DNA of 63,994 nt, filler included, from Reticulomyxa filosa (taxonomy: Eukaryota; Protista; Foraminifera): the NCBI GenBank assembly GCA_000512085.1. It is 24 parts of 24 records of this genome, joined end to end, with 100 filler letters (N's around TTAATTAATTAA, not from the genome) between each part and the next. Parts side by side here need not be neighbours in the genome. Positions count along the whole stretch, not along the records: positions 25,646 to 37,924 come from ASPP01005250.1; 23 more parts are not named here. The stretch is one strand, 5' to 3'. The notes beneath the pieces are model-generated. The model did not search any database. It saw only the letters and a program-made list of their open reading frames with translations, and was not told the DNA's origin. A program made the position numbers and the translations under genes. This document shows positions 1 through 63,994 of the stretch, one piece after another. Numbering within the stretch: the stretch's first letter is position 1; the number at the start of each line of letters is the position of its first letter.

Positions 1-1396
1 TTAAATTCGTTGAAATTACTCCAAGTGATTTTGCACAAAAATTATAAGCATCATCTTTATCTTTCAATCCATCGATCAAAGTATTAATTGCATTTTCAGT
101 TGTTTCTCATTTAATTTCTCTGAAATTACTCCAAGTGATTCTGCACATGATTCACGATTCCATTGATTCTTTTAACCCATGAATGCAAGCACTGAAAACT
201 CTATCCAATTGTTTATCATTCAATTTTGTTGACATTGTTTCAAGTGATTGTCCACATAATGCACAAATACATTCACTTTCATCTTTTAATCCATTTAAAC
301 GTTCGAAAACATCATCCAATTGCTTTTTGTTTAATTTCATTGAGAGATATCCAATAGATTTTGCATACAATTTTCGATTCTTTTCATCCTCACCTATGAG
401 TCTATTGATTAAACATGTGAAAATATTGTTACTTTTGATTACATTTATTTGAAATTCTTTCAAGTATTTTGATGCACTTGATACGAATATTTTGATGTTC
501 ATTTTTATCATTTAACTTATCCATCAGATAATTCAATTCAATGTTCATTTGTCTTTCATTCAATCTCTGTGCAATTTCATAAAGTAGAAAAGCGTAGTTA
601 TCACCATATATACATTCCCAATTGAATCTATTAATGAAATAATTAAAAGCATTATCGAATTGTTTCCCAGACAATTTCACTGTAATTGTTTCAAGTGCTT
701 TTCCATACTCCCAATAATCATCTTCATTGAGCATGTCTTTTAAAGAATTGAAAGCATCATTCAATTGTTTTTCCATTTCATTGAGAGTTTTCCAAATAAT
801 TTTGCGCATTTGGTACGATTATTTGCATCTTCCTTTTCATAGGATAATCGATTAATCAAACATTGAAAAACACCACCTAATTGTTTTTCTTTCAATTTCA
901 TTAGAAATTGAGTCGCACCTGTAAAAAAACCATTATTATAAAAATATGAAGGAAACATATGAATGAAATATTGGAATGCATTATCCAACTGTTTTCCTCC
1001 CAATTGTGATGAAATCGTTGCAAGTGCGTGTACACATTTATTACAAATTGTAATTATCCCACTCTCAAAGGCATTCATCAAACATTCAAACACTTTATTC
1101 AATTGTCTCTCATTCAATTTCAATGCTATTTTTGAAATAAGCATTAATATAATTTTGAATACCTTGTGATTGGAATCCAATAACATTCAACATTCCTGGA
1201 TTGTTTAGATATTCACACATTGCATTGGGTCGACTTGTCATAATTATTGAATATTTTTGATTTGAAGTGCAATGTTTCAACCATGATTGTAAATTAGTAT
1301 TATTTTGAATTTCATTAACAATTTCATCAAATCCATCTAATAGTAATAACAATCCATTCATTAAATGAATAATGCATTTGGTGTCATTTATATTCC
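1..1396 (-). pseudogene. NACHT NTPase + HEAT/PBS-lyase-like repeat gene, partial, frameshifted and internally deleted
   Basis: NACHT Walker B LLLLDGFDEI and IIMTSRP (ORF 1110-1361), followed by repeats of the type LNEKQLDxVFxCLINGLKD...CAxSLGxIS spread over three frames. Confidence 0.75.
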
Positions 1397-1496
1397 NNNN
1401 NNNNNNNNNNNNNNNNNNNNNNNNNNNNNNNNNNNNNNNNTTAATTAATTAANNNNNNNNNNNNNNNNNNNNNNNNNNNNNNNNNNNNNNNNNNNN
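1397..1496. other. Artificial contig-joining linker N44-TTAATTAATTAA-N44 (first of 23; others start at 6613, 8052, 10530, 13157, 16622, 19135, 20251, 22235, 24210, 25546, 37925, 39025, 40483, 45049, 46341, 48656, 51622, 53114, 54787, 57065, 59623, 62598)
   Basis: Identical 100-bp block recurs; TTAATTAATTAA gives stop codons in all six frames; genes are truncated at its borders. Confidence 0.98.
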
Positions 1497-1512
1497 ACAA
1501 AAAGGGGGGGCA

Positions 1513-1767
1513 CTATATGAACAACAGCAAAAAAAAAAAAGAACGTAACGTGATAGTGCCGTTTTTGGCGTTAGCAATAATACCGTAGCATTGGTTAATT
1601 TCATTTACCAAATCTTGAACTGACACACCATACTTAATACCTTGGAAAGATGGTCCAAATGAGTCCACGGATACCCAAATAATCAAATCTTGATCGGCAT
1701 ATCCATTGTGGGACTTCAGCCAGCTATTCAATTGACCGAGGTTCATGTGAGTTCCATAGTGTCCCAA
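1513..1767 (-). pseudogene. Peptidase C39-like (papain-fold) protein fragment
   Basis: NLGQLNSWLKSHNGYADQDLIIWVSVDSFG...GIIANAKNG resembles protist C39-like proteins; the catalytic Cys region is not seen. Confidence 0.4.
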
Positions 1768-1794
1768 CTTGAAAAAATGTTTTTACATTTTCTT

Positions 1795-1885
1795 ATTCAG
1801 CAGTGAGTTTTTGCAACCCCGCCTCCAATGCATACTCGACTTGAAACAAACACCTCTCGGGACTGAATATATTGATGCCGTAGTC
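1795..1885 (-). pseudogene. Proteasome alpha-subunit N-terminal fragment
   Basis: My translation DYGINIFSPERCLFQVEYALEA matches the alpha-subunit signature (YDxxxxxFSPEGRLFQVEYA), then a stop follows. Confidence 0.6.
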
Positions 1886-3278
1886 TAATCTTTGTTGTTT
1901 TGTGTTTGTGACGATATTGTTTTCTCATCTCCTTTATTGTTATTTTTTTTGTTCCTTGACCCTCCCTAGAAGTCATAATTCCATACACCCACATATTGGA
2001 AGTGAACATGTTTTAATATTCCCGATGATTTTTTTTTTTTTCTGTCCCTTGTACTTTTATCTTTCCTTTTTTTATTAAACTTCAAAATATTTCTGCACAA
2101 TTGCACGTACTCTTTCAGAGAAAAAAGTATATTTTACCCATGTCGATCAAAAAATCCGTTTGTGTAAGCAATAGAATACTTTTTGAACATTTATTAAATT
2201 TTTACACGCTGATGTTTATATTCTGCTAATACTTCTCTTCATCTAACATCAAACTTAACAAACAAAATAAAAACAAATCTTTCAAAATAAATTAAAAGAC
2301 GTAAATTCCTAATTAATCTTGTAAGTGATTTTTTTCCCATCAAGTTTATATCTCGAAAACTTACTGATGTCTAAAAGTGATTATCAGTATTGTTTGAAGT
2401 GGTGGAATATTTGGAATTCACAATACGATTTTCACATATCAGAACTGTCCTTCCTAAAAAAAAAAACATTAAATATTTAAATAAAAAAAATATAATTAAC
2501 TTGTCAGTGTAGCCACTAACACGATTAAACCAAAAAATATCGCTAACAGCGTAATACAAATCATCGCAGACTTGGATCTTTATCAAAATTATCAACGTAT
2601 AACAGCACTGCGATATTTACACTTTGAACAAGTATAATTCTGCCATATATCAGCAATTTAAATGCTGACATATGGCGATCATTTTATTTAAATATATCTT
2701 TTTTTTTTCTTGCATGTTAACAAGTTAAAAAAAAATAGTTGAAAATTTATCAAAAAATTCATTTTTTCAAACTTAAAAAAATTTTGATTCAATGACATTA
2801 TAAAAAAATTGTCAGTATTGAAAATATTTGTATTTTTTGTATTTATTTCTTGTTTTATTCATCTATGATATAATGATTTGTAAATCTTTAATTTATTACA
2901 TTACTTTTAAAGTGAAACTAAAAAGAACTATTGATTTTTTATATCATTAATATCACTATATCACATTTATAAATTCAAATTTATTGTTGTTTTATTTTTT
3001 CAAATATTATTTTTAATATTATTTAAACATCAACGTTTTTAAGATAAATTCATTTTTGAGAAAAATTTACTGATAATACGTTTTCACAAAGTGTCTTGCA
3101 AGAGATCCAAATTTTATTTTTATTTTTTTACGAAGATGGGTTTGAAGACAGATTGAAACTTAAAATTGAAAAAATATACGTTTTTAAAAATTTTCTTATT
3201 AATTGAAAAAATAAAAATGTTTTTTCATAGTTGAAAGGGAGGAAAAAAAAAGAATTTAACTAGCGATATAAAGAGTGC

Positions 3279-6200
3279 ATGACCGAATCAAATAGGAAAA
3301 GCGAATATGTATTACCAAACATCTTTGTCCTCTCCAGACATGTGTGTGCACGAACGAAGCGGCATGTCTTGCCGTTATATCAATCAATCAAGTTCGAGCA
3401 CATGTCCCAAAAGGAACAAAATCAATACCAGTTGCCACAAGAGGAAAATAGCATGAAAAAAGTGGAGAGAAAGCAATCCATTTCAATGTTTGTTTGCGTA
3501 TATTTATGTATATGTGCATGTTGCAAGATATTCAATGATGACTTTTTGTAGGAAATGTAAAGAGAAAGAAATGGTAAAATCATCTTCCAGCATCTATTTC
3601 AACTTTGTGACCGAGGCCGTGAACAATTTGGTTCAACCAGTTTTGCATACATATGTACCATAAACAAAAAAAAAAATTTTGATGTATATATTTATGTATA
3701 ATAGAGCCTAAAGGATAAAAGAGATGAAAGATTGGAGTGGTTAGTGCAAGAAATGGCACCCAATCAAGAAACAAATCTGAGCGTGAGAGAAGAACGTAAA
3801 GAAGCAGAAGTGAACAAGACGACGAAGAATGATGACGAACAAAAGATAAGAGCCGATTGGAGCAAGAGCAACAAGTACGACCGAGTGGTGCAATTGCAGG
3901 ACTGTATTATGGACTCTGTCAAAGCAGACGATTTTTATGACAAAGACGATGTAAGATACGACGACATTGAGACAAATGCTACAAATAAGTTGAAGACATT
4001 GCAAAGGAACCCATTGAATGAAAAAGAGGACGAAAGTGAGGAAATGAATGAATTGCAAGTGCAACGATGCAAATTTTTGTTGGGAGTGAGATTTGTGGAA
4101 GCTTGTGTGAATCTGGATGTAACAAAGGTGCATCGATTATTGGAGTATTGGATCGAACAGAAATGGGATGTAATCACACCAAAGTTATTGGAAATTGTTT
4201 CCGTCGTGCGTGTTGACAACTTTGCCAAACATGAATTTCAGCTTGCTTCTCTTTTATGGACTCTCCGACATATCTCAGCTGTCAATGATGTCTTGGATGT
4301 TTGGAAGCGCTTTGGATTTGATGAAAAGGTAAAGTACGTTATATACGTATATAGAGGAGCGAAAAAAGATTTTTTTTTTATCGTGATTGCCACCTAACGG
4401 GCAACAACGACAAACAATATAACAAAATAAACCTTTGGACAAAATATAACCAATGAATTGCAATTATCGATAGATCTGTTGTATCACTTGTTTCAAGTGA
4501 GCACGAACAACACGACGATAATAGAGGCGGTAATGACACTCTGTCCAAGTCTGTCCATTTTCGACAAAGATGCACTTTGCACCTGTCCATTTGCTCCACT
4601 GCTTGCTGACCACTTGCTAAACAATTACTCTTCTTTCAAGCTCTTTCTTCGTGTCTTTCTATTGAGACAACAATCCGTTTACGTATACATAAATGTACAT
4701 ATACATATATACATTTATGCATACGTATACGTTACAGTAATGCACGCCCCGCCATACGTATACTTTTTTAGAAAATGTTGGAATGCATATAAATAAATAA
4801 ATAAATATATATATATGTGTATATATATATGTATTTATATTTATTTATTTATTTATTTAGAAAGATGCAAGTCACAAGAAGGATATATTTGATCCGAACA
4901 TTTGTTATGTACTGGTGATAAACTCCACACAACAATATACGATGGAGGTGAATGAGAAATGCAACGAAGGCTTCAATGTATTGAATATGGTAATCGAAGA
5001 GTGCGACTTGGAATGCCTGAAACAGGTGATAAGATTAGGTGGGAAGATGGAGTTGCCTTCCAATACTAACAACAGCAACAGCAACAACAACAAGAGCAAG
5101 GACGATGCAAATGATACACTGCAAAAAGTGTACAAGAGATTCCTCATGGCAGAGAAACATTTGCAAGATATTGAATCAGATGGGGAGATCGATAACAATC
5201 ATCGTGAGTTGTTCAAGCTTGTTCTGCTGACCTTGACCGCCACTCCATCTAGTGTGATGCGCTATCTGTATTCCAAGTGGCGGGACATACGCTCCATTCT
5301 AATCCACGATTGTGTAGGTGAAGTTCTAATTCAATGCTACGGCTTTGAGGTGGTATATAACAATGCGATTGTGTTCATTAACGACAACGTCAACAACTCC
5401 CGACACTCGATATGGACGAATGTGTCGTTGTCGATACTTCGTTACTTTAAAAAAGTGTGCGAGCAAACAATCAATAACAGTGATCAAAATAACAATAAAA
5501 AGATTCTTCCAACAATGGAAACTTTCATCTCCATCGCTCAATCTCTTTTTGTATCTAACAAATTTGATTCATTGTGTTTCAAAGTCATGTCCGATGGCAA
5601 ATTGCGATTGTCTAAAGTTTGGTGTCACTTCTTCTTTTAAAAATATATATATATATACGTACATATATAAATAATAATAATAATAATAATAATAAGTTAA
5701 TAGCATTTTTACTATCATCGAAAAGCATACAACTCTTGCTGTCGGACAAAGGAAGTGATCAATCGACGAAACAAAGATGCGCGAAATTGAAAATGGTGAC
5801 AGTGATATTTTCGTGCATTGAAAAGTACTTGGCCACGGCGTATCAAATGGAGTTGTTTCAACTCTCCAAGCAGGATAGTCCATTTTTCCGAGTCCTCTAT
5901 TTCAAATTCCTCGCCTTTGTCTTTACTATCCACAAGATCCTACTTTTGCCATATTACCCGGTCTTGGATAATAGCTCGCACTTTTTGGGCATTGATTTCA
6001 AACAAGTTAAATTATATTATATACATATATACGTATACACATATATATATGTACACATGTATATATGTATGTACAAATAATTTTGTTGTTGTTGTTGTTG
6101 TTGTTGTGGAAAAAGTATGAGATAGAAGAAAAAAGTGAGATTGACAACAAAGTACTAGTAGCCGAACTGAATGTGCTGAAGCGAATGTTAACGGAGTGGC

Positions 6201-6384
6201 ACGAGAAATGGTGCAACACAATGTACAAGACGTTGTTTCAAAGGGCAATGAGTACGTTGCACGACAGTTCGAACTTGAACGAGACGAATGTGCATCGCTT
6301 TTCGCTGATCATACATAGCTATTACTGCTTCTCGCAAGTTGTGTGGAACATGCAGAAAGACTATCAACAAGTGATGGAGACAAT

Positions 6385-6426
<42 letters not shown>

Positions 6427-6612
6427 CGAAGAAGATAAAGATGACAGTGATACTAAAGACAATGACAAGACTTGTTCTCAAATGATTACTCGAAATACTC
6501 ACCAAGCTCGTATCGAATTTCAACGGATTGTCTCACAACATCAAACAAACTTGTTCTTTTTTTTTTTTTTTTTTTGTGAATACGTATAACGTATACGTAT
6601 ACGTATACATTG
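3279..6612 (+). CDS. Multi-exon hypothetical protein, mostly helical with Asn-rich tracts; 3' truncated
   Basis: Successive long plus-strand ORFs (3732-4397, 4458-4796, 4915-5640, 5619-6080, 6065-6589) separated by AT/(TA)n intron-like segments. Confidence 0.6.
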
Positions 6613-6712
6613 NNNNNNNNNNNNNNNNNNNNNNNNNNNNNNNNNNNNNNNNNNNNTTAATTAATTAANNNNNNNNNNNNNNNNNNNNNNNNNNNNNNNN
6701 NNNNNNNNNNNN

Positions 6713-7321
6713 CACACAACTGACATTTAACTCGGGATAGTCCAAAAAATGCTGCATTGATTTGACACTTAATTTGTAAAACTGTGGACAATTGAATAAA
6801 TTTGTAGGGGAAAGATTTTTGCAAATAACTTGCAAACATAAAGGGATCATTATTTCCAACTTGTTCAACACGCATTCATCGAGCAATGTCAGTGAGGTGT
6901 TTATATCCGCCGACAAAACAAATTTGTCACAACATTGACCTAGATACGAAATTTGATACTTATCACATATCATTCGCACTTTTACCACATTCTCAAAGGA
7001 AATTCTGGGATCGTTGCAATATGCATAACTTACTACACATTTGAACGCTTTTGTATCTACATCAGGGAGTGGAATCACTGCATTTTTTTCCGATTCTTGC
7101 ATTGATCCATACAATAAAGCGAAAAATACTGGACTTATTACAGCTATTAATGCTCTATTCACATTCACTTTTGTTTCCTCACTACCAGTAATAAAAACCA
7201 CGTCACTGAATTTAGGTTCATTTATTAATCTCTGCAAATTTTTTCGTTGCTCAGATTGTATATCCATTGTATAGTCCATCGGCATCATCAGGTAAGAATC
7301 GGTCAAAGAGATTTGTTTCAT
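6713..7321 (-). CDS. BTB/POZ (+BACK-like) domain protein, 3' truncated
   Basis: FSDVVFITG...VNRALIAVISPVFFALLYGSMQES...IPLPDVDTKAFKCVVSYAY. Confidence 0.9.
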
Positions 7322-7860
7322 TTTATGCTATAATGGTTTTCCTTTTTATTTTACCAGTTTGAAAATAAAATGAGTCCACAAAACACCACTTCTCATCAAG
7401 TGTAGCACATATTAGTGATGGGTTCTGAAATTAAAACTGTTTACTTCGATATGCAGTTTTAAAAATTTTGATCGTTTTTGAAAATTGTGTTCGCTCCAAC
7501 AACTGAAGAGACTTGGCCGCACCACAATTCAATAGCATAGTTACCGATTATTTTGTTTATTGTTTGAAGAAAATTGGAAAGAAAAACAAAAAATCTTAAA
7601 AATGCCGAAAATTTTAATTTACGTGTAAGAAAAAGCTGAAGTTGTTTTTTTACTTTAATTTTAAGATGAATCAAAAACTCTCTAACACATTTTTTCTTGA
7701 AAAATCCAAAAATAATACGAAACAATAAACTTTTGTCACACAAAGCGGCACACCACTTCAAACAAACTCCAAGAGTCAAAAAATAATTCCTCAAATATCA
7801 TATTATCAATTTCGACGTAGAAGAAGTTGTTCCTGTTTTGTCAAAGTTTTGAGCTTAATG

Positions 7861-8051
7861 TTAAATAATCAAGCAAAAACAACTATTCCGATGCTAGATG
7901 ACTTCAATTGAAATGCTTGTGAAAGTTAACAAAGACAGTGCTGTTGGACAATATGAAATTCCGAGAGATGAAATTTTTGTGGCATCGAAAGTATGGAATG
8001 ACAAGCAAGAGTATGAAGCAACCATTGAGTCTTGTAACCAAAGTCTAAAAA
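7861..8051 (+). pseudogene. Aldo-keto reductase N-terminal fragment
   Basis: LNNQAKTTIPML then IPRDEIFVASKVWNDKQEYEATIESCNQSLK (AKR consensus PREELFITTKLWN); the intervening GFGT/DTA region is not seen. Confidence 0.65.
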
Positions 8052-8151
8052 NNNNNNNNNNNNNNNNNNNNNNNNNNNNNNNNNNNNNNNNNNNNTTAAT
8101 TAATTAANNNNNNNNNNNNNNNNNNNNNNNNNNNNNNNNNNNNNNNNNNNN

Positions 8152-9423
8152 CATGAAACAATCGAGTATTAAAAAAAAAAAGAAAAAATATATATGTACA
8201 TACATATTATAAACATTTATATACACACATATATGTAATATAATTAAATAAACTTGGATAAGGAAGGGAGAGAAATAAATGACAAAAAAAAAAACAAGGT
8301 AACTGTGTGGCAGAATGATTTCCCCAGATGATAACATTTGACACTGCTCTGACTTTTACTCCCAATTTGTGGGCCAATTGAGTAGTGGCACGATTTTGAT
8401 CTAATCGAGTCAAAGCGGCAAAGTTGCGTTTTGGGATTTTGGTGGCATATCTACTGCAAATTAAGGTGTTGGTGTTTGCTGGATTGGCCACTACCAATAC
8501 CTTGCATGTTTCTTTTGCATATTTTTGTAAACTTTCACCCATGCTTTGGAAGATGGGGCTATTCTTGGCCAACAAATCTTTTCGTTCCATACCAGGACCA
8601 CGAGGAAATCCGCCTACAAGGACAGCATAATCGACATCTTTAAAAGCCTACAAAGTTCATTTGTTAACAAAAGGTGGAAAGGAGGGAGGAACGGGGTGCA
8701 AAACTTGAAATGAACTTTGGACTTCAAAAAAAAAAAAAAAAAAGTGCACTCTCATCACGTGATATTGATAAAACATAGCACGTAACAACAGGATGATCGG
8801 AGGTGGGGATGACAGCTTCGACCAAGGGATAAGCACCATCTTCAATTTCCATGGCGACACCGCTCAAAGCTTTCAATGCAGAAGGAATTTCCAGCAATGT
8901 CAATATCAAGGGCTGGTCTGTTCCCAAAACTTGTCCACTGGCAAATAATGGGATCAACGCATATCCTACTTGTCCAGCTGCTCCAGTAATTACCACACGC
9001 AAAGGTTTTTTCACCACTGTTCGAGCTGGCCGATTTTGTCCTAAAATTTTTTTTTTTTTTTTCCCCCATTGTATTGGAACAAAAAAAAAAAAATTGATGA
9101 TCATTAAATGACAAAATAAATAGCTTTGAAAAGACAAAATAAACAAATTACAAACTTAAGTCGTCGACTTCTCCTCGGACCTCCTTCAAGTATTTACTAG
9201 CAGTGGACCGAAATTCCTGTTCGGTTAGTGTACTGCTGGTTGTCAACAGTTTTTTCGTTTCGACCAAATCTTTGTGAATTTTTTGCAAAGCGCTGTCTTT
9301 CACGCTCAAACATTTCTTTTGTTTTTCAATTGTCTCTTGGTCACTCACGAGATGTCCACGCAGATGACGAAGTTTCTCGATCAATAATGCTGTTTCTTCG
9401 GCTGAAAGACCTGTGCTGGACAT
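8152..9423 (-). CDS. MDH1: Cytosolic-type NAD malate dehydrogenase with an N-terminal coiled-coil extension; 3 exons visible, 3' truncated
   Basis: [70 protein letters not shown]; exons about 9423-9156, 9040-~8790 and 8648-~8300. Confidence 0.95.
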
Positions 9424-9805
9424 TGCTTGATGCTTGGTTTTACACAAGTGACAGTGCAAAAATTATAAAAAGACAAAACAGTTGTGGACCCAAAAAAATT
9501 TTTCGGCAATTCAATGTAAATACTTTATTTTTTTTGTTTGTTCCACACGATCTGCAAGCATTCACAATTGAAATTGCTGCTAAGATTGGATCAAAAATAA
9601 AACTGGTTGTGTGCTTAAATAATCAAATTTTGGTAGATGAAAAACATAAAAAAGTTTAACCGTTCTAGACAAAAAATGTTTTACTACAAACGAGTCTATG
9701 AATATGGAGAGCCTTAAATCAGGTGTACACAACAGCGCTGGTAGTGTAGTAAAAGGACACAAAGACGAAAGCAAAAAGTTCAATAGTAAATAAATATTAA
9801 TTAAA

Positions 9806-10529
9806 ATGTTATTACATGCAGAAGAAGACACTGAAAAGAATGAAGAAAAGCTGGAGATTTTGTTGGAAGGTTGCCACAATAAAGAATGGGTATCATTTAC
9901 AACAAGCAAGGAGGAACTGAAAAAACTCACTTGCTTAATTTGCCATCAAATTGCGGAAAACGCAATTGAACTGCACTGCAAAGAGCACGAAGAAACGGAA
10001 CAGCTATTGATATTTGGAGAACAATGTCTGAAAAAATATTTGGAAGAGAACAATGGAAAATGTCCAGTGAATCAACATTGTGACTGTCAATATTTCAAGA
10101 ACAAAATGCTACGATTGCAAATTTCGGAATTAGTCGTTGTATGTCCACTTCAATATGAATTAACTGTTGGTAACTTGAGCAAACAAGAAAAAGAAGAACA
10201 TAATCACACATCAAAAGAAGGTTGCGAAACAGATGTCATTGTTTTGAATGATTCGTCATGTAATTACAAAGGAAAAATAGCAGACATCAAAAATCATTTG
10301 AAGTCATGTAAATTAGCTCTTAAGCAAAATACAAAAAAACAGTTTGATTTGATGACTCAGCAAATTACCCTCTTGAATCAACAGTTAAAACAAAACGAAG
10401 AGCGTTGCGAACGTTTGCAGTCCGAATTGCAAGTCGAAAAGAATCAGACTACTCTATGTCTAGTTTTGATATACATACATATATGTAAATGTTTACTTTT
10501 ACCCCGTTTTCTAAAGTTGAACTAACTTT
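9806..10529 (+). CDS. RING-like/TRAF-type zinc-finger + coiled-coil protein, 3' truncated
   Basis: CLICHQIAENAIELHCKEH...GEQCLKKYLEENNGKCP...H...VVCPLQ...CNYKGKIADIKNHLKSC followed by a coiled coil. Confidence 0.8.
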
Positions 10530-10718
10530 NNNNNNNNNNNNNNNNNNNNNNNNNNNNNNNNNNNNNNNNNNNNTTAATTAATTAANNNNNNNNNNNNNNN
10601 NNNNNNNNNNNNNNNNNNNNNNNNNNNNNCAATGTGTTTTTATTTTTTTTCCCTTCCCCCTTCCACACACCCCTTTTTTTTTTTTTTTTTTCTCGCTCAC
10701 TTCTCGATGTTGTGTTAC

Positions 10719-10954
10719 AGGCCATTTCGAACAACAGCAGTAGTAACAACAATAACAATTCGCTGGGCCCGGCCAACAATCGTCAAAGACTTCTTCCTCA
10801 AGCAATTCAAAAAAATGGACAGTTACGAAAGGAAAATGGAATGGGACCAAAATCACCACAACGTATACGATCCACACGACCTGTTCATCGGCCTTTGTCT
10901 CATCACTCTACACATAAAATGCAAGGCTTGAGATCTGCTCCTGGGGGATATTAA
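10719..10954 (+). CDS. Last exon of an unidentified protein
   Basis: AG acceptor after a poly-T tract; open frame ends ...RSAPGGY*. Confidence 0.4.
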
Positions 10955-12579
10955 TCAAATTTTAACCATAAATATTTTGTTCTTGGTTGTTTTTTTTTGT
11001 TGTTGTTTGTTTCCTTCTTCCCTGGAAAAGAAGGAAAAAAACTCTCTTTTCAGGGAGAGAAGTTCATGAAATTTCTTACGAAATTGTATTACACATTAAA
11101 TCTAATCCCCTACTCCCCCATGGACAATATAACATAGCTTGTGCTGAAAGTTTATATTTTCACAACACAAAGCGAAACTAAAACCAAATCAAACAAAAGT
11201 GTTTATACTTGTTTTTGAAATGCTTCTCCGTATCCTTGTGCTGTTTTCAACTAATATAAATTGTAATCTGGAATCACATGAATGCAAATGTACTGCAAAT
11301 TGCCGACACACTTGCCTTGCTTTTTATTCGCAATTACACAGCCACTGTTTTGTCATAGATATTAATTTCCGAGGATCACTTGTGCGTATCTTTCTACTGC
11401 AATTGTAATATTCAAATTATGACAGTACAGTATTCAATAAACTGTTATCCAGGCAGTTCGCGTTCTATTGAGATTAACGTACATAGAAATAATAGTTAAT
11501 TTTGAGCACTATTGTAGTATTTAATGCAAAGAACAAATGAAAAAATTTTAAAGACTAGTTAGTTGATTGCTTTGAACTTTTTTTTTTTAATTGTCAGTTA
11601 AGAAAGTGACTTGAGTTTTAATATGTTATGTTGAGCTTGTTTTACAAGAAATCATTGCCCTTTGACACTTGAAACCACAACAAACTTGTCCCGTTAATAA
11701 GACAACGTTTCAAGCTTGCAACACACGTGAAGCTGCACAAGTACTGGAACAAAGTGTATGTGAATACAGACAAAGACTATGAATGTGTCTAAGTGACAAG
11801 GACGAACAGAAAGGTATAATTGTTTGGAAATGAGTGTGCCTGTTAGAAAAGCGCTGCAATTTAAAGCAAAACAAATAACGCAACAAAGCCACCAAAAGAA
11901 AGTATTTTTTGAGATTGAAGTGATGGTCATGCAACGTCATCAAAAAGCATAAAAACAATGTAGATTCACTAAACATTGAATTTTAATTATAAACTGTATT
12001 TGAGCAATTGTAAATACTTTTTGTTGTTGAAAAACAGAACATCTATCAGAGTAGAGTTAGTATAGTGTTATTTTAGATTATATTCAATGATTTCATTGTT
12101 TTCAAATTAATTCAATTTTTCTGGAAAATATGCTATGAACAATAAATCATTATTCTACTAATCAACCCACGCAATCCTAATAAATTATTTTTTAATTTTT
12201 TAATGTCTTTATTATGCTTTATCCAAGTATTAAGGTTGAAAAATGGAATCATGTTTTTTCGATATGTTATTTCGTGTTTTTAAATTCTTATTTGCATGAG
12301 ACTCCAAATTCTAGTGAATTAATAACAACGTCATTATGTGTGAACAAAGTAGTTTTTAAATCTAAGTATATATTACCGCTTTGATGAACTTATTCTAAAA
12401 CAATGATTATGTAAAGCAAATAATCACAAACTTTTGTGTATTCTGAATTTCCAAAATGCTCCTTCTATTCATTGCTTTCAAAAAAAATTGATAACATTCC
12501 TTTTTTTAACAGAACTTTTCAAGACAAAGAAAAAATTTTAAAAAATCATTAGCCTTGAGTGTGGAAGGAGAAGAAAAAA

Positions 12580-12795
12580 ATGGAATCTTTTTCAAGTTCT
12601 AGCTGTTACAACAAAGTCAGGATTTTATTCAACAAACAGCAAACTAAACACATTAGCTTTGCTGTCTTTGCAATCAAATTGCAAATAATGCAATGAAGTT
12701 ACATTGTGATGAACATTAGAGTGTAGAATAATTGATTTGATGAGAAATGGTTTCAAAGTTTTGAAACAAAACAATGGAGAATGTCCAATTCAAAT
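12580..12795 (+). pseudogene. Decayed copy of the RING-like/TRAF family gene
   Basis: SCYNK..., CNQIANNAMKLHCDEH*, KQNNGECPIQ match the 9806 protein but carry stops and frameshifts. Confidence 0.7.
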
Positions 12796-13090
12796 TTAAT
12801 ATATTATCTATCTTTCATTGGAAAAAAATAACAAATAACATGTGTTAGCAATTATTGATATATTTTTTTACTCTGTTTAGTGAATGCAATCTACTATCAT
12901 CAATGGACATAATTGAAATGACAATAAATGAATGTCCTTCGATACATTAGTTAAACCAATGAATAATCTTCCAAATTAAATGTTTAAAATTTGATTTATA
13001 CAAGTTCAATTTATGAAATAATATCTGTTGTTTGCAAAAATACAAAAAATTTAAATGTAAGCTGTTAAACAATATTCAAAGATCCAAATA

Positions 13091-13156
13091 CAGTAGGATA
13101 AAAAAGAAAGTCGACACATAAAATGCCACCTTATAGAGATGATTGTGTTTCTCCAT
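13091..13156 (+). mobile_element. Candidate Tc1/mariner (pogo-like) or MITE terminal sequence, copy 1
   Basis: TA followed by CAGTAG; 54/66 ungapped identity to 54604-54669; the contig ends inside it. Confidence 0.55.
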
Positions 13157-13399
13157 NNNNNNNNNNNNNNNNNNNNNNNNNNNNNNNNNNNNNNNNNNNN
13201 TTAATTAATTAANNNNNNNNNNNNNNNNNNNNNNNNNNNNNNNNNNNNNNNNNNNNCCCCCCCCCCCCCTTTCACTCTTCAGTTAGTCCATTTTATCCAC
13301 TTACACACAGTGCACATAAATGTGTATACTTACAAAACATAGAAAAAAAAACGAAACGATGGACTAAGAGAAGGATAAAAAAACGGAGTAAGCAGCAAA

Positions 13400-14337
13400 G
13401 GGCACGGCATATAGGAAAAAGTATCTCGTTTCCATTTCGGTGTCTTTATTTTTTTATTCAATTTAATACGTATAAAACAAGTAAATGATTTTCCCTTTCC
13501 CTCCAAAAAAAATTATACTCTTTTTTTTTTTTTTTGTAAAAAAAATATTATCTTTCATCATAAGACTTGAAAAAGATTATAAAAAAAAATAAATAAATAC
13601 AAACCCGAGCATCAGGATTAGCTAATCGAACATGCAGGCCTGAATCATCAATGGCGCAAACAGCAACAGAGTGATCCATTTCTTCACAAGCACGTATTGC
13701 ATCAGCGACTTTAGAAAAAGAAATCCAAGCTATCACTTCTTTGCATTCCTTTTCATTCCATTTGTCGCATTTCTGGTCTGTTGTTGGTCTTGTTTCTAAT
13801 GTTACATCCACAATCTTACCATAACAGTCAAAATAATTACAAATTTCTCCTGCGGATGTTCTTATAACATTTGTTTGTGTAAAGTTATTTTTTTATTTTT
13901 ATTTTTTTTTTAAATTACTTTTGTTGAATAAAAATGAAAAAAAAAAAACACACAAACGAAAAACTTACAAGGACGACATATTGGAAACTAGCACCGTTGA
14001 TAATGTCTCTTGTGGACACCAAACTAGAAATACTCTCACTATTTCGTTCTCAAAGATGGCATGGCCCTTTTCTGATATTTTTTACATCGTCAATTCGACC
14101 TTTTCTTATATCGTCTTCAACAAGTCAATATACACATGACAAGAAAAATTATTAACTAATTGCCGCATTGCGGGCATCTTGCGGCTTTAAAAATTGAACA
14201 AGTGTGGCATTCTTTGATAACTTCTCACCGTGCGTCACTGCCTTTTTAATTGGACCAATATCACCAAAGAACTGTTTCAGCTCGGATTTAGTAAATTTAC
14301 GTTGCGATTGTGACAATATCATAACCCAGCGACTCAT
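13400..14337 (-). CDS. Two-RRM RNA-binding protein, paralog A (multi-exon; 3' end approximate)
   Basis: MSRWVMILSQSQRKFTKSELKQFFGDIGPIKK...VQFLKPQDARNAA; second RRM EICNYFDCYGKIVDV...WISFSKVADAIRACEEMD. Confidence 0.75.
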
Positions 14338-14717
14338 TTTCTTGTCCAAATAATGAAACAAACCAACGAACAAAAAAAAAAAAAACTACACAGTTTCCTC
14401 CTTCTTTGAGGAACAAGTGTTTTTTGTTCGTCAGTAATTGCTTATCAGAACATTCATATTCTAAAAATTAATCGTCGAGTCCAATTATTAATTTGAAAAA
14501 TTAAGATTGTACTTTTTTTTATTGTTACATCAAATTCTTGCACGTTATCTTAGAGTAATAATAATACCCCAATCTCCGATCAAGAAATTATGGATTAATT
14601 TATTGAAATAATTCGTACTATCACAAAGATAACGTACGTTCAGAGAAAGTAGAGAAAGGAGAGACCATATTTATTTATTTTTTTTTTTAGCTGTTTATTT
14701 CTTTGGAAAAGTGAGAA

Positions 14718-16621
14718 ATGAGCCGATGGGTCAAGGTTCTGTCACAGTCAAGACATATTTATACTAAAGACCAGATGACCAGTTTCTTTCGTGACATCGG
14801 GTCTGTCAAACGAGTGAAAGCAGACAATGACAATGTGTTGGTCAAGTTCTCAAGCTCCCAAGATGCTCGCAAGGCAGCCATTGGTTAATACTTTTTTCAG
14901 AATATATTACTTTATTAAAAGGTTGAAATTAGCCATTAAAAAAAAAAAATAGAAAAAGACAACAAGAAATTTGGGAATGAAATTTTACGAGTGGTGCTTG
15001 TTTGGTGTCAAGATGAAACACTCTCAACTGTGCAAGTTTCCAATTTGTCACCTTGGTAAGTTTTCATATTATTACTTCTATTAACAGTAATAAGAAAATA
15101 TAAAAAAAAACGAGTATACGTATATAAAATATATACATATATATGTATATATTTTAAAGGACTTCTGAAGCGGAATTGTGCAATTATTTTGACTGTTATG
15201 GTAAGATCGTGGATATAACATTAAAAATAAGGGCACTAGTCTATTACGAACATGGCACCTCGGATGAAAAGGAAAGTAAAGAAATGGTAGCTTTGATTTC
15301 CTTTTCTAAAGTCGCTGAAGCAATACGTGCTTATGAAGAAATGGACCACTCCCTTGCCACTTGCGCCATTGATGATTCGGGTTTGCATGTTCGACTGACC
15401 AACCCCGATGCTCGAGTTTGTGTTTTTATATCTTTTTCAGTTTTTTTTTTTTACAAACAATTTTTAGTATACCGATTAATTTTTTTTTTTCTCCAAAAAA
15501 AAAAACAAACCATTTACCAATTGTATACGTGATCTTTTGTGTGCACTTTTTTTTTTTTTTTTGTAAAAAAAAAAAACCAGATGCCCAAATGGAAACGTGA
15601 TATTTTTTGTTATGTACAATGCCCTTCACATCTTTACCATTCTCTTGTTTCACAGTTTCGTTTTGATTTTTTTTTTTTTTGGTACATATACACAACACTC
15701 GACCATATATGTATATACCTCGACACAGTGTAGTGCATTTTTGTTTGAAGAAAGGGTACAACGGAGTGAAGGGGGGGGAAATTGGAACTGTGAAGGGACA
15801 AAAGAGGATGCTGTAGCCAGGGTCAAAGCTCAGTTAATGACTATGAAGACCAAAGCAAACTAGGAGATGCAAATGAAAGCAGCAAAGAGCAGTCTACCAC
15901 TACCACTGGCGCGAACGTGAATTCGGAAAAAGCTTATTTCAGTCCCATGAGTAGTGACCGCGAAAAAAGAGATAATGAAAAAGTGAATATATTATCACCC
16001 GATGTAGATCAACGTGATCTGTCTGGTTCGGTCAATATTGTCAACACGACTCCACAGCATCGCTCCAGAGCTTCCATTCCTTTTATTACTCTTGATTCCA
16101 TGTTTTGCAAATATATACATACATATATGTACATATATATACATACATACACTTATATAAGTGTATATATTTTTGTCCATACATATAATCGATAATAATC
16201 TATTGTCCATTGTATATAACAAACGTCGAGATCTAAATAATAGAAGCAGTCCAATAAGTCAAGATGACAGAGAATTTACTTCTGTTGATAGGACGGAAAG
16301 CCAGTATACTCCTTCTTCTGTCGTTATCACTCCCTTGTCTCCTGAGACCCCGACGATCTTGACGATATTGACAATATCGACACCACAGACGGCAACGACA
16401 ATGATGGCTGTGTCAATGCCGGGTACGCATAATTCATCAACCAGCATAATGATTCCTGATCACTCAAATACTGGTTGGCGTTCTTTATCTCCTTCAGAAA
16501 TTGCGAGTGCGTGTGATCGTGTTATGACAAATTTTCATCCGTCAAAACCACTTCCTGTTATTTCTGTCGTTAGACATCTCACTTTTTCTCCTCAAGTTTG
16601 TTTGTTTTTTTTTTTTTTTTT
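14718..16621 (+). CDS. Two-RRM RNA-binding protein, paralog B; the downstream Ser/Thr-rich exons (15750-16621) may belong to it
   Basis: MSRWVKVLSQSRHIYTKDQMTSFFRDIGSVKRV...VKFSSSQDARKAA; CNYFDCYGKIVDI...ISFSKVAEAIRAYEEMD; intron positions match paralog A. Confidence 0.7.
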
Positions 16622-16721
16622 NNNNNNNNNNNNNNNNNNNNNNNNNNNNNNNNNNNNNNNNNNNNTTAATTAATTAANNNNNNNNNNNNNNNNNNNNNNN
16701 NNNNNNNNNNNNNNNNNNNNN

Positions 16722-17567
16722 GTTATCATTGTTATTATTGCTTTGTAATGGTGAAATATCAACACACAAAATACCACTTGTATGTCCATTAAAAACATGT
16801 AATGATTTGGATGTTTCAACATCCCATAAACGAATTGTTTTGTCTAATGATCCAGAACACAAATATCTACCACCATTAAATGGTGAAAATTCAATACAAC
16901 CAACACAATGAGTATGTCCATTGAATGTTTGTAATTGCTCATTATTTTTGAAATCCCAAAAATGAATGGTTTTGTCATTTGATGAAGAACAAATAACATT
17001 AAGACGATGATTATGATAATAATATGATGAAAATTTTACACAACGCACAAAATCTGAATGTCCATTGAATGATTGAAGTTGTTCGTTGCTATCAACATCC
17101 CATACACGAACCGTGTTATCAGATGATCCAGAACAAATGAATTGACAATTATCAAATGTGGAGTGATCAATACTATTCACAAAATTGGTATGTCCAGTGA
17201 ATGTATTGATTAATTTGGATGATGAACGAAATGTATCAAACATAAAGAAAATAGTTGCCTGTGTTAACAGTGATGATAAAAATAAGCAAATATATATTTG
17301 TTTATTTTTATAATTAAATGAAAGACAAATAAAAATACGTAACATAATTGACAACTAGTTTATCGAAATTACTTATCCATCCAAATTTAACGTGTAGTGT
17401 TCGAATCCAATGCCGGATAATGATTTGGATCTCTTTTTCATATGGCTAATCCAATTGCAAGCAACACACAATAAATATAATAAAAACTTGAAGACAATTA
17501 ACTTTTGAATAAAACTTACCACTGCTAGTTGAGTTAGAGATTGTTTATCATTGATGAGGGTTGTCAT
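16722..17567 (-). CDS. WD40-repeat protein of an expanded family, 3' truncated; the 5' part may be frameshifted
   Basis: FTGHTNFVNSID...ICSGSSDNTVRVWD, FNGHSDFVRCVKFS, FNGHTHCVGCIEFS...CSGSLDKTIRLWD. Confidence 0.88.
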
Positions 17568-17899
17568 TTCGCAACTGCTTTTATTTTTTTCCTTGGATCG
17601 TCTTCAATGATGTAAAATGGAAAATGTTTAACTTTTTTTCAAGTTCAATGAAGGGACTTCAAAATAGAATTCTGCAATTTTTTTTCTTAATGAAAAAAAA
17701 AATTGATTGTAACTTTTATAATTATGTTTAAAACAATAAATTAAAAATATAATGCTAATGGTTAAAATGAAAATGAAAATATTTTATTTTAAAAATTTTA
17801 AGCCAGACAAAATTAAATTATGTGTGCAAACAGAAAAAATTTATCATGATCCAATGAACTAATTAATTTCAACGAAATAAACAAACCAAAGCAAAGGAA

Positions 17900-19134
17900 G
17901 AAAACATGAGTAAATATTTGTTGAAACTAAAGTAGCTCCAATTTATTTTAGTCAACAATGTTTTGATAAAATTGGACGTCACAATTGAACATATCAGAAC
18001 AAAGTAGTCATTTTATTTGTTTGATTTGCAATCAAGTTGCAAACAATTCAGTTGAAATCAATTGTCCTCAACATTGATTACTGGAAAAAATGGTTTAAAA
18101 TAATTTCTCAACGACAATAATAATGCATATCCTATTCGATTTCATAATGATTGCTAGTATTATAAAGTAAAGATAAGTTAATAAATTAAATGTTATATGA
18201 AGAAACGAAGAATAATAACAAAGACTGAATTTTGTTAACAAATAATCGAATTTCTAAAAAGTCGATTGTCTTCAAGTTTTTATTGGCTTGTGATCGGATT
18301 AGCTCCAAATCATTATCCAGTATTGCATTCGAACATTACACGTTAAATTTGGATGGATAAATGATTTCGATAAAATAATTGCCAATTATGTTATCCTTTT
18401 TTATTTTTCATTTAATTATAAAAATAAACAAATATATATTTGCTTATTTTTATCATCACTGTTAACACAGACAACTATTTTCTTTATGTTTGATACATTT
18501 CGTTCATCATCCAAATTAATCAATACATTCACTGGACATACCAATTTTGTGAATAGTATTGATCACTCCACATTTGATAATTGTCAATTCATTTGTTCTG
18601 GATCATCTGATAACAAAGTTCGGGTATGCGATATTGATAACAACAAACAAATTCGATCATTCAAATGATGTAGATTGTGTGAAATTTTCATCATACCATT
18701 ATCATAACCATCGTCAAAATGTCATTTGTTCTTCATCAAATGACAAAACCATTCATCTTTAGGATTTTAAAATAATGCGTGGTGTTTGTGGTATTGAATT
18801 TTCACCATTTAATGGTGGTAGATATTTGTGTTCTGGGTCATTAGACAAACAATTCGTTTATGGGATGTTGAAACATCCAAATCATTACATATTTTCAATG
18901 GACATACAAGTAATGTTCGGTGTGTTGATATTTCACCATTACAAAGCAATAATAACAATGATAACAGTAATAAAATGAATAATATTGGTGTGATTGGTGG
19001 AAATGGATATACAATTTGTTCTGGATCATTGGATAGAAGTGTTCGTTGTGGGATGTTTGATCTAGTCAACAAATTCAAGTGTTCAATGGGGATGATATTG
19101 CAAAGAAAGCAAAGTTGTTACAAAGCTCAAGTAT
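17900..19134 (+). pseudogene. RING-remnant + WD40 pseudogene, inverted paralog of 16722-17567
   Basis: [19 protein letters not shown] remnant near 18015-18075; WD40 exons nearly identical to the minus copy but with deletions, a TAG and frameshifts. Confidence 0.85.
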
Positions 19135-20350
19135 NNNNNNNNNNNNNNNNNNNNNNNNNNNNNNNNNNNNNNNNNNNNTTAATTAATTAANNNNNNNNNN
19201 NNNNNNNNNNNNNNNNNNNNNNNNNNNNNNNNNNTTTTTTTGTGTTCTAATGTCGATTTCAATTTTCGGATGATGTGGCCATCATACATAACTTTAAACA
19301 TCTTTCTCTTTCTCTTAAACAAAAAAGCTTCTAACCACAGCAAAGTAAAACCAATCTGTAATCAATGACATAGTTTATTCATATCGGTAATTCTTCAAAA
19401 GATAAACAGATTATCTTCTGAAAACAAAAAATATTTTTGTAAGAAAAATGAAATAAGTTTTTTCAATTAAAAAAATATCAGCAAAATTTCTATAAAAAAA
19501 ATTAGTCGCTTATCAAGCCAAAATCATCGCAGGATGGAACAGTCATTTAGCTAAGATAGAAGCTAGATTAAAAGTGGCTAATTTCTTAGTACATACATAT
19601 TAAGGTAGTTAAAATCATTATAATGGTCCTGGTCACTTACCTTTTATAAAATTTCATGCATACACTTTTTTTTTTTTGTGCCAAAACTTCTCTTTATGTA
19701 ACATTTTCCAACTAATTTTGTTTGTGTTTATGTATATGATTATGTGATGTTATGCCAAGATATTTGTTATTTTTTTTTGTGACATATCATAAAATCATTA
19801 TTATCTTGTCAGCTTGCAAAACTTAGACAGTTGTGAACTGTATATCGCTGTCATATACCGAAAGACTTCAGTTGTAATAACAAAAAATATGCTCAAGTTT
19901 TTTTTTCGTCAAATAATTTTAAAAAATCTTTGTGCACTTTTTTAAAATTTTTTTTTTCTTCAGATCAGAAAAGAAACAAGATTGGTACTTGGCTTGAGGT
20001 TAGATCCAACATTATCTTATTACTCCTAATTACAAAACAAAAAAAAAATATACATATAACAAATAAATACATTATCTTTGTCATTTGTTTACTTTTGTTC
20101 CGTACTACACCTGATGATGCAAAGAAGGAAAATATGACTAACAATGCTCGCTATGAGTCTATCATAATGATGACTCTGATGGAACGCTTAAGTGGAGTGA
20201 TCGAGTGTAGTGCTGGTAGGTTTGTCCGTGTTTATCTTGAAGAAAATGATNNNNNNNNNNNNNNNNNNNNNNNNNNNNNNNNNNNNNNNNNNNNTTAATT
20301 AATTAANNNNNNNNNNNNNNNNNNNNNNNNNNNNNNNNNNNNNNNNNNNN

Positions 20351-20384
<34 letters not shown>

Positions 20385-20855
20385 AAAAAAACGAAACAAA
20401 ACAAAACTTCGCAACACACAACGAAAGGATAGCGAATAAGCAAATCCGAATAAACGTTGACAGAAATAGTAGTATTGGAGTGAAGATATTCAAATGTGAG
20501 AGATGGATTAGTAAGTATGTTCAAGTTTTCCTCAATGGCGTTGATTTGAACTTTAAAGATGTAAGCAATTTCTTGTGACAAAAGTTTTTCGCTGGACTTC
20601 TGGAGTTTATTGCGCAATCCGGACAACTTAGGCATGGCCTGTTCAATGCGAAGACGACGCCGTTCTGGAAATAGCGTTTGAAGGTTTTTGGGCAACGGCT
20701 CGGAGGAATAGGCAAGTGCACAGAGCAGAGTGTTGCCAATATTATTTCTTTGAGGAATTGGGGTCAACAGCCGAATACCCACGACAGGCGGTAAATCCTC
20801 GTGTTCTTTACTTTCATATTTTTCATCGTTGTTGTCATTGTCATTATCATGGCCA

Positions 20856-20899
<44 letters not shown>

Positions 20900-22200
20900 G
20901 TAGTTATGACTATCTTTGTCACTATCGTCATTATTACTCCTATTATTTTTCTCACTTTTTTCTCTTTCTTCATCTTCATTATCATCATGCTCATCTCTTT
21001 TCTTTTTCTTTTTCTTCTTCTTCTTCTCCTCTTCTTTATCGTCCTTGTGTTTGCCCTTGTCTTCAGAGACGGGACGTCGTTCGGGTTGGGTCGGATGCTC
21101 GAACTGCGAATGGAGCATCTCTTGAATTTTCAAAGGCACGGGGACTTTGTGCTCCCACTTACTTTCCTTTTGCTCTCGCAGCTGCGACTGCAATTGCTCG
21201 ATCTCTATCCACGTCTTGTTTTGATGCTTTACAATCAGAGTGGGGTCGATGTTGGTCGCTCGTAAGGCCAATGGCTGCAAGTCGTTGTTCGGAAAAAACC
21301 CGTGCAATTCCTTCACAATCTTCGAATTGTTCTTCAGCATTTGGTACCATTTGTTCACGTCACCCGGCAGCGCATTTTGGTTGTCCAGTATGTACTTCCT
21401 TACCAACTCCAGTCCCAGCTCCCATCCGTGGGACTCTATGGCATCGTTATTTAGCTGAAAACACACAGCCATGCAAAAAAAAAAAGAGTGGCTTCCAAAG
21501 TATTGAGAGGAAAGAGTTGGAGGGGGGGGGAGGAGGAAAAAAAAAAAGGATCAATATATTTACCTCTTCTCTAGTGGGCCAAAAATCTGGTCCTACAGCC
21601 CAATCCATATACAACGACTTGACATCACAAACAAGCAAACAAACATTACAAAGAAATTTTTTTTTTTTTTTCGCATATGTCCTTTTGTGTAACCATTTGT
21701 TTTTTTCAAAAAAAAAAAAAAAAAAAAAAACTTGTGGTTTCGATTTGACCATGAATCGCAATAATCCCCATACGTGCTGGTTTTTTTTCATACCAATTGT
21801 TTTTGGCAGCAAAAAATTGAACGTTGTTTTTTGTTCTTTTTCAAACCCTATTAAACGTGATGACCACAACAGCAATAAATTAAAATTAAGCAAATAAATG
21901 CATTTATTTATTTGTTTACTATTTTATATTATGAACGAAAGAGCGAATTAAGTTAGATTACCAAAAAAAAAAAAAAAAGAAAAAAAAAAGCTTGTAACAT
22001 TCAATGTGACAGTGTCCAAGGAGATACATTTCCCATTGATACTCCATGTCTTGTGGCTGTTTGTTTCGATGTCCATAGGCAACAAATACTTGGTCAGGCT
22101 TCGATGTAATTGTATTGATCCACGTCGACGTGGATTCTCCCAGATCAAACTTAATCCAACAAATTCTGCCTGCAAAGTCTCTTTTTTCTAGTTTTATCCC
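20351..22200 (-). CDS. Multi-exon hypothetical protein with Asn/acidic low-complexity insert, partial
   Basis: 389-aa ORF 20303-21472 plus upstream exon-like segments (~21560-21630, ~21990-22175). Confidence 0.6.
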
Positions 22201-22234
<34 letters not shown>

Positions 22235-22867
22235 NNNNNNNNNNNNNNNNNNNNNNNNNNNNNNNNNNNNNNNNNNNNTTAATTAATTAANNNNNNNNNN
22301 NNNNNNNNNNNNNNNNNNNNNNNNNNNNNNNNNNCAAAAAGTTACTAAACCAGAGTACGTACAAAAAACTCTTCTCTCCCCTTAATTTTTTTGCTGAGGA
22401 TGGGTTGCCAGGTAGTGGCAAATAATAGTAAAATGAAAACTTCAAATGATGTGGCATAAACATGAATACTAAAAAAGCAATATAAGCTTTGAAAACTTGA
22501 TGTTTCCTTAAATTGGCATTATATAAAACAATCACATAAAATTAACTAAAAATTATTGCTAAAGCTAACATTTTACACTTTTTTCGAAGTGTTTGGAATT
22601 GAAAGTAATACAACTTACGATACTTTTAATGATTGATTAATTTTTTCGTTTGAAATATACTAATTGGTATTACTGTGTGAATACAACGGAAGGACTAGGA
22701 TGATTGTGGCTCAATTTGATTTGCGAAAGAAAAAGTGTTTTGTGAAAATTTTAAAAAATGACGTTTGGCCTCAAAAAAAAATGAAAAGCTTAATTTTTGT
22801 TGGCTGGTTATTTGTAAACTATGGCTACTTATTTTTTAACTCTTCAAGTGAACGTATATTGAAGATA

Positions 22868-24150
22868 TCATTTATTTGTATTTTGTTCTGTCGGTTGCAT
22901 TAGAAAAGAAGGTGAATCACCTCCATAAAAAACAACTGACTTTGATTGAAGGAAATCTGAATACAATGGTTGCAAATTTTGACATGACACAGTGACATGA
23001 TGAGTAGTATATGTATCGCCATCAGTCTCTTTTTTATGAATCGAGACTGGATACACTTGATGATCGACATCAAACTTGCCACAAATGTTGCCCATTTGAT
23101 CGTTAAATTCAGTATATCGCGCCAGACCATGAATGCGAACAGGAGTTCCAACAGGTAATGTCCAACTTAAAAGCGTAGATTCAGCTTCTTCGTTGTCTGT
23201 TGTGGATTGTCCAACATCGATGTCCAAAGGATGATCCCGCAAAGTGACTTTATCGTGCCCGGTATGTGCAATCTCATTAAGTTTGGCCATATTTTGACGT
23301 GAGTTCATCAAGTCGAGCTACGTCAATGACATCAACAAAAACATTCCGCATACGAAATACATATATGTATGATATATACGTATACATCTGCAAATAAAGA
23401 AAAAAAAAAATGTACATACTTTGTGTTTATTTTTTGGTTGTCGGAGACATTGATGTAATAATTGAATTGATTTTTTGGGGATGTGAATGTTATGTTGTTG
23501 CAGTAAAGAAAAGAGCATTTGAATATTACGCATCATTACGTTTTCGGTCATCGAACGGCTATTTTGTTTGTAGTATTGAACCAGCAATTCAGTCAACACT
23601 TGTCCAATTTTGCTGAGTGTTGGAAAGTCTTGTATGCCCACAATTGTTAAAGCCTCACAGAGTTGCTTCTTATGTTTGACTGTTCGTGCGACGGGATCAT
23701 ATCGCATATGATTGATGATACACTGTAAAACCATTGATTGTTCATGTGGCGTAAATACGTGCGAATAGGTCTTGCATTCTTGTAAAAACTCCAGCAACTC
23801 GTCCATATCAACACCTTGTTTATTTCTATTTTTTTTTTTACACAGTATTTTATTTACATCAGTCATAAATAATCATAAAAAGAGTTTTTTAATTTAATTT
23901 TTTTTTTTTTTAAAAAAAAAAAAGAAAACTTTCCTTTTAGTTTAACTTGCAAAAGGTGTTTAGTATGGTATACAATAAGCTGTGCGATACTGGTATGGTA
24001 TTATTTGACATCAACTTCCTCACTTCTCGGAAATTTTGGTATGACCCTTTTTCATTGAATTGTTGAACCTGTTGTTTGTCGATATACCACGAGTAATTAT
24101 TTCGGATTTCCTCTCCTCTGTGGAACTGCTTTGCTGTCAGATAGCGCTCG
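22868..24150 (-). CDS. Multi-exon hypothetical protein: helical repeats plus a C-terminal SH3-like beta module
   Basis: ORFs 23318-23866 and 22868-23311; motif LPVGTPVRIHGLARYTEFNDQMGNI. Confidence 0.5.
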
Positions 24151-24309
24151 CGGATCTAACCAACATCAATTTTCACAAAACGTGTTGCTTTTTTTTTTTT
24201 TTTTTTTTTNNNNNNNNNNNNNNNNNNNNNNNNNNNNNNNNNNNNNNNNNNNNTTAATTAATTAANNNNNNNNNNNNNNNNNNNNNNNNNNNNNNNNNNN
24301 NNNNNNNNN

Positions 24310-25545
24310 TTCCTTGACAACATGATGCTCTCATTCTCAATGAATACTCTTCACCCCATTCCAATAGATTATCCTTTTCATCTCCAAAATCAATTGTTCC
24401 ATCTGATGAATCTTTTTTTCCAGGAATTTGTTTAATAATGTTCCATTGTTGTAGATCTTCATTGTCGCTATCATTGAATGCAATTTCCAATTGATACACA
24501 GATAAACCTTTCAATCCTTTTCCAATATCTTCAATTGAATAATTTACAGATACTAATGGATTATCACTAATTTTTGATTCTCCTTTTACTTTTACACTAC
24601 TTAAAGTGATGGATCCAGATTCAACAATGATCATTTGTTGTTTAAGCAATTGATCGATCATTTCAACAAGCTCGTCAATTTCTTTTTTTTCATTGGCGAA
24701 TTGAACATTGATGCAAGCATCAGCTTCCTTTTCGTTATCATTCCAAACAGACCCGCCGATGTTCTTATGTACTTCATCTCTCAGTAGCTGTTGTAACTTC
24801 TCCCGTTTTTCGTTTATGTCGATATTGGGTCCGTTGATACATTCGGTGATTTGTTCATTTTTAATTTTGAACTGTTGTTGAACTTCCTTCAGTTGCTTTA
24901 AGAATTTGTCGAGCAACTCTTTTTTTTTCTTTTTATACGTGTCAATGGTTTCGAATAAATATTCTTGATGTGTCTCAACTGCTGTGATAATTGACTCGCA
25001 CGCCTCGGATATTCCTTGCTCTGCTTTCTTACTGTTTTCTTCTAATTCGATTATTTGAGATTCAACAAACCCTATTTTTTGCGAAACTTGTTTAAATTGT
25101 TCGTAGATCTGATTCATCTTTTCGTGCTCTTTTGGATGCAAAATAATCACCTGCGATGCACTTGGTTTGTCGTATCTTTGCTTCGAACTCCTTATGAACA
25201 CGTGACTCTGAAATTTTATTTAATGCCTTCAATATATCTGCTCGACTCCTCCATCCAATGTTTGCTTCTTTGCACATTTCTCTATCGTTTTTGTTTCATT
25301 GTTGTTACTGTGCTTTTCTTTTTGTTCGTTTATTGATTTTTTGGAAGTTAACTCAATAATCTTGCTCTCTCCATCCCATCAAGTGTTCGAGGGTAACTCC
25401 AGCGATGCTTATCGCCTTTGCTGTGGCTTCTGAGCTGCTTACTTTATGTTCCACGAGGAAAGCTTCCAGCTTTTTTCCGTTCCGTTTCGTCAATTTGAGT
25501 TGTCACTTCCGATTGCCCTTCCATCGTGTTGGATTGTTTTTTAGC
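24310..25545 (-). CDS. Coiled-coil + fibronectin-III-like protein (TRIM C-terminal-like), partial; upstream part frameshifted
   Basis: Long coiled coil followed by beta-rich VYQLEIA...QQWNII...LEWGEEYSLRMRA (FN3-like). Confidence 0.5.
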
Positions 25546-26159
25546 NNNNNNNNNNNNNNNNNNNNNNNNNNNNNNNNNNNNNNNNNNNNTTAATTAATTA
25601 ANNNNNNNNNNNNNNNNNNNNNNNNNNNNNNNNNNNNNNNNNNNNCTTGTTAAATATTTATTCCTTTGTCAAAACTGAAACAAAAACATTCATCATCTGA
25701 ATTACTTCAATTAGTTTTGTAGAAATTTTAAAAAAATTGTCTAAAATCATTAAATTTAGACATCATAAATTAAATCATTTGTAGACCGTTGCAGAATATC
25801 ATTGATATTTCACATAACAAAAAAAGATAGAGTTATATTGTGTTGTTGAGTGAATGAGTTTGTTTTTATTCAATGATTTTTTCCAGTGAGGTTTTCTGAT
25901 TACTTCAGGCTCTTTATCATTTATCCTGATTTTTTTGATGCGCTGCCTATTTCCATTATCAAATCATTCAAAGTATATTATTATCTCCTCCACTGTTTAA
26001 ATAAAAAATAGTCTGGAACCCAATGAGTATTCTTGTATCCGATAAGAGCATATACGCTTGTACTAATTTTTAAGCGTACTAAGCAGCAATAATGATTTCG
26101 GTTTGAGCCACACATTGCGAGTTATAATTTTTTTCAAAACTACCTGTTAAAAAAAAAAG

Positions 26160-27651
26160 ACCTAATTCTTAACAAACTAAAAAGAGTCACTTGAGAGCTA
26201 AAAAAAAGGCAATATCTACCGAACTAAGAAACACCTTCCCCGAAAGAAGAACAATTCACAATTTGTAGATACACGAAAAATCACCCTACGTAAACAATAT
26301 ACAGAAAGCGGAAAAAATAAAATAAAATAAAACAAAAAGAATTCCCTCCTCCACGAAGGGAATTTCGACTACCAAAGACAAGCTGTAGTATCATAAGAAG
26401 AAGATAGTACAGTGGAGCCATCCTAGATGTAACTGGCTACTGTTTTGCCACTGGAAGAAACATCCACTCCAATTTCATAATCAGACGAATGCTGTTGCCT
26501 TTCTTTTTTGATCTCTTCATCCGTCTGCATGTCCTACCATCGGATGGTCCGATTGTATAAACAAGACACCACATGTATATACAGATTTATGTACATTTTC
26601 CTTCCCCCTTTTTCATCCCATTGCCTTACATGCAAACATATTACATTTTTGCTTTTTGAAATAACTTTTGGGAATAATGACCAAAGTTTTGGAAGTAAGT
26701 CGTATTTTCCTTGGCTCTCTTTTCTTGCCTCTTGTTGTGTGAGATATTTCATTCTTTGCGGTGGGTTTGTCTTTCGCTTTGCCTTTTGTTGCGGCACTAG
26801 CTCCATCTTTTTTGTTTGTCAAGTCAAGAGAAAGAGAGAGAGAGAGTAGTGTGATGTAGAAAAGGATGAGTAGAAAAAAAAAAGAAAGTGGAAACAATAC
26901 AAATGGATGCCTGCAAAGTAGTGTCTTCATTGTACTTGTACTCGAGTTTGCCCTCCATCAAGTATGGCTTTGTTTCCTAGCAAATTGTGTTTGTGGATTG
27001 CTCAAATACATAGTGCATTTTTTTTTTTTTTTAGCTCATTCAATTGGAAGGACAAATTCAATCAAAAAATAACAATGTCTTTTTTTTACATAGTTTATTT
27101 TTGTGGCTACATCTCAAAAACATTCCAAAAAAAAGAGTGAATGGAGAAAAGCTTTTCCAAGAGGGAAAAAAAATAGATACGGCATGGATAGTTGTGAGCC
27201 AAATAAAACCTGATCATTTTTCAAAGATGAAAAGGTTTGTCGAATTTGCTCGAGCTTATTCTTTTTTTTTTTGTAATGTAAAGAAGTCACGTTTGGATTT
27301 TTGATTGAGATTGCAAATCAAATCAAAAAGGTACAATAAAAAGAAGCTGACTTGCAAGTACTGGTTTTGTTGTCGCAATTGCTTAATTTGACGAAGCGCG
27401 AGTTGAAGATGACTTTGCGCTGCCGTCTGGAGATGTTCATTCGGACTGCATTGCAAAGTCTCCTTGCAACCAAGATAGCGGTATGGACATTCTGTTGTCA
27501 ATGGCTTGTCTCGACTTCCATATTGAGGGTACTGCAATTCCGTTGCGTCTTTTGCAGCTTGCTTGCACGGCATATCCATATAATCCATATTCTCATGGCA
27601 ACAGCCTTTTGTTGAAATTTCTTCTTGGTTATCTTCCTCTTCTTTTGACAT
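26160..27651 (-). CDS. TRAF-type zinc-finger protein, multi-exon (3' boundary approximate)
   Basis: ECPYRYLGCKETLQCSPNEHLQTAAQSHLQLA followed by a coiled coil; further exon-like blocks downstream. Confidence 0.6.
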
Positions 27652-28329
27652 TCGCTTTGTTGTGGTGCAATGATATTCCCCTCAGAACTTTTTGAAGAGC
27701 AGCCACCAAAACTTCAGAAGCTGTCTTTTTGAAATCGTTAAAATGAAAAAAAAAAACTCTTTTATTTTATTCTACAGTTACATATATTTAGAATGCTTTA
27801 TATGTATCCGTTTTCAATCTGTGCCAATGTAAATGAGCAAAATTATAATAACCTATACAATCATTTCGCTATGAATACTACTTTAACAGTACTAACAAAT
27901 CTATCGATACAAAGGTACATTTTTTTAGGATAATTGATGGATTCCTTTTTTTTTTTGAGTTTTCGATTGATTTATATTATTGTTTCAATTTCGAACATAT
28001 TCTTTGATGAAACAACTAAAAATACAGAACAGGTCTTTTTCTTTTGAATTGATTTTATATTTTATATCACTTTTTTAATAAAAAACTTTTGAAGAATTTT
28101 CCGTTTTGATGCAAATTGGAAAAGCTGCGTAGAGAAACATTTGTTTAAGTGAAAAATAGATTAAAAACTTGTCAATTTCAAGATATTATTTCAGTACATG
28201 AGCAAATTATAGATGTACAGTAAGTTGCAAAAACCTAAAGTGCCCCTTATGATCGATTTTTTACATGAAAACAAACATTTAAATCCAATTTTTTAAAATA
28301 TCTAGTTTTTAATATGAAATTAGTTTTAC

Positions 28330-28550
28330 TGTAGGGTAAAGCCCTATTATACAAGTTCAAATAAAGGAACTGTGGGACCCCCTGTGGGTTAAACCTTCTT
28401 AACAACACAACTCACTTTGTTTTAGTTTCTTTAGTTTTTTCTTGCATTGAGTCGCAATTATTCTCGTTAATTTACTTTCCTTTTCCTAAAATTACTTTTC
28501 GGAACTAAGTTTCCTTTCGTATTACACTTAGTCCCCTCACTGTTCCTACA
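28330..28550. mobile_element. Candidate solo LTR, 221 bp
   Basis: Begins TGTAGG and ends CCTACA (TG...CA with 6-bp inverted ends); flanked by TTAC/TTAT (imperfect 4-bp TSD); internal AATAAA; more GC-rich than its flanks. Confidence 0.6.
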
Positions 28551-28991
28551 TTATAATAATTCTTTAGGATGATAAAAACATTATTTTTCCATATGATTTT
28601 TGAAAATTTTGCGGATAAAACGAATATATATTGATACTATGAAACTTTTAAATCTTTATTTCCTTTTTTGAAATCTTCAAATCCGTAGACACTTTTTTAA
28701 AATTAGCATTGTATCTTTTGTAGTTTTTGAGAATATTCAACTCTTAAATTTAACTTTTTGAATTTTAGCTTTGAAATTTTATTTTATGTCAATTTTTTGA
28801 ATTTTTATTTTATTATTTCATTGATTTTCTTTGCTTTAATTATTGATTATTTTTTTAGTTAGCTTGAAACTTTTTTTAACACAAGTTTTTGAATTGTATG
28901 TGACACAATTTTGAATGGAGTTAGTTTTGTGAAAACAAGTACCAAAAAAAATGACTTATTATTCACAAGTAACGCCAACAAGCAAAAAAGA

Positions 28992-31900
28992 TCAGAATGT
29001 TCCTCCGTATTGTCCTACAAAAAACTTCTGTTGAGATGTTAAACTATTTACGTTTTTCCAAATACTACCTTTCATTGATAAAGCACTTTGCATGCCCACT
29101 TTCCAGATAAGATCCACAGAACTCGTTTTAGTTAAATCGAAAATTTTGCTACTATTACTACTCCATAATCGAATTGTTCCATCATCAGAACATGACACCA
29201 ATTTTGAGCCATCAGGTGATACGTGAATGCAATTAACAGCTCCATTATGTCCTTCTAATACTTGAATTTCTTCAAGAGAAGAAATATCCAATATTCGAAT
29301 GGTTTTGTCACTTGAATATATAATAATTTTGGAACCATTTGACGATAACTGTACTCCATTTATCAACCCCTGACACCTGCCTGAACTGCAGCATCTTTTT
29401 CCAGTCAACATATCATAAAGTTGAATTCGATTATATGAACAATAAATAATTTTAGTGCCATCTGGAGATACTTGTATTTCTGTAATAAAATCGTATCCAT
29501 TTATTGATAGAATTAGGTTTCCAGATGATATATCATATATTTGAATTCTTCTATCTATTAAACCTAATATAACTTTAGATTCATCTCGTGAAAATTGCAT
29601 TACTCGTACATCTGAAAAAGATTCAATATCTTTAAGTATACGCCTGGATAGTATACACCATAATCTTACCCTTCTATCTGCAAGAGTAAGCAGTTTGGAC
29701 CCATCTATAGAAAGTTGTACTCTCTTTATGCCAGAATATTCTTCAAAGCAGTAAATTAGTTCTCCTGATGTTATATCCCACATGTTGACTGTCCTATCAT
29801 CCAACGAATATGACAGAAATTTGGAACCATCTGGTAAAAATTTTACTTCCCGCACTCGACCTGAATGCTCTTTCAATAGTTGAAGTTGCTTTCCCGATAA
29901 CACGTCCCATATTCGAATTGTTTTGTCATCTGAATATGACAAAATTTTAGAGCCATCTGGTGAAAATAGAACTCCACATACAATATTTGAATGACCTTCA
30001 AAAACTCGAATTTGTTTCCCAGATTGTGTATCCCAGAGCCTAACTGTTTTATCTGCTGAAGATGACACAATCTTAGAACCATCAGGTGAAAATTGTACTC
30101 CTGTTAGAATATCTAGGTATTTGTCTGTTAGTTGGAAGTTTCTTTCTAGAGCCAGATCCAGTACGTGGATAGTAATACAACATATTAAAATTTTCGGTTC
30201 TTTTGGAAAAAATTCCACACATTCTATACAAGTGAAATGTTCAAACCATCGAATTTGCTTTCCAGACAAAACATCCCATACTCGTACTGTATAATCATTC
30301 GAATTAGACACAATTCTAGAGCTGTCAGGCGAAAATCGTGCTGCTAGTATATTTCCCGTATGTTTTCCTAGCACATGAATTTGTTTTCCAGAAGACAGAT
30401 CCCAGATCTGGATTGTTTTATCTTTTAAGCATGACAAGATCTTTGAGTCGTCTGGTGATAATTCAATTTTTGTTATAGGTATATGTCCTTCCAAAATTTG
30501 GATTTGTTCACCTGATGATATATCCCATATTCTGATAATGGCGTCGTCGGAGTATGATACAATTTTTGATCCATTCGATGTAAATTGCATCTTATGCATA
30601 TGACTTGAATGCGCTTTTAATAATGGAAATCGCATCTCGGATGATACATCGTATATTTGAATTGTATCGTCTTTTAAACCGTATACAATTTTGGAACAAT
30701 TGGGTGAAAATTGAGCCATTTCTACTTGATTTAAGTACTCTTTCAACGAACCAATTTGTTTTCCAGAAGCCACGTCCCATATTTTAATTGTATAATCCCT
30801 TGAAAAAGACATAACTTTAAAGCCATCCGCTGAAAATTTTGCTACAGGTAGGCATTCGTCCAACAATTCAGTTTGTTGACTTGATAATATATCGTATATA
30901 CAAATATTAAAGCAGCATAACATAATTTTGGAACCATTAGGTGAAAATTGTACAATTGTTTCTGGACTTGCAACCCATTTCAACACGTGGAGTTGTTTTC
31001 CCGACAAGGCATCCCATATTCGAACAGTCGCATCGTATGAACAAGACACTATCTTTGTTCCATCCGGAGAAAATTGAATCGCATATACTCCATTTGAATG
31101 CCCTCGTAGACATTCATATCCTCCAAAGTATACGCCATTCATTGATGCATTTGTGAAATTGACTTTGTCCAAGCAAGATTGATAAAAACTCACATGATCT
31201 AAATTGGCATTAGTAAGATTAGTCCCTTTAAGAAGTGCACGGTCTAAAATTGCATAAGGAATTTTAATGTTATTCCAATTTTGATGATCCATGTTTACAT
31301 TTGCTGAGCTGAGTATGGTGATTGCGTTTGCTGCGGCAATGCTCACCCGCTCATTGTTTTTTGATGACTCAACGATCTGAAATAGTCTCGATGTTAGATT
31401 TGTGAATATTGGATTAATATCGTGGATTCTTTCTGCAATAAAATGAATAATTCCTAATTCTTCATTTAACAATTTACAATTAATAAACAACTTCGAAACA
31501 TCTGTTTCAAATTTTTGTTGAGATTGTTGAACAATAATATTAGGTTTCCATGAAAGGATGTCAAATATGATTTTTTGTGCTGCACAGTATTCTTGACACG
31601 ACTTATGTAGAAATTGATATTTATTATCACCAGATCTTCTTAGTACATATTTTTGCGACACTATCACCACTGAAGTACTTATCCCAAATATTTTGTGTCT
31701 TTACAACTAAACTATTGATAGTTTTGTTCATTGTTTTTTCTTGTAACTTTTCATCCATATACTTAGCCTCTGTTTCCTTTGCTGAATCTAATTTACTCAA
31801 AATGTTATCATTTTCATATCCTTCATAACCACTTTCTGTTGCAACTTGATTTCCTTGAGTGAACATTTCAAACGCTAAATCTTGACAATATTGTTGAAAT

Positions 31901-34900
31901 ACTGACTTGATTTTTTTGGCATTTGTTTGAATTCGTAATTCTGATAATTTAATTGAAATACGTTCAACATGGGTGTCAATCCATTGTTCATTGAACTCTT
32001 CGTACACTTGTGACTTTGATATTTTAGTTCCAATTGGATATTGTTTCATTAACGATGGTAATACAGTTAATATCATTTGAAGTAAAAATGGCTCTTCCAT
32101 CATTTTATTTAAACTTGGGTAATTGCTCAACAATTTCTCATTTAGTTGTACTGTCCAATCCAAATTATCATTTACTTTATTGTTTTTATTTAGTTTCACA
32201 AATTTATCAATATATTCATTTATCTGTTCCTTTGAAAAAGGCCACAAATATATCATTGAGGTCATCATGTTTTTTGAACCAATTAAAACATGTTGAATAT
32301 CTTTATCATTTAATACATGACTTCGACACGTTACTATAATTTTTGCATTCCATTCACTTAAATTGAATCGATCGTAAAAATATCTCTTCGTGCTATCTTT
32401 ATTATATTTGCCAAATATTTGATCAAATCCGTCCAAAATAAACACAAACGACATATTTTCACGAACGACATCAATTATCTCTTTGTTGATTTGTCTTGTT
32501 TGTAAAGCTTGAGAGATTATCTGTTTTTCATTCAATTCATCGTACCATTGCGGCAGCGATATATAGACAGGAATAGATATCGTAGAACCATTTATATATG
32601 ATTCCCATAAAAATTGTTCTAAATGACGACAAAATAAACTCTTTCCTGACCCCGATTTTCCTTGTAATATCATTATTTGTTGTTTTTGTTGTTCACTTTT
32701 CTTTTCATCTTTTTCTTCCAACAAATCAATTATATGTTGGTGACAATCATACATATTGTTTTTTTTGTTATTATCGTCGTCGATATATGGGTAATCATTT
32801 GCTTGCAATGTTATATATGTCTCAAGGGCTTGTGATATGGCTATATCTTCTTCTAATTCTTGTTTTTTTGATTTTTTAAGATCAATACAACATCAGCACA
32901 ACTTGCTGGATTCATTTCACCCATAATGTATTTCTTGAAATATTCAAATAAAATAACATAAATAGCCTTTCCTTTTAAATGTATCGGATTGAATTTGCAA
33001 AGTTGATCGTAAACAAATTTGGTCAATATTAATGAAATATCATTGCTTGCATTAATTTGTTCTTCGGTTTTATTTTTTAATTGTGGAGGTTTTAGTATCC
33101 GAATTTCTGAATGTGGTTTAAAACGAGTTGCAATTTTCTTTATTTCCTTTTCATCAATCCATTCACAGATTATATCATTGAATTTAATCAATGTTACATC
33201 ACTTGCTTGTTTTAATTCCTCTTCCGACGTATTACTGGGTTTCCATCCTCGAATGTATTCATAAAATAAATGAGACAATTTTGGATTCTCAATATCAGAA
33301 TACCCTTCCAATGTCGTAAATTTTTTTAATGTTGCTTGCATTTCCACATAAACATCATACTTTGGAACATATAATTTAACAGAGTGAAATCTATAATGTG
33401 TTTTTGATTGCCTGGTAAAAAAATCTTCATCTTCAGAAACTATCAGATTAAATTGTTCCGCTTTTTTTATGACCGTCATAATCGACTGTAGTTGCGTTGG
33501 ATTATCACATAAAATTGTAAATCTTCCAACATCAAATGCTTGCTTGCAATCGTTGCCGTAATCAAAGTGTATTTGTTCTAACAACTTTGCTCTATCTTTT
33601 ACTTTCAATGGCTTTACCACAGTAATTAAATGTTTTTGTAATTCTATCATTAAATTAATTATTTCCGTGCTCAGAATTGCATTTTCACTTCTTGTTATTA
33701 AATCTTCTAAATTTATTGCATGTTGTAATATTTTTCTGGCTTGCAGTTGATACGTCAATCCGAATTTAATTGAATAATAGCATTGATAGTGATTACTTTT
33801 AGTAGGAAGTGAAGTATCATTGTCACAAATTGAATGCTCCGAATCAAGAAAAAGTACCTTTACGACAGAGGCAACAGTTGATTGTTTACAATTTGGACAA
33901 TTGTAGAATGTTTTATCAGGTATAAATGTGATAGCATCAAATCCAATGTTTACCCATACCAAAAGTTTTGCTTTTGATGCCAAACAATCTTTATTTACGC
34001 AGTAGCCCTGCAAATTTATTCCTGGCTTCGTTTCTCCAATTTCCTCAATTTCTTCTTCTTTTTTTTCTATTTTATCTGATGGCTTTTCTTCAATTTTTTC
34101 GTCTTCTGTTTTCTTTGGTTGGCATTAACAAAACAATATTAAATATATGTAAATAAATAAATGAAGTTGATTATAATAGATTAAACCTGTTCATTTATTT
34201 TATCTTCTATTGGCTCTTCTATCTTCTTTGTCTTTGGATCTTCATCTTGAATTTCAGACTTTTTTCATTTTGTTATAGCAAATATGTCATCAAAAAGAAA
34301 TGCCGTATTTTGTCTTTGAACAAAAATATACATTTGAATTCAGCAATGTGGCAATCATCTTTTCAACAGCCAAGCCTATGTTTCCATTATTTTCTTCAAG
34401 TTTTTTCTTCACTTCCTCTTCTCCTTTTTTGTCAATTATATCTGTGCATAATTTGAGTAATGCCTTCATTTCTGTCGCATATCTTCCTTGCTCTAATTTT
34501 TGATCTTGCATTCCTCCTAATAGTTTTATACTATCTTTGTTATTGTGACAACTTAGGATTCGATTCACATTCAATTGGGTTTCATCATTGTAAATTGTCG
34601 CCTTGACCTTGTGATCAAACACCACATCAGCGAATAAACTTTATGAAAAAACAAAAACTATAACTGCATTATATTTCAACTCAATATTTAATAAAAAATA
34701 ACCTCATCTCGTGTAGATATTAGATGATCACAGCCATATATGATACCACCAGCCGCTGCTTTCAAAGTAGTTATTCCTTAATAATACATTACACAAAGGC
34801 TTTTTTTTCATTTTTTTTAATTCAAAAAGTAAGAACGATAAGCGTGTAAATACAGTCTACTATTTGTTTATTTCATAAAATGTGTGATCTTTCATTCTAA

Positions 34901-34951
34901 TTAACCTTGTTGGATATTTTTTATACTTTTGCTTGATTTCAGTTCCTCCAT
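28992..34951 (-). CDS. NLR-like STAND protein: UBA-like/Zn-binding N-terminus, RelA/SpoT-like domain, NACHT, pentapeptide repeats and ~15 WD40 repeats; two 1-nt frameshifts in A-runs
   Basis: Walker [10 protein letters not shown], Walker [18 protein letters not shown], winged-helix [11 protein letters not shown], pentapeptides [25 protein letters not shown]40 [19 protein letters not shown]; small 5' exons near 34951-34906, 34778-34703 and 34625-34330. Confidence 0.85.
33246..33611 (-). other. RelA/SpoT-like synthetase (Pol-beta nucleotidyltransferase fold) domain inside the NACHT-WD40 gene
   Basis: Ordered motifs [13 protein letters not shown] / FDVGRFTI / EDEDFF / HYRFHSV / VEMQAT / SHLFYEYIR parallel the RSH synthetase motifs. 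Confidence 0.65.
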
Positions 34952-36949
34952 TCTTTAGAAATTATGGAATGTCTACACAGGCTGTAGTGACAATAAAAAC
35001 CGGAGTAGACGTTTTAACCCGACTATTTCAATAAACAAAAACACAACGATCAAGAAAGATACTAACTTTTTGCTTTACAGGTATTTGAGAATAAGCAATG
35101 AAAGACAAAAAAAACAGACTCCAAAAATTTGAAAAAAGGAGACGAGGAAAAAAGCTGTTGAGATTTTTTTAGAGTCAACACTATTGTCCTTTCAATTTCA
35201 AATTTACAGATTTTTGGTCTTTTTTGCAGTAAAAAATATCTTGCTTCATTTCTATGTTCAGGATGCTCTACAACAGTGACAACCTTTAAAGGTTTTATTC
35301 AAAGTTGTATTATGCTTTTCTAAAGAGCATGTTTTATACATTGATTTTGTTTTTGTTTAAGAAAATTTAATTTGTTGAATACTGTTCATTTCATTTTTAT
35401 GTGCAAGGTTTTTATAAGAGTATTGCACCAAGTTTTGTTCCTTGTAAGAAAGAGATTATTAGCAATTTAGGTTCTCTGTAAAAAGAAAATAAGATAACAC
35501 ATTATCAGTGAACTCTTCATAACTGAGATGTAAGCCCACTTGTCTTCTGTTAAACCAATTGCTTCTGAAGCATTTTTAAATTTTAATTACCTTTCTCTTG
35601 CTACTGCACTAAATTGTTATTGTACCCAAGTTTTTACAAACAAAAACTCGCTTTTTAATAATGAGAGTGATACAACCTCATTAATGTCATATTTTTTTTT
35701 TATTGTTTGTTGCATTTAATTTATTTTCGGTACAACAGCTACTACTTTTTTTATTAAAAATCATTGCGAAATTCAAGAAACTCGAAAAGAGTATTTTAAT
35801 TTCTACTTTGCAAACGAATAAGCCTGACAAAGTTCGTTGCAATAAACATTATAATAGATGTTGTTTTTTCATCTGACATATCGAAAAAACATAGTCACTC
35901 CATGGATATTAAATCGCAAATGCATGTGCTATATTTTTACTGAGTACAATTAATATTCATGCTATCTTTTTTTTTATTCCGTTTTTACTTCTATTTGATG
36001 ACAGACTAAAATCTTTTTTTCAGTACATAGCTGTTGCAACGACGTCCCTATTTTTTTAAATGTTAGCAAAAAAGAAAATCACATTTAAAGAAAGAGTCTA
36101 CTCCAAAGTAAACAATCTACAACAGGACTCCATTTTTGTGGGTCCTTTTGAGATAAAGACAGAGAACATAGCCGCAAAGCCAAGTATCCTCAGTACTAAG
36201 TCGATTGTGCACCCTTCTTCTATCTGGTAACAATCAAGTGTTTGTTATCTTGCTGCTTTGCACGAAAAATAAGTCGCATTTTATTTATGGGAGTTTTCGT
36301 TTTCTCGTAAATTTGTTTTTTTAGGTCTAAAACGGTGTCTTTTGATTCAATGTTTACCGAATAAGTGCTACGGTATAACTTCTGATAAAGCTGAAAACAG
36401 AAAGTTTGTCAATACAACGCACATTAGTAAAATCTTCACGAATTTCTAAAGACAAAATAATTGAACAAATATTTGCATCATATTGTCACGTTTAGTGTTG
36501 TCAAACCAACAGAAAAAATATATAAAATTAGGCTGAGCGTTTTTGAAAGAGCTGTTTTTTTTTACCAACAAACGTCAACTAAAAATACATGTATATTACC
36601 CTTTTTTTTTTTCTCGAAGATGTGGCGTTTTCTTTAATAAGTCTTGATTATCGATCACCAACAAAATTTTTATTTGGAGGAAGGAAGTAAAAAAGACAAA
36701 ACTTCCCACAATCTTTTTCTGGAAGCCACTTAAATTGCAATATATATTTTTGAGATTATTTTGGCATGTAACATTTATGATGTGTTGACTGAAAAAAATC
36801 AACAACACTTTCGAAAAAAGATTCATTGCTGATATTTTATTCACTTTTTCATTCCCACTAAATTTTGCATATGCACGTGCGTGGTGTTTTGTGAACCGTT
36901 AAGTCAGAATTTTTTTATTTTAGACTATCTACCAATACACGCTTGCGCA

Positions 36950-37888
36950 ATGGCAGAAGAGTCAGGAAAAGAAGAAATTAAAGATTTTTTAAAAGTATTG
37001 AGACCACAGTATGTGAACAAGATTTTAGAGCAATTATTCGACGTTTTAGAATGTGACGACATGGGAAGCGTAATCGTCCTACCGGATGAAAAATGGCGGG
37101 GTATATTCAAAGCAGTAGGGCTGAGTGAAGGTCAACAACCAAAACTATTGAATGCATTGAACGAATGGCGCAGAAAAAAAAATTTGGAACCACTTGATGT
37201 CAATGCATTTATGAGAGGAGGTACCGAAAAACCGCAGTTAAAAAAAAATAGAGTTGCTCTTTTAGTACATTTTCAGTTTATAAAGTGACCAATGGATTTT
37301 TTATTTTTGGAAAAACATTATTTCATTGTAAACAAACAAAATTGAAAGACCATCAAAACCCGTTGAAGCAAACCCCGAAAGCAGTAAAGAACCCACCAAA
37401 CCAAATATCCAAAATAACGAAGAAATCAAAGAAGAAAAACCAAAATGTGAGAAAGAGCCTTTTCCAAAGGATAGCGAGAAAGCCAAAGAACCTCCTCTAA
37501 AAGATGATGAGAAAGCCAAAGAACCTTCTCTAAAAGATGATGAGAATGCCAAAGAGCATCTCCCAAAGGAGAAACCCAAAGAACTAGTTCCAAAACGAGT
37601 AGAACCTGAAGAACAGCCCACTCCAGCAAAGAGCGAAAGCAAAAGCAAACCCGGCCAAAACATCCTCAACAGTGAAAAAAATGCCACTGACGAAGATGTT
37701 AAAGACGGAGCAACTCCTGTTAAAAAAAAAGGAGAATATGAGCATGGAAAAGTCGAAAAAAAAAAAGAGTATGGAAAAGTCGCAAATGTTAATTCGAGGT
37801 CTGACACTGTTGCTTTTGACTTGAAGGTGATATTGACAATACTGCACATTTTTTTAAATTCGTGCAAATGGAAGAAGAGGAGGAAAAA

Positions 37889-37924
<36 letters not shown>
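36950..37924 (+). CDS. Protein with an N-terminal SAM-like domain and Lys/Glu/Pro-rich repeats, 3' truncated
   Basis: IKDFLKVLRPQYVNKILEQLF...LPDEKWRGIFKAVGLSEGQQPKLLNAL; downstream exon with EKAKEPxLKDD repeats. Confidence 0.5.
37476..37575 (+). repeat. 33-bp coding tandem repeat, about 3 copies (EKAKEPPLKDD)
   Basis: gagaaagccaaagaacctcctctaaaagatgat repeated with few substitutions. Confidence 0.85.
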
Positions 37925-39124
37925 NNNNNNNNNNNNNNNNNNNNNNNNNNNNNNNNNNNNNNNNNNNNTTAATTAATTAANNNNNNNNNNNNNNNNNNNN
38001 NNNNNNNNNNNNNNNNNNNNNNNNATATATATTATGTGTTTAAAATAGAACATCACATTGTGATTAGAAAAAAAAGGATATGGGGTAGAAACCACCCCTG
38101 TCTCCGAAAGTAGAACACCAGGTTTGTTTTCTCTTTTTTTTTGGACATATTTAAATATTGTGCTTATATTATAGGTTCCCCCGCTGACAAAGATCGTTCC
38201 AGTATAGTTCCCCCCATCTTCACACAAAAAAAATAAAAAATGAAAAATAAAATGGGGTTGAAATCCACTCTGTCTCCGAAAGGAGTAAAAAAAGTATAGC
38301 TATGTTTATATTTATGTTTTTGTATATATTTTATCAAATATGTGGTTATGTTTGTGAAGAAATATGAAATAGGAATTCCCTCCAAAGAAAAAAAAAATAT
38401 ATAAATATCTTCATTTTCTTCACTAACTTAAAAAATAAATTGTGAAGTGTGCATACAGGAAAAGAAGCGAAAGCCGGAAACCATGTCTCGATAGTCAAAG
38501 TTATAAATATTTTTTTTTGTTCTTAAAAAATACATAATATAACTTTGTTTGTATGTTTGTATGTGTCAAATCACCAAAAAAAGTTTGTATTGATTGAAAG
38601 TGATTTGTGGGAAAAGTATAAAAAAAATGGTTGAATAAAAAAAGAATATAATTAAAAAATGAAAAGGGATAGAAAAAAAAAAGGATATATAAAAAAGAAA
38701 AAAGAAAGAAAAAGAAAATGGAAAAAAAGAAAAAAGAAAATATAAAAAAGAGAAAAAAAGAAAAAGAAAGATTATAATTAAAATTTTTTTGGAAAGAATG
38801 GTTGGATCCAGTTGTGGATAGCAAAGTTAATGATATCCTTTTTTTGTTTATATTTGTTTAAAAATATGTCTTAATCAAAACAATGTGGACATGGACAAAA
38901 TGTTAAAATTGTATTATACTGTTGTCAAGTAAGATTGTCAGGAAATGATTAACATCATTGATTCGAATACTTTTGAAAGAAGATTGAAGTTAAGAACAAT
39001 TGATTATTTGTACCTTTCTTTCTANNNNNNNNNNNNNNNNNNNNNNNNNNNNNNNNNNNNNNNNNNNNTTAATTAATTAANNNNNNNNNNNNNNNNNNNN
39101 NNNNNNNNNNNNNNNNNNNNNNNN

Positions 39125-40482
39125 CGAAGAAAATAGTTGATTTTGGATAAATGCATGCAATGACGCAGAAGCAATAACGATGTCTGTAGATGATCCAATT
39201 GCACGATAGTATCGAATGTGAAATCTAAATTATTCACTTTTTGTTCCATAACAGCATCCACATCGGTTGGCGTCACAATAGCAATACTTGCCAGTGTTGT
39301 TGTAAAAGAAGAGCAATGACGTATTCCACGATGGCTATCTGTTGGAGGTGTTAACGACAGCCACTTACTTTTTGACAAATTTACCACCAATCCATGAGAT
39401 TCGCCCAGGTTCCTCATGGATACCAATGATGAAGAGACAGAATCAATTGTACCAGCCATTGTCAAATCGTCGTGGTATGCTGCCCAATAGCACGCGTGAT
39501 TATGCAAAGAATTTTCCAAGGCATCAGCCAAGACCATTGCGAATAAGGATCCACTGAGTGGATCTCCTTGTTGTATGCCAGTACAGGACGGAATGGTTTC
39601 CCCCGTTGGCAGAAACAGTGACTAATGTTTCACATAGCAACCATGAACATACTTGAATAATGATGGGAGACGCGAACCGACTAATTCCAATAGTTTTTTA
39701 CGACGTATAATATTGAAGGCGTTTTTGAAATCGACTTTGACTGCGACTCGGTTTTTGTCCTTGCTTGCCCATTGGACAGTCGCTTTAAATCCATGTACGA
39801 ATACTTCCACACCTGAAGGGACGTTGATTCCAAACTGTTTCGCACCCACCGCTTGTTGCACTTTGTGTTTGTGCCTTGTGGAGAGGATTGCTGCTGCCGT
39901 ACGTCGAAGTAAACATCCAATTGCTATCGGCCTAGGGGATCCGTCTGGTTTTGGAATAGCGATCAATCGAGCCCCATATGCGATTGCTGCACCCTCCACA
40001 TTTACTTTGTCTTCACCAATGAGTTGTGCCACCTGTGTCCATTGACTCACAACACCTGATTCCACTTCAAAAGGGATCATGTCCAGGAGGTATTGCGCTG
40101 AGAAAAAATCAGGACCACCTGAAGAAGAACGACGTAGCTTCTGTACGTATGCAATTACTTCTTCTTTCGTAAATGGGTTTCTTGGATGTGAATTAAATGA
40201 CTCTAAATCAATCTTTGGTTCTTCCTCGCTTGGATGTTTCGCTTTAAGTGCATCTATTGTGCACTTGTCGTATGTCGATCGTCCTTGGGAGTGAAGTGCT
40301 CGAAAAGCGTTGGAGTACTCACCCAATGCTGCAAAATTGCGACATGATCGTAGTTTATCGGACTTGGTGGGAGCTCGTGCGGGTTTTAACGAGTGGGACG
40401 AAATTTCTCTGGAATGATCTATAAATTCGTTCCATAACGACTGGAGGTCTTTTTGCTTCCAACGACGAATTCTATCCCGAAT
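39125..40482 (-). mobile_element. Non-LTR retrotransposon reverse transcriptase, CRE/SLACS-like clade; one in-frame stop
   Basis: SSGGPD, LIAIPKPDGSPRPIAIGCLLRR, QFGINVPSGVE, KVDFKNAFN, GIQQGDPLSGSLF, YHDDLT, GLVVNLSKS in one frame across the contig, with TAG at 39622-39624. Confidence 0.92.
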
Positions 40483-40582
40483 NNNNNNNNNNNNNNNNNN
40501 NNNNNNNNNNNNNNNNNNNNNNNNNNTTAATTAATTAANNNNNNNNNNNNNNNNNNNNNNNNNNNNNNNNNNNNNNNNNNNN

Positions 40583-42239
40583 TCATTGTCATTATCATTA
40601 TCATTGTCATTGTCATTGTCATTGTCTCTATCATCATTATTAACATCATCTGCAAAGTGAGGTGTGACTGCAACCTCACTCGTACTCGCCACGGAGACAC
40701 GCTTTGCATTAGCTGTTGCACGACGCAAGGGTAAGACATGGGTGGTGGCAATGTCGATGACCTCGTTGCGACTTATTTCCGGCGTTTGTAAGAACTGGAC
40801 GATGCGCTGTGCACTGACCAACAGCTCACTGCCGATTTGGACGCACGAAGGGATGAAAAGCAGCAGCGGATATCGGAACAATGCAAAGAATGTGAGGACA
40901 GGATAGATGATAGAGGGCTGCAAATATCCGTGTTTCAGATAGAAAGGGATGAAGATGACCAAAGCCACCAAGGCCTGACTGAAGAAGAACACACTCAAAT
41001 TGAATGCCTTGATCATGGCTGCTCTGGAGATGTACTTCAATTCCAACGTCCGCGACTTGTTGATCGAGTCGTACAAGGGCTGTTCCCAGCAATACATCTT
41101 CATGGCCAAACACCCAACCAACACCTCGTTGATCAACTTCAAGCGCGTGTCCGTGTGCTGCACCGCCTGGTCGCGCAGCTTACCGAATCGCTTTGCAAAC
41201 CACACCTGCGCGGGCGCCAACAGCACCCACAATCCCAATCCCAAAAAAGGATACCAGCTCTTCGCTATGTAGATACACAAATATATCAACGCTACTATCA
41301 CAGTAAATGGGGACATTAGTGCCATTGGAATTATTTTGAAAAACTCTTGAAATCTTTGTGCGTCTTTTATTATTATTATTACTTATTTGTTGTTTTTCAT
41401 ATAATATAAATATATATATATATATATTATATATGGTATATGTGGTCCATACGAAGACCACACCATGTACACACACACACACATACATACATACCGGTAC
41501 TCATCAGGTTCATCACTTGTGCCGACGGCACACTGTTTGGTGATATTCTCATCGTTTTGTTAAAAATAACCACTGTCAATGCCGTGCGGGCAATAATACC
41601 GTCGCGAGTTGTTGCGAAATACAGCAGGTGGTGGTGAAATGCCAAGTACAATGCACACAATCCCAATCCGACACAAAAACCTACAGCTTTGTCTCGACTC
41701 ATGGAATTGTACTCCACGTATTCGATTATTTGCTGCAAACAGGTCACACTTACGCATTGCACTGTTTGATACAGTATTATCCCAAACAATTGTGCCAACC
41801 AATTTTTTATACCAATTGTGTAAAATATTGCACGCCAAATACTCACGTCTCGTCCCTTTTTCTCTTGCTCTTCATTCCAGACTGCCATAAAATTTTTCAA
41901 TAGTGTCCGGGCTGAATCTTTTTTTTTTTTGATATGGACATAAAAAAAAAAAAGTGCCCGCGGCAGACCACATTTAGTTTATAAAAAAGGTACCATGCAC
42001 TGAAATGTCATCAATATCATCCACCACCAATGGCCGTTGCAGTCCTACTTTCAATAATGGATATACCCAATTCCAAGAAAGCTTTTTCAGTAAATTGGCG
42101 TGATCACGACCCCACGCTATGCAGCCCAGTTGTTTGTGCTTTGTGTTTTTGCAGAGTTTTATATGTATTCTTTTTTTTGTGTTGTACTCTACTAACGAGG
42201 TTTATTGCGGCAAGGAGGATTTAATGGAGGCGATGTCAT
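40583..42239 (-). CDS. ABCC (MRP4-like) ABC transporter, N-terminal half (lasso motif + TMD1), 3' truncated
   Basis: ANLLKKLSWNWVYPLLKVGLQRPLVVDDI; QVMNLMST; TDTRLKLINEVLVGCLAMKMYCWE; LFRYPL...VSAQRIVQFL. Confidence 0.92.
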
Positions 42240-42619
42240 AGACAAAATTATTTGAGTTGGAATGAATATAGGGGTTTTATTTCAGAATTTTAAGCAACAC
42301 ATTAATAATCACCGTCTTCCGTTTGCTTTTTTTGCAAAAGTTTAAGAATAAAACAAATCCATTATTTTGAAGATAACTTTAAATTGTTTTGAAGCAATTT
42401 TCTTTTTTTTGTAAAAATTCCTTCTACGTGGTGGTCATATTAATTTTTTTTTTTTTTGAAGATTGCGTTTATGAAAGAAATGCCGATTATGGTTAATTTT
42501 AAGAAAGCAAAACCAACACAGGCTTAAAATAATAGTTCAGTTGCCACGCAAGACATAGTTAGTTGCTCACAACATAGACTGCTTGTGCAAACATATTGCT
42601 TTCTTTTTGTTTTTGTTTT

Positions 42620-45048
42620 GCTGATGCTCGATTTCTTGTCCTCCTTATTTTCTTTCATTTATCGATATCGGCACCCAGTGCCGGTGCTTTTTCATTCTGT
42701 GAGAGATATTAACAAAATGAAATAAAAATTTTTTTTTTTAAAAAAAGAGAAAACACAAATAAAAAAAAATTACCTTTTTCTTCTTTTCGAGATTATCAAA
42801 GCCACGACCAGGGGACGGCGAAGTATAGAAGTCACTCATCTCATAATCCCGCATAGTGAGTGCCAACTCCTGTACTCTGCCATAATCGAACCGAATCGTT
42901 TCCACCCAACGACCTCTTTCGGCTTCGGGCAATGCCATGACCCAAGATTCGTTATCTCGAATCTGGACAAAGTCTTTATTTTCTCTGGTCTCCTCTTGCT
43001 TTTTTCGTTGCATTTGTAAATGGTATTGCTTCCCTTTGTCTACAAAGTGTTTAACCATGTCTGGAACCAATGAGAGCGAAGCACTGCTGACGCCGTGATG
43101 ACCCAGCAGACGCTTCAATAACTCAGTTAAAATTTTGATGCATTCCGATTGGGTTGTGTAATTGAGTGAAAGTTTATAAAACCATTCCGAGAAAACATAA
43201 GCAAACCAATCGACAGTCTGTTGTTCAAATTCGCGTTCATCATCGCTGTCTAAAACGATGGCCAATAATCGTTCGCAATGAGTTGAAAAGTGGTTGTGTG
43301 TCAAACGCTAATGTTGTCTCTTTTTCTCGTTTGACAGAGAACAAGTTATCAACTTGCCAATGGCAGATGCGAACTCGGCCGCCACGGCATGTCGCATCAT
43401 TGGCGTGTCACCCTCTGTCGCTTGTTGAAGCAAGAATTTTCGTGCTGGTTTCCACAGTTCTCGAATAAACGACCTTTTTTTTTTTTTTTTTTTTTTTATA
43501 AAAAAAATTCAAAATATTAATTTGTAATTATTTGCAATGTTTCTTTGTGTAAGTGATTTGTTTATTTGGTACCAGTCATTATTGGTCTTGGCATTAACAA
43601 GATCTGTCGGACTGATTGAAGTGACAAAAAAGCGAGTCAATTGGTTGACGACTTCCATCGCGTTTTCTCTTCGTGGTCGTGTCGAGCGAGAGCTCGCATT
43701 GCCACCGCCACCAGTCAAGCCACTCAACAAACCCATCAAAGGGTTGGTGGATGCTCCAGAGCCAGCACCCCCACTTCGACTGGGCTGTGACAGTGACGAC
43801 ATCATATTCAACATATTTCCGAGAGGATTGGCTGCTGCAGCAGAAGCAACCCCTCCTCCTCCTCCTCCTCCTCCTCCTCCTTGGGTCGGTAATGGATTAG
43901 CAGTAGATTGAGGCTGTGCACGTGTGGAAGTGGACAACGACGTAGAGCGTTCATCTTGCTTTGCGTCGGAGTCTCTGTCGGGCTGTCTGTTTTGCGGTGC
44001 GATGGATGGTGCAGCACGTCCGGTGCGTGCGCTGGTGCTTGTAATGTCGTCAATGTCACTCAGTACGGAATCGACCATGGAGGACAAGGCCGTGCTCAAG
44101 GCGGGTGCATTTGAACGAGAAGTGATGGCACTAGTAGCAGCATTGCTGGTATTGGCTGGCCTTTGATCATGGGAGGGACGGCTTGCGCTGCTGGGTTGTG
44201 GCCTCTGTGGTACATTGACCACGTTGGAACGGCCAATCGGACCCCTTTGCGACTGCACAATCACACCCTGAGCAACAGGCATCGTCATTCGCATCATTTG
44301 TTGCAAGTAGTTTGATCGTAGCATTACCGCCCCTTCTTGATTGCGATCTGTATTCAAAAAGTCCATTTATCCATTTTTTTTTTTGTTTCCAAAAAAAATA
44401 TCCCCTCTTTAATGTTTTTTTTTTAGTTTACAAAACTGGATAAATCCAAGTTTCGAAGTAAATGACCAATACTGGCAAGTGCGGTACCCACTTGAATCAA
44501 CAACCCCCCTGTTGCATCTGTAAAAAAAAAAAAACAAAAACAAGGTTGGGTCGAATCACAACTGATTTGATTGAATACTTCCAACTTATACAAAACTGGC
44601 TCTTCTTTGCAAATCTCTGATATCTTCCGGAGAATAGTGCACTGTGTCCGGGGAGTCTTGCTTTGTTTGGTTTTGTCGGGTGTAATGATCCATCGACTGA
44701 TTTCAGACATGACCAGGTCGGCGTATTCAATAAACGACGGCAGGTTGGACACATTGGCCTCGACTTCGCTCTTGTGCCCTTTTTTTCGTCGTGAGCACTG
44801 TCCTCCACCACATTCGCATTGACATTGGCGTGAGTGGTGTGAGGAGACAAGTCAAACGTGTGCAACTTTTGCAGTCCAGAAGCAAGGTCGGCTTGAGTCA
44901 ATTCATCACGTGCTGCAACTTCTTTATCTTTATCTTTATCTTTGCTTTTGTGTTCGGCGTCATCAACACTGACACCGCCTTCCAAAAATGTCATTATGTT
45001 GTCATATACTTCACACAATTTGATCATTTCTTCCTGACGATGTCTTCT
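42620..45048 (-). CDS. BAG6: BAG6/Scythe-like large low-complexity protein, 5' truncated
   Basis: C-terminal ESWVMALPEAERGRWVETIRFDYGRVQ...MSDFYTS resembles the BAG6 W..xP..W..II..D...Q...SDAY motif; central LGNMLNMM/NPLMGLL low-complexity region. Confidence 0.5.
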
Positions 45049-46499
45049 NNNNNNNNNNNNNNNNNNNNNNNNNNNNNNNNNNNNNNNNNNNNTTAATTAA
45101 TTAANNNNNNNNNNNNNNNNNNNNNNNNNNNNNNNNNNNNNNNNNNNNTTTGTCATTTCATTTTAACAGAGGATATAATCCCAATATTTGTATGTGTCCA
45201 TTGCCATTGATAAGCCAAAGCAATCCTAGAGTTTAATATCAAATTGTCATTCTCCAGTAAATGTTTCTTCTTTTGATAGATATCTTCTTTTTCCTTCACT
45301 TTGACCAAACTTTTCTTTACCTCTTTACTTCGCCTTTTTTTTGAACCAAAATGATTAAGGGCAAGAGACTAAAGAGGGAAAGCATATCATTAATAACTCA
45401 TTGATTTTTTGTGATTATTTGTTTTATTTTGTGCATTTGTCCTCCTGGCATTTTCCCCCTTTTGCCCCTCTTGCACTTTTTTTTTTCACTCGCTGCAATT
45501 TGCTTATTTTACTTTCTGTCACCTTTACTGTTTTTCTTTCTAAAAAACCACCTATTGCATTTTATTACTACATATTTTTTTCTAGGACACTTTTTTGTTG
45601 TAGCTTTTTTTCCACACTCACGAACGTACTATCCAATGTTGCGTTGGATATTTGAGATCCACATCGAATACCTGGAAAATAAATACGATGACGCAAAACA
45701 AGAGAATGCATGCTTCTACGGGATACATCCAAAGACACTATTACCACCCCCAGACGTGCGTCCACTCAACCAATACCATCCCTTTTTATATCATTCACAA
45801 CAATCCAATTTCCAAACTACTGCGGATGCAATCAACAACATTGTGAATGAAAAGGACTTTGCCAACAAAACTGAAATCTGAAGAAAGTGAAGCAAGTCCA
45901 CGAGTGAACCTGCAATTAAAAGAGGAGAAATATGGACATATGGATGAAGATAATGTGATGAATAAGAGTAATGACACGAGTGTATTGAGTCGAAGCACAA
46001 AGCGTCGTACGGTAAGTAACTTGATTTTGTATTCGTCTGAAAGATCACAATTGTTGAGTGGCATATTCAATCACGCTCAAAATGGACTCTCCTTTTCCTA
46101 ATCCAAACTTGCCACGGCAAATATTATTGACTTGCTGTGTCCACTTTCATACTGTCTTGATTCTTAGATCGATGAGGTACATATTCTGGAGGCTCTTGCA
46201 TTGGACTCGTTTTCTGTATCTCATCTTCGCTTTCCGTGCCTTTGTTTCGAACACTTTGTTCTGATAGGAACTTTTGTTTTAATGGTGGAACGAGCAAGGG
46301 ATGCAATGGATTATTGGTGGTCAATCAATCATCGGTGTGTNNNNNNNNNNNNNNNNNNNNNNNNNNNNNNNNNNNNNNNNNNNNTTAATTAATTAANNNN
46401 NNNNNNNNNNNNNNNNNNNNNNNNNNNNNNNNNNNNNNNNTTTTTTTTTTTTTTTTTTTTTTTTTTTGAAAAAAAAAAAAAAGTTTAAATAATGGATCA

Positions 46500-47682
46500 A
46501 AATTGCACAAAGAACGAATGAAAAACACGTGACAATGAGCACAACGAGCAACAACTTAAAAACAAAAGACCCTTGGATGTCTTCCATTCACACGTACACA
46601 AGCAACGGAATTGCGACTGGCAACGGCGGCAATGGTGGCACTGGAAGTGGCAATGCTAATGGCATGGTGGGTGGCGGCATGACCAGCAGCAATGGTATCA
46701 TCAACGGCAGTTGTAATGCCAATGGCAGCGGCAATGGCAATAACAACGTCAACGGTGGCAACAATGCTAATGCTAACATCAATATCCTCTCCAATGAAAA
46801 AAACTCCAACATTCATGCAGACGCCTTGTTACAATTACATGTTATTACTACTTTTTTTTTTTTTTAAAGTATATAAACACGTATGCATTTACATATATAT
46901 ATATTTTTTATCTTGTTTGTGATCCCCTCTTTGTTCAAAAAAAAACAAAACAAAACACATACACATACGCATACACACACACACACATACAGTTTCAAAG
47001 ACAAGAATGCGCAAAATTGCAAAGAGAAAAAGATGAACTTCGAAGTCAAACAGCGGCGATCCAAGTTAGTCGCGTGTTTGCAAAGAGGAAGAAGGGAGGG
47101 TAAAGCTTGTTCTTGCAAAGACAAACAAAACGTGTGTCCAAATCTCGTTGTAAACAGCTTTGCACTGATTTGGCGTGAATAGGAACAACTGCAGGCATTG
47201 TCCGCCCAATTGCAACAAAAAAACGAGGAAATGCAACAAGTGAAAATGATGTCGCACAACTTGGCCCAAAATTTGGCGGCCGAAAAAACGGAGCGAAGAA
47301 AAGAGTCAGAGGCTCTGTTGGATCAACTCCAAATTCACAAACTCAAACAACAGCAAATCGAAACGGGCTTGCGTAAACTTGGAGTGGATTCCGTGGCCAT
47401 GGAAGGGGCCTCCATGATGGTCGAGCAAACGCATAATCAAATAATGCTTCTTCGAGTTTGGCTTTATCAAACAAACAACCAATCTAAAAATTGTCCTTAC
47501 TCCACAAAAAAAATGCTCCAAACGTGCAATATTTGTTAATTTCTCGTATCTCTACTTTTCACATAACACAAATATAGGAACGACTCGTCCATGCAAGGCA
47601 AGAGCGATTAAATCAAATTCAACAAGAAAGTGAACAAGTGGATGTACTTCGCCGTTTAATTGCGACTCTGGATAAGCTGTAA
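46500..47682 (+). CDS. Gly/Asn-rich and coiled-coil protein, C-terminal exons
   Basis: Exons ~46500-46840, ~47183-47455 and ~47578-47682 ending LRRLIATLDKL*. Confidence 0.55.
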
Positions 47683-48249
47683 ACAACCTTTTTTTTATTT
47701 TTTTTACCAAAAAAAAAAAAAAGAGAAAAAGCCAGATTTTCTTTTTTTTTTTTAAAAAAAAGGGTGAGTTGTTTGTCTCTTCTAGTTAGTTTCTGTTTCA
47801 ACGACTTTTTTTCTTATTTAAAAGTATTCTCTTTTTATTCATCACCAGGCTTAAAAAAAGAAAAAACATTCTTGTAGCTTTTTCTTTTCAGGATTTCGTT
47901 TTTTTCTCAAGTTAATATTTTTTCTAATCTACCTGCCACAATGTTAATCAATAGGTCTTTTTTTTTCGCTGCCATTTTGCTTATGACCAACGTATCAAGA
48001 TTTCCTTCATGAATAAAAAAATTAGAAATGAAGGAATGGAAACGAAAACCGTTCATTGTTTCAAGATCATTAATGCACATATCCACACATTATGTAAACA
48101 ATGAAGGAAGCTTTGGACTTTAAGAATTTTTGCTTTATGCACTCCCCAAAAACGCAGCGAGGCAAACTTTGACTGAAGAACTAGTGTTTTGAGAAAGAAA
48201 AAGAAAAAAAAAGTGAACGTTTGGTTATTTCTCTGTTGTCTCCAAAAAA

Positions 48250-48655
48250 ATGACGCAAAATCAGTTTTTTTATCCAATCCTGTGTGATCTTTCCCCTTTG
48301 CACTCAAACGCCAAGTCAAAAACGGCAGTTTTGACAAGGGGTGCGCAGTCACCAACGCCAGGTGTCTCTTTGGTGGCTGGTGCTCCCTTTCCAGTGATTC
48401 AAGTGTCAACCAGTCTTTGCAGGGTGACAAATCAGCCCGATTCTCGCGTATGGAACGGTAGTAGACACGAAGTAATTCCAAACTCTTTTGGCACGTGCCA
48501 AAATGTGAACTCTCAGCACACAAACGAGATTGACAGCGCGTTAGTATCAAATGTCTGTTCAGCGGTTTTGTCTAGGACAATGGAAGCGAACCATGATCCA
48601 AATTCCCTTCGTGGAGATCAAAACATGGTATTGGAATCTTTGCTACAGCAGCAGC
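48250..48655 (+). CDS. Hypothetical protein, N-terminal part
   Basis: ATG-initiated open frame runs to the contig end. Confidence 0.4.
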
Positions 48656-48975
48656 NNNNNNNNNNNNNNNNNNNNNNNNNNNNNNNNNNNNNNNNNNNNT
48701 TAATTAATTAANNNNNNNNNNNNNNNNNNNNNNNNNNNNNNNNNNNNNNNNNNNNAAAAAAAAAAAAGCAAAGCAAAGTAAAAAAAGTTACAATAATTGC
48801 TGGGGATTGGTGAGAAAAAAAAAGAAGCACTACTCACATGAAAATGTTAAAAAAAACCTCCGTAAATTTTGAAACTTTTTTTTTTAAAAAAATATCTTAT
48901 ACTATCCCTGATGAATGATAGATAGTGAATAGAAAGAGAAAGAGATAAGTTCATGAGGAAAAAAAAAAAAGAATT

Positions 48976-49980
48976 TTAAACGCAGATGAAGATGTCATCT
49001 TTGTCACGAGTATTATTGCAAGAAGTGGTATTTGAAAGAGAGCTGATAGTTCGTGTTGCCGAAAGGGATGGTTTCAAAGAGTGATTGGCAGGAGGTTTTA
49101 ATTGTACGTGATACGTACGACCCTTTTCATTGCAAACACAATCTTTCCAGTTCTTTTCAAGCAAAAAAGGTTGTGACCTTACCTTTGTTGGTGTCGTTAT
49201 TGTCGTTGTCTTCAGTGCCATCTTTTCGCTGTTTGTTCCATTTTCCTGTTCGTCGTGTTCATGGTTTGCTTTTTTGATCAAACATTGAAAGCCACTCACG
49301 AGCAATACCGACAACTTTGTTTGTCTTTGTTTTTTGGTTTTGCCTTCGGGGGTCTTCTTATCTTCGTTCGCTTTGCTTGGCATTGATTTGTTCATCATGT
49401 CGTTATTATCATCACGGTGGACATTATTGTGGAATAATGTCCGAGATTGCGAGGGCGATACAATTTTCGAGAGATCCATTGACATCACTTTTTGCGAAAT
49501 GGCATCCCACATAAGCCATTGCCCTTCGATCGATATTTCCTTTGTCAATTCACACGATTCAATATACTCACAGAATTTGTCACGACTGTTTGATAACACA
49601 AATGACACTGCTCTCTCTTTGTCCCGTTCATTCATTTCTCTCAACTCTTTGGATACTGTACTCATGGAATAGCCCAGATACTTGCTTTGGCGATACAGCT
49701 CGTCTTCAATCACTTCCCATATACTTTCAATCACCGTCGAGGTGTCGCCACGCCCGTTTATACGTAACATTTTTTTTTTTTTTTTATGTAAGCTGTTTAG
49801 GAACTTTCTGTTACCCCCGTTGCTTAGTTTGGCTTGCAATCACAACTCATCCAAAACGTACTCAATTGCGTGTCCAATACACATAAAAAATATATGCTTC
49901 TTAGGCTTTATTTTGACCTTTCTCTTTGACACGGACACGTGAAGAAAGGATTTTTCGAACACGCGCTGGGGAGCCAACAT
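48976..49980 (-). CDS. Hypothetical protein (in-frame TGA at 49840-49842)
   Basis: 287-aa ORF abutting an upstream ORF in the same frame. Confidence 0.45.
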
Positions 49981-50660
49981 GATCTTTTTTTGGTTTCGTG
50001 CACAAATATTTTTAAAGCTCAAAAAAAAAAAAAAAAAAAAAGCAAAAAAAAACCATTGAAATAGTAGTTGCAAAAAAAAGCTTGGAGGATGATCGATCAT
50101 GTGCACGAGCAAAATGAATCATACACAGAAGTATATTCAAACAACATAAAAAAATTTAATACGAACACCTTGAATAATTTATTTTTCAAGTCCACTGATT
50201 AGCAATAGACCACTTAACCAATTTTTTATTTTAAGATTTTCATTTTGAGTGTGCCGAAAAGTTTAGTTGCGGTGTAATATTTTACCTTGAATAATGTACG
50301 TTTCTCTTACGTGTTTATGTGCACTAGTCCTTGTTGGACAATGTTGACAAAATTGATCTGCATTAAAGCAATTTGTACACTGCGTCTTTAAAAAAGTTTT
50401 ATTATAGTCTGTTTTTATTCTAAAAAATGAAAATTTGCGTTAAGTGAAACTTTTTCAATTTTATTCATTTCTTACATTACAATTCTCTTATTGATTTTAT
50501 TTGTTACAGTCTATATAACGTTAGCACCTACGTCTTAGAGTGATTAATTTTGCAACTATTTAAAGAAAACAAAGTATTTTAAGTAGCCACCGAGAAACAT
50601 TGTCCGCAAAAAAAATTCTTGCTTTGAAATACATTAATCACATTTAAATTATTTTTAGCA

Positions 50661-51098
50661 ATGAGTAAGGTGACACATATCACTGCTCCAAACTTGATTG
50701 TGGTTGCAGGAGCGTTTTGTCATGCATCCATAGTAGGAAACGTGATCCACATTGCGGGGACAATAGGCACCCGATGGAACGAAGAGACAAAGACGCATGA
50801 ATTGGTGAAAGGGGGTGTCGGTGTGCAAACGAAACAAGTGTTGGAAAATATTGCCACGATATTGAAAGCAAGTGGATCATGTGTCCATCACCTGGTGAAA
50901 TTGAACGTTTTTCTAAAAGATAACACACCAGAGCGATATGCACAAATGAATGCTGCTTACGTTGAGTTTTTCAAATCGCAAAAAGCGGATGTTTGCGCCA
51001 GAATCACTGTTGGATGTGGAAATTTGGCTTTAGGTAGTGATGTTGAGATAGATGGGGTGGCATTCTTGCCAGGCAAATGTCCACATGCCAAATTGTAA
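50661..51098 (+). CDS. ridA: RidA/YjgF/YER057c/UK114 family enamine/imine deaminase with C-terminal PTS1 (AKL)
   Basis: GNVIHIAGTIG, QTKQVLENIATILKASG, VKLNVFL, MNAAYVEFF, ARITVG..LALGSDVEIDGVA; intronless; ends HAKL*. Confidence 0.92.
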   Translation: MSKVTHITAPNLIVVAGAFCHASIVGNVIHIAGTIGTRWNEETKTHELVKGGVGVQTKQVLENIATILKASGSCVHHLVKLNVFLKDNTPERYAQMNAAYVEFFKSQKADVCARITVGCGNLALGSDVEIDGVAFLPGKCPHAKL

Positions 51099-51526
51099 AA
51101 TATTTATTTTTTTATCTCAACAAACAAACCAAAAAATTTTCAGTATTAAGTGAGTTACTTCGTTACAACCAATTTCATCGCAAAGATACGGGTCTTTGTT
51201 GCGTTTTCTCGCATTTTTTCCGATAATATTTGTCGATATTTTCCCCTTTTAAGGGTGGACAAACAAGCACGATTTTATAATCCCCCTAACGGACTTATTT
51301 TTGAAAGTACAAATTGTTTAAAAATATGCATGGAATTATTTTTGAAGAAGTTGATCGGGTACAAAAAATTTTTTGTGTGTGTTTGGAATCACATTTTTTT
51401 TTATGTCACAGTGATTCTATCCTTAAATTTGGACCAACATTTGATTATACTGGCACAATTCAAATGAAAGGCTCTTTCACAAGCTGCAGACCGTTCAAAA
51501 AGAAAAAAAATTGACCCAAAATAATA

Positions 51527-51621
51527 ATGTCAGTTCGACTAGCTCAAGGCGATGCAGTGCTTGTGGAATTGCCCTCGAGTACTGCAGGAATTGGGTTGAT
51601 CCGTTTCATAGGAATGATATC
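51527..51621 (+). CDS. Start of a probable CAP-Gly domain protein, truncated
   Basis: MSVRLAQGDAVLVELPSSTAGIGLIRFIGMI (GD.V.V...G.IRFIG). Confidence 0.5.
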
Positions 51622-51721
51622 NNNNNNNNNNNNNNNNNNNNNNNNNNNNNNNNNNNNNNNNNNNNTTAATTAATTAANNNNNNNNNNNNNNNNNNNNNNN
51701 NNNNNNNNNNNNNNNNNNNNN

Positions 51722-53030
51722 TTTTTCTTTTTCTTTTTCTTTTTCTTTTTCTTTTTCTTTGTGTTTGTGTTTTTGCTTTTCTTTTTGTTTGTGTTTATGT
51801 TCCGTTTTTGCGTCTTTTGCATCTTTTGTTATTTCTTTTTCTTTGGAAGCAATAGTACGGCGCAATGCATAAAAATATGGATAAACATTCTTGAGTATTA
51901 ACTGTGTTAAATCATATGTTTGAAACAAACAAACAATAAGATTAAAATGACAATAACAGCGAATAAGAATTTGCTAGCGCGTAACGTGAACAGTTGAAAT
52001 GGAATCCATGACTTCAATATGTATGGGCTCACGTTCAGACGGCAATTTGTGGAGTGTTTGTAATTCCACGATTTTGGACATGGCGTCACGTAAATCAGAA
52101 TCGTTTCGAAAAAACAATTGAACATAATTTTTATCGTACTCTCGCTGCAAAGATTGACATTTCACCTTCAACGCGTTACCTTGCTCTTTGTTTAATCTTG
52201 CTCGGTCGATTACCCATTTTTTCAAATCTTCTTCTTTCATGTTATATTGCAATGATGAGCAGCGGATTTCCCAATTTTTTACCTTTCCCCGTGTTTGTAG
52301 TTTTCACACTGTGAAGAACGAGAAAGAAAGAGAAAGAGAGAAAGCAAGAAAAAAAAAAAAAAAAACATATACACACACAGACATTAGGGCCTTTTTCGAA
52401 TATATTTGTTCGGACAATTCGATTTCCACAATAGGCATGACAACAAGCACGATATATAGTATAAAATGTATGCCTAAATTCACTTAGAGTACTACGCTGC
52501 ACAAAGTCTGACTGTGGCAAAAATGAAATGCATCCCGTACGTAGCCGCATTGCGGAAAAGATATCGACCGCACGAATTGCTAAAATATGCAAAGTTATAC
52601 ATACCAACACAGTTTTATTTATTGCATAGGCACGGTGTACATACACACACACACACATATATATACATATATATATATATAATAATGGCATAGATTCGAA
52701 AAAGGGTACACATATACAAAACTTTGTTCTCTGACAAGATTTTTCCAAAACAAAAACGCATCTGCTGTCGGTGTGGCATTAGACCAAATACTCAGTACGT
52801 AAGGCGTCAATCCATTTGGATTGTCTGCACTCTGTTTCGCAAATTCGCATTGGCATAGTAACAAAATTAAAGCAAAGACAAGTTGGGAGAGGGAGGGGAA
52901 AAAAAAAAAAAAAAAACAAAACTGCGGGTGTCATGTTCAAAAATTGTTCCCAAATATCGCAGCGAATGTGGTATTGACAGCAATACTGATACTTGCATGG
53001 ATAGTCCCAACACAAGTGCAACTGACCATC
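51722..53030 (-). CDS. Multi-exon hypothetical protein, partial
   Basis: Exon-like ORF blocks (52920-53030, 52720-52864, 52390-52615, 51974-52270, 51722-51920) separated by (CA)/(TA)/poly-A introns. Confidence 0.5.
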
Positions 53031-53070
53031 CACAAAGCAAACACAATATAATGCTAACAAAACAATAATC

Positions 53071-53101
<31 letters not shown>

Positions 53102-54603
53102 GGGGGGGGGGGGNNNNNNNNNNNNNNNNNNNNNNNNNNNNNNNNNNNNNNNNNNNNTTAATTAATTAANNNNNNNNNNNNNNNNNNNNNNNNNNNNNNN
53201 NNNNNNNNNNNNNATATATATATATATATATATTATCTCCAACTTGTTTCAATTTATTCAAGCGTTCACTTCTTTCCTGGTCTTGTACAGCTATTTCATT
53301 TTCCAAACGGTCGCCATTGATGGTCAACAAGATTGTCCATTCATGTTGATGTTGTCGATGCTGGTGACATCATCGATGATGATGATATAAAAAATCTTAA
53401 GACCTTTTTTTATCAATAAAAGGGACTTGCTAAAACTATTTTGACGGTATATATATAAAAATTTGGCTTATGTTTTATGAACGAATATAAAAATTTCCAA
53501 AACATTTGCCAAAAACTTACTGTTCTATAAAATATTTTAATTGAACAAAGTCATCGACACTCTGTAAAGATTTTCAAAAGTTTTAAATAATGTTTTTGGC
53601 AAACCTATTGTCAATTATGTTACATCTTTTTAGTTAATTGGTTTTTCATTCAAATAATAATTACTGTTCAAATATTTGACACAAATAAACATATTAATTG
53701 TCATTGCTCTGTATTATTCGAAGAAATAAGCAATTTTTTTAATAATACAACGAATAGATTGCTTTTACAAAAGAATTTATTGTTTTCTTGGTTGAGGACA
53801 GATCATCTTTAAGTTTTTCGCAAATTATTTTTTGTTTTTTAAACATAAATTATAAATTATAAATTATTGTTGTTTAAGAAGAGTATATTTCACTCTAACT
53901 TTTCAAAAATTTTGGAGTAGATTTTTGTTGGAAAAAACAGAACTTTCTGTAATTTCTGAATTGTAGTGAAATTTTTTGTTATATATTTGTGTTCTGTTGG
54001 AAGAGTTTGGACTTAAATTATTTTATTGAAAGGACTGTATATTATTGATATGATTTATTCTTTGCATTTTTTTTGGAATGAAAAAGAGATCGACGAAATT
54101 TTTGCAATGATAATAAATCTTTCTGATCTAATTTTCCTTGAATGATAAATGATAAAATATTGATATCCTTTTTTGAAAATGCTATTGCCTAGAACATTTG
54201 AATCATGTAAAAGAAGAATTTACAATCACGTCAAAAGTCTTATACAAATCAGTATCACTAACGATTGTTCTTCAAACGATATAATCCGAAATTAAATATT
54301 TTCCTTATCTAAAAAAAAAAGAACAAGAAGAAAAAAATAACCAAGAACAACAATAAATTGGTTTTTTTGATTTTTTTGTTATTTTCAACGAACTACTGAA
54401 TATTCCATTAAACATAGTCAAAAGAAAACTTAGCTTAACTATTGATATTTCAAAAGTTCAATACCAATATTAAAAAATAATAACACACAAATATCTATGT
54501 AACTGAGAAGTGGATATTGAGAGTGTGGTATAAGCAGAATAAATAAATAAAATAAATGATCACTTGAATCAAAACACAAACGCTTAGAGATATAAGAATA
54601 ATA

Positions 54604-54669
54604 CAGTAGAATGCAAAGTAAAGTTGACACCTAAAACGGCACCTTATAGAGATGATTGATTTTCTTCAT
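54604..54669 (+). mobile_element. Candidate Tc1/mariner (pogo-like) or MITE terminal sequence, copy 2
   Basis: TA-CAGTAGAATGCAAAGTAAAGTTGACACC...; homologous to 13091-13156. Confidence 0.55.
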
Positions 54670-55533
54670 GAAAAAACAACATTCAGACCTAATTTTTTTT
54701 TTTAAATATCTACAAACCGTGTACTTTTTAAATATCATTTTTAATTTAGTTTTTTATTACATCTTTCCTAATTATTTCAATATTTTNNNNNNNNNNNNNN
54801 NNNNNNNNNNNNNNNNNNNNNNNNNNNNNNTTAATTAATTAANNNNNNNNNNNNNNNNNNNNNNNNNNNNNNNNNNNNNNNNNNNNCTATGGTGAGAGAC
54901 TTGGACAAAACTGGAGACGCCTTTTCAACTAAACTTAATTTAACAAAAAATACAAGTCAATCACAATTTGTTTGCGATTCTAATTTGTTATAATCTACTT
55001 CCAGACTTGTTGGCACTTCATGTTTTATTTCATTGCTAATTATTGTTTGAAAATTTCTCAAAGCTTTTTTGCGAACTGGAACTTTGAATTATAATTTCAA
55101 ATAACAAAAATAATTTTTTTTATTGAAAATATTTTTCAAGTTAAACAAAAAGTATATACAAGAAGTGTGAATAAAGTTCTTCTTGTTAGTCTGTATGTTT
55201 TATTGTTTATAATAGGATGGTACTTTCATACCTCCACAATATTATTTATTTATACTCAGGGATTCTCCTAAGCCATTATGCATTAGCAGAATCTTTTAAA
55301 ATAAATATAAAATATTATTTTTTTTATTTTTTTATATTTGTGAGGATGCATTATGTATTTCACATCATGATTGGTGAACTGCTGCATGTTTGTTTTTATT
55401 GTAGATATTGTGTCATTTTGACAAAAAATTAATTAATATTGGCAATTTGCAATCAAAATTTCAAAATTTACCAAAAAAAACAATATACCAAGTTATCATA
55501 AAAAAAAATTGAAATTTTTAAAAAATATAATAT

Positions 55534-56270
55534 TCACAACAAATAAAATGTTTTTTTTGTTTTGTGTGCACTATCTAGTAATTCTTTTAAATTGTCTTGA
55601 GTTAATGCGCTACATTTTATATATTTGACAGCACCGATATACTTTTTCAATTTTCCACCTATTTCATTTTGCAGGCATTTATGTTTAGTGTCGTTTCTTA
55701 AGTCTGCTTTTGTTCCAACTAAGATAATCGGCACTCCAGGTGCGTGGTGTGATACTTCCGGAACCCATTTTTCAGTTACATTACTATAACTATCTTCGCT
55801 TATCACGCTAAAGCATACCAAAAATACTTGCATTTGTGGATAATTTAATGGTCGCAATCGATCATAATCTTCTTTTAGTCCGGCTATGTTCAAGTGGTTT
55901 TTTTAATTATTATTATTAAAAGTTTTTGTTATTAAATTAAAAAAAAAGTATACGAGTCCTTTTTTTTGTTTGTTCTTGTATAATTTGTTTTTTTTTCGTG
56001 CCTATGTCCCATAAATCCAAATTGATTTGTTTATTATCGACCATTATTGTGATATTGTAATTGTTTAAAAAGGTCGGGATATAATCCTTTGGAAAATCAT
56101 TTATTATATAACTAATCATATTGCACTGTTGTTCATCTATTCCGTATATTCATGTTTCAGTCATTTTTTTTGTTATTTTTTGGTTCACTTCATCATTTTT
56201 TTTTTTTGATCAAACAACTTAACTGTTTTTCCGACTGCACAATCAACGACAATCACACGTTTTGTTTCTT
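55534..56270 (-). pseudogene. Degenerate Rho/Rac-family GTPase
   Basis: YIPT, LWD, EDYDRLRPLNYP, VFLVCFSV, KWVPEVSHHAPGVPIILVGTKADLR, CSALTQ; the P-loop reads VVDCAVGKT and the C-terminus FYLL lacks the CAAX Cys. Confidence 0.85.
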
Positions 56271-57164
56271 ACAATGATGTTTTGCGAGTTTACTAAACAC
56301 AACGTATAAAAACGTCACAAGATTATCTCAGTTTAAAAGGAAGAGAAAAAACATAGAAGCTAAACATATGCTTTGCTTGTCAATCAGCTCTAAGGAATTG
56401 ACAGGGAATCAACAGGTTCACCAGAAAAACAGTTTTTTTTTCGCACAAAAAAACCAGATTGAAAGCTTTTTTTCTTTTTTTCCCGAAAACCATAGTTTTG
56501 ATTTTTTTGCAAAAAAAAGAAAATAAAATTATGCATCACTAATCTATTTTTGATTGTCAAAGCAAGCGAGGAGACTTAAAAAAAAAAATTCAAGGGTCAA
56601 AAAAAATGACAACTCTCTAGTTCTCTTCGGCCAACCATATACTTTCCTTTGACTTTGCAGATTTTTTGCTAAAATGAATGTAAACCGAGACAAAGTTACG
56701 AAGAGATGAAACGTTTGTTTCAACCAGCGACCAAGCAACTCCAATTAACTCGGCAATAATCTCTCTTATTTTTTTAATAAAGACTAGAGCAAAATTTGGA
56801 ATGTATGTGGTTGTTATTCCATTTGATGTATGAGGGATTTGCCATCCTTTCTCTATTAGCACATTTTCTGTTTGCATTCATGTTGTAAATTTTTTGTAAT
56901 GATGAGCAATACAATAAATTGAATTACTTCACACAGAATATCGGTTCCGGTGAATGTAAATAATTGATTATCAATTTTGCAATTTAGCATTGCAATAGAA
57001 ATAAATTTTCTTTTAGGTGAGTTTGTGCAATGTCTTGCAATACTTTCTTTTGGGATATCATAACNNNNNNNNNNNNNNNNNNNNNNNNNNNNNNNNNNNN
57101 NNNNNNNNTTAATTAATTAANNNNNNNNNNNNNNNNNNNNNNNNNNNNNNNNNNNNNNNNNNNN

Positions 57165-58160
57165 TTGGCATTGGCATTGGCATTAGCATTGGAATGATCA
57201 GAGCAACAGTCATGCTTGGTATCGTTCACCATTGCAGAGGTGTTCACAGTGAGATGATAAGGCGAGTTGACAAGAGCAGCATCGGTTTTTTTGAGCAAGA
57301 AACTCTTATCCACGACACTAATGCTGCTTTCTTTCGTGGTGCTGAGCGAGTCTTCCACATGACCATGATGATGATGATGATGATGATGATGATGGTGATG
57401 ATGGTGATGACCATGGCCATGACTATGACTATGACCGTGACTATGACCGTGACCATGGCTGTGATCATGATTGTGGGAGTGGTAATGGCTTTGACTGCTA
57501 TAGTCACGACTCGACTCGTATTCATAGTCATGACTATGATTGTGACTATGACTATGACTATGGCCATTATTGTGATGGTGACATTGATCTGGATTCAAGT
57601 CGTGCCATCCAGTGTGCAATACTTCAAAGTTTTTATGTATTTGCTGATACAAAATAAACCACTTTTCCAAGTCGGTATGACTAATTGCAATTGCCATCTC
57701 CTGACGTGGGTGTTCCTTCTCTTTCCATTTCTTTTTGTCATGTCCTCGGTCTTTGTTTTCTTGTCCCCCTGCTTGCTTGTGCTTCTTCTCTTCTTCTTCC
57801 ATTTGCTCCTGCTGCTGCTTCAACTTCGACTCACATGCGTGAATTCGCTGATGCAGCGATCGCAAATGCTCTTCTCCTATTCTTTCAAACGGAATCGCTG
57901 GTGGAGGCTTGCTCGGTGGTGGCTTGCGATGCTGTCTTCCTTCTGCACCTTGTACTCGTCGTCGATTGTGCTGCAAGTTATATTCTAACTCCTTCAAGTC
58001 CCGCATCAGCTGCACTTGAATCTCATTCAATGCTATCGCCGTATTCCTTCGCAACGCTTGTGCTATGTCCGGGGACACTGCTCTTGGCGTTGCTGAAGGA
58101 GACACTGAAGACGCTGGGAAAGTGGTCTCATTTGCATTGAATCGAATATTTCTCTTCACA
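57165..58160 (-). CDS. His-rich coiled-coil hypothetical protein, partial
   Basis: 348-aa ORF with HGHSHSH and poly-His tracts. Confidence 0.6.
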
Positions 58161-58496
58161 AATCTTTATTTTTTTTTTTATTGTAATATATAATGTATTA
58201 TATTCCAATATTGCCTGAGGCCAGAAATTTTCCGCAAAGAAGGGGACAGAACTGACCAACGTGAGGTAAAAAGATGGAGTGATGTTGAGCACCTTACAAG
58301 TCTATAAGACGTTGAAATATAATAAAACTTTTTATAAGAGAAGTTCGCGTTTCTATATACAAAAAAACAAGGAAACAAAGCACGGATATGGATATTCATA
58401 TTGTTTATCCACCCGCCCTCCTTCAAAAAAAAATAATTTTTTTTTTTATTATGTATTTTTTTTTGGGTGACCTAATAAAGCTTTGACCCAAGCTAG

Positions 58497-59607
58497 ATGC
58501 ACTCTTCACAAACAACAAAGCGTCATAAACAACGTTCAATATCTCCACCTCGAAGGGGTCATGGCAACAAGTCAAATCCAACATTGCGCCCGCAAGTGGG
58601 AGGCTACGATAGCGCGACAAGTAGCCAAGGTCCGAGTCAAAGCCAAGCCCAGGCCCAAGGCGTGAGCATTCCAACAATGTTAGTTCCAGCCGCGCATGGG
58701 TCATCGACGTCGCAAGGCTATTTCGCGCCGCCGTCAGGAGGTTACCTTTGGGCCACACAAGGGCAGAGAGGGCATGCAATGTACGTACTTCCGAATCCCT
58801 ATTATCCAACCGTGGCAGCAACGCCGATGTTGAACAAGTTGGCAAGACAAGGACAACTTTCTCCAGACACTCAGCTTCAAATGCAATCTAAAACTCAAAC
58901 CCAAACTCAAACTCAACCCCCGTTCCAATCTCAGTCCCAACCTCAGTCTGGTCACCATCACAATCATCATCCTCATCATCACAATCATCACCATCACAAT
59001 CATCATCACAATCATCACCATCATCATCAGCATCAACATTATTCAAAAGACGTGCGGAACAACAATGGATAAGATTGTCGCACATCAAAATGATAATGAC
59101 AATGACAGTGAGGAGAAAAGGGACTATCATTTCAGTTCCCAAGAGGGGATGGACAGACAACAGGAAAGAGAGGAAGGTCAACACAGTGCTGAGAACCATG
59201 ACAACGATAATGATAATGATAATGATAACAACGACAATGGCAATACCAATAATGACAATAATGACAATAATGACAACAATGATAATGTCGACACGAGGAA
59301 AAGAGAAGACTATGAGAATATGCTGAATAGAGAAGATGATGAAGAGGAGGAAGACGATGAGGAAGCCGCAACGACCAATGATCTAAGAAGTGAGGCCGAT
59401 TTGCAAAATGAAATTGAAATTTTGCGCAACTATTACGAGAAAATGTCCCAAAAGTACTGCCAGAAATCCTTCAAATACGAACAAATGAAGTCGTGGAATC
59501 GAAAATTAATTACCGAAAGCAAACAATGGAAAGACAAGTATGCCAAATTGCAGCAGCAGTATTTTGCTTATCAAGAATTTGTTATCAATACGTATACTCA
59601 AACGTAA
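58497..59607 (+). CDS. Gln/His/Asn-rich low-complexity protein with a C-terminal coiled coil; frame change near 59065
   Basis: ORFs 58497-59072 and 59065-59607 overlap by 8 nt. Confidence 0.5.
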
Positions 59608-59759
59608 AAAAAAAAAAAAAAANNNNNNNNNNNNNNNNNNNNNNNNNNNNNNNNNNNNNNNNNNNNTTAATTAATTAANNNNNNNNNNNNNNNNNNNNNN
59701 NNNNNNNNNNNNNNNNNNNNNNAAAAAAAAAAAAAAAAAAAAAAAAAAGAAAATGATAG

Positions 59760-61929
59760 AGAAAGTGCAGAGGTTATACAAGGGCCGCGTACGACACGCT
59801 TGGGCAATGCAGGCATTGCAGGCAAAGAAAAAGATATAAAGGACACTGCGCTTAAGAAAGAGGTGATACAAAGCAAAGAGCACTGTGACAATGTGCTATC
59901 GGCGCCTCGCGCATTTAGCAATGACACATGCTTGACAGGTAATACTAGATCCATTGTATTTTGTTTTGTCAATTCAAATCCATGCCAAGTCAAATTGTTT
60001 TTGTTGTTGTGTTTAATGCAGTTGATATCATCCCTTGTCTTACCAATACAATACTTTTCTATTTTTTTATTTCGTTTGTGTGTGTGTGTATACGTTTTTA
60101 AACTTGACGTGTCTGTGGTGTGGAAAAAAAAAAAAAAAAAAAAGAAGGAGATCATTTACAACTATAAACCATGATATCAGTTCGATCCATCCCTTTTGGT
60201 CAGGTGGGGCTCACAAAGAACACGACATATCAATCGAAAAGACAAAGGCCTCGATCGGCTATGTGCTGAACCGCCAAGACACACACTCAGACGACGCGTC
60301 TTTTGGAAACGATGGAAAGGAAAAGGAAACGACCAAGATTGGACAACCACAATTGAGTGAGGAAACATGGGAGTCTGTATTTCCTGCGACGTTTGTGAAA
60401 TATTTGCCGACGACGATAGAGGGCGGAATGTTGAAATACATGACAGATACGCAAGCGCATGCCATTCCAGATTTGATAAGCAATACGTATAACCCATTGA
60501 AAGACACGTTTCATGTGATTGCAAGCCCTCCTGGAAGTGGCAAAACAACCATGGCGTTGATATTGGCTTTGTACGATTTGTACTCCAATCAAAAGCGATC
60601 GCGGCTCCACCAGTCTCGACTCACTCAAACAAATTCCCAAGACATGGAGTCCGGTCATAATCCATTGTCCAGTCACGACTGGAAAGCAACCAAAGACAAT
60701 CCTCCCGTATACATTTTCATCATGCTGCCCTCACGTTCGCTACGAATTCAACCTATTCTTGATGTTCAGTAATCCAAATAACCTTTATTTTAATATCTTT
60801 ATATATATATATATGTATATATATGTGTATATATTTGTGTAGACATTGAAAGACTAACTTAATCATATCTGTATTGGCTTGTTTGACAGTGGTTAAAAGA
60901 TGCTCATAACATCTGTGACTTTCAAGTGCACTGGGGAAATCGAAAACGAGCGTTTCCGGGATTGCAATATCTCCAAGAGGGATATCATTTGTTCATTGGA
61001 GCACCCGACATCTTTGATTCGTTTTTGTCGGATTGTGGCAGCTATGCACAATTGCTACAATATTTGCACGGTGTGATTATGTTGCAATCGGAAACTCTGT
61101 TTAACTTTGAACATACCAATTGTATTAGTGTATTACGGCAAGTCTTGGGTGCTCAACAAATCCCTGCTGTTATGCTAGGCGCCCATCATTCCAATCCACA
61201 ACAATGGGCTCATTTTGCACCAAAGATATTCTTATTCAGTGATTTTTGGAATAGTGATCTGGACAAGAGTCTCCACCAAATTGTTGGTGAAGAGGGGCGA
61301 ACGGAGCCTTGTATCCAAAACTTTTCCAAACAACAGTTTGCTCATTGGTATATCGAATGTGACAGTCAAGCCTGCAAATTTGCATTGTTGCGCCAATTTT
61401 TTGACTGTAATAAATTCAATAAAGCTCTCATTTTTGTTAAAATGAGTGATAAAGTTTTGTACTTTTATTTTTTTTTTTAATGTTTGTGTGAAACCTGTTT
61501 CGATCACAAATTCTGTGTGGATATACTATTTTTCTTTTTTAAAAAAAATAATAGGCACAATCATTACAGTCGGTAATGAATCAAGACGAATTGGTGATAT
61601 ATGATAGCGATCCCCAATCGCGTGGCAAGAAATCGATGTCGCAACTTCATGAGGAAAAAATCAAGGGTTTACTTTGTGCTGACAACCAAAACGATTTGCA
61701 CGATTTATGGAAATTACAATATAATGTGATTATCAACTATGATATTTGCAATCCTACTGCCTACATGAAGCGCGCAGCTAGTTGTGGAGTTGAAAACAAA
61801 GTTGTTCATGTTATCAGTTTTCTTGCCAAAGGCGATAATGAATTTCATGCATACAATTCGTTGTTGCACCATTTAAATATGGAGGGACACCTGTTGACAT
61901 TTAACAAAAATCAAACTGCTTCATCATAA
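59760..61929 (+). CDS. Divergent DEAD-box (eIF4A/DDX19-like fold) protein with degenerate catalytic motifs; multi-exon, 5' truncated
   Basis: Q-motif TDTQAHAIP, motif I SPPGSGKT, Ia IMLPSR, Ib IGAPD, IV KALIFVK and VIINYD occur in the correct order. Confidence 0.75.
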
Positions 61930-62697
61930 ATTTTCGCTGAGAAAGAGATTACATAGCCATTCTATTTTCAATTTTTTTAAAATTACGCTTCAAGAAGAAG
62001 AGAAAAAAAAAGGACATCAGCACTCGGTTGTATTTTTGTTTTATGCACTTCGATGACTTTGTCTTTGTGTTGCAACACTATTGAGTTTGTACCTTTTGTC
62101 CACAAACATTTTTTAATTATTATGATGGGCCATTCAACCCGATTTTTGTGTGCGGTGTTAAGGTAACACTAATCTATAAAAAACAAATTACAATGCCCGT
62201 CTTTGATTTTTTTATTTTTACTGAAACTCTCGAAGCAAATAAGTTTGTTTAACAACCTACAACTACATGACTGTTATTTAAGGTCGATATTTATTTCAAA
62301 ATTTGTGTAGATATATTGATACTTATAACCTTTTTAAGCCTAACAATGCAATGATAAATCTCATTGCAAATCACAAAATTCATAAAAAATAAAATCTTCA
62401 TGCAAACTAATGTGGAGAGTCTACTGTGAAGAGCTACACTAAATGTAATATGAAAAGGTTTTACTCGAATGAGAGTGACTTTCAGTAAAACAAAGTAAAT
62501 TAAATAATAAATCAAAATGACAAAAAGGAAAGTAAGGAAGTAAGAAGTAGTTGGTTGATGAAGTTTAACCCAAAGGGAGCTCCTCAGTTCCATAAGANNN
62601 NNNNNNNNNNNNNNNNNNNNNNNNNNNNNNNNNNNNNNNNNTTAATTAATTAANNNNNNNNNNNNNNNNNNNNNNNNNNNNNNNNNNNNNNNNNNNN

Positions 62698-63916
62698 CAA
62701 AAATAAAACGCCTCCTTCGTCGCACGCCGACTCAAACAAGGACAACGACAGCAAGGCGAAAAAAAAAATAGCAAAGCCAAACATAGTGATCAAAGTGACA
62801 ACGATAGTGATAAGCATAGTGACAAGGGCAACGACAACAATGAAGTCCACAGCAAAAGTAAAAGTAAAAGTAAAAGCAAAAGCAAAAGCAAAAGCAAGAA
62901 TAATGATGACAGTGATAAGAGTGACAAAGGCAAGAGCAAACGAAAAAAACAGCCAAAGAAGCAACAATCGAAAAAGCTTGACTCTGTCCCGATAAAAAAA
63001 AAAGCCAAAAAAGATGAAAAAGAAAAAGAAGGAGACGATGATGAAAAGGAAGAGGATGAGAAAAGCGACGAGAAAGCCAAGGAAAAAGATAACAACGACA
63101 AAGAAGAAGAGGAAGATAAAGATGAGGATGGGAATGTGGATAAAGATGAGGATGGGGATGAAGATAATAAAAATAAAGATAAAGAAAAAGAAAAAGATAA
63201 GGATAAGGATGAAGATGAAGACGAAGACGAAGATGAAGATAAAGACGAGGATAATGATAAAAACAAGGAAAAGGATAAGAACAAGAGTAAGAATAAGAAC
63301 AAGAACAAGAACAAAGACACCGACAAGGACACAAACAAAGACAAGGACGAACAAGACAACGATAACGATAATGATAATGATAACGATAACGACAACGACA
63401 ACGACAAAGACGAAGACGAAAGCGAAAATCGAAAAGAGAAATTGCACAAGGGCGAATCCAAAAAAAAAAAAAAAAAAAAAGCATTCCAAATCCAACAAGA
63501 GCTCGCAAAAGGCCAGTGAACACAGCCACAAAAATGACAGTCATGAGGACACGGACAACAGCACCAAGAAAAAATCCAAAAAAAACGCAAAGACATCCAA
63601 AAAGCAAAAGTCCAAACACAAAAGTGGCAAAGTGCAGCAAGACGACACATCGGAACCACAAAAACTCTCCGACAATGCGAGTTCCACAAATAAAAAAAAA
63701 AGAGATAAAAACGAACAAAAGAGATCAAGTGATGACAGTGACAAACACAAAGCATCTGAAAATAAAAATAAAGATGAAAACGAAAACGAAAATGAAAGTG
63801 AAAACGAAAATGAAAAAGGAAGCAATAAAGATCATAACAATACCAGCTCCAGTAAATCACATAAATTATCAGAACACGAAAAATCAAAAGAAAAAAAGGT
63901 TACGTCAAAACATTAA
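62698..63916 (+). CDS. Asp/Glu/Lys/Ser-rich low-complexity protein, C-terminal part; frameshifts at A-runs
   Basis: Purine-rich codon repeats (GAT/GAA/AAA/GAC) throughout; ends ...KVTSKH*. Confidence 0.55.
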
Positions 63917-63957
63917 CAAATCTTTTCGATCAATTACAATTGAATTGATGGTTATTG

Positions 63958-63994
<37 letters not shown>

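Follow-up and report, generated by a model that had tools for sequence, protein, structure and literature searches.

A frame-broken member of a large NLR-like gene family in Reticulomyxa filosa with a candidate Tas1/Apk-like pyrophosphokinase effector

The window (the whole stretch of Reticulomyxa filosa DNA analysed, 63,994 nucleotides with filler) contains a minus-strand locus, annotated in its front part by NCBI as RFI_06221, which on balance we assign to a large family of NLR-like (STAND) proteins in Reticulomyxa that have a putative pyrophosphokinase effector of the Tas1/Apk type. We lean towards this explanation as a whole, including the mechanism and the decay of the window copy set out below, from sequence comparison and structural models. 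In order, the locus encodes a CUE/UBA-like bundle, a four-Cys module, the synthetase, a helical linker, NACHT, pentapeptide repeats and WD40 repeats. The original prediction had proposed one minus-strand gene, probably foraminiferan, with ~15 WD40 repeats. The foraminiferan origin, the strand and the domain order hold, and all of its quoted peptides were found in their places and order; the assembly, however, presents three long frames rather than a single open gene, and the repeats number 16. The features of the locus are:

34906..34951, minus strand: putative first exon of the original prediction, with ATG and GT donor present
34335..34487, minus strand: CUE/UBA-like three-helix bundle in exon 2, assigned by motif; the exon ends at 34332 at a GT donor
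34187..34258, minus strand: short exon for an acidic linker, with a GT-AG intron on either side, splice sites agreeing with RFI_06221
33735..34025, minus strand: four-Cys beta-sandwich module (C9, C14, C43, C46), from conservation and model
33153..33716, minus strand: RelA/SpoT-type pyrophosphokinase domain, predicted Tas1/Apk type, from Pfam, profile, AlphaFold/Foldseek and motifs
32871..33152, minus strand: helical linker from synthetase to NACHT, all-helical in the model; a linker is present in paralogs
32863..32877, minus strand: frame break 1 in adjoining A6 and A7 runs, a frame switch where paralogs read through
32197..32676, minus strand: NACHT NTPase core (Pfam NACHT E 6.2e-12)
32638-32661, minus strand: NACHT Walker A, intact
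32419-32442, minus strand: NACHT Walker B, DGFDQ vs. DGFDE in paralogs
31650..31654, minus strand: frame break 2 in an A5 run, a frame switch where paralogs read through
31130..31253, minus strand: pentapeptide repeats, from translation; PF00805 in many paralogs
29160..31102, minus strand: 16 unusually degenerate WD40 repeats, making up about two propellers (Pfam WD40 E 4e-89)
28992..29159, minus strand: conserved C-terminal tail and stop codon, from translation and paralog comparison

For searching, the locus was taken in separate pieces rather than as one joined spliced or read-through model. Open splices from the exon at 34951 reach only acceptors from 34534 downstream, none of them into the exon-2 frame start, and RFI_06221 has a different first exon; the exon following the acidic linker exon begins at 34112. 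The predicted UBA-like bundle can be assigned only tentatively: its motif is present in ~30 paralogs, and Pfam CUE matches 4 of 20 paralogs (best E 1.6e-4) and not the window copy, while a profile of the EF-Ts N-terminus gives E 0.2. In the Cys module (model pLDDT 89), three cysteines are invariant across paralogs and the fourth is kept in at least 90%; the module probably binds Zn. Comparison of its fold with the PDB gave no convincing match, with nothing above Z 5.2, and its look-alikes in the Atlas lie in eukaryotic clusters.

The three long frames of the window copy (34124-32856, 32892-31630 and 31700-28995) contain no in-frame stop. With residues counted from position 34025, the synthetase keeps K143, D165, R168, E228, Q230 and H252, and differs from the paralogs by R147K, K151Q, K200E and N215S, leaving the active site incomplete. 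The Syn1 lysine, present in 107 of 108 paralogs, is a glutamine, as is the Walker B glutamate found in 79 of 79. Eleven of 93 conserved synthetase columns are changed, a number equalled or exceeded by 4% of paralogs, and dN in this domain is doubled (0.176 vs. 0.083). The WD40 set has 25 deviations, a count that none of 38 paralogs reaches, and an internal identity of 0.26 vs. a paralog median of 0.54. The window copy is thus probably a decaying paralog, weakly active or dead, to judge from its sequence. With its broken frame and its changes at the Syn1 Lys, the N/H site and Walker B, it represents the family poorly.

The copy might instead be live, working in partnership with active paralogs as a sensor or decoy that is weak as an enzyme, and its breaks sequencing errors; we regard this as possible but the less probable case. 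Each of the two is a single-base event within A-runs and may be a read error, and paralog contigs often have breaks too (4 of 6 fetched). Acceleration falls mainly on the synthetase and the Cys module: dN is normal in NACHT and linker, and dN/dS of NACHT shows no rise (0.16 vs. 0.20). Yet the Walker B change and the most eroded WD40 set affect the sensor side as well. Four of the retained residues (D165, R168, E228, Q230) also run counter to decay.

At least 40 paralogs carry synthetase, NACHT and WD40 in one unbroken chain, among them locus L005 with an unbroken frame of 1883 codons, which bears out the proposed effector-NACHT-WD40 fusion; the NACHT assignment itself is secured by the Pfam match in the window piece. 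Residue conservation, which the original prediction had named along with paralog number as a check, is high: K143 is kept in 99/104 paralogs, D165 in 100/103, R168 in 99/103, E228 in 96/98, Q230 in 103/106 and N215 in 103/111, and the catalytic Asp, Arg, Glu and Gln together with the basic Syn1 residues are 93–99% conserved across the family. A strict pattern requiring all synthetase motifs is matched by 28 of 42 long proteins. Among paralogs, dN/dS is 0.073 for the synthetase, 0.20 for NACHT and 0.36 for WD40; constraint is highest in the synthetase, which is under strong purifying selection. Many copies are broken or partial. One further candidate, P0096, was rejected as a low-complexity false match.

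That the window domain is real and has an RSH-type synthetase fold, beyond chance similarity, is confirmed. Pfam RelA_SpoT (PF04607) matches the window piece weakly (E 0.0026, 18.4 bits vs. a gathering score of 27 bits), and matches 14 of 16 sequences tested from the family and its relatives; the paralog RFI_08856 reaches 30.2 bits against the cut-off of 27, summed over two domain copies. A single-sequence phmmer search of the PDB with the window sequence returned no match. With an AlphaFold model of the window synthetase (pLDDT 88.8), the first 37 rows in Foldseek and the first 11 in a VIA structural search were all RSH synthetases, in agreement with the predicted fold. The RSH motifs line up as proposed, except that the histidine of YxSxH pairs with position 215 (Asn in paralogs, Ser in the window copy) and not with H214.

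Tas1/Apk1, the Pseudomonas aeruginosa T6SS (p)ppApp synthetase (PDB 6OX6), ranked first in Foldseek (E 3e-6), in VIA (Z 13.1, rmsd 3.5 over 170 residues) and with a profile built from Reticulomyxa-type sequences alone (E 0.086); Tas1/Apk1 and Apk2 together are the closest known system. A lower profile E of 9e-10 was set aside in favour of these three results because that profile had taken in two bacterial relatives. The family shares the KxxxRxxxK, DY.GD, DxxR, ExQ and H..YE layout of Tas1/Apk1, with KxxxRxxxK...DY.GD...DxxR aligning directly, and the ATP-site residues named for Apk1 are R, E, Q, N and K (PMC12691689). As judged from the models, the nearest characterised relative thus appears to be Tas1/Apk1, which points more to (p)ppApp than to ppGpp or tRNA modification. 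The product is not readable from the fold, since the Tas1 lead over RelQ and RelP is under 1.5 Z, with small alarmone synthetases less than one Z unit behind, a near tie, identity to Tas1 is ~15%, and SaEAS, which is related to Apk1 in structure, produces (p)ppGpp as well as (p)ppApp (PMC12691689). Tas1/Apk1 is moreover a secreted toxin tip, whereas the Reticulomyxa domain is the cytosolic N-terminal part of a eukaryotic NACHT-WD40 protein, with no adjoining immunity gene seen and (p)ppApp as a predicted product.

It is rather unlikely that the output is a second messenger at low level, either (p)ppGpp or a mixture of (p)ppNpp, which would signal to a downstream host protein or manipulate bacterial prey or symbionts with no ATP drain. 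Such a role has been proposed for fungal RelA_SpoT NLRs (PMC4986451), RelQ, RelP and SaEAS follow close behind Tas1, and a mild output would make dozens of copies easier to tolerate; but Syn1 is of Tas1 type, the nearest sequence relatives are toxin-tip-like, and no receptor or hydrolase partner was found beside the gene in the fetched loci. Pyrophosphorylation of the tRNA 3'-CCA, as by CapRel or FaRel2, with a block of translation, seems less likely still. CapRel, a sensor-fused defence enzyme, gives the longest match in VIA (model 104-358), yet at Z 10.8 it is outranked by Tas1 and by the small synthetases in both structure searches, and none of the PADLOC models match the synthetase domain. 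The toxSAS (CapRel, FaRel2) and RelP/RelQ share the fold (Z 10.8–12.3), but their canonical Syn1 Ser is Arg and the His of GYRSLH is Asn in the Reticulomyxa family, and unlike it they are not STAND fusions. A non-catalytic RSH-like scaffold throughout the family, or selfish repeat-like DNA with no defence role, is very improbable given the conserved catalytic residues and lowest dN/dS of the synthetase, despite the many broken copies and a Pfam score under the cut-off in nearly all members.

The three-part layout with an RSH-type effector is shared with fungal RelA_SpoT-NACHT-WD40 NLRs, whose reported existence the literature upholds (PMC4986451; PMC12258605). These are rare: of 4613 Sordariales NLRs, 14 are T-NACHT cases, which make up 82% of the RelA_SpoT class (PMC4986451; PMC12258605). 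One Reticulomyxa genome, in contrast, has at least 40 unbroken copies, which add CUE-like and four-Cys modules and pentapeptide repeats. Neither homology searches nor a scan of 1.84 billion proteins recovered fungal sequences, so the likeness stands on layout, and common origin is not established. Podospora HET-E/HET-D (NWD family) also combine effector, NACHT and internally similar WD40 repeats in a syncytial organism; their effector is HET/TIR-like, whereas that of Reticulomyxa is an RSH-type enzyme.

Outside Reticulomyxa, the closest relatives are toxin-tip-like proteins of bacteria; one of them carries the name RHS repeat-associated. In a metagenome, the same Cys-synthetase-NACHT cassette adjoins a bacterial-type recA with at most 63% identity to any GTDB genome. 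L011 was rejected as a bacterial copy, since its AT-rich DNA turns to 59% GC inside the domain. Pattern scans of metagenome, genome and viral contigs, with narrow patterns, found no relatives, nor did tblastn in phages. No PAAR/MuF delivery domain or adjacent Tis1/Aph1 immunity gene was found in the window piece or loci L003-L008. The tree, which has a long stem and no outgroup from canonical RSH, Tas1 or fungal domains, gives no donor or direction.

For the preferred Tas1/Apk-like reading, we infer that the WD40 propellers would sense a non-self or invader ligand and that NACHT would then swap ADP for ATP, freeing or clustering the enzyme. The enzyme would transfer pyrophosphate from ATP to the 3'-OH of ATP, ADP or AMP to give (p)ppApp, and the resulting ATP drain may kill the region of the syncytial cell concerned or seal it off. 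Oligomerisation on ligand binding, as originally proposed, and an immune or cell-death output would follow by analogy with HET-E and bacterial NACHT proteins. More speculatively, and we hold this only as a tentative idea, dozens of foraminiferan NLR-like receptors, forming an expanded system of innate immunity or self/non-self recognition, may trigger a bacterial-type (p)ppApp synthetase whose ATP depletion kills or walls off part of the syncytium, a first eukaryotic (p)ppApp immune effector, with the Cys-synthetase-NACHT cassette exchanged with an intracellular bacterium.

Since RelA_SpoT-NACHT-WD40 proteins are already listed among fungal NLRs, the architecture is not new. The new elements are that the family is greatly expanded in a rhizarian, that its synthetase is of an Apk-like subtype, and that a metagenome holds the same cassette next to a recA of bacterial type. 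The literature searched held no characterised RSH-effector NLR and nothing relevant on NACHT and RelA in Reticulomyxa or foraminifera; ppGpp has been found in eukaryotic cells with no known synthetase (review PMC8118318). The enzyme domain, ~190 residues in a single exon, lends itself to assay in yeast or E. coli. With no fewer than 40 unbroken genes and a strongly conserved Tas1-like active site, the family provides material to ask whether alarmone chemistry serves as a eukaryotic immune or cell-death output; it would also offer a first way into the study of immunity and self-recognition in Rhizaria.

The minus-strand Reticulomyxa filosa locus at 28992-34951, whose front part corresponds to RFI_06221, contains two short exons with GT-AG introns, followed by three consecutive long frames separated by two breaks:

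34124-32856, minus strand, long frame
32863-32877, minus strand, frame break in an A-run
32892-31630, minus strand, long frame
31650-31654, minus strand, frame break in an A-run
31700-28995, minus strand, long frame

When the pieces were searched separately, each on its own, the encoded order was a CUE/UBA-like bundle, an acidic linker, a four-Cys beta module, a synthetase, a helical linker, NACHT (Pfam E 6e-12), pentapeptide repeats and 16 WD40 repeats. The synthetase-NACHT-WD40 locus noticed in the original prediction is real. Elsewhere in the window, by eye and without Pfam support, an ORF piece at 27256-27651 (minus) resembles a TRAF-type zinc finger with a coiled coil behind it, and a 135-residue ORF at 36881-37288 (plus) resembles a SAM-type helical domain, with a lysine/glutamate-rich repetitive stretch after it near 37350-37650.

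Of 16 aligned sequences from the family and its relatives, 14 matched Pfam RelA_SpoT; the window copy matched it below the cut-off (E 0.0026). With an AlphaFold model of a 390-residue piece (pLDDT 88.8), the first 37 Foldseek rows were alarmone synthetases, headed by the Pseudomonas aeruginosa (p)ppApp synthetase Tas1, or Apk1 (E 3e-6). In VIA, Tas1 matched model residues 104-291 with Z 13.1 and an rmsd of 3.5 over 170 residues, followed by RelQ (12.3), RelP (12.2 and 11.7) and CapRel (10.8); the top non-RSH nucleotidyltransferase reached 7.9. The modelled fold is that of an RSH-type synthetase, as originally proposed. Tas1 also ranked first among PDB sequences against a family profile (E 0.086, with two clearly bacterial relatives left out), and its Syn1 (KxxxRxxxK) and DxxR regions match residue for residue. 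The Apk1 ATP site includes R330, K353, N370, E382 and the adjacent Gln (PMC12691689). Direct alignment pairs R168 (counting from 34025) with R330; K200, N215, E228 and Q230 are matched to the other four from their spacing only. In an alignment to RelP, family K200 is the Lys of KVKD and family N215 the His of GYRSLH.

Searches recovered considerably more than 100 R. filosa records, of which many are partial. The whole core is present in 91 proteins (a few environmental), and core, NACHT and WD40 share a single chain in 40. One fetched locus, L005, has a 1883-codon frame unbroken across all three, which for the family answers, at the DNA level, the concern that synthetase and NACHT might belong to separate mRNAs. 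Catalytic residues are 93-99% conserved across paralogs. Pairwise dN/dS for six paralog loci was 0.073 in the synthetase, 0.12 in the Cys module, 0.20 in NACHT, 0.23 in the linker and 0.36 in WD40, rough values given a dS near 1. By these substitution rates the enzyme is under selection, and a conserved enzyme joined to a variable repeat sensor should be the pattern of an NLR with an enzymatic effector. P0105 (RFI_08856) has two tandem Cys-plus-synthetase units ahead of NACHT. P0077 (RFI, 'vcbs repeat-containing', 1017 aa), an early branch in the family tree, has a different architecture, its synthetase (residues 708-923) lying behind an unrelated 700-residue region. At L008:1099-9838, a WD40 gene head-to-head with the paralog P0124 recalls paired NLRs.

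The two frame breaks of the window copy may be read errors, as breaks also occur in four of the six paralog loci that were fetched. Its substitutions are harder to dismiss. The synthetase is changed at 11 of 93 conserved columns, a count matched or exceeded by 4% of paralogs, including K151Q (K in 107 of 108 paralogs), R147K, N215S and K200E; D165, R168, E228 and Q230 are retained. Active RelA can have acidic ExDD-type motifs, so K200E by itself is not necessarily harmful. The NACHT Walker B Glu, present in 79/79 paralogs, is Gln. Synthetase dN against paralogs is doubled, and that of NACHT is not raised. The WD40s show 25 deviations, above every one of 38 paralogs, and the lowest repeat-to-repeat identity (0.26 vs. 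a median of 0.54); registration of the repeats can inflate both values, and their pattern was tuned on this copy. The window copy is more likely than not decayed or strongly impaired. It is a poor representative, and the interest is more in the family.

Three environmental loci (L001, L002, L012) have the same Cys-synthetase-linker cassette. In L009:2-2504 and L010 (SRR7467839; JGI 3300022690), an intronless gene 300 bases downstream of a bacterial-type recA encodes a hydrophobic signal-like start, Cys module, synthetase, linker and the beginning of NACHT (37% identity), interrupted by two in-frame TAG stops (L009 1254 and 1917). The recA matched no GTDB genome above 63%. This one short contig hints that the cassette was exchanged with an intracellular bacterium; such exchanges have been described in other NACHT clades (10.1101/2022.07.19.500537). 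We rejected L011:1-4700 as evidence for a bacterial copy: within the synthetase domain, the AT-rich eukaryote-like DNA that carries the cassette gives way to bacterial DNA of 59% GC, and it is probably a chimeric metagenome contig. Next nearest, across a long separating branch, come bacterial Apk-like proteins that share the family's motifs. Similar synthetase domains also turned up in Atlas and BFVD fold searches, in large phage proteins and in clusters that were giant-virus, diatom-containing or TPR-fused.

The Cys module has four near-invariant Cys, and a fold search with it gave no convincing match. For the window module (33735-34025) the Atlas look-alikes are unnamed eukaryotic clusters, some of them rotifer, with weak likeness to a ubiquitin-fused cluster; ubiquitin-annotated giant-virus proteins were also among the viral fold matches to the longer model. 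As speculation, this module and the CUE-like bundle might link the receptor to ubiquitin control.

RelA_SpoT-NACHT-WD40 proteins, the same architecture class, are listed as a rare, uncharacterised class of fungal NLRs (PMC4986451, PMC12258605). In the literature outside subscription journals, we found no report of this architecture in Reticulomyxa or foraminifera. What is new here is an Apk-type effector within a large rhizarian NLR expansion. By analogy with the STAND proteins HET-E and bacterial NACHT proteins (10.1101/2022.07.19.500537), ligand binding by the WD40 propellers would lift autoinhibition, after which NACHT would bind ATP and oligomerise, turning on the N-terminal enzyme. By analogy with Tas1, which makes (p)ppApp with ATP depletion (PMC8118318), its output would most likely be (p)ppApp, draining ATP; (p)ppGpp signalling and tRNA modification are less likely alternatives. 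Such (p)ppApp synthesis would kill the reticulopodial syncytium locally, where it is infected or has fused wrongly.
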